The notes beneath the pieces were generated by a model. That model ran no database searches. It worked only from the letters and a program-made list of their open reading frames with translations, and was not told the origin of the DNA. From an uncultured Verrucomicrobiae bacterium (lineage in GTDB: Bacteria > Verrucomicrobiota > Verrucomicrobiia > Limisphaerales > Palsa-1400): a DNA stretch of 64,000 nucleotides. Within the stretch, counting starts at the first letter, position 1. Each line of letters starts with the position of its first letter. Both the position numbers and the translations under genes were made by a program. The stretch lies in assembly GCA_963707025.1 (NCBI GenBank), contig CAVPOM010000012.1:1-64000 (forward strand), read 5' to 3'. Positions 1 through 64,000 of the stretch are shown here, piece by piece.

Positions 1-60
1 GGAATCGAACCCTCGTCTCGGGCTTGGGAAGCCCACATTCTACCATTGAACCACACCCGC
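1..60 (-). tRNA. tRNA-Gly (anticodon CCC), 3' end runs off the window
   Basis: Reverse complement reads GCGGGTGTGGTTCAATGGTAGAATGTGGGCTTCCCAAGCCCGAGACGAGGGTTCGATTCC: D-arm, GGGCT/AGCCC anticodon stem around CCC, and GTTCGATTC T-loop. Confidence 0.93.
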
Positions 61-445
61 TGATTTCTCCCGCATCGTATCCATCTCCCCGGTCTTTTGG
101 CAAGCTCGTTTTCAGCTTCCCTTCCCGGCTGGGCGCATCTTGACACTGCTGCCGGCGGAGTGCGGCCGTCCCCGGCCGCAGCAAGCCAGGGATTGTTTGG
201 GTGCTCAGGAAAATCACCGCCGCGCCGTATTTCCCACGCTGCTGCGCCCGAGGACGGGCGCACTCCTGTGGCATTTTTGCGCCTTAGGCCAGTAGCAGTG
301 TCAAGATACGCCCTTCCCGGCTTCCCAGCTTCGCTCGGAACTCCTTCCTCCCATTTCACCTCAGCCCAGCGCGGCGATGAGGGCGGCAAGATGGGTCTTG
401 GCCCGCTCAACCGATTCGCAAAGCGGTCTTCCCCGCGCCAGCCAG
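29..445. repeat. Diverged direct repeat copy A (tRNA-Gly 5' half + spacer + thiD 3' end)
   Basis: Aligns by eye to 2283-2704 once the two MITEs are removed; ORF 361-543(-) ends ...SVERAKTHLAALIAALG like the ThiD C-terminus. Confidence 0.85.
131..313. mobile_element. MITE with 20-bp terminal inverted repeats and 9-bp target-site duplication, containing an internal REP-like inverted pair
   Basis: GGGCGCATCTTGACACTGCT ... AGCAGTGTCAAGATACGCCC (1 mismatch); TTCCCGGCT at 122-130 and 314-322; absent from the paralogous copy at 2283-2704. Confidence 0.85.
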
Positions 446-851
446 CGCCGAGCGGTGCCGCCTCCCCACGCGTCAGGAATCTGGTCTTGGAGCGTCAAAA
501 AAAGCTTGATGGCACCGTCAAGGACGGTTCTATTGTTGGTCAATGAGACGGAAAGGCCTGCGCTGGTCGCGGCGCGCGGGTCAGATGGGAAATGTCAGAT
601 GAAATGAGACACAACCCGCCAGCGTGGGCGACGAGTTCGCCGACTTTCGTAAAGAATTTTCCCGGCTTTTGCCGGCAAGATCCTCAGCGGCCTGCTGGCA
701 GGTTTGTGCTCGATCACCCGCACAACGTCAATGAATCGGCGGGGGCAAGAAGGAATTTCTTGTCGGTGACCCTTTGGGCAGGACGGTTTGTTGCGCCCCG
801 CTCTTGTCAAATGGAAATATGCAGTCCAAACCGGGCAACACCCCCCGAACC

Positions 852-2254
852 ATGAACGCTCATCCACTATCGAGAAAGGCCGCCGCGCTCCTTGCGGCCC
901 TCTGTCTGACTCCGCTCCTCCTGCGGGCGCAAAACGCCAAGGACATTCCCGTCAAACACTTCATCTACATCATCCAGGAAAACATAACCTTTGACCATTA
1001 CTTTGGGACGTTTCCCGGGGCGGATGGCATTCCCAAGGATGTGAAGCTTTCTTACATGCCGGGCGGTGCAAAGATCTACGCCCCCTTTCATCTGGACCAA
1101 ACGTCCATTCCGCACGACCTGAACCATAGCTGGCAGGCCGCCCACGTCGCCTACGACGGGGGCAAAATGGATGGATTCATCCGCGCGGAATGGCCCATGG
1201 CCCTCTCTTACTTCTGGCAGGGTCCGCTGCCGACGGTGGATCCGGAAGACATTCTGCCACTGGACGACAACCCGGAACTCGCCAAACAGGATCAGGCCCT
1301 GGCCAATTCCGGGCGCGGGCGGAACGCGCGCCCGCTGACTTCCAACCAACTGGCCGCCTTGGCGGCTGGGGACCTTCCCACGACGCACCGGGCCACTCCC
1401 CCGCCCGGGCCGCCTCCGGCGTGGGTCACCAACACCCTGTCCTACTACGATTGGCACGAGATTCCCAATTATTGGGAATACGCGCGCCGCTTTACGCTCT
1501 GTGACGCCTTCTTTTCGTCGTTGGCGGGCCCGAGCAAGCCAACCACCTCTATACTGTGGCCGCCCAATCCGGCGGCCTTGTCAACAATCCCGGGCGTGGC
1601 GTGGCGGGCATGGAGGGAGTCTATACTTTCACCACTCTGGCCGAACTGCTCCAGCACTCCCAGCACACCTGGAAGTACTACGACGAGAAACAAAACCCGA
1701 AGGTTCATTCGCTCTGGAATCCGATGCCCGGGTTCAAGGCCATCGCCAACAGTCCGCAACTCATGTCCCACCTGGTGTCCCTGAGCGAATTCTATGCCGA
1801 CGCCAAGGCGGATCGCTTGCCGGAAGTCTGCTGGATCGTTCCGACCGCCGCCGACAGCGAGCATCCGCCGGCCGACAGCGCCCGCGGGATGTGGCATGTG
1901 ACCGGTCTGGTCAACGCGGTCATGCAAAGCCCCGCCTGGAAGGACACCGTCCTCATCGTCACTTGGGATGATTACGGCGGCTTTTACGATCATGTGGCCC
2001 CGCCGCAGGTGGACAAATACGGCTACGGCCCGCGCGTTCCCGCCCTGGTGATTTCCCCTTGGGCCAAGCCAGGTTTCATCTGCCACGTCCACTACGATTT
2101 CACCTCGCCGCTCAAACTGATCGAAGATCACTTCGGGCTCAAGCCGTTGGCGGACCGGGATCGGGAGGCCGACAACATGCTCTCTTGCTTCGACTTCCGG
2201 CAGAAGCCAACCCCGCCTGAGGTGCTGACGAAGGAGACAGAGCTCAAATTCTGA
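852..2254 (+). pseudogene. Secreted phosphoesterase/phospholipase C family protein, frameshifted near 1540
   Basis: Signal peptide, IQENITFDHYFG, DLNHSW, CDAFFSS..GPS; continues in another frame as [12 protein letters not shown]...SEHPP...[14 protein letters not shown]...GPRVP; one base missing at GAGCAAGCCAACCAC (real mutation or sequencing error). Confidence 0.85.
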
Positions 2255-2282
2255 CTTGACACAACGGTTGCAGGCCGGGAGC

Positions 2283-2704
2283 AAGCCCACATTCTGCCAT
2301 GGAACCGCACCCGCTGTTTTCTCCCGGTTCGTATCCGTCTGCGCGGTCTTTTGGCTGGCTCGTTATCAGCTTTCCTTCCCAGTTCCCGGCTTCTCTCGCA
2401 ACTCCTTCTTTCCATGTCACCTCAGCCGGAACGATGCAATTGAACCGCTGATGAACACAGATAAACACGGATAAGGCACGGCGATGACGGGCTTTTTCCT
2501 GGGGCTGGACAGAGCTGCCAAATCGTGAGCGAAAGGAGCACGGGGAAATCTCCTTTTCTGCGCCGTAAGATCCGTGTCCATCCGTGTTCATCAGCGGTTC
2601 TCCTCTGCATGGATGCGGCTCAGCCCAGCGCGGCGATAAGGGCGGTGATATGGGTCTTGGCCCGCTCAACCGATGCGCGCAGGGATTTTCCCCGCGCCAG
2701 CCAG
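2283..2704. repeat. Diverged direct repeat copy B (degenerate tRNA-Gly 5' half + spacer + thiD 3' end)
   Basis: AAGCCCACATTCTGCCATGGAACCGCACCCGC vs AAGCCCACATTCTACCATTGAACCACACCCGC at 29-60. Confidence 0.85.
2425..2619. mobile_element. ~195-bp MITE-like element, copy 1, inserted at the thiD stop codon
   Basis: Imperfect terminal inverted repeats GCCGGAACGATGCA / TGCATGGATGCGGC; TCA duplicated on both sides; near-identical inverted copy at 26900-27093. Confidence 0.85.
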
Positions 2705-3378
2705 GCGGTGATGGCCGCCGAATAGGTGCAGCCAGCGCCGTGCAAGGCAACGCCTCTGATCCGCGGCGCCGACAGCATCCATTCGCCCGCCGCGCCACAG
2801 AGAAAGTCCACCGCGCTGTCCCCGCCCGCCAGGTGGCCCCCTTTGACCAGCGCCGCGCAGCCGCATGTTTGATAAATGATCCTGGCTGCGGCGCGAAGTT
2901 CCTCCGGTGTCCGGATTTTTCTCCCAATCAAAACCTCCGCCTCGGCCAGGTTTGGCGTCACCAGCGCGGCCAGCGGCAACAGGTCGCGCCGGAGCCTGGC
3001 GAGCGCGTCGCGCTGCAAGAGACGCCGTCCGCTGGTGGCCATCATGACCGGATCAACCACCAGCGGAACGCCCGGCGTTTGCCGGAAGAACCGGGCCACC
3101 TCGCGGACAATCGCGGCGGAATACAACAGGCCGGTTTTGGCCGCCGCCGGGGGCGACCAGGCAAAGACGGCCTCGATTTGCGCCCGCACCATTTTGGGCG
3201 CGCAAGGTTCCAGGCGCGAAATGGCCCCGGGGTTTTGCGCCGTGATGCAAGTGATGGCGCTGGCCCCATGCACCCCCAGCGCGGCAAAAGTCTTCAGATC
3301 GGCTTGAATGCCCGCCCCGCCTCCGCTGTCGGAGCCGGCGATGGTCAAAGCAACTGGGTTGAGTTTGATTTTTGACAT
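2620..3378 (-). CDS. thiD: Hydroxymethylpyrimidine/phosphomethylpyrimidine kinase
   Basis: ALTIAGSDSGGGAGIQADLKTF, VVDPVM, TPNLAEAE, VKGGH, HGAGCTYSAAI. Confidence 0.95.
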   Translation of the reverse strand: MSKIKLNPVALTIAGSDSGGGAGIQADLKTFAALGVHGASAITCITAQNPGAISRLEPCAPKMVRAQIEAVFAWSPPAAAKTGLLYSAAIVREVARFFRQTPGVPLVVDPVMMATSGRRLLQRDALARLRRDLLPLAALVTPNLAEAEVLIGRKIRTPEELRAAARIIYQTCGCAALVKGGHLAGGDSAVDFLCGAAGEWMLSAPRIRGVALHGAGCTYSAAITAWLARGKSLRASVERAKTHITALIAALG

Positions 3379-3415
3379 GGTATTCGTCCGACGGGAAAAT
3401 GCGTCGGTCACGCAC

Positions 3416-3493
3416 GGTAGGGCGAGACTCCGTCGAGCCGAAACTCGATTGCCTGGGAAAAGTTCACGGCTCGAACAGAGTCTCGCCCTACCG
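3416..3493. repeat. REP-like inverted pair (GGTAGGGCGAGACTC family); related copies at ~10827 and ~26836
   Basis: GGTAGGGCGAGACTCCGTCGAGCC...GGCTCGAACAGAGTCTCGCCCTACC palindrome. Confidence 0.7.
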
Positions 3494-3572
3494 TGCCCGC
3501 CGCCACCGGCGCAATTCCCATGGGACATAATCCAACTTTTCTCCGCTCCGTTTCCAGCTTATTCTCAACCCA

Positions 3573-5327
3573 ATGAATAAAGATCAGGTCGCCCAGGTTC
3601 TGACGGAGATCGCCACGCTGCTCGAACTCAAAGGGGAGAATCCCTTCAAGTCGCGCGCTTACGCCAACGCCGCCCGCGCCATCGAGTCCCTGGGCCAGCC
3701 GCTGGAAACGGTTTTCGCCCCGCAGTCCGAGGCCAGCATCAAGGGTATCGGCGACAGTCTGCATCAAAAAATTTGCGAACTGCTGGCCACCGGCAAACTG
3801 GGTTATTATGAGCAACTGAAGAATTCCGTGCCGCCGGGGCTGCTCCTCATGCTGGCCATCCCCGGTCTTGGCCCCAAAAAAGTCAAGGCGCTGCACGACA
3901 AACTCGGCGTCGAGACCATGGAGCAATTGGAAAAGGCCTGCCAGGAAAACAAGGTCGCGCAGTTGGCCGGGTTTGGGGAAAAAACGCAGGCGAACATTCT
4001 GGCGGGGATAAATTTCCGGCGTCAATACGCTTCGCGCCACTTGTTGCGCGACGCGCTGCTGGCCGCCGAACCCATCCTGGCCAATCTGCGCGAGCATCCG
4101 GCGGTGGTGCGGTGCAGCACGGCGGGCAGTTTGCGGCGGAGCAAGGAAGTAATCGGCGACATTGATTTTCTGGCCTCCTCGCGCCAGGCGGCGGCGGTGA
4201 TTGAGTTCTTCACCGGGCAACCCGGCGTGGTCAGCGTGAGCGCAAAAGGGGAAACCAAGGCGAGCGTCGTGTTGGAGGGGGGCATCCAGGCGGACTTGCG
4301 GGTGGTGAGCGACGCGGAGTTTCCGTTTGCGCTGGCGTATTTCACAGGAAGCAAGGAGCACAACATCGTCATGCGCCAGCGGGCCATTCAGCGCGGCCTG
4401 CGCCTCAATGAATACGGACTTTTCAAATCGGAGGTTGAGACGCGCGATCCGGCCTTGCTCGTCAAATGCCAGAGCGAGGAGGAGATTTTCGAGAAACTTG
4501 GACTGGCTGACATTCCTCCCGAACTGCGCGAGGACCTGGGAGAATTTGCCGCCGCGGAGAAACACGCCCTGCCGCGCCTGCTGGAATGGACCGAGTTAAA
4601 AGGCTCCCTGCACAATCATTCCACCTGGAGCGACGGCCGCATGACCCTGCCGGATATTGCCCGCCAGGCGCAGGAGCTGGGCTGCGCCTATTGGGCCGTC
4701 ACCGATCATTCCAAATCCTCCTTCCAGGCCAACGGCCTGGATCCAGTCCGGCTGCGTCAACAATTGGAAGAGGTGGCCGGGCTCAACCGCCAGTTCGCCG
4801 CCGAAGGACGCGATTTCCGTTTCCTCACCGGCTCGGAAGTGGACATTTTGAGCGATGGCCGGCTGGACTTTGACGACGACCTGCTGGCGCAACTGGACGT
4901 GGTGGTGGCCAGCGTCCATCAGGGCTTCACCCAGAGCGAAGCGGAGATGACCCGGCGCCTGATCCGCGCCGCCGGGAATCCCTTCGTCCATATCCTGGGC
5001 CACCTCACCGGGCGGCTGCTGTTGGAACGCGAACCCTACAAAGTAAATCAAACCGCCATCATTGACGCCTGCGCGGAAACAGGCACCTGGATCGAGTTGA
5101 ACGCCAGCCCGCTGCGTTGCGACATGGACTGGCGGCTCTGGCACTACGCCAGGGACAAAGGCGTGAAGTGCGCGATCAATTGCGACGCCCACCGTTACGA
5201 AGACGCCGGCCATCTGCGTTTGGGCGCGGGCCTGGCCCGCAAAGGCTGGCTGGAAAAAAAGGACGTCGTCAACACCCTCCCCTTGCCCGCCCTCCGCCAG
5301 GCCCTGCAACGCAAGAGAAACCGCTGA
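3573..5327 (+). CDS. polX: DNA polymerase X family / PHP 3'-5' exonuclease
   Basis: ENPFKSRAY, HhH motifs (IKGIG, IPGLGPKK), GSLRR..EVIGDIDFL, YFTGSKEHN, PHP HNHSTWSDG, TDHS, DAH. Confidence 0.95.
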   Translation: MNKDQVAQVLTEIATLLELKGENPFKSRAYANAARAIESLGQPLETVFAPQSEASIKGIGDSLHQKICELLATGKLGYYEQLKNSVPPGLLLMLAIPGLGPKKVKALHDKLGVETMEQLEKACQENKVAQLAGFGEKTQANILAGINFRRQYASRHLLRDALLAAEPILANLREHPAVVRCSTAGSLRRSKEVIGDIDFLASSRQAAAVIEFFTGQPGVVSVSAKGETKASVVLEGGIQADLRVVSDAEFPFALAYFTGSKEHNIVMRQRAIQRGLRLNEYGLFKSEVETRDPALLVKCQSEEEIFEKLGLADIPPELREDLGEFAAAEKHALPRLLEWTELKGSLHNHSTWSDGRMTLPDIARQAQELGCAYWAVTDHSKSSFQANGLDPVRLRQQLEEVAGLNRQFAAEGRDFRFLTGSEVDILSDGRLDFDDDLLAQLDVVVASVHQGFTQSEAEMTRRLIRAAGNPFVHILGHLTGRLLLEREPYKVNQTAIIDACAETGTWIELNASPLRCDMDWRLWHYARDKGVKCAINCDAHRYEDAGHLRLGAGLARKGWLEKKDVVNTLPLPALRQALQRKRNR

Positions 5328-5357
5328 CGCAAAATTCAGCGTGTTCCGCGCAAAGAT

Positions 5358-6260
5358 TCATCGCGGTCGCGGATTCGGTGGCACCCAGGTTTGGTTCCAA
5401 TAGAAATTCCAGAGCTTCTCAAGCTTCGCCAATTCAACATGGCCATCAACGCAGGCCAGGTTAATCGCCCCCGGCAGCTTTTGTGTTGGATCAATATTGG
5501 TGGGCGCCTTGGCGGCGGGAATGCCGCCATGCCGGTCAATGAGCATTCGTCCCAGTCCGGCGTTGAATCTTCTTGCTGCTGTCTCGCCCAGATACAAGTT
5601 GTCCGGAGGCGCATCACTGGTTCTGGGCCAGCTATCCACGAAGATTCCGTCAGAAAACACCGGCGTTTTTGACGGCAGCAGAATATTGGATTCCTTCTGG
5701 AAAATCTTGTCCCGATCCGCTGGGGGCATGCCTCCAAATTGATTGGTCAGACTGGAATATAACCAGCCGTTCAATAAGTAGCTTCCGTACCAGCGCCTGG
5801 CAGGCTCTCTGGAATCGTAATACCAGGTTTTGTCCGCTGTTCCCAAGAATGAAGCGGGATTGGGGTCTTTTGCGGCGGGACATTTGCGCAAGGCATCCAA
5901 GGCGGGCTGATAATCAACCAGCCGCCCCATCCAAAGGTTGTTTTTCCCTGTGAAATCGTAGTCCAGACAGGTCGAATTGTAGTCGCTCATATACATGGTG
6001 TGCGCCAGGGTGAACTGTCTGAGGTTGCCCAGACATTGGGTCTGCAGCGCCCTCAATTTTGTTCCTGCCAGCACGGGCGACAACAACGCCGCCAATATGC
6101 CGATGACCGCGATGACGACCAGCATTTCAACCAAGGTAAATGCGCCAGGCTCGCGACTCATCTGGACCGTGAAATTTGGCCCGGCGGAAGATAATGCCCG
6201 CCATTGCCCTTTCAGCCGCACGCGGCGGCTCGGCCCATGAAAGGCTTGCGTCTTTCTCAT
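5358..6260 (-). CDS. Prepilin-type N-terminal cleavage/methylation domain protein with C-terminal H-X9-DG motif
   Basis: AFTLVEMLVVIAVIGILAALLSPVL...CLGNLRQ and INLACVDGHVE; start uncertain (6260 or 6161). Confidence 0.85.
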   Translation of the reverse strand: MRKTQAFHGPSRRVRLKGQWRALSSAGPNFTVQMSREPGAFTLVEMLVVIAVIGILAALLSPVLAGTKLRALQTQCLGNLRQFTLAHTMYMSDYNSTCLDYDFTGKNNLWMGRLVDYQPALDALRKCPAAKDPNPASFLGTADKTWYYDSREPARRWYGSYLLNGWLYSSLTNQFGGMPPADRDKIFQKESNILLPSKTPVFSDGIFVDSWPRTSDAPPDNLYLGETAARRFNAGLGRMLIDRHGGIPAAKAPTNIDPTQKLPGAINLACVDGHVELAKLEKLWNFYWNQTWVPPNPRPR

Positions 6261-6470
6261 AAAGCAGTCAAACACGACTTCCCAAGATTTGTTCCGGGTG
6301 GACCCAGGCAGTCCGCCACTTGAAACACCTCTCTCTGCATCTTGACTCATCCCGACAATTCCTGCGCCGCGCCGATGATGGTTAAATGCTTGGAGGTATT
6401 TAACGGATTTACGCCAAATTTGTCAACGACAAAAGTGGATCCCTATGGTATTCAATCAGGCAACAACAGC

Positions 6471-7997
6471 ATGAATGCGTCCGTCAAATACAATGTTCCG
6501 TTCCTCCTCGCACTCTGCGGCCTCCTCGCGCCGCCCCTGGCCTCCCTCGCCGCCGAAAATTCGGACCTCTGGGGACGCAGCGGCGAGCAGTGGACCCCGC
6601 AGAGCCGCCTGCCCGATTTCTCCTTCGCCGGCTATCATTGCGGCGAAGCCCCGCTGCCCACGCTGCCGCCGGGCGCGAGCGTGAAGGACTTCGGCGCCAA
6701 AGGCGATGGCGTCACCGACGACACCCAGGCCTTTCTCGACGCCCTGGCCAAGGCAAAAACCGGGGCCATCGAAATTCCGCCAGGCCGTTACAAGATCACG
6801 AAAATCCTCCAGATCACGCGCCCAGGCATGGTGCTGCGCGGCGCCGGGGCGGATCGGACCTTCCTCTTTTTTCCCGTGCCGCTCAACGAAATCCAGCCCA
6901 AGTGGAGCGCCACCACCGAGGGCCGGCCCACCTCCGATTACTCGTGGGCCGGCGGTTTGGTCTGGTTCAAGGGCGCCGAACGCGGGCAGGCCCTCGCCAC
7001 CGTCACCGCCCCGGCCAAACGCGGAGATTCTTCCTTGCAAGTTTCCTCCACCAACCTCTTCAAACCCGGCAGGCGCATCCAGATTTTCCAGACCGATGCC
7101 CCGGACAAATCGCTCACGGCCGAGCTTTACTCCGGGGATCCGGGCAATACGGACAAAATGGGCCGCGTGCGCGTCTCGCTGGTGACAAGAGTGACCCGCG
7201 TTGAAGCCGGCACGGTGCATTTTGATCGTCCGTTGCGCTGGGAGGTAAGGCTGGCGTGGCAGCCGCGCATCAGCGCCTTTGCCCCTAGCGTCACCGAAGC
7301 CGGCGTCGAAAATCTCTGCTTCGATTTTCCCAACACCCCGTATCTCGGCCACTTCACCGAAGTCGGTTACAACGCCATTGCCATCAACAACGCCGCCGAC
7401 TGCTGGGTGCGCGACATCCGCATTCTCAATGCCGACAGCGGCCTCTTTCCCGGCGGCCATTTCTGCACCATCCAGGGCGTCGTGTTCCAGTCGGCGCGTC
7501 TTCCCGAAAAGGAGCGCGGCGCCACCGGCCACCACGGCATCAATTTCGAAGGGGACGACAATTTCTTCGGCGCTTTTGATTTTCAGACAAAATTTATGCA
7601 CGACATCACTGTGGATCATCAGTGCGCGGGCAATGTCTGCGCCCAGGGCAAGGGCGTGGACCTCTGCTTCGATCACCACAAGGACGCTCCCTACGAGAAT
7701 CTGTTCACCGACATTGACATCGGGTTGGGCACGCGGCCCTGGCAATGTGGCGGCGGGGCCGACTTGGGCAAGAACACCGGGGCGCGCGCGACCTTCTGGA
7801 ACATCCGCGCCCGCAAGCCGCTGTCCTATCCGCCCTCCGCCTTCGGCCCGCCCTCGATGAACCTGGTCGCCCTCCAAACCGACAAGCCAAGCGTGAAACA
7901 ACCAGCCGGCAAGTGGTTCGAGGCCATTCCACCCGAAGATGTCGCGCCCCAAGATTTGCACGCCGCCCAACTCGCCCGCCGTCTCGCCAGGCCGTGA
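6471..7997 (+). CDS. Secreted pectin-lyase-fold (right-handed beta-helix) polysaccharide-active protein
   Basis: Signal peptide; LPDFSFAGY; VKDFGAKGDGVTDDTQAF; PPGRY; VLRGAG. Confidence 0.8.
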   Translation: MNASVKYNVPFLLALCGLLAPPLASLAAENSDLWGRSGEQWTPQSRLPDFSFAGYHCGEAPLPTLPPGASVKDFGAKGDGVTDDTQAFLDALAKAKTGAIEIPPGRYKITKILQITRPGMVLRGAGADRTFLFFPVPLNEIQPKWSATTEGRPTSDYSWAGGLVWFKGAERGQALATVTAPAKRGDSSLQVSSTNLFKPGRRIQIFQTDAPDKSLTAELYSGDPGNTDKMGRVRVSLVTRVTRVEAGTVHFDRPLRWEVRLAWQPRISAFAPSVTEAGVENLCFDFPNTPYLGHFTEVGYNAIAINNAADCWVRDIRILNADSGLFPGGHFCTIQGVVFQSARLPEKERGATGHHGINFEGDDNFFGAFDFQTKFMHDITVDHQCAGNVCAQGKGVDLCFDHHKDAPYENLFTDIDIGLGTRPWQCGGGADLGKNTGARATFWNIRARKPLSYPPSAFGPPSMNLVALQTDKPSVKQPAGKWFEAIPPEDVAPQDLHAAQLARRLARP

Positions 7998-8153
7998 CAA
8001 ATAAGGTAGGGGCGTCGTGCTGCGGCGCCCGGGATCCCGATTCCGAATCGGGACGCCGTCCCAACCCAAGGAAATGAAGAATTTTGTCCTGCACCCCCCG
8101 CGACGCCGGACGCGGCGGTTGACTTTTCCATGCGACGCCAGCAAATTAGGAAG

Positions 8154-8366
8154 ATGAAATATCGAGTGGTCATTGAGCCGGATGAGGACGGAGTGTTCGT
8201 GGCTGAGTGCCCTGCCTTGCCGGGCTGCGTCTCGCAAGGCAAGACGCGCGCCGAAGCGCTGGCCAACATCAAGGACGCCATGACCGGGTATCTGGCCAGC
8301 CTCAAGAAACACGGCGAGGCCGCACCCCCGCCCATCAGCGAGGAAATCGTCGAGATTCCGGCATGA
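8154..8366 (+). CDS. hicB: HicB-family antitoxin (short form)
   Basis: YRVVIEPDEDGVFVAECPALPGCVSQGKTRAEALANIKDAM. Confidence 0.9.
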   Translation: MKYRVVIEPDEDGVFVAECPALPGCVSQGKTRAEALANIKDAMTGYLASLKKHGEAAPPPISEEIVEIPA

Positions 8367-8581
8367 GCCGCCTGCCCGTTTGTTCCGGCCAGGATGCCCT
8401 CCGCGCTTTTCAGAAGCTGGGCTACCAGGTGGACCATCAAACCGGCAGCCACATCATTCTGCGCCACCCGCAAATGCGCCGCCTCACAGTGCCCAATCAC
8501 CGGGAACTGGCCAAAGGAACTCTTCGGGCGCTGATTCGTGAAGCGGGCCTGACGAAAGAGGAGTTTGTGAGTTTGCTCTGA
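8363..8581 (+). CDS. hicA: HicA-family mRNA interferase toxin
   Basis: LQKLGY..HQTGSHIILRH...TVPNHRELAKGTLRALI; ATGA overlap with hicB. Confidence 0.9.
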   Translation: MSRLPVCSGQDALRAFQKLGYQVDHQTGSHIILRHPQMRRLTVPNHRELAKGTLRALIREAGLTKEEFVSLL

Positions 8582-8721
8582 AAAACCGCCGCTCAGGTCA
8601 GCACCCACGTTCAAACCGGCCGGAACAGAGCTTTGGCCAGTTTGGCTCCACCCACCTGCACTCCGGGCCGTGACAAATGGGCTTAGTTGTGCAAGGCTTG
8701 GCAACATTCGATTTGTCCGTC

Positions 8722-9615
8722 ATGCGAATAAAACTGCTTTTCGCCGCCTTGGTTCTCGTCCTGCTGACGGCTTGCCATAAGCCGGCGGCCTCGAAAACAC
8801 CCGCCCCCTCACCGCAGGTTTTTTCCGTCACAGGCGTGGTCAAAGCCTTGCCGCCGGACGGCAAAACCGCCGTCATTCAACATGCCGCGATTCCCAATTA
8901 CATGCCTGCCATGACCATGGCCTTTGCCGTGAAGGACGCCCGCGAGTTGCGCGGGCTGCACCCCGGCGATTCCATTTCCTTTCAAATGGTGGTGACGGAG
9001 CAGGATGGGTGGATCGAACATATTTCCAAATTGGCCCAGGCCGCGCCCGTGGCCGTTGTTCCTGCGCCCGCCGCGCCGGCGGCGCCTGCGCAGTGGCGGG
9101 CGGCCCCGCCGGCTTTGGAGGAGGGCGGCCAACTGCCCGACTATCATCTGACTAATGAACTGGGCCAGGCCGTCAGCCTGGGCGGCTTCCAGGGCGGCGT
9201 CGTCGCCCTCACTTTCTTTTTTACCAGATGCCCCTATCCCACCGCCTGCCCCCTGTTGTCCGCCAAGTTTGTCGGCGTGCTGGACAAACTCCCGCAAATG
9301 CCCGGCGCGCCCGCCCGCTGGCGGCTCCTTTCCATCTCCTTCGATCCTGCCAACGACACCCCGGCGCTCCTCAAAGAGTACGCCCAGCGCTACCATTACG
9401 ATCCCGCCCGCTGGAGCTTCCTCACCGGCAGCCTGGCCGACATCAGCGACCTGGCCGGCCAATGCGGCGAAGAATTCGAGAACACCGGCGCGACCATCAA
9501 CCACAGTTTCAGCACCGTGGTGGTGGACCCGGCCGGTCGCGTGCGCAAAATCATACACGGCAATTCCTGGACCAGCGACGACCTGGCCCAGGAAATGATC
9601 AAAGCCGCCCACTGA
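8722..9615 (+). CDS. SCO family copper-binding lipoprotein with N-terminal CusF-like domain
   Basis: Lipobox LTAC; HAAIPNYMPAMTM; FFFTRCPYPTACP; ISFDP..DTP; HS. Confidence 0.88.
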   Translation: MRIKLLFAALVLVLLTACHKPAASKTPAPSPQVFSVTGVVKALPPDGKTAVIQHAAIPNYMPAMTMAFAVKDARELRGLHPGDSISFQMVVTEQDGWIEHISKLAQAAPVAVVPAPAAPAAPAQWRAAPPALEEGGQLPDYHLTNELGQAVSLGGFQGGVVALTFFFTRCPYPTACPLLSAKFVGVLDKLPQMPGAPARWRLLSISFDPANDTPALLKEYAQRYHYDPARWSFLTGSLADISDLAGQCGEEFENTGATINHSFSTVVVDPAGRVRKIIHGNSWTSDDLAQEMIKAAH

Positions 9616-9768
9616 AAATCCCCCAATCGAGTGTATCGTCCCATCAGTCCGCTCCGTCCGATCCGTCCGGTTCCGCCCCCTCCTGCCCGTTCTTGCAAAA
9701 AACCACATTTTTTCCCGGCAAAAGAGCAAAATTGAGCTATATTAGACTCGGAGGATTACGACTCCGCT

Positions 9769-10818
9769 ATGATTGCACCCATGACATTGGCGCCCAGATC
9801 CGGCCGGCTCCGCCGCGACCGTTGCGGCGTTCGCAAGGCCAGCCGCCCGCCCGGCTTGGCCCGGTCCCGCTCCCTGTCCCGGAAGCGATTGCCGGACCGC
9901 GCCCTGACCCCGGTCGAGGTTTATCCGGCGCCCGCCCTGTTGCCCGGCCGCCTGCCGCAACTGCCTGAGTTGGAAAGGGAAACCTACGACGAAAACTCGG
10001 GCCTGACCCTTTACCTCCAGGAAGTGGGCCGGACGCCACTTTTGACGCCGCTCGAGGAAATCCAACTGGCCAAGCGCATCAAAAGAGGCGATGCCAAGGC
10101 CCGCGAACAGATGATCAAGGCCAATTTGCGCCTCGTCGTCAAAATCGCCCGCGGCTACGAGAATTATGGCCTGCCCTTGCTCGATCTGATCAACGAGGGA
10201 AATATCGGTTTGATGAAGGGGGTCGAGCGGTTTGACCCGGCCAAAGGCGCCAAGTTCTCCACTTACGGCGCCTGGTGGATCAAACAGTCCATCCGGCGCG
10301 CCCTGGCCAACCAGTCCAAGACCATCCGGCTGCCCGTCCATGTTGTGGACAAAATCTCCAACATTCGCCGCACCGCCATGAAATTGCAGGAGATTCTCGG
10401 CGTCGAGCCGGACGATGACCAAATCGCCCAGGAACTGGGCATCTCCACCGCCCGCGTCCGCCAATATCGCGCCGCCGCCGTCGCCCCCATGTCCCTGGAT
10501 TCCCCTCTGGGCGAGGATTCCGACAACCGCATTTCCGACATCATCGCCGACGAGCGGGCCGGCTCTCCCTTTGAAGCGATGGCCGGCAGGGCCAACGTCG
10601 GCCTGCTGCACAAAGTCCTGGCCAGGCTCCCCGCGCGCGAGGCGGCCATCCTGGCCTTGCGTTTCAATTTGGATGGCAAGGCCAACGGCGACGCCACCCT
10701 GGAAGACGTGGGAAAAAAATTCGGCGTCACCCGCGAGCGCATCCGTCAAATCCAGCAATCCGCCCTCATCAAACTGCGCAAAATGATGGAGAAACTCGAC
10801 CAGCCCAAGGCCGCCTGA
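9769..10818 (+). CDS. RNA polymerase sigma-70 factor, RpoD/SigA family (no region 1.1)
   Basis: LYLQEVG, ANLRLVVKIARGY, DLINEGNIGLMKGVERFDP, KFSTYGAWWIKQ, TLEDVG..FGVTRERIRQI; start uncertain. Confidence 0.92.
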   Translation: MIAPMTLAPRSGRLRRDRCGVRKASRPPGLARSRSLSRKRLPDRALTPVEVYPAPALLPGRLPQLPELERETYDENSGLTLYLQEVGRTPLLTPLEEIQLAKRIKRGDAKAREQMIKANLRLVVKIARGYENYGLPLLDLINEGNIGLMKGVERFDPAKGAKFSTYGAWWIKQSIRRALANQSKTIRLPVHVVDKISNIRRTAMKLQEILGVEPDDDQIAQELGISTARVRQYRAAAVAPMSLDSPLGEDSDNRISDIIADERAGSPFEAMAGRANVGLLHKVLARLPAREAAILALRFNLDGKANGDATLEDVGKKFGVTRERIRQIQQSALIKLRKMMEKLDQPKAA

Positions 10819-10870
10819 CCCGCCTCGGTGGGGCGAGACTCGTCGAGCCGAAATTTTTGCCTGACGGCGC

Positions 10871-11293
10871 TTAGCCAAATGGATTTTCAGTCGCGCAAAA
10901 TGGAAAGTGCTTCGTGTTTCTGGTCGCTACCGTCAGGCCATACTCGCGTGCGATTGCGCCAATCTGCGTGTCGCGCAGATCAAAATGTTTCCACCAATCC
11001 GAACCGTGCGCTGCTTCCAACTCCGCCGCATATCGGCCCCATTCGGTGGCCGACGGTCCGTCAAAGTCCAAAAAATGACCGGCGTAATCTTCTGTCAAAA
11101 ACTGAAAGGCCGTCTCCGCGGCGGCTTTGCGCTTGCCCTCCTGCAGACACTCGATCCCATAACGGATTTCCGCCAGCGTGATCGCGGATAGCACGCATTT
11201 CCCCCGCCGGGCCTGCAGCCACGCGAGGCATTTGGCATCCGGGATTGGCTTCGCCGTTTCCGCAACGACATTGGTGTCCAGAAGATAAGTCAT
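10871..11293 (-). CDS. vapC: PIN-domain VapC toxin
   Basis: YLLDTNVVAE, ITLAEI, DTQIGAIA, VATRNTKHF. Confidence 0.9.
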   Translation of the reverse strand: MTYLLDTNVVAETAKPIPDAKCLAWLQARRGKCVLSAITLAEIRYGIECLQEGKRKAAAETAFQFLTEDYAGHFLDFDGPSATEWGRYAAELEAAHGSDWWKHFDLRDTQIGAIAREYGLTVATRNTKHFPFCATENPFG

Positions 11294-11520
11294 GTGCGAG
11301 GCGGACAAATATGTTGCCGTTCCGCGATGGCCAGGCCTTTGAGTCGCAAGAGATGATCCACCAAATCCATTTTTGGCGCGGACTTGACTGGCCGGAACAC
11401 GATGGCGCCACTTTTGGTTTCCAACACCGCAAAAGCACTGCCCTTGCCAAACTCGTGCTCGTCCCGGATGTTCTTCGGCACGACAATCTGCCCTTTCTCC
11501 GACATGTGGATTATGGTCAT
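11290..11520 (-). CDS. AbrB/MazE/SpoVT-family antitoxin
   Basis: MSEKGQIVVPKNIRD; overlaps vapC start. Confidence 0.85.
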   Translation of the reverse strand: MTIIHMSEKGQIVVPKNIRDEHEFGKGSAFAVLETKSGAIVFRPVKSAPKMDLVDHLLRLKGLAIAERQHICPPRT

Positions 11521-11748
11521 GGTAGGAAATTACTACACCTCATCGCTTTTGCAATGCTTACTTTTTTGTTGCCCGTTTTCCTTTGACAAACCGCCCAAAA
11601 GTGTTGCTTCGTATTTCTTCTATATGCAAGCCACACCCCTCCCATCCCGGCATCCGCGCTCCCCCACTTTCCGTGATGCTCCAGTGCGGCGGGACGACGG
11701 GGAAAAGCCGCCATCCGCCCTCCGCAATCCGCTCTCCGGCAATTCGCC

Positions 11749-13308
11749 ATGAATCTCGCCCAGGCCTTCTCCGACTCCGCCCGGCGGGATTTGCAAAAAA
11801 CCGCGCTTTTCTGGGGGGACGTTGAGTTTTCTTACGGAGAACTCTGGTCGCGCTCTTTATGGGTGGCCGGGCGCCTCAGCCAGGAATTCGGCGTCCAGCC
11901 TGGCGATCGCGTCGGGATTTGGCTGAAGAACTGCCCGGAATTCATTCCGGCCCTCTTCGGCATCCTCCAAGCCGGCGCCGTGGTCGTCCCCATCAACAAC
12001 TTCCTCAAACCCAACGAAGTCCAATTCATCCTCGCCGACGCTGGCATCGCCACCCTCATCACCGACGCCGGCGCGCCAGAGGGCCTGGCCGCGCTCCAGG
12101 CCGCCCACCCGCTCCTGAAAACCTTGCTCGCCCAACAAATCACCGACGCCCCGATCCTGGAATCGCCTTCCCCCAGCCCGCCCCTGCCCGCGTCCAAGCC
12201 CGGCGAAGGCGCCTCCGCCGTCCGCCCTCCGCCCTCAGAACTGGCTGTCATCATCTACACCTCCGGCACCACCGGCCATCCCAAGGGCGCGATGCTCTCC
12301 CACGCCAATCTCCTGGCCAACCTGGAAAGTTGCCGCATCGTTCTGGAAGCCGTCGGGGAAGATCGCATTGCCGTGCTCCTGCCCATGTTCCACAGCTTCA
12401 TGCTCACCGTGGGGATTCTGCTCCCGCTCTACGTCGGCGGCTCCATTGTCCTGGTCAAATCCCTCCACCCGGCCAAGAATATATTGCAGGAAATCATCCG
12501 CCATCGCGCCACCCTTCTGCCCGCCGTCCCCCAATTCTTCCGCACCCTGGCCAGCGCCACCTTGCCCGCCGATTTGCCCTTGCGCGTTTGCATCAGCGGC
12601 GCCGCCCCCTTGCCGGCGGCCATTTTGCAGGAATTCACCGCCCGCTTTCCCTTTCCGCTCCTGGAAGGCTACGGTCTGAGCGAAGCCAGCCCGGTGGTTT
12701 CTTTCAATCCCATTCGCGGTCCCTGGAAAGCCGGTTCCATCGGCCTGCCCGTTGCCAACGTGGAAATCTCCGCCCAAAACGAGGCCGGCGACATTCTCGG
12801 CCCGAACCACACCGGGGAAATCTGTGTGCGCGGCCCCAACGTCATGCTCGGTTATTGGAACCAGCCCCTGGAAAGCGCCCGGGCTTTTCGCCGCGGCTGG
12901 CTCCTGACCGGCGACATCGGCCACCACGACCGCGACGGCTATTTCTACATCACCGATCGCAAGAAAGACATGCTCCTGGTCAACGGCTGCAATGTTTATC
13001 CGCGCGAGATCGAAGAAATTCTCTACCAATTTCCCGGCGTGCGCGAAGCCGCCGTCATCGGCCTGCCCGACCCGCGCAAGGGCGAACAACCGCTGGCCTT
13101 CGTTGCCGCCAACGACCGCATCACCCTGGACACGCCCGCCCTGCTGCAATTTCTCCGCGAGCGCCTGGCCGATTACAAATTGCCGCGCCAAATAATTATT
13201 CTCCCCAACCTCCCGCGCAATGCCACCGGCAAGATTCTCAAGACCCGCCTGCGTCAAATGCTCGCCGCTGGCCAACTCCCCGGCGGCGCCCCAAAGCCCT
13301 CGGAATGA
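11749..13308 (+). CDS. Long-chain fatty acid--CoA ligase (AMP-binding)
   Basis: IIYTSGTTGHPKG, EGYGLSE, TGDIG, DRKKD, NVYPREIE, TGKILK. Confidence 0.93.
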   Translation: MNLAQAFSDSARRDLQKTALFWGDVEFSYGELWSRSLWVAGRLSQEFGVQPGDRVGIWLKNCPEFIPALFGILQAGAVVVPINNFLKPNEVQFILADAGIATLITDAGAPEGLAALQAAHPLLKTLLAQQITDAPILESPSPSPPLPASKPGEGASAVRPPPSELAVIIYTSGTTGHPKGAMLSHANLLANLESCRIVLEAVGEDRIAVLLPMFHSFMLTVGILLPLYVGGSIVLVKSLHPAKNILQEIIRHRATLLPAVPQFFRTLASATLPADLPLRVCISGAAPLPAAILQEFTARFPFPLLEGYGLSEASPVVSFNPIRGPWKAGSIGLPVANVEISAQNEAGDILGPNHTGEICVRGPNVMLGYWNQPLESARAFRRGWLLTGDIGHHDRDGYFYITDRKKDMLLVNGCNVYPREIEEILYQFPGVREAAVIGLPDPRKGEQPLAFVAANDRITLDTPALLQFLRERLADYKLPRQIIILPNLPRNATGKILKTRLRQMLAAGQLPGGAPKPSE

Positions 13309-13471
13309 CCTCTTTTCTCCCGGTTTACCCCCCGCCAATTGCTGTTTTATCTTGTTGCATATAAACAGGTTATGACTGTCTCGCCGTTTACGAGTTGACG
13401 CTGCCCGCCTGCCCCCTGTAACCTTTCAGCACTGCGGCATGACGCCAGAAGCTCCTGCCCAGATCATTTTT

Positions 13472-13798
13472 ATGCCTGAAGGATATTGTGTTAAGTGCAA
13501 GGCCAAAAAAGAAATCGCCGAGGCGGTGGAAGAAACCATGAAGAACGGACGCAAAGCGATCAAGGGCAAATGCCCGACCTGCGGCGTCGTCATGTTCAAG
13601 ATTCTCGGCGGCAAAGCCGCCGTCGCCACTCCTGCCGCCGCAAAATCTGCGGAGGGGGCGGCTTCCCATCCACCCGCCAAAGCCGCCGCCGCCGCTCCCG
13701 CCGCCGCAAAATCTGCGGAGGGGCCGGCTTCCACTCCACCCGTCAAAGCCGCCGCCCCAACCCCGGCCGCGGCCAAACCAACAACCCCGTCCAGTTGA
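13472..13798 (+). CDS. Small Zn-ribbon protein (DUF5679-like) with Ala/Lys/Pro-rich repeat tail
   Basis: GYCVKCK...KNGRKAIKGKCPTCG; duplicated PAAAKSAEG repeat. Confidence 0.8.
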   Translation: MPEGYCVKCKAKKEIAEAVEETMKNGRKAIKGKCPTCGVVMFKILGGKAAVATPAAAKSAEGAASHPPAKAAAAAPAAAKSAEGPASTPPVKAAAPTPAAAKPTTPSS

Positions 13799-13804
13799 TT
13801 TCCT

Positions 13805-14977
13805 ATGGCGCAACAACTCGCCTACGTCCTCATCACTCCCTACACCCTCCACAAGTCCCGCACCGGCGGGATTATTGCCCGTCTCATTACCCGCACCGGG
13901 CTGGATCTGGTGGCCGCCCGCATGTTCGCTCCCTGTGCCGAATTGGTGCAGCGCTACTCCGAAGCCGTCGTCTCCGCCGCCGACCCGCAGGACCGCCGCA
14001 TCCAGGAACTCATCCGCGATTACATCCTGGCCAATCTCAGCCCCGATCTCAAATCCGGCCGCCGCCGCCGCGTCATGATGCTCCTCTTCGCCGGCGACGA
14101 AGCCGTCCGCAAAATCCGCTCCGTCATCGGCAACATCAGCGCCCTCCGCCGCGGCGGCGAAACCATTCGCGACACCTACGGCGATTTGATTTTGGATGAC
14201 CATGACCAGGTCCGCTATTTCGAGCCGGCCGTCTTGGCCTCGCCCAGCGCCGAGGAGGCCGCCCAAAAACTCAAACTCTGGGCTCATTACTCCGACACCG
14301 ACGGCGGCGTCGTCAACAACACCCTTCCCTATCCGCCCGGCGAAATCCCCCAGCGCACCCTGGTCCTGATCAAGCCGGACAACTTCCGTTTCGCCACCGG
14401 CCGGCCGGGCAACGTCATTGATTTCCTTTCCCGCACCGGCCTCTACATTGTCGGCATCAAGGTCCACCGCATGAGCGTCGCCCAGGCCGCCGATTTCTAC
14501 GGGCCGGTCCGCGAAGTCTTGCGCACCCGGCTCAAAGACATCGTGGCCACCCGCGCCAAGGCCGCCCTGGAAAAGGAGTTTTCCTTCAAAATTCCCTCCG
14601 GCGAAGAAAAACAACTCGGCGACATCCTGGGCCCCATTTTCGGCGACAACCAGTTCGACAACATTGTCCGCTTCATGTCCGGCCGCACCCAGGCCGAATG
14701 CGACCCCGTGCAACTGCGCCAGCCCGGCACCGAAAAGTGCATCGCCCTCATTTACGAAGGCGTGTCGGCCATCCGCAAAATTCGCGACGTGCTCGGCCCC
14801 ACCGATCCCTCCAAGGCCCCTCCCGGCTCCGTCCGCCGCGAATTTGGCCAGAGCATCATGGTCAACGCCGCCCACGCCAGCGATTCGGAGGAAAGCGCCG
14901 CCCGCGAAATGGCCATCGTCAACGTGGGCGAAAACAACCTCCGCGCCGTCATCGAAGAATCCTGCGGCAAAGCCTGA
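13805..14977 (+). CDS. Nucleoside-diphosphate kinase family protein with two NDK-like domains
   Basis: TLVLIKPD, LGPTDPSKAPPGSVRREFG..IMVNAAHASDS; degenerate N-terminal domain (GETIRDTYG). Confidence 0.85.
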   Translation: MAQQLAYVLITPYTLHKSRTGGIIARLITRTGLDLVAARMFAPCAELVQRYSEAVVSAADPQDRRIQELIRDYILANLSPDLKSGRRRRVMMLLFAGDEAVRKIRSVIGNISALRRGGETIRDTYGDLILDDHDQVRYFEPAVLASPSAEEAAQKLKLWAHYSDTDGGVVNNTLPYPPGEIPQRTLVLIKPDNFRFATGRPGNVIDFLSRTGLYIVGIKVHRMSVAQAADFYGPVREVLRTRLKDIVATRAKAALEKEFSFKIPSGEEKQLGDILGPIFGDNQFDNIVRFMSGRTQAECDPVQLRQPGTEKCIALIYEGVSAIRKIRDVLGPTDPSKAPPGSVRREFGQSIMVNAAHASDSEESAAREMAIVNVGENNLRAVIEESCGKA

Positions 14978-15182
14978 TCGTCCCGATCATTCGCGACTTT
15001 CCGGGAGCGCGGTCGTCCCGACCGCATCCGTCGGCGTCCCGCCGGCGGAATCTTTCGTCCGCCTCCGTCCCATGCGTCCCCTGCGTCCTCTTCGTCCCAT
15101 AGATCCCATCCCCTTCCTCGTTGCCAGGGCGAAACTCCATCCGTGACTTCTCTCTGCCGGCCGCCCTTGCCCACGTACAACA

Positions 15183-15207
15183 AAAAAGCCGGGCTTTCGC
15201 CCGGCCT
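15183..15207 (-). terminator. Rho-independent terminator-like hairpin
   Basis: Minus strand GGCCGGGCGAAAGCCCGGC followed by T6. Confidence 0.55.
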
Positions 15208-15577
15208 CTGTGTATGAGAACAAAGTTTTTTAACTCTGCGTTGCTGGTGCGGCGCCGCAGACATACGCCGATTTCACACACACGGACCACTGCGTTTCAC
15301 ACCTTCAACATCCTCACCATACCCCATCCCCCATTCCCCGCCAGTCACCAGGTACTGGTGACAGCCCCCCGCGGGATTATATAGTTTGCAAACGCAGATT
15401 TATTAACGGCATAAGTCCTTGCATGTCACCGATTTACAATAGTTTAATTGAGCCATTTTTCGACCAAAACGCTTCGCTACTAGCAGCGGGTTGCGGCTCC
15501 CGCTCGCTCTTGGCCAGCGTTTCCAGCCGCGCCAAAAGCATTGACCGGGCCGGGCGGACGCGAGAGGATTCTTGGGC

Positions 15578-16213
15578 ATGGGGAACCTTTTCAACTTTTG
15601 GCAGGATTGCTTTGTTTCTGCTGCAAACATCGGCCACGGCGTATTTGGCTTGGTGGAAATTGTGTTGGCATTCCTTTGGCTGTTTTACGGCAGAAAGCAC
15701 AACGAGAAATCCCAGGCATGGTTGGAGGCGAATGTGAAAAAGAGTGCCAGATTATTGTTCCTTTGTTTGTTTTTTGGGGCTTTGGTTGTCTGGATGCCTT
15801 ACCATAAATGGGCTACTTCCGAACATGACAAAATAGCCGCCCAAACTGCGTTTATTGATTTTAACAATTCCAAACCAACGCCAGTCAAAACAAAATATCT
15901 CAGGCTCGCTAAACAGTTGGCCGAGCAGGCGGACGCCTGGGATAAGGCTAAATAAGACCTCAAAAAGAACGGGCCACCTGTCCTGCTTGCCACTTTCGAC
16001 CCCGGTTATTGGGGTAGCATTAAAGAGGAATTTGGAGACGATATTCTTCGGGCAAAGCGCGACTTGCGCGAGCATGGGGAGCGGTCAGAGTTATTGAACA
16101 GCCTGGCAACAGACGATAATATGGATACCAGAATGAACCGCTTTTTACCTGTAGAGGATTTACGGAAAATTGCTGCTGAAATAAAGCGGCTGGCCGAGCA
16201 GTTGAACGAGTAA
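15578..16213 (+). pseudogene. Cargo membrane protein (2 predicted TM segments + helical domain) with premature TAA at 15953-15955
   Basis: Frame stays open after the TAA to ...LRKIAAEIKRLAEQLNE* at 16213. Confidence 0.6.
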
Positions 16214-16217
16214 TCCT

Positions 16218-16382
16218 CTACTTCTTCCGCTTTACTAGCTCCCGCAACGGCGGCGTGTTCAGCATGATGCGCAGTCCGTCCTCGAACTTAATCCCGCTGA
16301 GGTTCAGCGGCGGCGCTTTGGGCGGAGTCTTTTTGGCAGGCTGTTTTCTTCTTTTCACGGCGACGTTTCCTTCCCCAACCAT
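16218..16382 (-). CDS. Small basic protein downstream of the IS1595 transposase (54 aa)
   Basis: MVGEGNVAVKRRKQPAKKTPPKAPPLNLSGIKFEDGLRIMLNTPPLRELVKRKK; below the ORF-track size cutoff. Confidence 0.5.
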   Translation of the reverse strand: MVGEGNVAVKRRKQPAKKTPPKAPPLNLSGIKFEDGLRIMLNTPPLRELVKRKK

Positions 16383-16437
16383 AGCGGACTGCGCCGGGTT
16401 TTACAAGACAATCCTGCGCCCGCGCAAGGCGCGACAT

Positions 16438-17406
16438 TCAAACGGCTTGGCGGTAGGTGAGCCGCTTGCCCTCCGTGCTCTCAATCCCTTTGACGAACCG
16501 AGCACCGTCTGTGGTGTGGCGGTTATCCCAGCGAAACGCGAACTCGTCCGCGTACTTCGGGAGGTGCTGGCGGCTAACGTGGTGCCACGCCCCGTAAACG
16601 CCGCGCTTGAGCAGGCTGAAAAAGCTCTCGCAAGTGTTGATGTGGGCCAGCCTGCCGCCCGGCATCCTGAGCACGTATTTCTTGGCCGAGTGGTTCACCG
16701 TGTCGTGCCCGGCGAACGATTTGAGGCGGTTGCGGTAAACGCCGGACTCGTCGGTGTTGATGACCGCGCTCTTGGCGACGGTAGAGTTTATCACGTCGTG
16801 CATGGTCAACTGCGTGACGTTCCCGACAACGTTTACGCGCATCCGCCCACCGCGCTCAATCAACGCAACGACAGGGGTTTTGCGGGCTGCTTTGCTTCTC
16901 ACCTCGCCCTTGCCGCCAACGTAGGTTTCGTCAACCTCGACCGTGCCGTCGAGCTTGGCAGATGTCGCGCCGTGCGGCCCCATTGCGTAGCGGATTCGGT
17001 GGGCCATGAACCACGCGCTTTTGTAGGTGATTTTGAGCATCCGGTGCAACTGGTGAGCGGAAATGCTTTTCTTGGAGGAGCACATGAGGAACCACGCCAT
17101 CATCCACTTTGAGATTGGAATGTGGCTGCCCTCGAAAACCGTCCTAACCGTCACCGTGAACTGTTCCCGGCAGGCGGCGCAGCAATACAACCCCTCCCGC
17201 ACCTTGCGCGGCTTGACCGCCGTTGCGCGGCGGACGGGCTGCGGCTTGGGCGTCAGCTTGTAAACGTCGTCGCACTTGCAGTGCGGGCAGACCGGGCCGT
17301 TTGGCCAGCGCAACGATTCCAGCAGTGCGCGAGCCTTGCCCTCGTCGCTGTATTGCTGCGCGAGCGTTATCAGGTTCAGTTCCTCTTTGTCGAATTCTGT
17401 TTGCAT
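16438..17406 (-). CDS. IS1595-family DDE transposase
   Basis: RWPNGPVCPHC Zn-ribbon, CCAACREQFTVT.RTVFE.SH, VEVDETYVGG, TDE, VNHS, HINTCESFFSLLKRG..G.WHHVS..HL..Y.DEF.FR. Confidence 0.95.
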   Translation of the reverse strand: MQTEFDKEELNLITLAQQYSDEGKARALLESLRWPNGPVCPHCKCDDVYKLTPKPQPVRRATAVKPRKVREGLYCCAACREQFTVTVRTVFEGSHIPISKWMMAWFLMCSSKKSISAHQLHRMLKITYKSAWFMAHRIRYAMGPHGATSAKLDGTVEVDETYVGGKGEVRSKAARKTPVVALIERGGRMRVNVVGNVTQLTMHDVINSTVAKSAVINTDESGVYRNRLKSFAGHDTVNHSAKKYVLRMPGGRLAHINTCESFFSLLKRGVYGAWHHVSRQHLPKYADEFAFRWDNRHTTDGARFVKGIESTEGKRLTYRQAV

Positions 17407-17440
17407 GATGCAATATAACCCAGCTTGCTAGGTTTTGCAA
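17407..17440 (-). promoter_or_regulatory. Sigma-70 promoter of the transposase with palindromic operator
   Basis: TTGCAA-17 nt-TATATT 5 nt before ATG; spacer region AACCTAGCAAGCTGGGTT is an imperfect palindrome. Confidence 0.6.
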
Positions 17441-17484
17441 GTGAAAAGTCATACTTTTTGCAAGTGCTTGATAATCAAGCGGTT

Positions 17485-17640
17485 TTAAACAGCTTTGCGA
17501 GCCTGCTTTTGGGCTTGCGTTGCGGGCTTCCGGGGACGCCCGCCGAGCTTGCCGTTGGCGCGGCTGGCCGCTGCCCGTGCGGGCGACTTGGTGAGGCCGC
17601 CGAGGCGGGCGAACGCCTTCGCGTATTGTTTCATGTTCAT
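17485..17640 (-). CDS. Small basic protein (51 aa), possible DNA-binding regulator
   Basis: MNMKQYAKAFARLGGLTKSPARAAASRANGKLGGRPRKPATQAQKQARKAV; preceded by a TTGACA...TAATAT promoter. Confidence 0.6.
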   Translation of the reverse strand: MNMKQYAKAFARLGGLTKSPARAAASRANGKLGGRPRKPATQAQKQARKAV

Positions 17641-17646
17641 GGCTGT

Positions 17647-17676
17647 ATATTAACCCATCAAGCTAGGTTTGTCAAG
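17647..17676 (-). promoter_or_regulatory. Sigma-70 promoter with the same operator as the transposase promoter
   Basis: TTGACA AACCTAGCTTGATGGGT TAATAT. Confidence 0.6.
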
Positions 17677-17729
17677 TTGGAAGCGCCCCGCCCGTTGCTG
17701 GGCGGGGACACCGTGTTTTGGTTTTGGCA

Positions 17730-17882
17730 CTACCGCCGCAGAATCCTGCGTTGCGTGCTGCTCCTCACCGGCATCTGGTTGACCGGCCTCTGCTGGCAGA
17801 GACGTTTCGGCACCATTGGCGGATGAATGAGGGCAAAGCGCAGCCTTTCAGCGGCAGGAGTGCATTTGCAGTTTTTGTGCAT
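17730..17882 (-). CDS. Possible 50-aa hypothetical peptide
   Basis: AAGGA ribosome-binding site before ATG; GC-rich hairpin downstream; no recognisable motif. Confidence 0.3.
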   Translation of the reverse strand: MHKNCKCTPAAERLRFALIHPPMVPKRLCQQRPVNQMPVRSSTQRRILRR

Positions 17883-17949
17883 AGCAGTTCCTTGCTGTTT
17901 TTAAACAGATTTCGCTTGCAGCCAGCCGGGTGCTATGCTAAACTTCGTA

Positions 17950-18027
17950 CGTTATGCTGGAAGTTTAGCCAGCACCTGCTGGCCCGTTTAGTTTAGTGAG
18001 CCGTACTTCACCGTGCGGCTCTTTTTT
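17950..18027 (+). ncRNA. Candidate ~80-nt small RNA
   Basis: TTGCAG-17 nt-TAAACT with extended TG (17916-17944), then terminator GAGCCGTACTTCACCGTGCGGCTC-T6 (17998-18027); no substantial ORF between. Confidence 0.5.
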
Positions 18028-18065
18028 ACGTTTATATCAGTTCTTCCATCGTTTTAAACTGCATC

Positions 18066-18340
18066 GAGTCCTATTGTACTGGTTGACCACTTGTTCGGCA
18101 GTCACGTCGCCGAACTTCACGTTGTACCAGTTACCACGCCAACAGGTCCTCACACAAAAACAGAAGCGAAGACATGAGACGGCCATCCGTCATCTACATC
18201 TTCGCTTTCTGATTATTGTATGTTTGGCGTGCCAGCTTGGCGCTAGTCCACAGCCCCTCTGTCAGTTCTTACTCGCCGGTTTTTCACCCCCGGCGGGGCT
18301 TCGTATGCGCTGGCGGTTTTGAGGCCAACCCGCGCAACTC
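18066..18340 (-). ncRNA. Candidate ~275-nt multi-stem structured RNA
   Basis: TTGACA-16 nt-TAATTT promoter with extended TG (18346-18373); five hairpin domains and a closing GAGUU/GACUC helix; several G-U pairs work only on the minus strand. Confidence 0.6.
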
Positions 18341-18617
18341 ATAATAAATTATCACGGTCTGGCAGCCTGTCAATTCCAGATGCTAAAAATCGGCGTTGAC
18401 GGAACTGCCGAGCGGGCATTGAATCGCGGCATTATGCCAACCGAGGAAACTATAAAATTCGCATGTTCTCACTGCAACCAGTCCATCGAAGCCCCGGTAG
18501 CAATGGTCGGGACTGAAATCGTATGTCCAGGGTGCGGCAAGAAGGTGATTGTTTGGAAGATGCCATACACATACACGAAGCGCGAGAATCTTGAAGCAAC
18601 AGCGAAAGGATTTGTTT

Positions 18618-20068
18618 CACAGCCATCCCACAGGAAATTGGAAAAAAGTGTTGGCTTGACCATTTGAACCTGCCACAAGGCAGGCATGAAAAACAAAAAA
18701 ATCAAACCGACACGGTCCCGGTTTAACGTTTTGCGCCAGATTTGCAATCTCATTCCTGCGCATGAAGTCTCCAAAATAGCGCGGGAGACCGGGGCTCTGG
18801 ATAAGTCGCGCACCTTCAGTCCGTGGAGTCACACGGTCAGTTTGCTGGACGCGCAACTCACCCATTGCATCGGACTCAACGATCTGTGCGACTCGCTGCA
18901 ATTGCATTCCGGGCCGCTGTCCACTTTGCGCGGCGCCAGCGCCCCCAGCCGCAACGGCCTCTCCCACGCCAACCGGGAGCGTCCGGCCCAGATGGCCGAA
19001 CAACTCTTCTGGCGGGTCCTGGAGCATTTGAAAGCACAGACGCCCGGCTTTGCCGCGGGCCAGCGCCGTGGCCCCGCCTTCCGTTTCAAGATGCCCATCC
19101 ATGTGATTGATAGCACGACCATGGAACTGGTGGCCAACTGCCTGGACTGGGCCAAGCACCGCCGGCGCAAGGCCGCCGCCAAAACCCATATGCGGTTGAA
19201 TCTGCAGAATCTTTTGCCCGGTTTTGTCATTGTGGACACTGCCGCCGAGCACGACAACCGACGGGCGCGGGAACTGTGCGCCGACTTGAAGAGCGGCGAA
19301 ATCGCCTTGTTCGACAAGGGTTATGTGGACTTCGGCCACTTGCGGGATTTGGACGGGCGCGGGGTCTTTTGGGTGACGCGGGCCAAGGAGAACATGGGCT
19401 ATGAGGTGGTGCGGAAAATGCCCGCCTCCAGAGACCCGAAGATTTTGCGCGACGAAGTGATCGTCCTGAGCAACGAGAACAAACCCGCGCCGGAGTTGAT
19501 GCGCCGGGTGGTGGCGCTGGTCGAGATTGATGGAGAGGAACGGGAAATGACCTTCCTGACCAACAACCTGGAGTGGAGTCCGCGCAGCGTGGCCGACCTT
19601 TACCGCTGCCGCTGGCAGATCGAAGTCTTCTTCAAACAAATCAAGCAGACCTTGCAGTTGGCGGATTTTCTGGGCCACAACGCCAACGCCGTGCGCTGGC
19701 AGGTGTGGACGGCGCTGTTGACCTACGTGCTGTTGCGCTACCTCAGTCACCTCTCCAACTGGGCGCACAGCTTCACCCGGCTGTTCACGATTTTGCGGGC
19801 GGCGCTCTGGGAGAAATATGATCTGCTCAATTTGCTGGCGTGCTATGGGACAGCAGGCGGCAGCTTTCGCCACTTGGCGCGGCCCGAGCAGGCGTATTTC
19901 CCCGGCTTCCAATAAAGCTATGGGACAGCACACGCGCCCAAACAGGCGCATACCAAACCCAAAAGCCAAACTCGGAAAAATCAAAATCTCATTTTACCCC
20001 GAAGACCAATTAAACCCTTGCAAATGAACAGGTCAGCACCAGACTTTTCCCCTTATGAGACGGGTGTG
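18618..20068 (+). mobile_element. IS4-family insertion sequence (1451 bp)
   Basis: Imperfect IRs CACAGCCATCCCACAGG / CCTTATGAGACGGGTGTG; 9-bp TSD GATTTGTTT (18609-18617, 20069-20077). Confidence 0.92.
18686..19915 (+). CDS. IS4-family transposase
   Basis: IDSTT, FDKGYVD, YRCRWQIEVFFKQIKQ (YREK motif). Confidence 0.95.
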   Translation: MKNKKIKPTRSRFNVLRQICNLIPAHEVSKIARETGALDKSRTFSPWSHTVSLLDAQLTHCIGLNDLCDSLQLHSGPLSTLRGASAPSRNGLSHANRERPAQMAEQLFWRVLEHLKAQTPGFAAGQRRGPAFRFKMPIHVIDSTTMELVANCLDWAKHRRRKAAAKTHMRLNLQNLLPGFVIVDTAAEHDNRRARELCADLKSGEIALFDKGYVDFGHLRDLDGRGVFWVTRAKENMGYEVVRKMPASRDPKILRDEVIVLSNENKPAPELMRRVVALVEIDGEEREMTFLTNNLEWSPRSVADLYRCRWQIEVFFKQIKQTLQLADFLGHNANAVRWQVWTALLTYVLLRYLSHLSNWAHSFTRLFTILRAALWEKYDLLNLLACYGTAGGSFRHLARPEQAYFPGFQ

Positions 20069-20397
20069 GATTTGTTTTATTCTCTGGGATTCTTATGGCC
20101 ATCGCCGTCATCGCAATTGTGTGGTCTGTGGCTGGCGAAGGCCCGGCATTTACGCCGCTGTACGTTGCTGGCGCTGCTGTTGGCCTCGCGCTGTGGATGT
20201 TCCTGTTCGCCCAGTTGATTTACATCCGCGCCGCGCTGGAAAAGTGAAGCCGCATTAGTTTTCTGTTGACTTACGGAGTGGTTTTAGCTAGAATGCACGG
20301 TGCATGAAGACAAAGAAAATGACGCCTGACCAAATCTTGCTGAAAAAGATTCAAATTCCAGTTCGGTTTTTCAACAGCAGTTACCGCATACCTGAAA

Positions 20398-20655
20398 TTA
20401 CGCAAGCCCGGTCAACTCGTCCGGCCCACGGTCGTCCAGTTCCGCGCCAAAAGCCGGGTCTCGGTTCTCGGCCAATTCAAGCAAATCTTGGTAGCAACGG
20501 CTCGCTTGCTCGTCCAGCCGGTTCTCCCAACCGTGCAGTTCGGGCGTTGGCACGAAAGCAGAAATCATAGCCTCCAATGCCTTTAATCGTGCCAGTGTCC
20601 GCAGGTTGTTTCGGTGCAAAGTTAAAATTATTCCGCGCAATTCTATGTTGGTCAT
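20398..20655 (-). CDS. Hypothetical cargo protein (85 aa)
   Basis: Helical acidic ORF just inside the right TIR. Confidence 0.45.
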   Translation of the reverse strand: MTNIELRGIILTLHRNNLRTLARLKALEAMISAFVPTPELHGWENRLDEQASRCYQDLLELAENRDPAFGAELDDRGPDELTGLA

Positions 20656-20922
20656 ACAAGATTGGAAACTGCCGAAACCAATGAGAAACGACAAGCGAAA
20701 CCGGCATGGGAAAATCCCACGACGACGTGCCCGCCATCCCGAAATAATACCTAAGTATGCCAAAAATCGCTAAGGAATCTGCGTTTGCAAACTATATAAT
20801 CCCGGCCCCCCGTCATCACGCTGTTCCGGTCAGATGGCATCAAGGGGACTGCGGACGCCCAGGCCCGGCTTCTGCGGATGCCGCCAATGTCGCTCCCTCT
20901 CCGCTCCCTCGGAGGGAGGGGA

Positions 20923-21129
20923 GAACCCAAAAGCCAAGTTAGTGGAAATGCTCGACCTCACCCCTGTCCTCTCCTCCAGGAGAGGGTGAAAGAGCCGCCG
21001 TCCTCGCGAAATGCCGGCGCCGGGATTTGCCGGAAGCGCATCCCCCCAGCCCGAGGCGGGCGAAGTCTGTTCCTTCTCCCCGGGGGAGAAGGTTAGGATG
21101 AGGGCGAGCTGCGAAGAATTTTGTCCTGC
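20923..21129. repeat. ~205-bp dispersed repeat (CCTCACCC..CTCTCC..GGAGAGG REP family), copy 1
   Basis: Near-identical to 48282-48485. Confidence 0.85.
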
Positions 21130-21236
21130 GCTTTGGGATGTTCATCCGCCAATAATTGTCCTTGACAAAGGCCTTTTGCAAGCATCCAATCTAAAAAGTG
21201 AACGGAACTAGGCCGTGAAAATTCAATCGAAATACT

Positions 21237-21622
21237 GTTAGGCTGCTTAGGCGTATGTATATTCATCGCAAGCTAAAGATAAATTAGTGGCTGTGGATGG
21301 CACTCAGCATCCCGCCGATAGTTTATAGTTGGGTGAGACCACGAGATGTGAAGGGTTGGATGATTTCGGATTGGGGGTATTTGATGAGCTACTTACACCA
21401 AACTGGCTACACAGTCACCCATGACATTTGGAGTTTTTTTGCTGAGACATTGATTTGGAGCGCAGTGCCCGCTTTGTTGATAGGCTGGATAGCGCAGTAT
21501 CTCATCATGTTGGCATGGGAGACTTGGCGAGATAAGAGACGGGGCTTTGACTTGAGACACAGATGATTTGCGACCAGCAGCCTAACAAGTCGCCGGAGCC
21601 AACCGCCGTTGGCGCTTGCCGT
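21237..21622 (+). mobile_element. Orphan integron-type gene cassette (GTTAGGC - ORF - truncated attC)
   Basis: Core site GTTAGGC 21237-21243; low-GC membrane ORF 21255/21297-21566; inverse core GCCTAAC 21580-21586 followed by AAGTCGCCGGAGCCAAC; right half of attC missing. Confidence 0.65.
21297..21566 (+). CDS. Small membrane protein of the cassette (upstream in-frame ATG 21255 separated by TAG)
   Basis: Hydrophobic segments, AT-rich codon use. Confidence 0.5.
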   Translation: MALSIPPIVYSWVRPRDVKGWMISDWGYLMSYLHQTGYTVTHDIWSFFAETLIWSAVPALLIGWIAQYLIMLAWETWRDKRRGFDLRHR

Positions 21623-22207
21623 GCAGGCATGCAGGTGTCATGCAGGTGTGCAGGTGTCATGCAGGGTGCCAGTTCTCACTTTTTAAACTGCTCGAGGGCT
21701 CCCGGACTCAGGCCTCCGCATTTGCGCTTTCCATGCGTAAACGGCCTCCGCATATCCGTGTCATCCGTGTCATCCGCGGTTTATGATTTTGCCTTCCATG
21801 ATTTTGCCTTCCGCCGGCTTTCACAATTCTCCATTCAAAACTCAGGTTCCTGGCTGTTTTGGGTGGAATACCGGACGCACTTGAAGAAGGTTTCATTCGG
21901 TTTTGCCAATCCCAACCGGATTGAATCTATCAGCTCAGCGTTGCGAGCAACGAGCTACGCTGGGTGAAAAGACCGATAAACCACTACCCTAAATGGGTTA
22001 AATCTCTTTCGTAAGCCTTTGTGAGGCAACCCCTTCGGGGTATTGGCGCTTGCATGCAATAACCCAGGGCAGGCTCTCTCGGAATTGGGCCAGCCCTGGG
22101 CTATATGATCCAATCCCTTCGGGATTGTGCCGGGGTGTTTCATGTGGAAAAATGCTTGCAAAGGCTCATGTGTTGGACGTAACCTGCCGCCCAAGAAACC
22201 GATAAAA

Positions 22208-22411
22208 ATGCCCACCCAAAAAAAGCGCGTTCCCACAAGGAAGAAGGACTATCATTACCCGGACAAAACGAACGGCAGTCAGATAGCGGCCAAAAACCGC
22301 AAGGACGCCAATCGCTGGTCTGAGTCCAAGCGTGCTGAATTGTTTGAAAAGGGGATGCAGATTATTTATGGCGGCACCGGCTCGAAGACCCCAGTTCGTT
22401 CTGGACACTAA
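22208..22411 (+). CDS. Small basic protein, probable antitoxin of a decayed TA pair
   Basis: Overlaps a PIN-domain remnant. Confidence 0.45.
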   Translation: MPTQKKRVPTRKKDYHYPDKTNGSQIAAKNRKDANRWSESKRAELFEKGMQIIYGGTGSKTPVRSGH

Positions 22412-22445
22412 CGTTCTGATTGATCTGGGGGAGCGCAGACTATGA
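22368..22445 (+). pseudogene. Truncated PIN/VapC N-terminus
   Basis: MAAPARRPQFVLDTNVLIDLGE then stop. Confidence 0.55.
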
Positions 22446-22926
22446 ACATACGTGGCCTTTGGATTCTATTCTGCCCGCTTTTGGCATTGTTTCACATTTT
22501 TCGAGGTGGCCATTTCAACAAACGCTTCTTCTCCTTCCTTTATTTTGGTGCCGGATTTGCTGCGGTTTTGAACGGCTTCATCTGGTTTAGCTGGGGCTTC
22601 GCCCTCGTGGCTGGCTTATGCACTCTTTTTGGGTTCCTCCCGTGAAGCTTTGGCCGAAACGATGCCCGTGCCTCGCTTTCAGGAGTGGCTGGCTTTTTCG
22701 GGCGCTGGATTTGCTGCCAGCCCCCTTTCCCGGCGGCGGCAGGAAATGAACGATATGCTCTGCGATAAATGCCAACAACGAGAGGCGACTGAAACCGTAA
22801 GAGGGGTCAAACCAGAGTTTTGTCCAATATAATGCGTAATAGCCTGAAAATCATTGAGTTATAGAATGATCTCCGCATGAACGCCGGGCGGTCAAAGGCC
22901 GGGAGGTCAGTTCGTGGCATGGTCCT

Positions 22927-23958
22927 ATGAATAAAGAGAAAAAACTCCAGATTCGCAACAGCACCGCCGAGTTCCTGATCTTCACCCGGCAGGCGGGCGA
23001 GAATGGCATCGAAGTCCGGGTGGCGGAGGAAACGGTCTGGCTGACGCAGAAGTTGATCAGCGTGCTTTTCGAAAAGGGCCGCAGCACCATCACCGAGCAT
23101 CTGAAAAACATCTTCCAGACCGGAGAACTGGCTGAAACAGCAGTGTGTCGGGATTTCCGACATACTGCCGGGGACGGCAAGGATTACACGACACGGTACT
23201 ACAACCTCGACGCCATCATCGCCGTCGGTTTCCGAGTGAACTCAGCGCGCGCCATCCAGTTCCGGCAATGGGCCACTGCGGTACTGCGCGACTACGCGAT
23301 TCGCGGTTATGTGTTGGACAAGGAGCGGCTGAAGAACGGGTCCTTCTTGAACAAGGCCTATTTCGAGAATTTGCTGGCCGAGATTCGTGAAATCCGGGCC
23401 AGCGAGCGCAAGTTCTACCAGAAGATCACGGACATCTACGCGACGGCGATGGATTACAGCGCGGAGGCGGAAATCACCCAAACATTTTTCGCCGCGGTAC
23501 AGAACAAACTCCATTTTGCCATTCATGGGCGCACCGCCGCCGAGTTGATCGTGGAGCGCGCCGACAGCGCGAAGGAGAAGATGGGTCTGACCACCTGGAA
23601 GAATGCCCCGCATGGGAAAATCCTCAAACCGGACGTGGTCGTCGCGAAGAACTACCTTGCGGAAAAGGAACTGAAGTCGCTGGACCGCTTTGTGACGATG
23701 TATCTGGATTATGCTGAGGATCAGGCGGATCGGAACATTCCCATGACGATGAAGGATTGGGCTGGCAAGCTGAACGCCTTTCTCCAGTTCAACCAGAGGG
23801 ACATCCTCGATCATCCGGGCAAAGTGAGCAAGGAAGTGGCGAAGTCTTTTGCGGAAAGCGAATTTGAAAAATACCGGATCGTGCAGGACCGGTTGTTCGA
23901 GTCGGACTTTGACCGGCACATCAAAAAAGCCCTGGAGGGAGGCAAGGAGCCGCCATGA
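22927..23958 (+). CDS. Virulence RhuM family protein
   Basis: ETVWLTQK, YNLDAIIAVGFRVNS.RAIQFRQWAT, IREIRASERKFYQKITDIYA, VQNKLHFAIHGRTAAE. Confidence 0.92.
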   Translation: MNKEKKLQIRNSTAEFLIFTRQAGENGIEVRVAEETVWLTQKLISVLFEKGRSTITEHLKNIFQTGELAETAVCRDFRHTAGDGKDYTTRYYNLDAIIAVGFRVNSARAIQFRQWATAVLRDYAIRGYVLDKERLKNGSFLNKAYFENLLAEIREIRASERKFYQKITDIYATAMDYSAEAEITQTFFAAVQNKLHFAIHGRTAAELIVERADSAKEKMGLTTWKNAPHGKILKPDVVVAKNYLAEKELKSLDRFVTMYLDYAEDQADRNIPMTMKDWAGKLNAFLQFNQRDILDHPGKVSKEVAKSFAESEFEKYRIVQDRLFESDFDRHIKKALEGGKEPP

Positions 23959-24714
23959 ACGAAGCAGAGGCTAAAGCCGAACACAAACTGAACTGGTGAC
24001 GGTTCAGCAGCAACCTGCCCCGTGATGCAGTGCAATCCACACCCTCATGATCGCACATTATCCTTTTTGTCCATTGAGGAAAATTCTCCCGCATTTTTTT
24101 GACCTGGGGCTTGACAAAAATTAGAACCTATGGTTGAATGGTCTGCGTGAGGCACGTAGCGACAGTCCAACGCCGCATCCGGCAGGGCGCGGCCAGCGCC
24201 AGCGCGGAGGGTGGGGATGTGAAAATGCAGAATGCAAAATGCAAAATGCAGAATACCCAACGGGTGAAATCCGTGAAATCCGAGGCTCAATTCCTTTCGT
24301 CAGGGCTGGCCGCGCTGAACGGTTGCCCCGGAATTCCCCAAGCCCCGCCAAGCTTTATGGTTCAACGCCGCCCAAAGCCAAAGAGGTCGGTGCCGGCAAA
24401 ATTTGCCAAACAAACCCATCCGGTCAAACCGGTCAAACCGGGTCAAACCACATTTTTGAAGCTTGACCACCTTGACCATGAGCATCCACCCCATCACTCC
24501 ACCACTCCATCACTCCGGCATCATCCAATACTCTGCCAACTCAAGTCCCTATCCATGAACCATTTACACTCAAAAGTGAGCCGGTCACAACCAAGGTCAC
24601 AAAGTAAATCAAAGTAAATCAAAGCGTTTTTTTATGGCCCTTTTCGTGTATTTCGCATATTTCGCGGTTAAGAAACTTTTCCTGGCCAGGATTTAGTCAA
24701 TCACCATTCCGTTT

Positions 24715-26700
24715 ATGAAAAAATTTTTCCTTCTGGGTTTTGTGCTCGTCCTCGCCGGCTGCGCGCTGCCGCCCCCGGCAACCACACCGGCCACCGCAAC
24801 CCTGACCGTCCAAACCGGCCGCCCCGGCGCGGACATCAATCCGGCCATGTGGGGCATTTTCTTCGAGGACATCAATTTCGGCGCCGATGGCGGCCTGTTC
24901 GCCGAGTTGGTCAAAAATCGCGGCTTCGAGTTCCCCGACCCCATGACCGGCTGGATGAAAATCAGCACCAGCGTCGCCCAGGGCCAGTTGTCCATCCGCG
25001 ATGAGGACGGCTTCGATCCGGCCAATCCCCACTATGTCCGCATCCATTCCGAGGGCACGGCCCACTTTGGCATCTCCAACCAGGGCTTTCGCGGCATCGG
25101 CCTCCACGAGGGCGAGACTTATGATTTCTCCGCCCAAATCCGCCTCTTGGACGGCGCGCCCCGTCTGAATATAAATCTGGTCGGCGGCGATGGCACCATG
25201 CTCGCCTTGGTGTCGCTGACCAACTTCCCTTCCCGATGGGCTAAGGTCGCGGTCGAGCTTCATCCCAAGGCCGCCGATCCCAAGGCCCGCCTTGATCTCA
25301 TCATGGAAGGCAAGGGCACGGTGGATTGCGACATGATTTCCCTTTTTCCGCGCCATACCTGGAAAAACCGTCCGGGCGGACTGCGGGCCGACATGGTGCA
25401 AATGCTGGCGGATATGAAGCCCGGTTTCATGCGCTTTCCCGGCGGCTGCATTGTCGAAGGAAGCCAGTTGGACCGCCGTTACCAATGGAAAAACACCATC
25501 CTGCCCGTGCCCGACCGCAAACTGCTGGTCAACCGCTGGAATTACGAATTCGAGCACCGGCCCACCCCGGATTATTACCAGTCCTTCGGCCTTGGGTTTT
25601 ATGAATTCTTCCAATTGTGCGAGGACATCGGCGCGCAGCCCCTGCCCATCCTCAACTGCGGCATGGCCTGCCAGTTCAACACCGGCGAACTGGTCCCCAT
25701 GACCGAACTGCAACCCTACATTCAGGACGCGCTCGACTTGATCGAATTCGCCAACGGCCCGGCCGGCAGCGTGTGGGGCGCCAAACGGGCCGCCCTCGGC
25801 CATCCCGCCCCTTTCAACATGAAGATGATGGGCGTGGGCAACGAACAGTGGGGGCCGCAATACCTCGAGCGTTACGCCGCCTTTGCCAAGGTGCTCAAGG
25901 CCCGGCACCCGGAAATTATGCTTGTCACCGATTCCGGCCCCTCCCCCGCCGATGACCGCTTCAATTTTCTCTGGCCCAAACTGCGCGACTTGCGCGCCGA
26001 CATTGTGGACGAGCATTGCTACGACCACCCACTCTGGTTCTTCACCAACACCACCCGCTACGATCATTATGACCGCAACGGCCCCAAGGTTTTCATGGGC
26101 GAGTACGCCGCGCAAAGCGTGGATGTGGTCAGTCCCAAAAACCGCAACAACCTCGAATGCGCCCTGGCCGAAGCCGCCTACCTGACCGGCCTGGAACGCA
26201 ACGCCGACGTGGTGCGCATGGCCTCCTACGCCCCGCTCTTCGCCAATGCCGACGCCTGGCAATGGACCCCCGACCTGATCTGGGTGGACAGCCTCCGCGT
26301 CTATGGCACCCCCAGTTATTACGTCCAACAACTCTTCAGCCGCAACCGGGGCGACACCGTGCTCCCCGTGGAATTGCGCGGTCAAGGCGCGCCGCCCACG
26401 CCCGTCCAGCGCCTCTACGCCAGCGCCGCCCGCGACAACCAATCCCATGAAATCATTCTCAAAGTCGTCAACCCCGGAGCCGGCGCCACGCCCGCGCAAA
26501 TCGTCCTCGCCGGCTTGGCGAAAGTTGGCCCTGCGGCCAAAAGCACCGTCCTGGCCGGCGCCAATTTGAGCGACGTCAATTCCTTCGACGACCCGCGCAA
26601 AATCGCCCCCGTCGAAGCTCCATTTCATCCGCCCGCATCGCATTTCCCATGGACTTTCCCGCCGCATTCCTTCACCGTCCTGCGTCTCGAGGCGGAATGA
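24715..26700 (+). CDS. Alpha-L-arabinofuranosidase, GH51 (lipoprotein)
   Basis: Lipobox LAGC; GIFFEDINFGADGGLFAELV.NRGFE; RFPGGCIVEG; GVGNEQWG; DEHCY; GEYAA; MASYAPL. Confidence 0.93.
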   Translation: MKKFFLLGFVLVLAGCALPPPATTPATATLTVQTGRPGADINPAMWGIFFEDINFGADGGLFAELVKNRGFEFPDPMTGWMKISTSVAQGQLSIRDEDGFDPANPHYVRIHSEGTAHFGISNQGFRGIGLHEGETYDFSAQIRLLDGAPRLNINLVGGDGTMLALVSLTNFPSRWAKVAVELHPKAADPKARLDLIMEGKGTVDCDMISLFPRHTWKNRPGGLRADMVQMLADMKPGFMRFPGGCIVEGSQLDRRYQWKNTILPVPDRKLLVNRWNYEFEHRPTPDYYQSFGLGFYEFFQLCEDIGAQPLPILNCGMACQFNTGELVPMTELQPYIQDALDLIEFANGPAGSVWGAKRAALGHPAPFNMKMMGVGNEQWGPQYLERYAAFAKVLKARHPEIMLVTDSGPSPADDRFNFLWPKLRDLRADIVDEHCYDHPLWFFTNTTRYDHYDRNGPKVFMGEYAAQSVDVVSPKNRNNLECALAEAAYLTGLERNADVVRMASYAPLFANADAWQWTPDLIWVDSLRVYGTPSYYVQQLFSRNRGDTVLPVELRGQGAPPTPVQRLYASAARDNQSHEIILKVVNPGAGATPAQIVLAGLAKVGPAAKSTVLAGANLSDVNSFDDPRKIAPVEAPFHPPASHFPWTFPPHSFTVLRLEAE

Positions 26701-26899
26701 CGCCGGAGAATCGCCGGCCCCGCTTCGAAGGCTGAATTATGGGAAAGAGACAGAGTCAGCCAGGGCAAAGTCAGGGTCATGGTTGTGAAAGGAATGGGAA
26801 ACTGAAGCCAGATGCGTCAGTGACCGTGGGGAACGGTAGGGCGAGACTCTGCCGAGCCGTGGCTTTCTCTTAAGAAATCGAGTATCGGCTCGACGGAGT

Positions 26900-27093
26900 C
26901 CGCATCCATGCAGAGGAGAACCGCTGATGAACGCGGATGGACACGGATCCTACGGCGCAGAAAAGGAGATTTCCCCGTGCTCCTTTCGCTCACGATTTGG
27001 CAGCTCTGTCCAGCCCCAGGAAAAAGCCCGTCATCGCCTTGCCTTATCCGTGTTTATCTGTGTTCATCCGTGGTTCAATTGCATCGTTCCGGC
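26900..27093. mobile_element. ~195-bp MITE-like element, copy 2 (inverted), abutting the stop codon of the OMP gene
   Basis: Reverse complement of 2425-2619 with few substitutions. Confidence 0.85.
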
Positions 27094-27783
27094 TTAGAAC
27101 TTCACTGTGAAAACAGCCTCCACGGCATGGGTTTCGATGTTTCTGCCTTCGTCAGGGAAGGCGGCCAGAAACTTGTAGCCCAAGCCCAAGTCGCTGAAGG
27201 CATTGAGCCGAAAGCGCACACCAGCCATGGCCTGCGCCGCGGGATCCGTTTCGTCGCTGTGGTTCTCGAAACCGAAAAAGCCCCGTGAGTGGACCCGGAC
27301 TGAGGAATAGTCACCGCCGCCTCCAACCCCGATGTACGGAACCACAAAGGATGCAGGCTGCAGCTTGAGCACGAGGCTGCCCAAAAATGGCACTTGATAA
27401 TAGTGGCCACGCACGTCCTCGGGGAAGCCCGGCCCGGTGGCGGAGTTGAGATCATTCGCGATGAATCCCGTCTCAAATTCAGCGCCGAGAGTCAGGGCGG
27501 CGGTGGCCAGGAAGTTATAGCCCGGCTCCACGCCGAAACGGAAGCCCGGCCGTGTGGAGAAGCTGGCCGGAAAGCCGAACCGGGAACTCTGGAAGTCCGG
27601 CACGAACGAAGGACCCAGATCGGCGCCGAGGTAAAAGCCCAGATCATCTCCGGGAGCGGCCAAGGGAGCCGGCGCGACAAAAACCTGGGCGGAGGCGGTC
27701 GCCAGTCCCACGAACAGCGCGGCCAAGGCCGTCCTTGCCAAAAAAAGAACTTGCTGGGGCACAACATCGAATCGTCTTTTCAT
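27094..27783 (-). CDS. Outer-membrane beta-barrel protein (OmpA/OmpW-like)
   Basis: Signal peptide, GFYLGADLG, PYIGVGGG, LGYKF, terminal Phe. Confidence 0.85.
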   Translation of the reverse strand: MKRRFDVVPQQVLFLARTALAALFVGLATASAQVFVAPAPLAAPGDDLGFYLGADLGPSFVPDFQSSRFGFPASFSTRPGFRFGVEPGYNFLATAALTLGAEFETGFIANDLNSATGPGFPEDVRGHYYQVPFLGSLVLKLQPASFVVPYIGVGGGGDYSSVRVHSRGFFGFENHSDETDPAAQAMAGVRFRLNAFSDLGLGYKFLAAFPDEGRNIETHAVEAVFTVKF

Positions 27784-27966
27784 ACAGAGCCTTTCTGTTC
27801 GTAGTTAGACGTTGCCAGGAGGACGGATGTTCATCCGCCGGCAAACCTCAAGGAATCCCCCAAGCCGCCGGCCAGCAGGAAATGTCCGGCCTTGGGCGGC
27901 CCGGGCCACGCTGCGAGCAGGCGGCGAAAAGTAGCCGGGGATCGGGGCTGGATGGGCGGAGACGCC

Positions 27967-28611
27967 TCATTTTGGTTGGGCAGCCTCGGTGACGGGTTCG
28001 ATGCGGATGTTGTCAAACCAAGAGACCCCCGCGGGATAAAAGGCAAAGAGCATGACTTTCATTTCGGTGACTTCGGGGCGCGCGCGGGTGGGATGGAAGA
28101 CCTGGGTGCAGGTGGTCCAGGCGCGGTTCTTGCAATGGCAGGTGACGGTGGTGTTCCAGCGCTGCTGTTTTTCGCCCTGGAACATTCCCCAGCCGCGCAC
28201 CCAGACCTTGGCCCCGCCGTCTGGGCCTTGGTAATCGAAAGTGATGCGATAGGCCTGGCCCGGTTTGACGGGAATCGGGTCCGAATAAAGGGAGAGGCCG
28301 TAGGTTTCGGCGATGGCATTTTTCTCCGGCTTGGGGATGTTCCACAAGTTGGTCAGGCCCGTCCTGACCCATTGCGCCTGCATGGCCTGCTCACTGATGC
28401 GGGTATCCATGCGGATGGCTTTGCCGTGGGCGGCGTCAGGGGCTTTGGTCCATTGCACGCCCAAGCCGTCCACCCGATCCCAGCCGGCCGGCCTGGCCGG
28501 GTCGCGCGCGTCGGGCTGCTCGAAATCGCCGTGGGGCAGAACGGAATTGGCCTGGGCGGGGCAGCGGGCAGATGTCAACAATAGGAGGAGAAGAACGGGA
28601 AGGAGGCGCAT
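27967..28611 (-). CDS. Secreted carbohydrate-binding-module-like protein
   Basis: Signal peptide, NSVLPHGDFE, VKPGQAYRITFDY, WFDNIRIE. Confidence 0.7.
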   Translation of the reverse strand: MRLLPVLLLLLLTSARCPAQANSVLPHGDFEQPDARDPARPAGWDRVDGLGVQWTKAPDAAHGKAIRMDTRISEQAMQAQWVRTGLTNLWNIPKPEKNAIAETYGLSLYSDPIPVKPGQAYRITFDYQGPDGGAKVWVRGWGMFQGEKQQRWNTTVTCHCKNRAWTTCTQVFHPTRARPEVTEMKVMLFAFYPAGVSWFDNIRIEPVTEAAQPK

Positions 28612-28704
28612 GGAAAGGATAAATGCCAAATTATAAATGATGAATGAAGGAGGGACCGGGAGGTAAATGCGATTGAGAATTGGGCATTGAAAATTGGTGA
28701 TTGG

Positions 28705-31700
28705 TCATTGGCTTCTTCCTTCGGCCAGCGCGCGATAGTATTCGGCCACCATTTCTTCATAGCCTTTGGGGACGCCGTCCTGGACGCCGACGCGCATTTG
28801 CTCGCGCACCCACGGCGGGAGCTTGTCCTGCTCGCGCCGCACGGTGACCTGGCTTTGCACGGTGTCCTTGGCGGCGCCCAGGGCGCTGACGGCCTGGCTG
28901 AAAGCGCGGCGCACGCCCAAGCCGTCATCCTTGCGGGCGGCTTGTTCGACGCGGTTCATGGCGTTGACGGAGGTTTCCAATTCGCCGCCGGAGAGGTGAT
29001 AGCGGCGCAATTGCAGCGCCAGCGCTTCGGCCTGCTGGCGAATTTTGGCCTGCTGATCGGCCAGCCGCGGCATTCTTTGGTCGGAGGACGGCGGGGCGGG
29101 GCCGCGCAAGCCCTCGCCGCCAAAGCCGGAGAGCTTGCCGCCGCCGGTGGCGCCGCCGGCCTCGTTTTTGGCGGTGTCCTTGACGCTGCCTTGTTCGAAA
29201 GGCTCCGGATCCAAACGGGTGGGCGTTTCGCGGCCGGCCTTGCCCTCGGCGGTGTCGCCCACCATCTGGCCATGACTGCGGCCGGTGCGGCCTTCGCCGG
29301 AGCGTCCGCCGACTTCATTCTGGTTGGGCAGAAGGTTGCCGGTGACGCCTTTGGCGCTCATGTCGGAAATAGGCCCGTCGCCCGCGCCCCAGCCGGCGCC
29401 TTTGTCGAGGTTGTCCATCCAGGAACTGGTGACGTCTTCGACGTCGGGCGTCATTTGCTCCTCCTTGTCGAGCAATTCGCCCACAATATCTTCCAGGTCC
29501 TTGGGCAATTCGGCCAGGGCGATGTCCGTCGGCGTCATCGGTTCCTCCATGTTCCACTTGATATTGTCGGGGGCGTCGGGCAGCCAGCGTTCGAGGTTGT
29601 TGACGAATTCCTTGGCGTCTTCCAGGCCCGATTGTTCGTGGGGCACAGCCAGCTCGACGTGCTTTTGGGTCAGGGCGTCGGCGGCCTCCTGCACTTCCTG
29701 GAAGACGGAGTTGGCGTCGTGCGCCATGGTGGAATCGGCGAAGTCCTGCTGGGGCAGTTTGCTGAAATCGGTGAGTTTCTCCTCCAGAAACTTGGCCCAC
29801 TTGTCCTCTTCGCGCGACAATTCGCCCAGAACGGCCTGGTCGGCCTGGGTCAAATCCTCGGGCGCCTTGTCCGCCAGGGTGCGGCTTTTTTCGAGAATGC
29901 GCTCCTGGTCGGCCACGAAATCCTTCATCTCATCCAGCCAGGCGCGCGCCTTGGCCTCGCCCGTGGCCGGGGGTTGATTGGAGTTCTTGCCGTCGGCGAC
30001 GGCGTTGAGCGGGGTGGTGCGCGCATCGGCAATCTGGCCCAACAAACCGATCAAACGGGTGAGAATCTGCCCCTGCCGCGTTTCCAGGCCGGTGAGCAGC
30101 CCGGGCAGTCCGCTCTGCGGGGCGGAATTGAGGAAACGCAGGTCGTCCTGGGCCGCGGCCATGTCGTGATTGACCAGGGCGGACAATGTTTCGGCGTAAG
30201 GCTTGCCTTCGGCTTGCTGGCTGAAGAGAGCGGCGGCTTCGGCGCCGATATTGCGCGCTTCGTTTTGTGGCGCGCTTAAGGCGGTGACCTGGCCGGCCAG
30301 GGTCTTTTTTTGGAGGACATCCTGGAGGTAGGTGTGGAGGTTGGCGGTGAGATGGTTGGCCTTTTCCTGGGACGCCACGGCGCGTTTGAGGGCCTCGAAA
30401 GCGAGCCGGAGCGGATCGTCGTCGCGCAAGGCGAGGTCATCCCCGGATTTCAGGCGCAAGACAATGGGCCGCGACCGCGCGGGCGAGCCGCCCGGGCGGA
30501 AATCATTGGCCAGGGCTTCCAGATAGTAGGAGGCGCCGGACTCGAACAGACCGGGGTCAATGAGCAGGGAGAAGGACTCGCGCAGAGGCCCCGGATTGCC
30601 GGGCGGACCCAGATAGGTCCAGCGTTTGAGCACGCGGCCCGGCTCTTCTTTCTCCATGGGCCGCGCCAGCACCGAAATGTCGGCGACGCCGAAATCATCG
30701 CTGGCCTGGAGGTCGAGTTGCAGGGTTTGTCCGAACTGCAAGAGGCGATTGCGGTCTTCGGTGACAAAATCAACTTCGGGCGGATTGTCCGGAATGATTT
30801 GGACGTTGCCGCGGGCGATGGCCAGGGACTTGCCCCCCAGTTGGTAGGCAGCCTGAATTTCGTAGGAGCCCGAGTTGGTGACGGCGGCCAGCGCCTTCCA
30901 GTGGGAACTGTTCCCGTCGAAGGCGAGCGAATTTCCGCCCAGGCTCCAAGTCACCGACTGCACCGGCGGCTGAATGGCGAAGGAGATTTCCACCTGGGAG
31001 CCCGCCAGGACGGCGAGCGGTGCGGGCGGGCCGGAGACGGTTTGCGGCTTCAACCCGGTGTAGGCGGGCGGCGTCACGCGGAAGACCGCATCCTGGAGGC
31101 GCGGCGCGGGCAATACTTTGACGGCGACGCTGCGCGTGAAAGTATCACCGGCGAAAACGCGAAAGGCGAAAGGCGTCTGGATGTTGGCAAAGGCGTGAAC
31201 AAACCTGCCCGGCGCGGGCGGTTGTCCCGCCGACGGCGCCAGCGGCTCCATCACGGCATGGTCGCCGCCACTTCGCGCCGGTTGAATAAAATCGGATTTT
31301 TCCCGCCAGGCAATCAAGGGCGGCGCAAGCGGGGCCGAGTTGGAAGTCTTTTCCAGGGCAACGCTGACTTCGAGGTTCTCCCCTTCCGCGACGGTGAGAT
31401 CCTGGTCCGGCGTGAGTTTGAGCACACAGTCGCCCGGGGGCGGGACATCGCTCAGCGGCAAGGCGTAGCGGGCGGCCGCGGCGCCAAACTGGCGGGGAAA
31501 GAAGGTGATGACCGCCGCCCAAATCAGCACCACGGCCAGGGCCGCGCCGCCCCAGGCGCGCAGCTTGGGCCAGTCCCAAAGTTCGCCGACGCGCAGGCCG
31601 CCGGTGATGTCCTCGGAAGCGGCCACCGTGCGCGCGGCGAAGGGCCACTCTTGCCGGCTGAGAGACTGGCGCTGGAACTGAACCGAGTTGATGAGGAGAT

Positions 31701-32019
31701 TGTCGCGGATGCCATAGCGGGCTTCGAGCATGAGGGCGGTGCGTTCGGGGGTCTGCCGGCGCCAGGCCACGCGCAGAACCTTTTGAAAGAACAAAATACC
31801 GCTGCACAAAGCCCCGCCCAGCGCCAGCGGCAGGCGCAAGCCGGCGGGCAGGCTGAACAAATCGTCAAATATAAACAACAGCAGCAACACGCCCAGACAG
31901 ACCGCCAGCCACCCGCACAGGCCCACCAGGAGGAGCGACCATTTCAGCCGCGCCCCGGCGGCGCGCATCGTGCCGGTCAAGTTGGTCTGCTTCGGGCGCA
32001 TCGGTTGGATGGGGTTCAT
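28705..32019 (-). CDS. Large membrane-anchored Ig-like/coiled-coil protein (DUF4175-like) of the MoxR-vWA cluster
   Basis: N-terminal TM segments, PPAYTG, DNPPEV, ASDDFGV, Gly-rich region, VPKGYEEMVAEYYRALA C-terminus. Confidence 0.8.
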   Translation of the reverse strand: MNPIQPMRPKQTNLTGTMRAAGARLKWSLLLVGLCGWLAVCLGVLLLLFIFDDLFSLPAGLRLPLALGGALCSGILFFQKVLRVAWRRQTPERTALMLEARYGIRDNLLINSVQFQRQSLSRQEWPFAARTVAASEDITGGLRVGELWDWPKLRAWGGAALAVVLIWAAVITFFPRQFGAAAARYALPLSDVPPPGDCVLKLTPDQDLTVAEGENLEVSVALEKTSNSAPLAPPLIAWREKSDFIQPARSGGDHAVMEPLAPSAGQPPAPGRFVHAFANIQTPFAFRVFAGDTFTRSVAVKVLPAPRLQDAVFRVTPPAYTGLKPQTVSGPPAPLAVLAGSQVEISFAIQPPVQSVTWSLGGNSLAFDGNSSHWKALAAVTNSGSYEIQAAYQLGGKSLAIARGNVQIIPDNPPEVDFVTEDRNRLLQFGQTLQLDLQASDDFGVADISVLARPMEKEEPGRVLKRWTYLGPPGNPGPLRESFSLLIDPGLFESGASYYLEALANDFRPGGSPARSRPIVLRLKSGDDLALRDDDPLRLAFEALKRAVASQEKANHLTANLHTYLQDVLQKKTLAGQVTALSAPQNEARNIGAEAAALFSQQAEGKPYAETLSALVNHDMAAAQDDLRFLNSAPQSGLPGLLTGLETRQGQILTRLIGLLGQIADARTTPLNAVADGKNSNQPPATGEAKARAWLDEMKDFVADQERILEKSRTLADKAPEDLTQADQAVLGELSREEDKWAKFLEEKLTDFSKLPQQDFADSTMAHDANSVFQEVQEAADALTQKHVELAVPHEQSGLEDAKEFVNNLERWLPDAPDNIKWNMEEPMTPTDIALAELPKDLEDIVGELLDKEEQMTPDVEDVTSSWMDNLDKGAGWGAGDGPISDMSAKGVTGNLLPNQNEVGGRSGEGRTGRSHGQMVGDTAEGKAGRETPTRLDPEPFEQGSVKDTAKNEAGGATGGGKLSGFGGEGLRGPAPPSSDQRMPRLADQQAKIRQQAEALALQLRRYHLSGGELETSVNAMNRVEQAARKDDGLGVRRAFSQAVSALGAAKDTVQSQVTVRREQDKLPPWVREQMRVGVQDGVPKGYEEMVAEYYRALAEGRSQ

Positions 32020-33107
32020 TCCCCCACGGTCCAGGTCTCTCCATCCCTGTGAATATGCCACAGCTTGTCGGACAATTCCACCGCCGGGGCGGCTTCATCT
32101 TTCGCGTCAATGCCCCGGAACAGCCAGCCTTGCCCGGCCAGCATCAGCCGGTCGCTGCCCTCTTCGGTTTTCCAGCGGTAAATTTCCAGACGCCACGGCT
32201 GGCTGCGGGTTTCGGCCAGCGTCGTCCGGCCTTTGCGCACGGCCAGCAGCAGCGAATAGATTTCGACGGCGGCCGGGTCGCGCACCACGCCGAGCAGGCG
32301 GCGCTCATCGAAGAAATCCTCGGATTTGGGCAGGGCCTTTTGCACCTGGGCCAGGGTTTTTTCATCTTTTTGCGCCGGCCAGGCGGCCACAATTTTTCCA
32401 CCGGTCTTGATCGCCAGGAAGAATTCCTTGCCCCACGGCGAGGGCATTTTGAATTCGCCCGCCGGACCCGCCGGCGTCGCCGCCAACCGCACCAGCGCGC
32501 CGCGGGTCAGCGCGGCGATTTCGGAGCCGGGCGCCAACGCCGGCCCTTTGAAAAGCAACGTGGCCGTGGCCGTGCCGGCCACGGTTGGGCCTGCGAAGGA
32601 AATGCGGGTGGGATAGACGAGGGACTGCAAGGATTTGCCATCCTCGCCGCGTTGTTTGGAAAGCAGCACCACTTTTTGCGCCGTCTCCCCGCCCTCGATG
32701 TAGAGGACGGTCGAGTAAAGATGGCCGGTGAACGATTCACCGCCGGCGAGCAGGACGGTCGCCTGGAGAAAGCGAACCGGATACGGCTCGCCGAAGAATT
32801 CCTTGGCGGTCTGGCCCGCCGCTTTGAAGCGCCAGTTGCGATCCATCTCTTCCTTCTCGGGAGAAAGCCGGATTTCGCGCACGCGGTCCAGGTCCAGGAC
32901 GCGGATTTGCGGGCCGGATTCAATCCTCAACGCGCCGCCGGCTGTCAACGAAATTTTACCGTCAACCAGGCTGCCGTCGGAGAATTCCACGCGCCCGTCG
33001 CGCGCCTCCTGCGCGCCCGGTGCGGCCCAAGCGGCCCAGGCGAGGAGCGCGGTGGCCAGCACCCGGCTTTTTAATATTTTGGCTGGTTTGTCTTTCGTGA
33101 GCTTCAT
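32016..33107 (-). CDS. Exported hypothetical protein
   Basis: Signal-like N-terminus; ATGA coupling to the downstream gene. Confidence 0.7.
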   Translation of the reverse strand: MKLTKDKPAKILKSRVLATALLAWAAWAAPGAQEARDGRVEFSDGSLVDGKISLTAGGALRIESGPQIRVLDLDRVREIRLSPEKEEMDRNWRFKAAGQTAKEFFGEPYPVRFLQATVLLAGGESFTGHLYSTVLYIEGGETAQKVVLLSKQRGEDGKSLQSLVYPTRISFAGPTVAGTATATLLFKGPALAPGSEIAALTRGALVRLAATPAGPAGEFKMPSPWGKEFFLAIKTGGKIVAAWPAQKDEKTLAQVQKALPKSEDFFDERRLLGVVRDPAAVEIYSLLLAVRKGRTTLAETRSQPWRLEIYRWKTEEGSDRLMLAGQGWLFRGIDAKDEAAPAVELSDKLWHIHRDGETWTVGE

Positions 33108-33250
33108 CGTTTCCAAGCGGCCGTTGAGCGCGAGATCCTTGTTTTCCATTCGCTTCAGTCTAATTTCGCCGGCCGAATTACAATTGGCTTGTAACTTCGC
33201 GACGTCTTTTACATCGGAGGCAAAGGTAAGCATAATTCAGCAAGTTGAGT

Positions 33251-33976
33251 TTAAATTGCTCCGTGCTTCCTCATGAAGTCCTGAAGCGGCGGATAGGGAA
33301 TCCGTTTCAACTTTCCGAAATTTGTATCCTTCTCGAAATCCCCGGTGGTCAGCCTCTTTCCCGAGGCGAACCTGCTCATGCTGGTTTTCTTAACGACCTT
33401 CGGGATATCGCCAATCCAACGTCCACCTGCGCTGGCCAAACGTGCGTCGCGCGCACGGACGCACTCGACCATCGAGAACACGCCAATGTCAATGATGTAA
33501 GGAGAACAATCCCCGGCTTCGTCCTCTTTGAGTTGAGCTGCTGCCAGCAAAAGCGCATCGTTCGCTGGGTGAATCACGTCCATCGTGACGTTCTCTTTGA
33601 GACGCGCGCTAGGCTCGCGGGCTGTTGGAGGGCGCTTCATCGGCAAAGAGGGATTGTCAACGAACAGTCCCTTCAACTCCACCCGTTTGCCTGAAGCGTG
33701 GACATAATCTGGATATCCTTCCCGTTGGCCGATTGTGCCCGGGACTTTTGAAAGTCCGATACCTCGAAGCCGCCTTGCGTTTTCCTCATCGGTCGCCAAG
33801 TACTCAATCTGCGGAAGAATTGCGTCCAGTAAGGTGTTCACGATGACTGCTATTTGGCTCGGCTCGAAGCCTGGAAGAGCTTGGTTTGGGATGGAGAGCC
33901 AGTTGATTTTCAGGCCGACGAGCGGCTGGAATACTTGTCTTAGGACTTCCAGTTCAAGAGGGGTGATGTCCGCCAT
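33251..33976 (-). CDS. Putative PD-(D/E)XK restriction endonuclease
   Basis: GYPDY...RVELKG motif; directly downstream of M and S genes. Confidence 0.6.
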   Translation of the reverse strand: MADITPLELEVLRQVFQPLVGLKINWLSIPNQALPGFEPSQIAVIVNTLLDAILPQIEYLATDEENARRLRGIGLSKVPGTIGQREGYPDYVHASGKRVELKGLFVDNPSLPMKRPPTAREPSARLKENVTMDVIHPANDALLLAAAQLKEDEAGDCSPYIIDIGVFSMVECVRARDARLASAGGRWIGDIPKVVKKTSMSRFASGKRLTTGDFEKDTNFGKLKRIPYPPLQDFMRKHGAI

Positions 33977-33979
33977 GAA

Positions 33980-34624
33980 TTACCTTATCGTCGAATTAAG
34001 AAGCTGCTCGGCATCCACGAAATCCCGCCAAGCGCGTTCCGCATAACCACAGAAAAACCGATGGATTTTTTCACGGACTGATTTAAGCGGCACCTCCACA
34101 GGTGTGCGAAGCAGAAGTTCGCGATCCAATCTCGGACGCGTCCCACCAGAACCGATCGGCAGGCTTTGAAGGAATCTCGGCGATTGCAAAAAAGCCCACC
34201 AAAAGTATGTCAGACCGTCCTTTGGAATGATGTGAACAAACTCCGACTTCACCGGAAAAAAGAGGGGTGATGCTTCCCCAAGCCACGCTGCCTTCGGCGT
34301 GACTAGCGCATTGCCCAAGTAGGCTCGCATGGTTCCAAACAATAAGCAGCCCTCGCCGCTGACAGGGATTCGCTCAACTGGGATTCCGGCCGCAACCTCA
34401 AGTGTGAACACCGGAATCGTGCCCCGGTGAATATGCCGATATTCAATTGATAAGTATTTGAGCGCCGCTGTTCGAGGCAGACGGCCCTGGACCTTGTGAA
34501 CGGAGGCGAAATGTTCCAGGGTCTCGTTCTGCGTCTCTTCGCGGTAGGCATACGGATTCCAAACACCAGGCCGCAAGGCATGTGCCTCTACCACCGACAA
34601 AAAAAATGTGCCGTTTTTCTTCAA
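33980..34624 (-). CDS. Single-TRD specificity (HsdS-like) subunit
   Basis: LLFGTMRAYLGN, SEFVHI, GSGGTRPRL...LLRTPVEVP. Confidence 0.7.
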   Translation of the reverse strand: MKKNGTFFLSVVEAHALRPGVWNPYAYREETQNETLEHFASVHKVQGRLPRTAALKYLSIEYRHIHRGTIPVFTLEVAAGIPVERIPVSGEGCLLFGTMRAYLGNALVTPKAAWLGEASPLFFPVKSEFVHIIPKDGLTYFWWAFLQSPRFLQSLPIGSGGTRPRLDRELLLRTPVEVPLKSVREKIHRFFCGYAERAWRDFVDAEQLLNSTIR

Positions 34625-34631
34625 GTGGTGG

Positions 34632-35900
34632 TCAAGCCGGTGCGTTGTTGCATTCCAAGACGCGTGGGTCGCCCGCGATTAAATCCAAGGAGTTTTCGCC
34701 AAAATAAGTCGTGCGAGAATTCAGGGGGAAGCCTACCGTCGGCGCATTGGCAAAAAACGTCTTTTGAGTTTGCTGGTGGCGTGCTGTTTTCTTCCGCAGA
34801 TGAACAATGTCCGCGCGCGTTGTTGTATTCCCAGTGAGGTAGAAAACACCTTCCGGCAGCGTGACGATACCGCAAAGCTCCCAATGCCGTTCCACGCAGC
34901 GCCGTAATTGGTCAAACTCCGAATTGACCACCAACGAATGCGGCAGCAGGCATGCCAAGCGGCCGCCGGGGGCGAGCAGGTCCAAGCAGACATCCAAAAA
35001 AAGCGCATCGCTGGTGCGGTAGCCGAGTCCGAATAGCTCACCCGGCATCGCAACCTTCTGGAGCGGGAGAGAGAATGGAGGATTTGCCAGTATTCCACTA
35101 ACCCTGCCGCGAAGATTTCGCAATTCGGCATCCACGTCGTAGAGATTAAAGCACGAGAATGCTAATTCGTGATGAGGTGGCGCGGAAAGCGCCAAAACCA
35201 ACTCCGTCAATCCAACCAGCATTCGGTCAACATCGTTGCCCACCAACTGGCACGGCGTGTCACCCCAACGATGGGACGCCTCACAAAGAAACGTGCCGCC
35301 GCCACAAGTCAGATCTGCCACAATCGCCCCTGCATGAATCGGAAGAAACCTAGCCATGGCCACAGCGATGGTTCGTGGCGTGAAAAACTTCCCCGAACCT
35401 TCCCTAAAACGACGTCCCAAAAAGAACTGGTACCATGTCGGCAATTCGCGCCCTTTGGGGTCCCCCGCCACAACTCCGTCCAGGATCGAAAGAACCTGTT
35501 TGTCGTGTGCCACGATATTCAAACCGGCAATTCCTCGCTCGACAGGGAAGAAGGAAAAGTCGCGGCGTGCTGCTTTCTGCGTATCCAAATAACGGGAAGC
35601 TAGGACAAGAAAGGCATCTTCCCCTTCAATACCGTATCTTCTGAGAGCGTTGTGCAACGCAACCGATGTGGAAGTCCCGACGGACGGGTCACTTGTCTGG
35701 TTCACTCCATCAAATCCATTCAATTGGGCTTGCACGGATCGAATCGGCATTCCATAGGAAGCACCCTCTTCCTTCAGTTTTGCGACACGGTGTTTGCGAA
35801 TCGTATATCTAATCGCAGGCTTGTGATTTTCGGTTGCGCGCTTCGATGTCATGGCCTTCGTCGAGTTTATGATTTCAGCCATATTCTTGGACCTTGGCAC
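34632..35900 (-). CDS. N6-adenine DNA methyltransferase (HsdM/N6_Mtase-like)
   Basis: GKFFTPR, DLTCGGGTFL (motif I), ILANPPF (motif IV), LPEGVF. Confidence 0.9.
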   Translation of the reverse strand: MPRSKNMAEIINSTKAMTSKRATENHKPAIRYTIRKHRVAKLKEEGASYGMPIRSVQAQLNGFDGVNQTSDPSVGTSTSVALHNALRRYGIEGEDAFLVLASRYLDTQKAARRDFSFFPVERGIAGLNIVAHDKQVLSILDGVVAGDPKGRELPTWYQFFLGRRFREGSGKFFTPRTIAVAMARFLPIHAGAIVADLTCGGGTFLCEASHRWGDTPCQLVGNDVDRMLVGLTELVLALSAPPHHELAFSCFNLYDVDAELRNLRGRVSGILANPPFSLPLQKVAMPGELFGLGYRTSDALFLDVCLDLLAPGGRLACLLPHSLVVNSEFDQLRRCVERHWELCGIVTLPEGVFYLTGNTTTRADIVHLRKKTARHQQTQKTFFANAPTVGFPLNSRTTYFGENSLDLIAGDPRVLECNNAPA

Positions 35901-36018
35901 ACGAAGTTACGAGCTTTTTTTTACATTCCATTCCGGGCTCTCGCTGAAATCGCCGCGGGTAAAGACGCGGCAAGTTCGCGTGGGTTTAAGGGTCAGGCTC
36001 GGCATGGAGTTGTATTAT

Positions 36019-38217
36019 TCAGAACAGGTTGACTTTGCGGCGCAGCGTCCATTCCAACACCAGGACCGCCAGGAAGACAAGAACAAACCAGGGGCCGGCC
36101 TCGACCAGGGAGGATTCCTCGACCGCAATCTTGCGCAGAGGACGGCTGGCGATCCGCTCCAGGAATTGTCCCGCGTCGCCTTCGCGGAAATAAACGCCGC
36201 CGCCGAGGGCGGCGACGCGTTTGAGGAAAACTTCGTCCAACTCCAGGCGCGATCCTTCCTCCACCCGCGGCGCAATGGGAAAGGTTTTTTCGTAGGCCTC
36301 CAGAACCCGGTCGCCCTGATAGGCGACCAGGCGAAAATCATAATCGCCCCGGTCGCGAAAGCGCGCTTTGACTTGAAAGGTTTGCGGCTGCCCTGGCAGC
36401 GGAGCCACCTCGACCGCCGTGCTTTGGTTGCTTCTTGACAGGGAGGCCGTGAAGCGCAACACCCCCGCCCCGGCGCCGAGCACCCGAATCTCGCCGGCCG
36501 CCTGATCGCCGGGCCGGTAAAAGTCCTTGTCCCAGCGCACGGCCAGGTTCTGCCCGCCTTCGGTTTTGCCGGTGAGATTGCGCACGGCCTGCCGCCAGAA
36601 AAGCCCGTAGGCCGAGCGGATGGGTTCGGGCTGCAAAGCCCATTTCCACAAGGTGTCGGTCGCGATGCCCATGACTTTGCCCTTGCCAAAGGGCTGCAAG
36701 GCGACCGCCGCCACGCCGCGGTCGCCCAATTGCGCCGTGAGCAGGGCCGTGGCGTTGGGCTTGAGTTCGCCCACCCGGTTCAGGCTGTCCAGGCGGACTG
36801 CGGCTCGCGTCACCGTGTCTTCGACCGTCGCCAGGATGGGGTGGCCCGTGGCCATCGGCGGCACGCGCACGGCGAAGGAGCCTTGCGCCGGCGGCGGTTC
36901 TTGCGACGAAAGCCGCCAGGGAAAGAGAACCTCCAGCGGGCTGCCCGCATAACCGCCCCGGCCGAAGGATTCGTCGCCGCCCAGGAAAATCAGCGTCCCG
37001 CCCTCCTCGACAAATTGAATCAGGGCCTGCATCTGCCGCGGCGTGGCTTGCTGGGCGGGAAAGGAACCGATGACGATCACGTCGTAGGGCTTGAGTCCGT
37101 CTTTGCTCGCCGGCAGCCCCGCCGCCAGGGCGTCATCGCCGGACACGCGGTCGCCTTGCAGCGTGAAGCGCGAGCCGGCGCTGCGGAACAAGGCGGTGAA
37201 AGACAGGCCGGGATCGCGCCCCAACTCGTTGCGCAACATTTTGAATTCCTGCCCCAACTCGAGCGTGAAATAGAGCACATGCAGCGCCTTCTTTTGCACG
37301 TTCACGGCCACCGTGCGCGAGTTGTTGAGCGTGGATAGCTCGCCGCTGGCCGGCTGGATCGTCACCCGGTAGCGCTGCACGCCCAGTTGGCTGCTCCGGG
37401 CGGACAGGCGCAGATGGGCGCTCAAATTCGACAGGTCCACGTTGGTATCGCTGACTTTTTCCCAACTGGCGCCGGCCGCGTGCTCCAATAAAACACGGGT
37501 GTGCGCCGCGGCCTGGTTGAAACCGGCGCCATGTCCGGTGCGGGCCAGGAGGTCTGCGCTGATTTCAAAATCCGTGTCTTTCTCGGCCGTCGCCGGCGCC
37601 TGCACATCGGTGATGGCCAAGTCGTTCCACGTCGCCGGGTCCGTTCCCATGCCCACGATGGAAAGAGGGATTTTCGGCAGCGTCAGGTCTTCGATGGCTT
37701 CATCTCCGCCGTCGGTGAGCAGGACGACGCCGAGATAAGAGGCCAAATCGCCGCGTTCGGAAAGCCCCAGCAAACAACCGCCCAGATCGGTGCCGCGAAT
37801 CGTTGCCGCCGGGGCCTGGCCCGGATTGTGGATCGTGGTGTCGAAGGCCAATTCATCGAGCGTGACGCCGGCGGGGAGCGATTTTTTCCATTGCTCGACA
37901 ATGGCCCGGGCACGGGCCGCGCGCGACTGGCGGTAATCGTCCGCCACATCCATCGAAGAAGAAGAATCCAAGAGCGCCAGCAGCCTGCCTTTGGCCGGCT
38001 CGGATTTCTGGAGCCTGGAAACCGGGTCGAAGAGCGCCAGCAACAGCAGCAGCAAGGTGATCCACTTGGGCAGCGCCAGCCAGCGCGCGGCCAGGGGGAC
38101 CCGCCGGCGCAGACGCCCCCACAGCAGCCATCCCCACGCCGCCAGGGCCAGGAGGAGCGCCGCGCACCAGAACGGCGCCAGTCGCGGATGCCATTGGATG
38201 GCGGCCAGCAAGATCAC
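36019..38217 (-). CDS. Membrane vWA + glutamine-amidotransferase-like domain protein
   Basis: LLDSSSSMD MIDAS, LLTDG, FVEEGGTLIFLGG..SFGRGGY, FGKGKV, LEWTLRRK. Confidence 0.85.
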   Translation of the reverse strand: MILLAAIQWHPRLAPFWCAALLLALAAWGWLLWGRLRRRVPLAARWLALPKWITLLLLLLALFDPVSRLQKSEPAKGRLLALLDSSSSMDVADDYRQSRAARARAIVEQWKKSLPAGVTLDELAFDTTIHNPGQAPAATIRGTDLGGCLLGLSERGDLASYLGVVLLTDGGDEAIEDLTLPKIPLSIVGMGTDPATWNDLAITDVQAPATAEKDTDFEISADLLARTGHGAGFNQAAAHTRVLLEHAAGASWEKVSDTNVDLSNLSAHLRLSARSSQLGVQRYRVTIQPASGELSTLNNSRTVAVNVQKKALHVLYFTLELGQEFKMLRNELGRDPGLSFTALFRSAGSRFTLQGDRVSGDDALAAGLPASKDGLKPYDVIVIGSFPAQQATPRQMQALIQFVEEGGTLIFLGGDESFGRGGYAGSPLEVLFPWRLSSQEPPPAQGSFAVRVPPMATGHPILATVEDTVTRAAVRLDSLNRVGELKPNATALLTAQLGDRGVAAVALQPFGKGKVMGIATDTLWKWALQPEPIRSAYGLFWRQAVRNLTGKTEGGQNLAVRWDKDFYRPGDQAAGEIRVLGAGAGVLRFTASLSRSNQSTAVEVAPLPGQPQTFQVKARFRDRGDYDFRLVAYQGDRVLEAYEKTFPIAPRVEEGSRLELDEVFLKRVAALGGGVYFREGDAGQFLERIASRPLRKIAVEESSLVEAGPWFVLVFLAVLVLEWTLRRKVNLF

Positions 38218-38238
38218 TCGCCAGTATGTAGGTTGCTT

Positions 38239-38514
38239 CTATCCCTTGTAAAGGTCATGCGTGCCAATGGACACGGACCAGACGTTTTCGCCCTCAAGGT
38301 AGAATGTCGCCCGCAAATCGCCCGCGATGTCCACCGCGTAGATGGTGCGGCCATATACAGCGGAGAGCCTATGAATCTTGTGCGTCCGCAAGCGCGGATC
38401 GAATGGGTTGGCTTTGAAAATCGGGAACGCCAGCCGCGCTGCCCGCTGCTGGACTTCTGAGAGCCGGCTCCAACTGCGCCAAAAGGACTTTGCGGCGCGA
38501 AAGCGATAGTTCAT
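38239..38514 (-). CDS. RelE/ParE-superfamily toxin
   Basis: FKANPFDPRLRTHKI...IGTHDLY. Confidence 0.75.
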   Translation of the reverse strand: MNYRFRAAKSFWRSWSRLSEVQQRAARLAFPIFKANPFDPRLRTHKIHRLSAVYGRTIYAVDIAGDLRATFYLEGENVWSVSIGTHDLYKG

Positions 38515-38705
38515 TGGCCGCCCGGATACGGCTCATTCAACGCGGTGTCTAAATCCACCACGCGGCTGGCGGCGATGTCAGCCATGCCTTGCTTGAACTC
38601 TTCTGGAATCCAGGAATCATCGGATTCGACTACGAATTTAGTTACCTGCGCCCGTTCGTCTGATGGCAGGGCTTTAATCTGCTCAATAATCTCCTGTGCG
38701 CTCAT
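38511..38705 (-). CDS. Putative antitoxin
   Basis: MSAQEIIEQIKALPSDER...; ATGA overlap with the toxin. Confidence 0.7.
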   Translation of the reverse strand: MSAQEIIEQIKALPSDERAQVTKFVVESDDSWIPEEFKQGMADIAASRVVDLDTALNEPYPGGQ

Positions 38706-38882
38706 GTTTCCAATCTTCCACAAATGTTCCCGTCCAGCAAGTTGCAATCACAACTCCTGCACCAGATCGAAAAGAACATTCGTGTCAACGGCTAGATGAG
38801 AGAGCGGAGTAGTGACTCGGGAAACGCCTCCACGCGGCAAACCCCATGTTCTTGAATCCACCGAAGATTCCCAGGCGCGAAA

Positions 38883-40952
38883 TTAAGGCACAGCGGCGGC
38901 GCGGGGCTTCATGGGCGGGGGGTTGGCCAGCCAGCCTTCCAAACCCAGGCAGGCAAAGGCCAGCAGCAGCATGGGCAAACTCAAATCCAGCGACCGTTCC
39001 TGCCGGCTAAATTGCGACGGCGTGTTTTCGGTCGCGGAAAAAGCTTCCACCGAATAGGGCAGGTTTCCCAGCGCCGCCAGCGTGTCGCCGGAAATGAATT
39101 TGCGGCGGCCTTCCTTTTCCGAAGACCGCACCGCCACCCAGCGGGTTTCCTGGCCCAGGTGCAAGGCATACACGCCGACGCGCGGGAAGGTGGTGAATTG
39201 GCCGGCCGGGCCTTTCCAGTCCAACGGGCTGCCGCCGAGCGATTGGACCACGAGGGAAGCAGCGCCGCCCGGCAGCCCGGTCAAGGCTTCGCCCGCCACC
39301 AGCGAGGTGATGCTGGCCGGCGCGCCCGCGTGATTGAGCACCATGCCTTGCGCGAGCGCGACGAACGCCGGCTTGAGCGGCAGGGTGCTCCACGCCGGAT
39401 CAAACGCCAGACCGCTGGCCAGCAGCAGGCCCTGCCCCACGTTCTGCGCCGCCAGCATAATCTTGCCGTCCTCCAATCCGAGAAGCGGCGCGGCTTGGGC
39501 CGCAACACGCAACGGCAGAAACCGAAACACCTTGACGTTGCGCAAGGCAATTTCGCCTTTTTCGTCGCGCAGATCGTCGAAGAGGGCGCTGGCTTTGTCC
39601 AGGACCGTCAGCGCCAGGCCGTTGGATGAGCCTTGCTGGCTCTCCGGGGCAATGGCCAGCCAATCCGGTTTTGTTCCCCCGCCGGCCTGAACTCCCGGAG
39701 ACGGCGCGAGCAACGCGGTTCCTCCCTTCAGCAGGAACTGGTGCAACGCGTTGAGCCGCGCGGCGGCATCCGGGCCAGTCTGCATGGCGTCCCACGGCAG
39801 GACCACAAAGCTCGCGCGGTTGCCGGCGGCAAAGGAATCAAAAGTGGAAAAGGAAGTGGCCAATCCCGACAAACGGCCATCGCCGCCGGGCGACAACGCC
39901 AGCGGCAGGTAGCCGAAGTCCGCCGGACTGCCGAGGAACAGCACTGATTGTTGTTCCACGCCGACGAAGGCCGTGGCCGCGCGGTTGTCGGCGGGGAAAT
40001 CATCGCCGTCGAGCGAGAACAGGACCCAGCGCAGGCCGGGATTGGGCGCCACCAGAGTGACCGTGGCATTGCTCTGCTCTTGCGACGGAACGGTGACATC
40101 CACGCCGCCGCGATTGCCGGCGTCGTCGAGCCAATTCAATCGCACCTGGGCGGTGCCCAGCCCCGGGTTGGCCAATTGCACTTGCACCGGAAACCGCCGG
40201 CCGGCGACGACCGGCCGGGCCGGCATCTCCAGCTGCGTCAGCGAGACGTTGGGCCGCCCGGATGAAGGCGAAGCGACGCGGTGAACGACCAGGCCGAGGC
40301 CGCGTGGCGGCGCGGGCGGACTGACCGGAGGCTGGCCCCATTTCTCCTGCTGCAAATCGGAAAAGATCTGGATTTCCCGGCGGGCGGCGCCGCCGGTGTC
40401 GAACATTCTCATCGCCCGGTCCACGGCGGCGGCGACGCTGCCGCTGGCTTCGGTTTCGGCGATGCCGTCGAGCGCCAGTTTGAGAGCGGCCTTGTCCTGC
40501 GTCAGCCCGGCCGGCAGGGGCGCCGCCGGATCGGGCACCAGGAGAACGATCCCGGCGCGGTCCGAAGCGCGCAGTTCCGCCAGGAGGTCGCGCGCGCCAT
40601 CCAGCGCCTGCTTGAGTTTGGTCCGTCCGCCTTCGCCGGAGCCGCTCATCGAACCGGAATTGTCAATCAGCAGCACGACGGCCACCTCCCCCGCCTGGCC
40701 GTGGCCGAACCAAACCGGCCGGGCCAGCGCCAGCAACAGGAACAGAATGAGCAGGGTGCGCAAGAGCAGGATGAGCCATTCGCGCAGGCGCCGGCGCGCG
40801 TTGAGCTTGGGATCGAGGCGATGAAAAAACATCAAGGTTGGAAACGGGCGCGTTTGTCTTTTCAGGCGGAAGAAGAAATGAAACACGACCGGCAGCGCGG
40901 CCAGCGGCAGCAACGAAAGGAAGAGCGGATTAAGGGCGGTCAGGCCGGTCAT
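38883..40952 (-). CDS. BatA N-terminal + vWA domain protein
   Basis: LPVVFHFF...FPTLMF...LLALARP; LIDNSGSM; FSDLQ. Confidence 0.88.
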   Translation of the reverse strand: MTGLTALNPLFLSLLPLAALPVVFHFFFRLKRQTRPFPTLMFFHRLDPKLNARRRLREWLILLLRTLLILFLLLALARPVWFGHGQAGEVAVVLLIDNSGSMSGSGEGGRTKLKQALDGARDLLAELRASDRAGIVLLVPDPAAPLPAGLTQDKAALKLALDGIAETEASGSVAAAVDRAMRMFDTGGAARREIQIFSDLQQEKWGQPPVSPPAPPRGLGLVVHRVASPSSGRPNVSLTQLEMPARPVVAGRRFPVQVQLANPGLGTAQVRLNWLDDAGNRGGVDVTVPSQEQSNATVTLVAPNPGLRWVLFSLDGDDFPADNRAATAFVGVEQQSVLFLGSPADFGYLPLALSPGGDGRLSGLATSFSTFDSFAAGNRASFVVLPWDAMQTGPDAAARLNALHQFLLKGGTALLAPSPGVQAGGGTKPDWLAIAPESQQGSSNGLALTVLDKASALFDDLRDEKGEIALRNVKVFRFLPLRVAAQAAPLLGLEDGKIMLAAQNVGQGLLLASGLAFDPAWSTLPLKPAFVALAQGMVLNHAGAPASITSLVAGEALTGLPGGAASLVVQSLGGSPLDWKGPAGQFTTFPRVGVYALHLGQETRWVAVRSSEKEGRRKFISGDTLAALGNLPYSVEAFSATENTPSQFSRQERSLDLSLPMLLLAFACLGLEGWLANPPPMKPRAAAVP

Positions 40953-41836
40953 AGCTGGCCAAATTTGGCGTGCAACGTCTCCTCCACCGGCGTGCGCGTG
41001 TCAATCAGAAAATAATCCGCCAGGCTCCCCAGGCAGCCGCGCCGGATTTCATCCAGATATTTCCGCACCTCGTTGGCGTAGGCTTCCCGGATTTCCCCGG
41101 CTTCCACCGGCAGGCGCGCGCCGGTTTCCAGTTCGCGCAATTCGGCCAGGCCGCCGAAGCTCAGGCTCAACTCCGCCGCGTCCAGGGGCTGCAAAACCAG
41201 GACCTCGTGCTGGTTGTGGCGCAGGTGCTGAATGCCGCGAATGATGCCGGACGGCTCGGCCAAAAGGTCGGAAATCAAAATCACCAGGCTGCGCCGCTGG
41301 ATTTTTTCCGCCGTTTGGTGGAGGGCCTGTTCGATTTGGCTGCGTCCGGCCGGCTTGATCTCTTCCAGCGCCAGGAGCATGGGCCGCAGGCCGTCCAGCG
41401 AACCGACGGGCGGGAAGGTCCGCCGGATTTCATCGTTGAACAGGGTGAGCGCGGCCGAATCGGACTGGCCGAGCAAAATCAGCATGAGCGCGGCGGCCAG
41501 ATAGCAGGCGTAATCCATTTTCGAGTGCCGCCCGGCCTCGCGGAACACCATGCTTTCCGAGATGTCCAGCAGGAAGTGGGCGCGCAGATTGGTCTCTTCC
41601 TGATACCGGCGGATGACATAGCGGTCGCTGCGGGCGTAGATCGCCCAGTCAATCAGGCTGGGCGGGTCGCCCGGCGCGTATTCGCGGTAATCGGCGAACT
41701 CCACCGAGGAACCGTGGTGCGGGGAGCGATGCAACCCCTGCATCGCGCCTTCCACCGGCCGCCGCACTGCCAGGCCCAGGCCGCGCAGGCGCTCGGCCAA
41801 TTCCGGCGGGAGAAATTTGTAGGCGGGCGCGTTCAC
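40949..41836 (-). CDS. DUF58 domain protein
   Basis: GLHRSPHHGSSVEFADYREYAPGD...IDW...YQEETN, LDISESM, ISDLL. Confidence 0.92.
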   Translation of the reverse strand: MNAPAYKFLPPELAERLRGLGLAVRRPVEGAMQGLHRSPHHGSSVEFADYREYAPGDPPSLIDWAIYARSDRYVIRRYQEETNLRAHFLLDISESMVFREAGRHSKMDYACYLAAALMLILLGQSDSAALTLFNDEIRRTFPPVGSLDGLRPMLLALEEIKPAGRSQIEQALHQTAEKIQRRSLVILISDLLAEPSGIIRGIQHLRHNQHEVLVLQPLDAAELSLSFGGLAELRELETGARLPVEAGEIREAYANEVRKYLDEIRRGCLGSLADYFLIDTRTPVEETLHAKFGQL

Positions 41837-41958
41837 CGAACCTCTCTTGTCCTGTTACAGAAATGACTTCACAACCAACCCCTCTCCCTGCCTTGCGGGG
41901 AGCGGGTGGCCGCAGGCCGGATGAGGGGTGGCTGTAAAGGTTTCATTGCAACACAACC

Positions 41959-43569
<1,611 letters not shown>

Positions 43570-43576
43570 GGAAAGG

Positions 43577-45133
43577 TCAGTGGGTCATCGCATACATGAT
43601 TATGTTGACACCGAGCTTGAGGGCGCCCTCCGGCTCATAAGCCCGCGCCAGGGGTGGATTCAAGCCCTGCCAGCCCGTTTCCAAATCTATCGGGCTGTAA
43701 ATCACCTTCAGGTCGCCATGCAGCGAGATGCCTTCCAGATAAGGCTGCGTCAGGCCGGGCCGGGCCGCCGCCGCCGCCGGAGTGTAGGCGGCGCCGGTCA
43801 GTTTGAAGACCGAGTTGAACACCGGATGGGACGCGGGCAGCGCAGCCAGGGTGGCGCCGGGCAGCAACTTCTTCAACTCGCGCCGCACGGCCGCGTCGAA
43901 CGTCTGCAATCCCAAACCGTTATTGATTAGCAGCGTCCCGCCGGCATCCAAAAACCGCTTCAGCGCGGCCACCGCGCTTGCATCCCAATGAAAATCATCC
44001 AAACCGGACAGATAAAGAAAGGTGAAGGACGACAAATCATCATGTCCGGGCTGCACCGGCACCCGCTTCAGACTGACCCGCACCGAGGTAGTCTTGCGCA
44101 CTTCCTGCAACAGGCGGCTGGCCCCGCCGGATTCGACGTTCCAGGCCCCTTCGTGTTTGATCTGCGCGAAGACAAACTCATCGGTCGGATGCTTCTCGTC
44201 CAGCGCGCCGTAGAGTTCCGGCTTGGCCTCGGCCCGGCCAATCCGCGCATAGCCCACCGCATAAGCGGCGATGTTCAGGCCAATCTTGTTCGCCGAGCTG
44301 ACGTCGTAGTAAATGGCCTGTTGCAGCAGCGGCACTTCGTGGCCATCCCAGCCGCAGCCCAAGCCATACTTGGAGAGCAGGACCCCCACGCGGGAATAAA
44401 CGTACATGCCTTCCAGCAAGGGCTGATGGGACTTGAGGTTCTTCGGGTAACTGACTTGATTCACGTCCACCATGATGTGATAGAGCGGATGGTCTTCCGG
44501 CAGAACGCGAAAACTCAACTCGGGGAACGTCTTCTCCATGGCTTCGCGGAAGGACTGGTAAAAATAAGGGCCGCCCGCGATGTTGTCCGCCACGATCATC
44601 CCGCCGCGCAGCACGTAGCGCCGCAGCAATTCCAATTCGGCCGGCGAAAACTTGATCGTGCGCACCCCGCTGAAAAAGAGGATCGGAACCTTGGCCGGAT
44701 CGCCGTCGAAGGTGGCCAGGCTGAAACTGTCGGCCCCATAAGTCACGCCCAGCCGCTCGCTGGCCGAGCGCATCAGTTGCTGCAGGTCGCCCGGACAAAG
44801 GTTCCAATCCGCGATCCGCGTTTGCGCGCCGGAGCCGTAGGTGAAAGAGGCGTCCTCGCCCCAGACGATCTTGGCGGCCAGCTTGGGCGCGCTCGGTTCG
44901 CGCTTGCGTTCGGTGCGCCGCAGCGGCGTGGCGGGCAGCGGCAGCGGAGGAAAGGATTCGCCGCCGGAAATCCGGCGCTTGGCCGCCTCGGGCGGCGGCC
45001 CCAGCGGAACGAACCAATCATTCTCGCCTGCCCGGGAAAAAAGGGAGCCGCCCAGGAGCAAGGCCAGAAACCAAGCCGCCCGCCTCTCCCTGGGGAGGCG
45101 GAACCGAAGCCGAACAAAGTCTGGCGTTTTCAT
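43577..45133 (-). CDS. Tandem DUF4159 domain protein
   Basis: Two repeats (LRRYVLRGG...LPEDHPLY; LKRFLDAGG...LPASHPVF), LKLGVNIIMYAMTH. Confidence 0.82.
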   Translation of the reverse strand: MKTPDFVRLRFRLPRERRAAWFLALLLGGSLFSRAGENDWFVPLGPPPEAAKRRISGGESFPPLPLPATPLRRTERKREPSAPKLAAKIVWGEDASFTYGSGAQTRIADWNLCPGDLQQLMRSASERLGVTYGADSFSLATFDGDPAKVPILFFSGVRTIKFSPAELELLRRYVLRGGMIVADNIAGGPYFYQSFREAMEKTFPELSFRVLPEDHPLYHIMVDVNQVSYPKNLKSHQPLLEGMYVYSRVGVLLSKYGLGCGWDGHEVPLLQQAIYYDVSSANKIGLNIAAYAVGYARIGRAEAKPELYGALDEKHPTDEFVFAQIKHEGAWNVESGGASRLLQEVRKTTSVRVSLKRVPVQPGHDDLSSFTFLYLSGLDDFHWDASAVAALKRFLDAGGTLLINNGLGLQTFDAAVRRELKKLLPGATLAALPASHPVFNSVFKLTGAAYTPAAAAARPGLTQPYLEGISLHGDLKVIYSPIDLETGWQGLNPPLARAYEPEGALKLGVNIIMYAMTH

Positions 45134-45273
45134 TTATTGGTCCAACACCTCAGTCTTGTGAGGCAAGGCGCGCACTCCGTGCCCCATTTTCAAGTTAAGG
45201 GCCGGCAACCCGGAGTCAAGTTTGCTTTTGATTTTGCGCTTTCATTAGGCGGCTTTTTGATGCAAAGTTAATT

Positions 45274-45486
45274 ATGAACATGCGGACATCAGTCGCGGCC
45301 CCGCCGGCCCCGCCGGAAAGGCTGGCGCTGGCCCAGCAGGCCTACGCAGAGTTCCACGCCCGTTGTTTCTGGTTCATGCGCCGGGATGCGCAAATCACGG
45401 AGGAGGAAATTCCCTACATCTGCGCACGACTGCGGGCGGATGGCGGCCGCCGCGGTTTCCTGCTGGCCGCGCAAATATGCCGATAG
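45274..45486 (+). CDS. Small partner protein of the AbiEii-like toxin
   Basis: AYAEFHARCFWF...LRADGGR; overlaps the next gene. Confidence 0.65.
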   Translation: MNMRTSVAAPPAPPERLALAQQAYAEFHARCFWFMRRDAQITEEEIPYICARLRADGGRRGFLLAAQICR

Positions 45487-46268
45487 CCGATTTCGAGAAA
45501 ACTGTTCTCCGCCTGCTGGCCGCCAACCGGAATCCGGAAAGTTATGTCGCAGGGGCCACCGTCTTGTTGCGCAATGAAAACTCCCACCGCTGGTCTCAGG
45601 ACATTGACCTGTTTCATGATACCGCTGAAAGTTTGCAAGCTGCCGCGGACGCGGATGCGGCCGTGCTGGAGCAGCGCGGTTATCACGTCGCCTGGGACCA
45701 GCCTCAGCCCACCTTTCGACGAGCACTGATTGCGCGGGATGGCCGCATGACAAAATTGGAATGGGCCTTCGACTCCGCCTTCCGGTTCTTTCCGGTCCAG
45801 CCGGATGCCGAACTGGGTTATGTCCTCAATTTCTGGGATGCCGCCACCAACAAAGTCCTGGCCCTGGCAGGTCGCGGTGAATTGCGCGACTATCTCGATG
45901 TCCTCCAGTTGGACCGGCGGCACTTAAGTCTCGGCACCCTCGCCTGGGCCGCCTGCGGAAAAGACATCGGTTACACTCCGCAATTCCTCATCGAGGAAGC
46001 GCACCGCCTGGCGCACTACCCCGCCTCGCTGCTGGCCAAGCTGCAGTTGCGGGAGCCGGTGGATTTGGTGGAGTGCAAAAAACAATGGCTGGCCTCCGGG
46101 CGCGCAGCCCGCGCCCTCTTCGACCAACTTCCCGCCCAAGAGGTCGGCTGTCTTTATCTTGATGCCAGCGGAAAACCAGTGACGCCGGATCCGGGGTCGG
46201 CCGAATTTCCCGCGCTCCGCCGGCATTTTGGCAGCATCCGTGGCGCTTGGCCCGTCATTCGCGAATAG
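45477..46268 (+). CDS. Nucleotidyltransferase, AbiEii/AbiGii toxin family
   Basis: YVAGAT...HRWSQDIDLF; NKVLALAGR.ELRDYLD. Confidence 0.8.
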   Translation: MPIADFEKTVLRLLAANRNPESYVAGATVLLRNENSHRWSQDIDLFHDTAESLQAAADADAAVLEQRGYHVAWDQPQPTFRRALIARDGRMTKLEWAFDSAFRFFPVQPDAELGYVLNFWDAATNKVLALAGRGELRDYLDVLQLDRRHLSLGTLAWAACGKDIGYTPQFLIEEAHRLAHYPASLLAKLQLREPVDLVECKKQWLASGRAARALFDQLPAQEVGCLYLDASGKPVTPDPGSAEFPALRRHFGSIRGAWPVIRE

Positions 46269-46602
46269 ACAGAGGGTCAGAAGGACGAAAGCGGAAAAGA
46301 GGTGTCAAGGGACATTCGCCCCGGATATTTCCGCCTGGCGCAACTCGACACTCGCGCCGTAGGGCGGGCTTCCAGCCTGCCGGTCCTGGCGGCATCCTTG
46401 CCCGCAGTCTCAATTCTGGCGCGGGTGTCAAGTTGCGCCCGTTTCCGCCATAATTCCCGGGAAGAATCGGGCATTGTTTTTGCGCGAACGCCAATCGCCA
46501 CTTCAAATCCCCGTTTTAGACTTGCCTTTCCATGCGCCGAGGGGTAAAAGCTCGAAAGTCCAGGTGCCTTACGAAGATAAGGAAACCCAGTCTCTATTCT
46601 TT

Positions 46603-48135
46603 ATGAAAACCAAAAGCCAATCCCTCTTCATCCTGCTGGCGTGTCTGGCGGGCGTTGACCAAGTTGCCGCCCAAAACACGGTCTTCACTTATCAGGGCCG
46701 GGTGACGGACAACGGCACCAACTTCACCGGCACAGGCCTGTTCGAGTTCGCCCTGGTCACCAGCACCAACACCAGCGCTCAGGCCACGGCCACGGCCATC
46801 ATGGGCGGCACCACGCCCCACGAGTTTGTCACCGGCTTCAACCTTGCCTTCGGAGGCAGCGGCTATCTGACCCCGCCGGCGGTCACCATCACCGGCGGCG
46901 GCGGTTTCGGCGCCTCGGCCCAAGCCACCATCTCCGCCGGCGCGGTCAATGGCATCTCCATCATTAATCCTGGTTCCGGCTACATGGGCACGCCGACGGT
47001 GACGATTGGCCCGCCTCCGCCGAACATCGTCTATGTGACTTACTGGAGCAATGACGGCACGAGCAGCGCGGGCAGCGAGCCAGCCGCCGCCGTGGCGGTG
47101 GCCGTGACCAACGGCCTGTTCACCGTCGTTTTGGGCGACACCACCCAGGCGAACATGACGGCCATTGCCGCCTCGCTCTTCGCGTAGCCGAACCTGCAAC
47201 TGCGGATCTGGTTCAACGACGGCCTCAGTGGTTTCGCCGCTTTGAGTCCATTGCAAAACCTGACGCCCACTCCTTATGCCATCACCGCCGACATGGCCGG
47301 CACGCTCAACGGGGCTTTGCCGTCGGCCAGTTTATCAGGCACCTACGGCAATGCGGTGTCATTGAATAATGCCGGCAACATTTTTGGCGGCAGCGGCGCG
47401 GGATTGACTTCGCTTAATGCGTCCAGTCTGAGCAGTGGCACAGTGGCCGATGCTCGTTTAAGCGCCGACGTGGCGCTCCTCAATGGCAATCAGGCCTTTA
47501 CTGGAACCAATACCTTCGTTTCCAGCGTCCACGTCGCTGATAAACCTGTCTTTCTCCGCACTGGGACCAATGACGGGGTGGGCTGGTTCGGTAGCAGCCC
47601 CAATTTCGCGGGCGTGTTTGTGGACGGTCCGGTGTTATTCGGTGACAGCGGCGGCGCGTTGGGCACCGACCCAGGCGGCGTGGAAACCATCGCCCTGAGG
47701 TGGAACACCGCCGGCACCGTCATGATGGGATCGGGAACGAATACGGCGGAACCGCCCGACAAGGGCCTCATCATTCGCCGGGTCAGGTCCACCACTTTCA
47801 GTATTGGCAGCATCGTCGCCCGGACAGATACGCTCATGCTGGAGCGGGATGGCTTCTATGGGGGCTGGCGAATCGTCAATGTGGCGAATCCTGGAAGCTG
47901 CACGGTCGCTGCGACGGGACTGACGGCCACCGGCGCGACGGTGACTTTTGTATTGGCCATCGCCGGCACATCCGCGGGGACCAATGCCGTCTTTAGCGAC
48001 CCGCAGGGTGTGATTTCTTTCCGCTGCTCGTTCGGCGATAGCTACAGCTTGGCTCACATGACGGAAGTCTCCCTGACTCGCTATCCTGGTGACTACTTTT
48101 GGACCGGGACATTGACTTCGACCTTCAACCAATAA
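46603..48135 (+). pseudogene. Exported FTYQGR-type (tail-fibre-like) protein A with in-frame TAG at 47185-47187
   Basis: ORFs 46474-47187 and 47242-48135 are in the same frame: ...ASLFA*PNLQLRIWFNDG...LTPTPYA. Confidence 0.75.
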
Positions 48136-48281
48136 AAATCCCGCGCCAAGTCATGAACACAGCACTGTTCGCATTCAAACCCGGGACGCCGTCTCTGATT
48201 TTGGCCGTGCTGCTGTTCCTGCCCGCCAACTCTCTCCTTGAGGCGCGAGCGAGGACTGGAGAAAAACGTCAGGATGAGGGC

Positions 48282-48485
48282 GAACCCAAAAGCCAAGTTA
48301 GTGGAAAGGCTCGACCTCACCCCGCCCTTCTCCAGGAGAGGGTGAAAGAGCCGCCGTCCTCGCGAAATGCCGGCGCCGGAATTTGCCGGAAGCGCATGCT
48401 CCCAGCCCGAGGCGGGCGAAGTCGGTTCCTTCTCCCAGGGGGAGAAGGTTAGGATGAGGGCGAGCTGCGAAGAATTTTGTCCTGC
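48282..48485. repeat. ~205-bp dispersed repeat, copy 2
   Basis: Matches 20923-21129. Confidence 0.85.
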
Positions 48486-48592
48486 ACCCAAAACTGATTT
48501 GACGCCACTTTAAGCTTGCATATCCATTGGCCGGGGCGTAAATGGAAATACAGGCTTCTTATGAAGATAAGGAAAGCCAGTCTCTATTTTTT

Positions 48593-49867
48593 ATGAAAAC
48601 CAAAAGCCAATCCCTCTTCATCCTGCTGGCGTGTCTGGCGGGCGTTGACCAAGTTGCCGCCCAAAACACGGTCTTCACTTATCAGGGCCGGGTGACGGAC
48701 AACGGCACCAACTTCACCGGCACAGGCCTGTTCGAGTTCGCCCTGGTCACCAGCACCAACACCAGCGCTCAGGCCACGGCCACGGCCATCATGGGCGGCA
48801 CCACGCCCCACGAGTTTGTCACCGGCTTCAACCTTGCCTTCGGAGGCAGCGGCTATCTGACCCCGCCGGCGGTCACCATCACCGGCGGCGGCGGTTTCGG
48901 CGCCTCGGCCCAAGCCACCATCTCCGCCGGCGCGGTCAATGGCATCTCCATCATTAATCCTGGTTCCGGCTACATGGGCACGCCGACGGTGACGATTGGC
49001 CCGCCTCCGCCGAACATCGTCTATGTGACTTACTGGAGCAATGACGGCACGAGCAGCGCGGGCAGCGAGCCAGCCGCCGCCGTGGCGGTGGCCGTGACCA
49101 ACGGCCTGTTCACCGTCGTTTTGGGCGACACCACCCAGGCGAACATGACGGCCATTGCCGCCTCGCTCTTCGCGTAGCCGAACCTGCAACTGCGGATCTG
49201 GTTCAACGACGGCCTCAGTGGTTTCGCCGCTTTGAGTCCATTGCAAAACCTGACGCCCACTCCTTATGCCATCACGGCCGACATGGCCGGCATGGCCGGC
49301 ACGCTCACTGGGACGCTGCCAGCCAGCCAGTTGAGCGGCGCCTTTCCGGCGCAATTAAGCGGAAAGGTCCCGCTGGCCCAATTGCCCGCCGCGGTGGTGA
49401 CCAACAGCGAAACCGCGGTGAATCTGAGCGGCACCTTCAGCGGTGATGGCAGCGCGCTGACCGGCGTGGCCAAAAGCTATGTTGCCGGAGGATATTCCGG
49501 CTCGAGCCTCGCGCCGGCAGGCACGAACTACTTTGTTGGCGGGGGTCTTGTAACCCTTTCCCTTGCGGCAGGGCAAACGGTTCTTGTGTCGGCCAGTGCG
49601 GGGCTTGGGACAACCGCCGCCAGCTTGAATTTTATTTTTTCCCCCTCCTATACCCTCAATGGCGGCCCTGTTAATTTTATGGCTGGCGGCAATTACATTG
49701 TCGCGGTGGCAACCGCGACAGGCGGGAGGCATATCTATAGCGAAACCCTGAGCATGACCATCCCGACAACGGCAACGTATGTTTTCGGTTGCGGAATAAA
49801 TAATCAATCGGGAACCAATCTCAACAACAACGACTATGAGAATGTCTCCGTGTTGGTTTTTAAATGA
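48593..49867 (+). pseudogene. Exported FTYQGR-type protein B with the same in-frame TAG (49175-49177) and a different C-terminus
   Basis: First ~680 bp appear identical to protein A; unrelated, lower-GC 3' part. Confidence 0.75.
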
Positions 49868-50038
49868 ACCGCTCTGAATTCAATTTGCCGGGATTCTGGA
49901 ACTTCTGAAAAAGGACGCTTTACCCGGGGCCAAAGCGCCGGCCTGATTTCAAAAAAAAGCGCGGCTTGTTGAATTCATTTCCTGGTCCACACAGGTGTCA
50001 GTCCTCACACAGGTGTCATACACATTCACAGTCACACA

Positions 50039-51053
50039 CAGGTGTCAGTCCTCACTTTTTGCACTTTTTCCATTGACGGCGGGTGGCGGGGAGTGCAGTT
50101 TGGCGCCATGCCACGCAAACTGCGCTTACAGTATGGCGGGGCGATCTATCACGTGATGAATCGCGGGGATCGCCGCGAGGACATTTTCCAGGACGACCAG
50201 GACCGCCACTGCCTTCTCAGAACGCTGGGCGAGGTGTGCCAAAAAACCCGCTGGCAAGTGCATGCCTATTGCCTGATGCGCAATCACTTCCACCTGGTGG
50301 TGGAAACGCCGGAGGCCAACCTGGTCACGGGCATGAAGTGGTTGCTGGGCGTGTACACCAAGCGATTCAATATCCGGCACCAGTGGTGCGGGCATCTCTT
50401 TGCCGGGCGTTACAAGGCCCTGATGGTGGATGGCGGCAACGGCGGCTATCTGCGCACGGTCTGTGATTACGTGCATTTGAATCCGGCGCGGGCCAAGCTG
50501 CTGGCGCCGGCGGAGCCGCTGGAGAACTTTGCCTGGAGCAGCTATGGGGCCTATCTGAAAAGGCCCAAAGAGCGTCCTTCCTGGCTGCGGGTGGACCGGT
50601 TGCTGGGGGAGAAGGGAATTGCCAAGGACAGCGCGGCCGGACGGCGGGAATTGGCTGGCCAGATGGAATTGAGGCGACAGGAAGAGGCATCCCCCGATTA
50701 CAGGCAGATTCGGCGCGGCTGGTGTTTGGGGAGCGAGGAATTTCGGCAGGATCTGCTGGCGGCGGCAGCGGAGCAGGTTGGGAACCATCATTACGGGAGC
50801 GACCGTTCTGAGAGCAGCCAGGAGCGGGCCCGCCGGATGATCGCGCAGGAACTCAAGCGCCTGGGATGGGAGGAAAAGGAATTGACGCGGCGGCGCAAAG
50901 GCGATGGGCACAAGGTCGCGCTGGCCCAACGGCTGCGGGCGGAGACGACGATGAGTCTGGCCTGGATTGCGGAGCGATTGCGGATGGGCAGTTGGAGTTA
51001 CGTTTCCAACCTGCTCCAGAAAGAAAAGTGCAAATAGTGAGGACTGACACTTG
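50039..51053. mobile_element. Inverted-repeat-flanked HUH Y1 transposase element
   Basis: CAGGTGTCAGTCCTCACTTTTTGCACTTTT (50039-50068) and inverted copy 51024-51053 (28/30); third copy at 52402-52431. Confidence 0.8.
50108..51037 (+). CDS. REP-associated-type tyrosine transposase (Y1_Tnp) with C-terminal HTH
   Basis: YHVMNRGDRREDIF, AYCLMRNHFHL (HUH), GHLFAGRYK, YVHLNP, WSSY, SLAWIAERL. Confidence 0.9.
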   Translation: MPRKLRLQYGGAIYHVMNRGDRREDIFQDDQDRHCLLRTLGEVCQKTRWQVHAYCLMRNHFHLVVETPEANLVTGMKWLLGVYTKRFNIRHQWCGHLFAGRYKALMVDGGNGGYLRTVCDYVHLNPARAKLLAPAEPLENFAWSSYGAYLKRPKERPSWLRVDRLLGEKGIAKDSAAGRRELAGQMELRRQEEASPDYRQIRRGWCLGSEEFRQDLLAAAAEQVGNHHYGSDRSESSQERARRMIAQELKRLGWEEKELTRRRKGDGHKVALAQRLRAETTMSLAWIAERLRMGSWSYVSNLLQKEKCK

Positions 51054-52222
51054 TACGCTCGTCAGGGTGGTGCAAAATTGGAACGCCTCCGCGCCGATGC
51101 TAGTCACGCCGCAGGGAATCGTGAAATTGGTCAGGCTGTAGCAGTGGTCGAACGCAGCCTGTCTGATGCTGGTGAGGCCCTCGGGAAAGGTGACGCTAGT
51201 CAGGTTGATGCAGCCATGGAACGCAAACTCCCCGATGTCGGTCACGCCGACGGGAATCGTGGCGTTTGTGAGGGCGGTGCAAGATTTCGAATGCACCGTC
51301 ACCGATATTTGTGACGGTACCGGGAATCGTCACGCAGGACAGGCTGGTGCAGTAATCGAAGGCATAGTTTCCGATGCTGGTGACGCTGTTGGGAATCGTG
51401 TAGTTTCCCCCTATGCCGCCCGGAAATTCAAGCAGCACTGTCTTGTTTTTGTCGAACAAGACCCCAGCGAGGGAGCTATACGCCGGATTGTTTATATCCA
51501 CCGTTATGGCAGTGAGAAGCGTGCAATATTCGAAGGCCTCCAACCCGATGCTGTTGACGCTGCCAGGGATCGTGACGCTTGTTAGGCCAGTGCCAGAGAA
51601 CGCACCACTCCCGATGTTGGTGAGGGCGTTACCGATCGTGACGTTGGTCAGCAAGCTGCAATATTTCGAAAGCCTCGGCCCCAATGCTGGTGACGCTGTT
51701 GGGAATCGTGTACTTTCCGCCTATAGCGCCCAGAAATTCAAGCAGCACTGTCTTGTTTTTGTCGAACAAGACCCCATCGAGGGAGCTATACGCCTGATTG
51801 TTTATATCCACCGTTATGGCAGTGAGAAGCGGGCAGTAACCGAAAGCAGAAACTCCAATGCTGGAGACGCTGGCGCGAATCGTGGGGTCCGTGAGGGCGG
51901 TGTAAGAGAACGCACCAATCCCGATGTTGGTGAGGCCGTTACCGATCGTGACGTTGGTCAGACCAGAGCAGAATTCGAAGGCCCAGTCGCCGATGATGCT
52001 AACGCTGCCGGGAATAGTGACGCTGGTCAGCCTAAAGTTCCATAGGAAGGCATTTTCGCCGATACTGGTGACAAAGTTGGAAATGACTACCGCACCGCCG
52101 GTCCCGGTGTAGGTGGAGAGGGTGATCGCCCCGTTATTGGTCGTGTAAGTGAATTGGGCTTGCGCGGCAGTGGGCGCGGCAAAGAGCAGAAAAAGGAAAA
52201 GGGCACGCAAAGTTCTTTTCAT
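51054..52222 (-). pseudogene. BspA-type leucine-rich-repeat (LRR_5) exported protein, two frameshifts and 3' truncated
   Basis: LTSVTIPGSV..IG..AF repeats; ITVDINN..YSSL.GVLFDKNKT duplicated; spread over three frames; ends at the inverted repeat. Confidence 0.85.
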
Positions 52223-53048
52223 TGTTGGTACGGGATGATTCAAGCCCCGCACGGCGGTTCCGTCAACGTCCAATAATCACGCAGCCGGCGGCTCGAAAGC
52301 GGGGTGCCTTTGACGCCTCCAGACGATCAAAGAGCCTTGCAAACGTGTTTGCGAAACTTATCCCACTCGAACGAGTTCATTCTCCGTGCGCAGGTGGCGT
52401 ACAGGTGTCAGTCCTCACTTTTTGCACTTTTTCCATGGACGGCGGGCAGGGGCGGGTTTTTGGCCGAACTGGCTTCATAACGGAATGACGCCAGCGGCCG
52501 GATTTTCGGCTGTTTGGGAATCAGGGGCCGGTGATTTGGCGCAGAAAGGGGGAGATTCCTAACATTGCCACATTGTTGGTTGAGAAGCCAGGTCGTGGCG
52601 GCAACGTCGAGCAGGAAAGGTGAACGTGGGGAATCCAGGGCGTGTACGGTTAGATTGCATCTGCTCCTGCCCGGCGGCGGGTAGTGTCCCAATCTGATTT
52701 ATTTTGGAACAAGGCGGCGTTGGTCACCAGCATAAAGCGAATCCAGACGTGGACAAATTGTCGAAGAATTCGCTGGACATGTATTAGAAACTATGGCAAT
52801 CTCTTCAGCGTGAGAGTCGAAGTGAAACGGGCACGACGACGGAAGGCAGGTTATCCTGCGCCAACCACTTTTGGCGGGCGCGCCATGCGAAGTCTGTTTC
52901 AAGACAGAGCGGTGCGGGCATTAAAGGTGTTTTTGCCAAACGAACCCATTTTTTGGATGCCAAAAAGTATTCGTAAGTTATTGCGAACAAACAGCTTACG
53001 ATTAAACTAGCTGAGTTATGTGCGCCAAAATGACCCACCGTTTCGGGG

Positions 53049-55118
53049 TCATTTCTTGCTCCATTTGTCCTTGGCCTTGGCGGCGGCTTCGCTGTAGGGG
53101 AAATCCTTGAGCAAACGGCCCAGGGCTTTTTGCGCCTCTTCCTTCTTGCCCAGGGCCAGGCCGGTCTCGACCACGGAGTAGAGAACTTCCGACTGGCGCG
53201 GGTCGCCGCCGGCCAACGCCAGCAGCGTTTGTCCGTCGGTGAACGCGCGCTGGAATTCCTTGCGCCCCATCGCCAAGTCAAGGGCCAGCAAACCGGTGTC
53301 GAGCGACATTCGCTCCAGCGGCATGTCCAGTTGCAGCCGGTCCAGCGCCTCCTGCGCGTCTTCCCAGTGGCCGTGTTCGAGCAAAATGGAGGCGCTCTCC
53401 AGGCGGGCCGCCCGCGCCGCGTTGAAGCCTGCGCCCGCCTGCTTTTCCCCGGCGGCGGCAAACTGTTTGCGCGCCTCCTCGGGCTGGCCGCGCGCCAGCA
53501 ACAGATCCCCCTGGAGCAAGCGCCAGCGCCGCCGGTCGTCCGCGGTGAGCAGGCCGCCGGTAATGCCGCCCAGCACCTTGCCAGCCTCGTCCAGTTCGCC
53601 GGTGCAATGAATGAGCAGCGCGGCCAAATGCAGTTTGGCCGGATCGCTGACTGCCGGCACGGCCCTTTGCGGCGCCAGGGCGAGTCGAAAAGACTTGTCC
53701 GCCAGCGCGTCCCCCGCATCGCCCTGGTGCTCAAAGACCAGGCCCGTTTTATAGAAGGTCGGCCCATAAACCGGCACATTGAACTCGCTCTGCCGTTTCA
53801 TCAGGTTTTCGCCGCTGTGCATGAGCAATTCCGGGTCGTCGGCGCGTTCCGCCAAATCCCACACCGCCATGAGATCGCGCGCCGGCATCAGGGCCAGGTC
53901 GCGGTGCAGCAGATCGCTTTTGGCCTGATTAAACACGTCGTCGCGCCACCAATCGCGCTGTTGCCATTCGGGGATGATCCGCACCCGGACGGAATTGGTG
54001 GCCACCACCGCGCCGTTCTCCCAGGCCTCGACCTCGACCAGGCGCAGGCCAGGTTCCGGGAAGAAATGCCGGGGATTGACCCCGGTGTCCTCGCCGCCAT
54101 CGTCGAAATGCCAGCGAAAACTGCGGCGCGGCGCACTGTTCACCACGCGAAATTGCACCCGCACGAACATGGCTTCAGCCAACGCGCAGTGATCCACCGT
54201 GTGCCAGTCAAAGTAAAGCCGCTCCGCGCCGCGCGAGGCCGACTCGCAGCGGGTCGCGCGGAAACGCGCCACGGGCCCAAAGGCCGACGGCGGCATCAAC
54301 TCGACATGCGCGTGCCCGGGCGGTTTCCAGGCGGCAACCGCCGCCGAGGCGCTGCCGAGTTGGATTTGCAGGTAGCCCAGGCGATGCACGCCGGCGGGCA
54401 GTGTAATCGTTCCGCTGTGTTCGCCATGCCGGCCTCCTTCCGCGCCATGCATCCCGTACCACGTCGCCACCGTGCGATTGTCCACCTCCAGATAGGACGC
54501 GTCGTCCGAAGCGGTGGCGAAAGTATATTGGGCTGCGGCCGGCACGGTGAACCACCCGGTAAATGTCGCAATGTAGTACGCGCTCGGCCCGAAAGGATTG
54601 GCTCCCAGGAAAATGTCCGGCACGTAGTCGCGCCCGGACGGCGTGCTGGCGCTGTTCAACAGGCGCGCCACTTCTGCCGCCGTGTTGATCGGCAGGTCGC
54701 TGCGGCAGGCGCGCGTTTCCACCAGGACGGCCGCCTCCGGTTTCCAACTGCCGCCCGCGGCGGGCAGATCGGGGCCGTAGCAGACATAGTAGGCCGTGTC
54801 CCCGCTGGAGGTATCGAAACAAACCCGGGTCGGTTCGCCTTGGGCGGTCCAAATCTTTTCGAACGCCACCGGTTTGCCGTCGGGATTGAAAATCCCGAAC
54901 CCGCCCGGCGCATTCAAGCAAGGGGCGATGTCCACCACCCCCATCTTCGCCGGCCAGTCCGTTTGGGCGATTTTATCAATCCGCAGGCGCAACGGGGCTG
55001 TCGTCACGGGATTGTTCTGGGCGCGCGCGGGGCCTTGGGCCAAAACGCCACCGAGCAACGCCAGCAGCGCCGTGGCCAGTTGCTCCCGGAATTCTCTTCT
55101 TCCAGAAGTCCTAGCCAT
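53049..55118 (-). CDS. Exported PA14-domain + PKD-like + TPR protein
   Basis: FTGWFTVP..AQYTFATASDDASYLEVD (PA14), RWHFDDG, C-terminal helical repeats ending LLKDFPYSEAA. Confidence 0.78.
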   Translation of the reverse strand: MARTSGRREFREQLATALLALLGGVLAQGPARAQNNPVTTAPLRLRIDKIAQTDWPAKMGVVDIAPCLNAPGGFGIFNPDGKPVAFEKIWTAQGEPTRVCFDTSSGDTAYYVCYGPDLPAAGGSWKPEAAVLVETRACRSDLPINTAAEVARLLNSASTPSGRDYVPDIFLGANPFGPSAYYIATFTGWFTVPAAAQYTFATASDDASYLEVDNRTVATWYGMHGAEGGRHGEHSGTITLPAGVHRLGYLQIQLGSASAAVAAWKPPGHAHVELMPPSAFGPVARFRATRCESASRGAERLYFDWHTVDHCALAEAMFVRVQFRVVNSAPRRSFRWHFDDGGEDTGVNPRHFFPEPGLRLVEVEAWENGAVVATNSVRVRIIPEWQQRDWWRDDVFNQAKSDLLHRDLALMPARDLMAVWDLAERADDPELLMHSGENLMKRQSEFNVPVYGPTFYKTGLVFEHQGDAGDALADKSFRLALAPQRAVPAVSDPAKLHLAALLIHCTGELDEAGKVLGGITGGLLTADDRRRWRLLQGDLLLARGQPEEARKQFAAAGEKQAGAGFNAARAARLESASILLEHGHWEDAQEALDRLQLDMPLERMSLDTGLLALDLAMGRKEFQRAFTDGQTLLALAGGDPRQSEVLYSVVETGLALGKKEEAQKALGRLLKDFPYSEAAAKAKDKWSKK

Positions 55119-56292
55119 ACGCGCAACGCGCTTTGTCCACCGGCATGCCCCGCAGGTCAATTTGCGCCGGATCCGCCGTGCCCAGGCCGGCTTGTTCGGC
55201 CAGCAGCATCGTATTCTCGCAAAATTCAAAAGGATGCGTTCCCCGGGCCGCGCGCGGTTCGTAACCCATCACCGCCGCGGCCACCGCATCCGTGGAGACC
55301 GGGTTCAATCCCACCACCAGAATTCCGGGCGTGATGCGCTTGACGACGGCGGCTTGATCGCACCACGGGCCTTCTCCTCCGGTCATGGCCGAGATGCCGT
55401 CCACAATGGCCAGGTCAATCGGCCGCGCCCCGCACAGGTCCACCACGATCCGCGGCACGCGCGAAAACGGGTCGCGCAACGCCGCCCCGGCCTTGATCCC
55501 CGGCAGCGCCAATTTTTCATAACCGTCGGGACTGTGCAACGGCGTCCGTCCTTCGGTGGCCTTTTCGCTGCCCGCTCCGCTGCCATAAAGCGAATTGGGG
55601 GTGATGCCAAACATGTTTTTCATCGAGAGCGTGACCCCGGCGGTCAGGTGGCGTTTTAGTTTGGCCAGGGAAATCATGACGTCGGTGTCCTGGTAAGAGT
55701 GGTTGAGATCGAAGGAGGAAAACATGAAACCACCCGATGGCACCGCCAGATGCGCGTAGGCTTTGCCGTGCCCCAAATTGCGCGTGTTTTCGTATTCCAC
55801 CTTGCCCAAGGCGCCGATTGCCTTCACGTCCCATCCCGCCGCGACCAGGCTCGCCGCCAATTCCTCCTGGCTGTTGGTTGATTCGACCAGGCGCACGCGT
55901 GACGCCCCGGCCTGGAAGAGCAGCGACAACAAAGCCATGATCGTGGCGCTATGGGTCATATACGTTTCCCCAACGGGCAGGCCCAGGTACGACTTGAAAT
56001 CTGTTCCGGTAAGATTGATTTTGATCGCAACCGTTTTGTTGCGCACCAGTTTGTCAACGCCTCCGATCAAATCAAAACCCTTTTCCAGCGCCGCTCTCAC
56101 CTCCGCCCCGTAGCCAGGGCAGGCCACCAAGGCGACCTTGGCTTGGGAGCGGACGCTGGCGGGAAGATTCGTCTGGTCAGCCAGCGCGTCCAGTCCGCTC
56201 AAGGCCAATGGCCCTCCCAAGGCCAACGCGGCGCTGTGGCGGATAAAAGCGCGGCGGCCGCACTTAAGCCGGGGAGAATTGCCTTCGAGCAT
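55111..56292 (-). CDS. DUF362 domain protein with Tat-like signal
   Basis: GRRAFIR signal; VAIKINL; LAKLKRHLTAGVTLSMKNMFG; AIVDGISAM.GGEGP; NPVSTDA. Confidence 0.85.
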   Translation of the reverse strand: MLEGNSPRLKCGRRAFIRHSAALALGGPLALSGLDALADQTNLPASVRSQAKVALVACPGYGAEVRAALEKGFDLIGGVDKLVRNKTVAIKINLTGTDFKSYLGLPVGETYMTHSATIMALLSLLFQAGASRVRLVESTNSQEELAASLVAAGWDVKAIGALGKVEYENTRNLGHGKAYAHLAVPSGGFMFSSFDLNHSYQDTDVMISLAKLKRHLTAGVTLSMKNMFGITPNSLYGSGAGSEKATEGRTPLHSPDGYEKLALPGIKAGAALRDPFSRVPRIVVDLCGARPIDLAIVDGISAMTGGEGPWCDQAAVVKRITPGILVVGLNPVSTDAVAAAVMGYEPRAARGTHPFEFCENTMLLAEQAGLGTADPAQIDLRGMPVDKARCAYG

Positions 56293-56632
56293 GGCTGAAT
56301 TTTACCAGAATCCCGCCGAAAATCAATTCGTAAAGGCAACGCCCCAGCCACAGGCCGCAGGGCGGAGCGCCCGCCCTGCTTTCCCGGCCAACCCATGACT
56401 CACGCATTGCTTCGTAAATTGCGAGGCGCCTCTCACTTTTTGGACAGTTCCCATAGCAGGGAACGCCGTCCCGATTCGGAATCGGGATCAAGGCCGGCGC
56501 CGCGCCGCGACCCCGCCAAAAACTGGGATGCGCCCTAAATTGCGTTGCGGGGAGAAATTTGGCTGGTTCGTCCCGTCCCGGTTTGATAAGCTTGCCTTTA
56601 TTGGAGAATCAACCAAGATTTCGCTCCCGATT

Positions 56633-57820
56633 ATGCCTAGCGCCGCCGGCCTTCCAGCCGCCATCACCCCCGATGGCGCGCCCGATCCATTGGCCTGGTT
56701 CGCCGGCATGATGGATCATTGTTATGACTACGCGGAAGCGGCCAGGGCGCAGGGCCGGCCCATCGTGGGCATCATGTGCGAATTTACACCGCGCGAAATC
56801 ATCCTGGCTGCCGGCGCCGTGCCCGTCTGCCTTTGCGGCGGTTCGGCCGCGACCATTCCCACGGCGGAGCAATTCCTGCCCGCCAATTTGTGTCCGCTCA
56901 TCAAATCCACCTTCGGTTATCACGCCGCCGGCAGCAATCCGTTTCTGAATTGGGCGGAGTTGGTCGTCGCCGAGACGGCCTGCGACGGCAAAAAGAAAAT
57001 GTTCGAGCTGATGGGCGCCACCAAACCGATGTATGTGCTCGAACTGCCGCAAAAGTCGGATGAGGCCGACGCGCTGGAACATTGGATCGGGGAGGTGCGC
57101 AAGTTCAAGGAGCATCTGGAGCAACGGTTTCAAACCCCCCTGACGGAGGAGAAACTGCGCGACGCCGCCCGGCTGATGAACCGAGAGCGCGGATTGCGGC
57201 GGCAACTGGCCGCCCTGATGACGCGCGATCCCCCGCCACTGACGGGACGGCAATTGATTGAGCTTAAAAGCATTATCTCCGGCATCGAAGCGGACCTTCA
57301 GCAGTATGAACGGGCCATCCAGTGGTTCGGTGGCCGCACCGCTTCTCCCTCGCCCGGCCTCGGCAAAATCCGGGTTCTCCTGACGGGTGTGCCGATGGTC
57401 CACGGCGCGGAGCGGGTCTTGGAACTGATCGAAGACGCCGGCGCGGTCGTGGTCGCCATGGAAAACTGCACCGGCCTCAAACCCATTCTCGACGATGTGG
57501 ATTTGGACGAGCCGGACATTCTTGGCGCCATCGCGCGCAAATACTACCACCTGCCCTGCTCGGTCATGACGCCCAACGCCCGGCGTTTCCAAACGCTGCG
57601 CTCCCTCGCCGCGCAATTCCGGCCCCACTGCGTCATCGAGCTGATCTGGCAGGCCTGCCTCACCTACGACATCGAGTCCTTCCAGGTCCGCAAACTGGCC
57701 GGGGAAGAGCTTCATCTTCCCTACCTGAAAATCACGACCGATTATTCGCCGTCGGATTCGGCGCGAATTTCGGCGCGTGTCGAAGCCCTGTTTGAAACCA
57801 TTCGCGCCAGGCTCCCTTAA
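56633..57820 (+). CDS. 2-hydroxyacyl-CoA dehydratase family protein, double-cubane-cluster (DCCP/YjiM-like) type
   Basis: GIMCEFTPRE, CLCGG, ANLCPLIKS, ETACDGKKKMFE, ENCTG, PCSVMTPN, QACLTY. Confidence 0.85.
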   Translation: MPSAAGLPAAITPDGAPDPLAWFAGMMDHCYDYAEAARAQGRPIVGIMCEFTPREIILAAGAVPVCLCGGSAATIPTAEQFLPANLCPLIKSTFGYHAAGSNPFLNWAELVVAETACDGKKKMFELMGATKPMYVLELPQKSDEADALEHWIGEVRKFKEHLEQRFQTPLTEEKLRDAARLMNRERGLRRQLAALMTRDPPPLTGRQLIELKSIISGIEADLQQYERAIQWFGGRTASPSPGLGKIRVLLTGVPMVHGAERVLELIEDAGAVVVAMENCTGLKPILDDVDLDEPDILGAIARKYYHLPCSVMTPNARRFQTLRSLAAQFRPHCVIELIWQACLTYDIESFQVRKLAGEELHLPYLKITTDYSPSDSARISARVEALFETIRARLP

Positions 57821-57854
57821 AGCAAGCTGGCAGATCAAACCACCCTGCACCCGC

Positions 57855-58662
57855 ATGAAATCAGCGCCGCAAATTCACCTCTCGGATGTCCAGGCCGTCT
57901 ATTCCGGGCCGGAAGGCCGCCTCTGGGAACTGCTCATGGGCGAACAAATTCATATTGGCGGCTTTCAATCTTCCATGGACCTCGCCCAGCGGGCGGGCAT
58001 TGCCGCCGGCTGGGAGGGCGTTGACCTCTGCTGCTGCACCGGCGCCGGCATGAGGTTTTTGGCCCGCTTCCTCAAGGTGCGGCGCATGACCGGCGTGGAC
58101 GCCACCCCCGCCGTGCTGGAACTGGGCCGCCGCCGCTGCGCCGAAGAAGGCCTCGCCGAAAAAACTTCGTTCGTCAAAGCCAATGTCTGCGCGACCGGCC
58201 TGCCGTCCGCCCGGTTCGATTTCGTGTGGGGCGAAGACGCCTGGTGCTACGTCGAGGACAAGGCGAAGTTGATCGCCGAGGCGGCCCGGCTGATCAAACC
58301 GCAAGGCAAAATTGTTTTCACCGACTGGATGGAAGGCCCGGTTGAATTGACGGGGGCCGAGGCTGGCCGCTATCTCGGTTTCATGAAATTTCCCAGCGTG
58401 CTCACCCTCGGCGAATACCAGTCCCTGCTTCAAGCCAGCGGCTGCTCGGTGCGGGTGGCCGCATAACACCGGACGCTTCGCCTCCAGCGTGTCGCTTTAT
58501 CTCAAAATGATCGAAAAACAACTCACCTACGACGCCCTGAAAATCATCGGCTTCGACCTCGCCCTCGCGCAAAGTCTCATTGCTGAAATGCGTTTTATTC
58601 AATCGCTCGCCCAGACCGGAAAAATCAGCCAGGGCCTCATCGTCGCCGAAAAAGCCGGGTAA
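57855..58662 (+). pseudogene. Class I SAM-dependent methyltransferase, +1 frameshift near 58461
   Basis: GEQIHIGG, VDLCCCTGAG, FDFVWGEDAWCYV; continues in another frame as HNTGRFASSV...GKISQGLIVAEKAG*. Confidence 0.8.
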
Positions 58663-58676
58663 AACCGGCCCGCACC

Positions 58677-59645
58677 ATGGACGTGTTCCTGACCAGCCCG
58701 TGGATCCCCGCCGAATGGATCCGGGCGCACGGCTTGCAGCCGCGCGGCCTCTGGTCGGCGGAAAATTTCCCGGACGGCGCGTGGCCGCTTTCCGCCGGGG
58801 TGTGCGCCTTTGCCGAGGCCGCGATCCGGTTTGCCGAAGCGCGGACCGATGGCGCCGTGATTTTTTCGACGGCCTGCGACCAACTGCGGCGCGGCTGCGA
58901 CGCCGCCCTTCTCCATGGACAGCGCCGCGCCTTTTTGTTCAACCTGCCGGCCACCTGGCAGACCGCGGCGGCCGGGCAAATTCTCCGCTCCGAACTGGAG
59001 CGGCTGGGGAAGTTTCTTTTGTCCATCGGCGGCCGCGCGCCGTCGCCGGAAGGGTTGCGGCGGGAAATGTTGCGTTCCAGCGGGACGCGACAGCGTTTGC
59101 TCGAATCAGCCCCGGCCAGTTCTCCTCGCGGATTTGCCCAAGCGGTGGCGCGCTTTCATTGGGACGGCGCTTTTTCGCCGCCGCCGCCGGCTGCTCCGGC
59201 CGATCAAACTCCGCTCGCCCTGGTCGGCGGGCCGTTTCTCGCGCGGGACTGGAAATGGCTGGACGAATTGGAAGCCGCCGGCGGCCGGGTCGCGCTCAAC
59301 GCCACCGAAATGGGCGAGCTTAGCCTGGGGCCGGCTTATGAATTTGAGGCGGGCGCCATCCCGCCATTCGACGCCCTGGTCCGCGGCTGCTGCGACCACC
59401 TCATTGCGGTGTTCCAGCGGCCCAACACCCGGCTTTATTCCTGGCTGGAGCCGCGGCTGGCCTCCCGCCGCGCACGCGGCATCGTGCTCTGGCATTTCAC
59501 CGGCTGCGATTTGTGGCGGGCCGAGGCGCAGACCTTGCGGGAAACTTTTGGCCTGCCCGTTTTGCTGCTCGAAGCCAGCGGCGAAGCCGGCGCCGCCCCG
59601 CGCGAGCGCAACCGCCTCCAGGCTTTCGTGGAAACGCTGCGATGA
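58677..59645 (+). CDS. 2-hydroxyacyl-CoA dehydratase family subunit (short)
   Basis: PWIPAEWIRAHG, GVCAF, TACDQLRR, GCDLW, RLQAFVE. Confidence 0.8.
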   Translation: MDVFLTSPWIPAEWIRAHGLQPRGLWSAENFPDGAWPLSAGVCAFAEAAIRFAEARTDGAVIFSTACDQLRRGCDAALLHGQRRAFLFNLPATWQTAAAGQILRSELERLGKFLLSIGGRAPSPEGLRREMLRSSGTRQRLLESAPASSPRGFAQAVARFHWDGAFSPPPPAAPADQTPLALVGGPFLARDWKWLDELEAAGGRVALNATEMGELSLGPAYEFEAGAIPPFDALVRGCCDHLIAVFQRPNTRLYSWLEPRLASRRARGIVLWHFTGCDLWRAEAQTLRETFGLPVLLLEASGEAGAAPRERNRLQAFVETLR

Positions 59646-61027
59646 ACGCCGCGCCGCGCAAGTTGAATTTGGACGAGTGGGACGGCCGCTACGAGCAGCT
59701 CCGGCGCGACGGCCTGCGCGAAACCGCTTACGGCGGGGCGTTGCGACGCCATGTTGTCCGCGAAAAGGATTTTCGCCTGCAACAATTGCAGTTCGACAAC
59801 TCGCCCGCCGCCCTGCGCCTCTGGAATTTTCTGCTGACGGAAAACCAGCGCCTGCATCAGGCCCGCGCCGGCGGCCACAAAATTGTCGGCACGATGAAGG
59901 ATCTCGGCACCGTGCCGGTCATGGCCTACGCGCTGCCGGGGGTGCGGGCCTTTTATCCGGACGGGGCGTGGTGGACGCCCTGCCTGATGGAATGCAGCGA
60001 CCAACTGCTGCACCAGGCGGAAAGGATGGGCCTGGACGCCTCCTTTTGCCCGGTGCGCGCCATGCTCCCGGCCTTCCTGAATGGCGCCCATTTCCCGCGG
60101 CCCGATTTGCTGGTTTGCAGCACCGGCGCCATCTGCGATGATTTTTCCGCCATCGCCCAGCGCCTGGAACATCTCGGCCATGCCATCCTCTGGTGGGAAA
60201 TCCCACGCCGCCGCCAGCCCGATTCGGGCGAAACGGCCTGCGCCCTGCCGGGCAGGCTCGCCGCCCCGCAAATTCAAGTGGACTGCGTGCGGACAGAATT
60301 GCAGCGCGTGGCCAACGCGCTGGGCGAACTGGCCGGAAAAACCCTGGACAACGACGGTTTGGCCGCCGGCATTCGCGCGGCCAATCAAGTCCGCCGCCGG
60401 CTGGACTCCTTGCGCCGCGCCGTTTATGGCGCGCCCGCCCCGCCGCTGCCCGCCCTGGAAATGCTCGTCGCAGAAATGCTGGCCCTTCATTTCTGCTCCG
60501 ACCGCCAGGAAACCATCGCCGTGCTCGACGATTTGCTCGCCGAGGTGCAAGCGCGCCTGCGGCGCCACCAGTTTATCGCCGGCCCCGGGGCCGCGCGCAT
60601 TTTCTGGGTGAATCCGGTCGCGGATTTGCGCGCCATGAACTTGTTGGAGGATCTGGGCGGACGCCTCTGCGGCTCGGATTACATGTTCACCCACGCGCTG
60701 GATTTGATTCCCGAAGATCTGCCGCCGCTGGAAGCCCTGGCCCGTACCGCCCTGGCCGATCCCATGGTCGGCCCGACGGCCGACCGCGCGGCCCGCATCG
60801 TCCGCGAATGCCAGGCCGGCGGCGCTGAGGCCGTGGTCGTCTCGCGCATTCCCGGCGCCAGCCACTGCGCGCGCGAGGGGGAAATCATCCTGGCCATGGT
60901 GCGGCGGGAAATCGGGATTCCCGCCATCGAACTGGAAATTCCGCCGGTGTGCGATGCCCTGCGGCCGAGCCTGGTCTCGCGCTTGCAGGCGCTGGTGGAA
61001 ACCGCGCAAGCCCGGAGGACAACATGA
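59642..61027 (+). CDS. 2-hydroxyacyl-CoA dehydratase family subunit
   Basis: FCPVRA, GAICDD, GASHCARE, RLQALVE; ATGA coupling on both sides. Confidence 0.8.
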   Translation: MNAAPRKLNLDEWDGRYEQLRRDGLRETAYGGALRRHVVREKDFRLQQLQFDNSPAALRLWNFLLTENQRLHQARAGGHKIVGTMKDLGTVPVMAYALPGVRAFYPDGAWWTPCLMECSDQLLHQAERMGLDASFCPVRAMLPAFLNGAHFPRPDLLVCSTGAICDDFSAIAQRLEHLGHAILWWEIPRRRQPDSGETACALPGRLAAPQIQVDCVRTELQRVANALGELAGKTLDNDGLAAGIRAANQVRRRLDSLRRAVYGAPAPPLPALEMLVAEMLALHFCSDRQETIAVLDDLLAEVQARLRRHQFIAGPGAARIFWVNPVADLRAMNLLEDLGGRLCGSDYMFTHALDLIPEDLPPLEALARTALADPMVGPTADRAARIVRECQAGGAEAVVVSRIPGASHCAREGEIILAMVRREIGIPAIELEIPPVCDALRPSLVSRLQALVETAQARRTT

Positions 61028-61815
61028 TTTGCGCTGGCATAGACGCAGGCTCGCGCGCCATCAAGGCGGTCTTGTTCGACACCGGCCAGGGGCAAATTCT
61101 CGCCTCCGGCCTGAGCGACCAGGGCGTGGAACAGGAACGGCTGGCCACCGAACTTTTTGAAAAACTGTTGCGGGAAGCCGGACTGGAGCGGTCGCAGATT
61201 TCCGGCGTGGTCGCCACCGGCTACGGGCGCAATGCCGTCCGTTTTGCCGACACGACCATCACCGAAATCACCTGCCACGCCCGCGGGGTCCACCGCCTGG
61301 CGCCGGACGCGCGCACCATTGTCGAAATCGGCGGACAGGACAGCAAGGTCATCAGCCTGGAAGAGGGCGGGCGCGTGCGCGATTTTGCCATGAACGACCG
61401 TTGCGCGGCGGGCACCGGGCGTTTCCTGGAAATGGTCGCGGCGCGGCTGGACATGGATTGGGCAGAACTGGCGGAACTCGGACGCCAAAGCAAAAAGCCC
61501 GCGCTGATCAGCAACATGTGCGTGGTCTTCGCCGAGACGGAAATCATCGGCCTGCTGGCGGAGGGCCAGCCCTTGCCGGACGTGGTGGCCGGCGTGCAAA
61601 ACGCCATCGCCACCCGGGTGGCGGCCCTGGCCGGCCGGTTCATTTCGCCGCCGGTTTATTTCACCGGCGGGGTCGCCTTGCTGCCCGGCATGGCCCGCGC
61701 GCTGGAGGAGGTTCTGGCTTGTCCGGTCCGCGTCGCGCCGCAACCGCAGTTCACCGGCGCTCTCGGCGCCGCCCTCTCCGCCGCCGCCATAAAGCCCGCC
61801 GGTGGCGGCCTCTGA
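61024..61815 (+). CDS. ASKHA-type ATP-dependent activator (HgdC/BadG-like, [4Fe-4S])
   Basis: GIDAGSRAIK, ATGYGR, EITCHARG, EIGGQDSK, MNDRCAAGTGRFLE, ISNMCVVFAETE, FTGGVA. Confidence 0.93.
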   Translation: MICAGIDAGSRAIKAVLFDTGQGQILASGLSDQGVEQERLATELFEKLLREAGLERSQISGVVATGYGRNAVRFADTTITEITCHARGVHRLAPDARTIVEIGGQDSKVISLEEGGRVRDFAMNDRCAAGTGRFLEMVAARLDMDWAELAELGRQSKKPALISNMCVVFAETEIIGLLAEGQPLPDVVAGVQNAIATRVAALAGRFISPPVYFTGGVALLPGMARALEEVLACPVRVAPQPQFTGALGAALSAAAIKPAGGGL

Positions 61816-61822
61816 CCAGAGT

Positions 61823-62179
61823 TTACTTGGGGAGAAGTCTCATCCGAATTCCAAAGTCATCAACCACGCTGAAGTGCCCTGCCCAATCATCGCGCAAGGC
61901 CAAAGCGGTGGAGACACGTTCAGCGGTAACCGCGGACGACACCTGAGAGATTCGAAAGAGTATTACGCCGTGCGACGCTCCTGCGCCCTGCCGGCAAACA
62001 AGCTGCCCAAAGTCTTTGTCAAACGTCATGAGCAACCGATGTTCCCTGTGGGCGCGCGCCAGCACATCCTTATCGGGAATGCCGGGCGCGCTTTCGCGAA
62101 TCCAAAGCACGTCATGGCCATTCTGCCGCAGTTTGACAACGCAGTCCTCAGAGATGTTCTCGTTGGCGCACAGGCGCAT
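61823..62179 (-). CDS. DUF5615 PIN-like toxin
   Basis: ANENIS...GHDV...LMTFDKDFG. Confidence 0.85.
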   Translation of the reverse strand: MRLCANENISEDCVVKLRQNGHDVLWIRESAPGIPDKDVLARAHREHRLLMTFDKDFGQLVCRQGAGASHGVILFRISQVSSAVTAERVSTALALRDDWAGHFSVVDDFGIRMRLLPK

Positions 62180-62187
62180 GGCCGGGA

Positions 62188-62415
62188 TTATTTGGCCGGT
62201 GCAAAAGCTTTTTCTTCGCTCAACCGTTCTTGGGCATAGGCGGCGCAGGCTCTCACCTGCTCACGGCTCAGCCGATAGTTGCGCATGATCTCTTCTTCCG
62301 GCCATCCTTGCGCGATCAGGCCCAGGACGAACTCAACCGCCAGCCTCGTGCCCCGAACCACCGGTTTCCCCACCAAAACGGCCGGATCAACCGTAATGTA
62401 ATCGTGGCAGTTCAT
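62188..62415 (-). CDS. DUF433 antitoxin
   Basis: ITVDPAVLVGKPVVRGTRLAVE...YA. Confidence 0.88.
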   Translation of the reverse strand: MNCHDYITVDPAVLVGKPVVRGTRLAVEFVLGLIAQGWPEEEIMRNYRLSREQVRACAAYAQERLSEEKAFAPAK

Positions 62416-62633
62416 CGCTCTGTAAAATACCGCCAAACGCGCGATTTGTCACCACGAAAAACTATTTGGAAATACAAATTCCACCGTCCTGCGGTCCCGT
62501 ACTTATCCGCCGTGGATTTTCCTGCCCTTCCCCGTCCGCGAACCAGACGAAGGGACACAGGTTGGCGATGCGCCAGGCCCATTTCGACCCGGCGGCGGGC
62601 TATGAACAAAGCTCGTCATTTGCAAAAGCAATT

Positions 62634-64000
62634 CACACCCGTCTCATAAGGGGAAAAGTCTGGTGCTGACCTGTTCATTTGCAAGGGTTTAATTGGTCTT
62701 CGGGGTAAAATGAGATTTTGATTTTTCCGAGTTTGGCTTTTGGGTTTGGTATGCGCCTGTTTGGGCGCGTGTGCTGTCCCATAGCTTTATTGGAAGCCGG
62801 GGAAATACGCCTGCTCGGGCCGCGCCAAGTGGCGAAAGCTGCCGCCTGCTGTCCCATAGCACGCCAGCAAATTGAGCAGATCATATTTCTCCCAGAGCGC
62901 CGCCCGCAAAATCGTGAACAGCCGGGTGAAGCTGTGCGCCCAGTTGGAGAGGTGACTGAGGTAGCGCAACAGCACGTAGGTCAACAGCGCCGTCCACACC
63001 TGCCAGCGCACGGCGTTGGCGTTGTGGCCCAGAAAATCCGCCAACTGCAAGGTCTGCTTGATTTGTTTGAAGAAGACTTCGATCTGCCAGCGGCAGCGGT
63101 AAAGGTCGGCCACGCTGCGCGGACTCCACTCCAGGTTGTTGGTCAGGAAGGTCATTTCCCGTTCCTCTCCATCAATCTCGACCAGCGCCACCACCCGGCG
63201 CATCAACTCCGGCGCGGGTTTGTTCTCGTTGCTCAGGACGATCACTTCGTCGCGCAAAATCTTCGGGTCTCTGGAGGCGGGCATTTTCCGCACCACCTCA
63301 TAGCCCATGTTCTCCTTGGCCCGCGTCACCCAAAAGACCCCGCGCCCGTCCAAATCCCGCAAGTGGCCGAAGTCCACATAACCCTTGTCGAACAAGGCGA
63401 TTTCGCCGCTCTTCAAGTCGGCGCACAGTTCCCGCGCCCGTCGGTTGTCGTGCTCGGCGGCAGTGTCCACAATGACAAAACCGGGCAAAAGATTCTGCAG
63501 ATTCAACCGCATATGGGTTTTGGCGGCGGCCTTGCGCCGGCGGTGCTTGGCCCAGTCCAGGCAGTTGGCCACCAGTTCCATGGTCGTGCTATCAATCACA
63601 TGGATGGGCATCTTGAAACGGAAGGCGGGGCCACGGCGCTGGCCCGCGGCAAAGCCGGGCGTCTGTGCTTTCAAATGCTCCAGGACCCGCCAGAAGAGTT
63701 GTTCGGCCATCTGGGCCGGACGCTCCCGGTTGGCGTGGGAGAGGCCGTTGCGGCTGGGGGCGCTGGCGCCGCGCAAAGTGGACAGCGGCCCGGAATGCAA
63801 TTGCAGCGAGTCGCACAGATCGTTGAGTCCGATGCAATGGGTGAGTTGCGCGTCCAGCAAACTGACCGTGTGACTCCACGGACTGAAGGTGCGCGACTTA
63901 TCCAGAGCCCCGGTCTCCCGCGCTATTTTGGAGACTTCATGCGCAGGAATGAGATTGCAAATCTGGCGCAAAACGTTAAACCGGGACCGTGTTGGTTTGA
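62634..64000 (-). mobile_element. Second copy of the IS4 element (runs off the window); transposase 62787 to >64000
   Basis: Reverse complement of 18618-20068; translated protein identical over the shared span. Confidence 0.95.

Follow-up and report, generated by a model that had tools for sequence, protein, structure and literature searches.

Background

Hok/sok is a type I toxin-antitoxin locus of the group with which the DNA described here is compared, and, to our knowledge, type I-like systems are little studied in the Verrucomicrobiae-type lineage from which this DNA comes. For the related zorO/orzO locus, the available text of PMC11264685 describes a leader that represses translation of the zorO toxin until it is processed, and an antitoxin, orzO, that binds the exposed region. 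The second point of comparison is the IS1595 family, in which passenger-carrying elements are already known: transporter IS (tIS), e.g., ISNha5, have regulators, methyltransferases, or resistance genes as passengers (Siguier et al. 2009, as cited in the accessible part of PMC11891212).

The locus analyzed here was taken from a window of 64,000 nt of an uncultured Verrucomicrobiae bacterium (contig CAVPOM010000012.1, assembly GCA_963707025.1), to which all plain coordinates refer; its own genome is designated G000. A stretch of this window had been proposed in a first-pass annotation as a novel structured RNA of about 275 nt, transcribed from the minus strand and carried inside an IS1595 transposon. 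We found that the stretch is a real but singleton folded region, which heads a conserved, uncatalogued cassette of a predicted antisense RNA and a microprotein gene (Table 1).

Table 1. Features of the element, the flagged stretch and the cassette, with the copies of the RNA that occupies the same slot in related elements (family U)
Feature	Position	Strand	Remarks
IS1595-family element with passenger DNA	15372..20804	.	37-nt TIRs, 8-bp target duplication GCCCCCCG
IS1595 DDE transposase, 322 aa	16438..17406	-	PF12762 E 1.6e-35, PF12760 E 4e-11
Small gene, 51 aa, Ala/Gly/Arg-rich	17485..17640	-	own TTGACA promoter (17675)
GC-rich hairpin 3' of microprotein gene, probable terminator	17682..17712	-	weak U-tail in this copy, distinct one in those of G801 and G268
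ORF50, basic 50-aa microprotein gene	17730..17882	-	conserved; no known family
Antisense sigma70-type promoter TTGCAG-17-TAAACT	17916..17944	+	same place in relatives
Leader hairpin; 3' arm = antisense promoter	17920..17984	-	hairpin retained in 5/5 copies
Predicted ~80-nt cis-antisense RNA	17951..18028	+	intrinsic terminator 17998-18028; start inferred
Orphan structured 5' region (flagged stretch)	18030..18345	-	fold z -4.33; homologue searches empty
97-nt interrupted hairpin carrying the folding signal	18135..18231	-	z -5.3 minus, -6.1 plus
Promoter-like site TTGACA-16-TAATTT, TG before -10 box	18346..18373	-	TTGACA = 18373-18368
Divergent zinc-ribbon-type ORF, cut by IS4 insertion	18380..18616	+	Pfam: weak sub-cut-off CxxC zinc-ribbon matches only
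Multicopy IS4-type insertion sequence nested in IS1595 element	18617..20068 (about)	+	PF01609, PF14294
Family U copies	G000:C17:66733-66847 (L365); G000:C10:131400-131544 (L366)
Family U copies, other loci	L325:1159-1278; L354:1209-1330; L330:1075-1205; L370-L372

Results and discussion

The host element and its genes

The stretch does lie, as had been claimed, within an IS1595 element bounded by terminal inverted repeats (TIRs) and a target-site duplication (TSD). The two TIR arms (15372-15408 and 20768-20804) are 92% complementary over 37 nt, the 8-bp duplication was read off the flanking sequence, and the ends resemble what we take to be the ISNwi1 group. A DDE and zinc-ribbon transposase is present, and the repeats and the duplication enclose passenger DNA, as in IS1595 transporter IS; the element (5.4 kb) occurs as a single copy in its genome, while dozens of copies (> 99% identical) of the nested IS4-type element were found there. 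TIRs of the same type, together with a target duplication, were recovered in 52 of 97 loci with related transposases, drawn from genomes and viral contigs. In most of these the transposase starts no more than approximately 100 nt from the left end of the element, and the 1.9 kb upstream of the transposase were thus considered passenger DNA. The small 51-aa gene is conserved before the closest transposases, with copies 61-87% identical in L115, G801, G813, and G802, and a Pfam search assigned its product to no family.

Additional features of the element and its genome were recorded. Two copies of one promoter (17416-17442 and 17651-17677), located before the transposase and before the 51-aa gene, each contain a palindromic box, AACC..GGGTT, that resembles the inner part of the terminal repeat of the family and is a possible shared operator. 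A small basic ORF is located downstream of the transposase (16218-16382, minus strand), others lie near the right ends of L012, L035, L042, L043, L046, L047, L056, L074, and L085, and one conserved type of these ORFs 3' of the transposase is common to many related elements. Solo terminal repeats of the element, with no partner end nearby, were seen at G000:C7:284035 and G000:C18:316636. The same genome has 16 near-identical reverse-transcriptase genes (PF00078) on several contigs, which have no similarity to the flagged RNA and would fit a group II intron that has expanded recently.

Coding content, promoter, and fold of the flagged stretch

No ORF of at least 50 aa lies wholly within the stretch, which agrees with the earlier statement that it has no credible ORF; a 10-codon ORF (MQFKTMEELI) is found at 18064, with its ribosome-binding site in the helix proposed to close the structure. 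The promoter described for the minus strand is there in sequence and spacing, but its -10 box matches at 3/6 positions and a consensus scanner did not list the site. The search of the stretch against the Rfam 15 covariance models gave no family match, in line with the proposed novelty, and a pseudoknot scan was likewise empty.

All the stems named in the first-pass annotation are present in the minimum free energy fold, and the folding energy of the 316 nt is better than that of shuffled sequences (z = -4.33 for the minus strand, -2.84 for the plus strand). Nearly all of this signal comes from the 97-nt hairpin, and the rest of the stretch folds like shuffles, with z = -1.5 on both strands after removal of the hairpin. 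The helix GAGUU/GACUC, which had been drawn as closing a multi-way junction, is missing both from the fold of 666 nt continuing to 17680 and from the helices with P > 0.6. One long hairpin is therefore certain in the stretch and the multi-way junction is unproven. The boundaries drawn earlier (18030-18373) also enclose an incomplete unit, as structure and conservation run on to 17680.

The claim that G-U pairs confined to the minus strand point to selection on RNA was not borne out: the hairpin alone scores -5.3 on the minus vs. -6.1 on the plus strand, the corresponding values under DNA folding are -4.4/-5.3, and a strand-neutral scan for G-U pairs gave no excess (3 vs. 2, like shuffles). The count in stable helices (five G-U pairs on the minus strand, four of them internal, vs. 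three on the plus strand, one internal) favours the minus strand only modestly.

Homologues of the stretch

No homologue of the stretch was found elsewhere in its own genome. BLAST searches returned six short chance words from 400 genomes of the order, three words of approximately 30 nt from 400 genomes of the phylum (the one inspected was a gene end), and eight short words from 30 genomes of the family, every one of which was viewed, with no true match. A single-sequence covariance model (R1), which spans 18070-18305 only, had no true match in 30 family, 150 order, and 5 related-transposase genomes, in 99 loci together with the window, or in the 7 cassette loci. The results were equally negative for nhmmer among the sampled genomes and loci, for plasmids and phages, and for four pattern scans of viral contigs (80 of 102 loci examined in one scan). 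All of these searches cover samples; for the most extensive two collections (genome contigs and metagenome contigs), the transposase served as the query. Co-occurrence with IS1595 transposases, a check named in the first-pass annotation, was not observed, with the stretch absent near 177 related transposases (97 + 80 loci, 39-86% identical); a different sequence occupies its position in the G801 element, whose transposase is 74% identical. Among sequencing runs, the stretch was found in one DNA run, which may be the source sample, with no RNA run listed. As a singleton with a fold resting on one hairpin, the flagged stretch is the weakest part of the locus.

The conserved cassette downstream

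Downstream of the stretch, at 17990-17680, lies a conserved cassette that comprises a leader hairpin, an antisense promoter, a predicted antisense RNA of approximately 80 nt with its terminator, and a gene for a basic microprotein of 38-50 residues. Folding of the 666 nt continuing to 17680 gave z = -10.4. The conserved part starts at approximately 17985 and leaves the flagged stretch outside. In the leader hairpin, GGUGC/GCACC is replaced by GAUGC/GCAUC in G801. Each of the five copies has both the antisense promoter and the terminator (the promoter by an automatic rule in 3/5 and by eye in the remaining two); at the corresponding position of relatives, the promoter reads TTGACT-17-TATATT, TTGACT-17-CAGGAT, and TTGACG-16-TAGGAT, and the terminator keeps its place in the G268 copies. 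In each copy, the leader hairpin with the antisense promoter is followed after 80-100 nt by a U-tailed hairpin, and this arrangement on the opposite strand is the reason why a cis-antisense RNA is predicted. Its fold was scored in three copies (z = -3.5, -4.1, and -3.5).

The homologues of ORF50 measure 50, 40, 38, and 38 aa, with TAG, TGA, TAA, and TAA as the respective stop codons; start and stop are maintained despite an in-frame deletion and the use of three different stop codons, and 11 of the 30 codons changed between ORF50 and its G801 homologue are synonymous. The net charge of the proteins lies between +11 and +13, and they have no hydrophobic helix (maximum 17-residue hydropathy ≤ 0.88 in five proteins). 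Among 1.84 billion protein representatives there were three matches, namely two metagenome proteins and one spurious repeat protein, while word-index protein searches found nothing and the Atlas held no usable match. The structure model is uninformative (pLDDT 61, pTM 0.19, no confident fold). The plus strand could also encode a hydrophobic peptide of 37 aa (17713-17826), but this was discarded as a shadow frame that is retained in G801 and not in three other copies.

The cassette was found in four IS1595/IS1 elements, TSD-bounded or partial, of three related genomes. A model of its 3' end matches G801 (85 bits) and G813, and the protein profile adds two G268 copies and a decayed copy in G802; at the level of the family, the ORF50 profile has matches in 9 of 31 genomes, with four weak ones (E > 0.003) left out of the count. 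In G801 the host is an IS1595 element bounded by a duplication; G268 has one host of this kind and one of the IS1 type, and the G813 contig begins at the cassette. The decayed copy is in a related element (L350, G802:C197), where a microprotein gene with an internal stop precedes the 51-aa gene and the transposase. As the cassette is recurrent in IS1595/IS1 elements, and once in an orientation opposite to that of the transposase, it moves as a unit.

The RNA in the same slot of related elements

In all three copies with upstream sequence (G801 and both G268 copies), the slot of the stretch holds a different structured RNA of approximately 115 nt on the same strand, here called family U. In an alignment of five copies, 6 of 18 pairs are changed on both sides, a covariation score matched by 0/500 shuffles, although the kinship of the sequences inflates it and the structure was drawn from the same sequences. 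The 3' end is a U-tailed hairpin, i.e., a covarying terminator-like helix, and a loop-to-bulge pairing is apparent from reading the alignment by eye. The covariance model of family U is present in 6/31 family genomes and the family matches nothing in Rfam. Two copies are in the own genome, near IS1 and IS1595 transposases; ORF50 is missing from both of these loci (G000 C10 and G000 C17) and from that of G239, and in some elements family U lies upstream of tRNA-like genes instead of ORF50. Because family U ends in a U-tailed hairpin and elsewhere precedes tRNA-like genes, the slot may hold free-standing RNAs. Family U is a stronger non-coding RNA candidate than the flagged stretch, to which its model has no match at E ≤ 10 with filters off; when the two were aligned, 42-135 of 300 shuffles scored as high, and words shared between the stretch and the G268 upstream region were not above shuffles.

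The cargo of IS1595/IS1 elements also includes tRNA-like or degenerate tRNA genes, at L366:4669-4743, 3' of family U in L365, and in L023, L030, L054, L063, and L072; ARAGORN predicted one tRNA-Asp in L366.

Proposed function and alternatives

The reading in which we place about half of our confidence is that the stretch would be an exchangeable 5' leader, belonging to a microprotein operon that is repressed by an antisense RNA and acts like a type I toxin-antitoxin locus. RNA polymerase would start near 18340 and, since the scan of the minus strand from 18345 to ORF50 revealed no terminator, would read through approximately 650 nt to the hairpin at 17682, generating a long folded mRNA for ORF50. 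The 5' fold would hold this message inactive or stable, while pairing of the ~80-nt opposite-strand RNA with the leader would result in silencing; the antisense RNA thus probably keeps the basic microprotein switched off. By analogy, as type I loci with long leaders work by such steps, the cassette is most likely an addiction module or a stress- or phage-triggered toxin module that would aid the persistence of IS1595 and IS1 elements. Among the roles offered in the first-pass annotation, that of a regulator fits best, albeit as a piece of a larger cassette that reaches to 17680, outside what had been annotated. An uncatalogued, promoter-driven structured RNA within the IS1595 element remains plausible, and in relatives the slot is occupied by a covarying RNA. 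The leader reading is favoured by the recurrence of the cassette in mobile elements, the retention of ORF50 and of the antisense promoter and terminator, the structured slot RNA on the same strand in relatives, and the zorO leader as a precedent.

Several observations count against the leader and toxin parts of this reading: blocking the antisense target in silico lowered the accessibility of the ribosome site only from 0.45 to 0.30, the 5' region has no homologue and does not match the slot RNA of relatives, ORF50 is basic and not hydrophobic, and the G802 copy looks decayed. In a wider version, which we regard as unlikely, a modular toxin cassette gated by RNA would be disseminated by IS1595 and IS1 elements. 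Its interchangeable, uncatalogued 5' RNA devices (here the orphan stretch, elsewhere the covarying family U) would respond to a signal, e.g., phage infection or stalled translation, by licensing a new class of arginine-rich microprotein toxin, with the cis-antisense RNA as a second lock.

It is also conceivable, if somewhat unlikely, that the stretch is a free-standing small RNA of approximately 300 nt, one of several slot cargoes besides family U and the tRNA-like genes, which acts in trans (e.g., as a protein sponge or a double-stranded decoy) independently of ORF50. The promoter-like site of its own and a possible closing helix would suit such an RNA, as would the precedent of family U, found with its own terminator where ORF50 is missing, and the recurrence of tRNA-like sequences in related elements. 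However, there is no U-tailed terminator on the strand of the stretch, the tail of the hairpin at 17998-18021 suits the opposite strand, the junction beyond the long hairpin is no better than shuffles, and no family was found.

That the stretch is mostly non-functional or acts at the DNA level, as an old inverted repeat (a relic of a miniature element or of a duplication) in a spacer, with the cassette driven from elsewhere, is quite unlikely. The single hairpin that scores equally well on both strands and as DNA argues for it, and so do the singleton status of the stretch in every search and a rarity control, in which 4 of 48 ORF-free 316-nt gaps of the same genome reached z ≤ -4.3 (48 gaps sampled of 581, best strand taken, 12 shuffles each). 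On the other hand, the stretch is single-copy in its genome, thus unlike an active repeat, 3/3 wobbles in the helices of the long hairpin are G-U on the promoter strand, and its placement is exactly between the promoter-like site and the conserved cassette, a position that is taken by a covarying RNA in relatives.

Highly improbable, finally, is a transposase-associated guide, scaffold, or ribozyme, e.g., an RNA of the omega or bridge kind or one derived from a permuted group II RNA. The stretch is within a transposon and on the transposase strand, and the hairpin at 17998-18021 (starting GAGCCG and ending GUACGGCUC) resembles what we take to be the group II domain 5 consensus. However, no counterpart of the stretch accompanies the 177 related transposases or is present in the G801 element, and no match of ≥ 10 nt to the element ends exists (six chance-level 10-mer matches fall elsewhere in the element); an omega- or bridge-type RNA of IS1595 is thus unsupported. 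The ribozyme idea failed its feature tests, the domain-5-like hairpin being a simple one of 24 nt without bulge and upper helix, located mid-span, whereas in CP group II RNAs domain 5 is near the 5' end, with a sequence not conserved in relatives and no Rfam intron or ribozyme match near threshold.

Comparison with known systems

A literature search for IS1595 elements with non-coding RNA, type I toxin-antitoxin, or tRNA-like cargo returned no relevant paper, with the proviso that supplementary motif sets (the 224 motifs of PMC5737381, PMC8637638, bioRxiv) or subscription papers may hold a match. If the preferred reading of an antisense-repressed microprotein operon is true, the known cargo of simple IS would be extended by a cassette for a non-hydrophobic microprotein under antisense control and by one or more covarying RNAs that are uncatalogued, which suggests a route of persistence for single-transposase elements.

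The span of approximately 660 nt from promoter to hairpin, with z around -10, is reminiscent of the ornate ROOL/GOLLD RNAs (available text of PMC5737381) and of CP group II RNAs (available text of PMC8637638). It differs from both in that the 3' half codes for a protein and overlaps an antisense gene and in having no Rfam match, and, as far as the accessible part of PMC8637638 describes them, from CP group II RNAs also in that neither the order of the group II domains nor the geometry of domain 5 is matched. A single ornate non-coding RNA of 660 nt was accordingly rejected, as its 3' half encodes ORF50. Family U and the stretch have the slot, strand, cassette, and element families in common but no detectable homology, and family U is shorter, has a U-tailed hairpin, and covaries.

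With tIS, as characterized in the accessible part of PMC11891212, the element shares a single DDE transposase, TIRs, an 8-bp duplication, and a passenger dispensable for transposition; the difference is in the cargo, which here is an RNA and microprotein cassette. With type I loci such as hok/sok, zorO/orzO (available text of PMC11264685), tisB/istR-1, and ldr/rdl (cf. PMC6563280 and PMC2887945), the cassette has in common a conserved protein of < 60 aa, a long structured leader, an antisense RNA gene with its own promoter and terminator, complementary to the message (a prediction from promoter and terminator in five copies), and a mobile context. Unlike in these loci, the protein is strongly basic, matches no family, and has no membrane helix, a hydrophobic membrane-spanning toxin being usual but not universal in type I systems; the 5' leader is exchangeable, the toxin role putative, and the pairing predicted. 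We therefore did not file the cassette as a type I member, since the hydrophobic hallmark fails, toxicity is only putative, and the antisense block changed little in silico; by analogy, it would nevertheless work like a type I locus.
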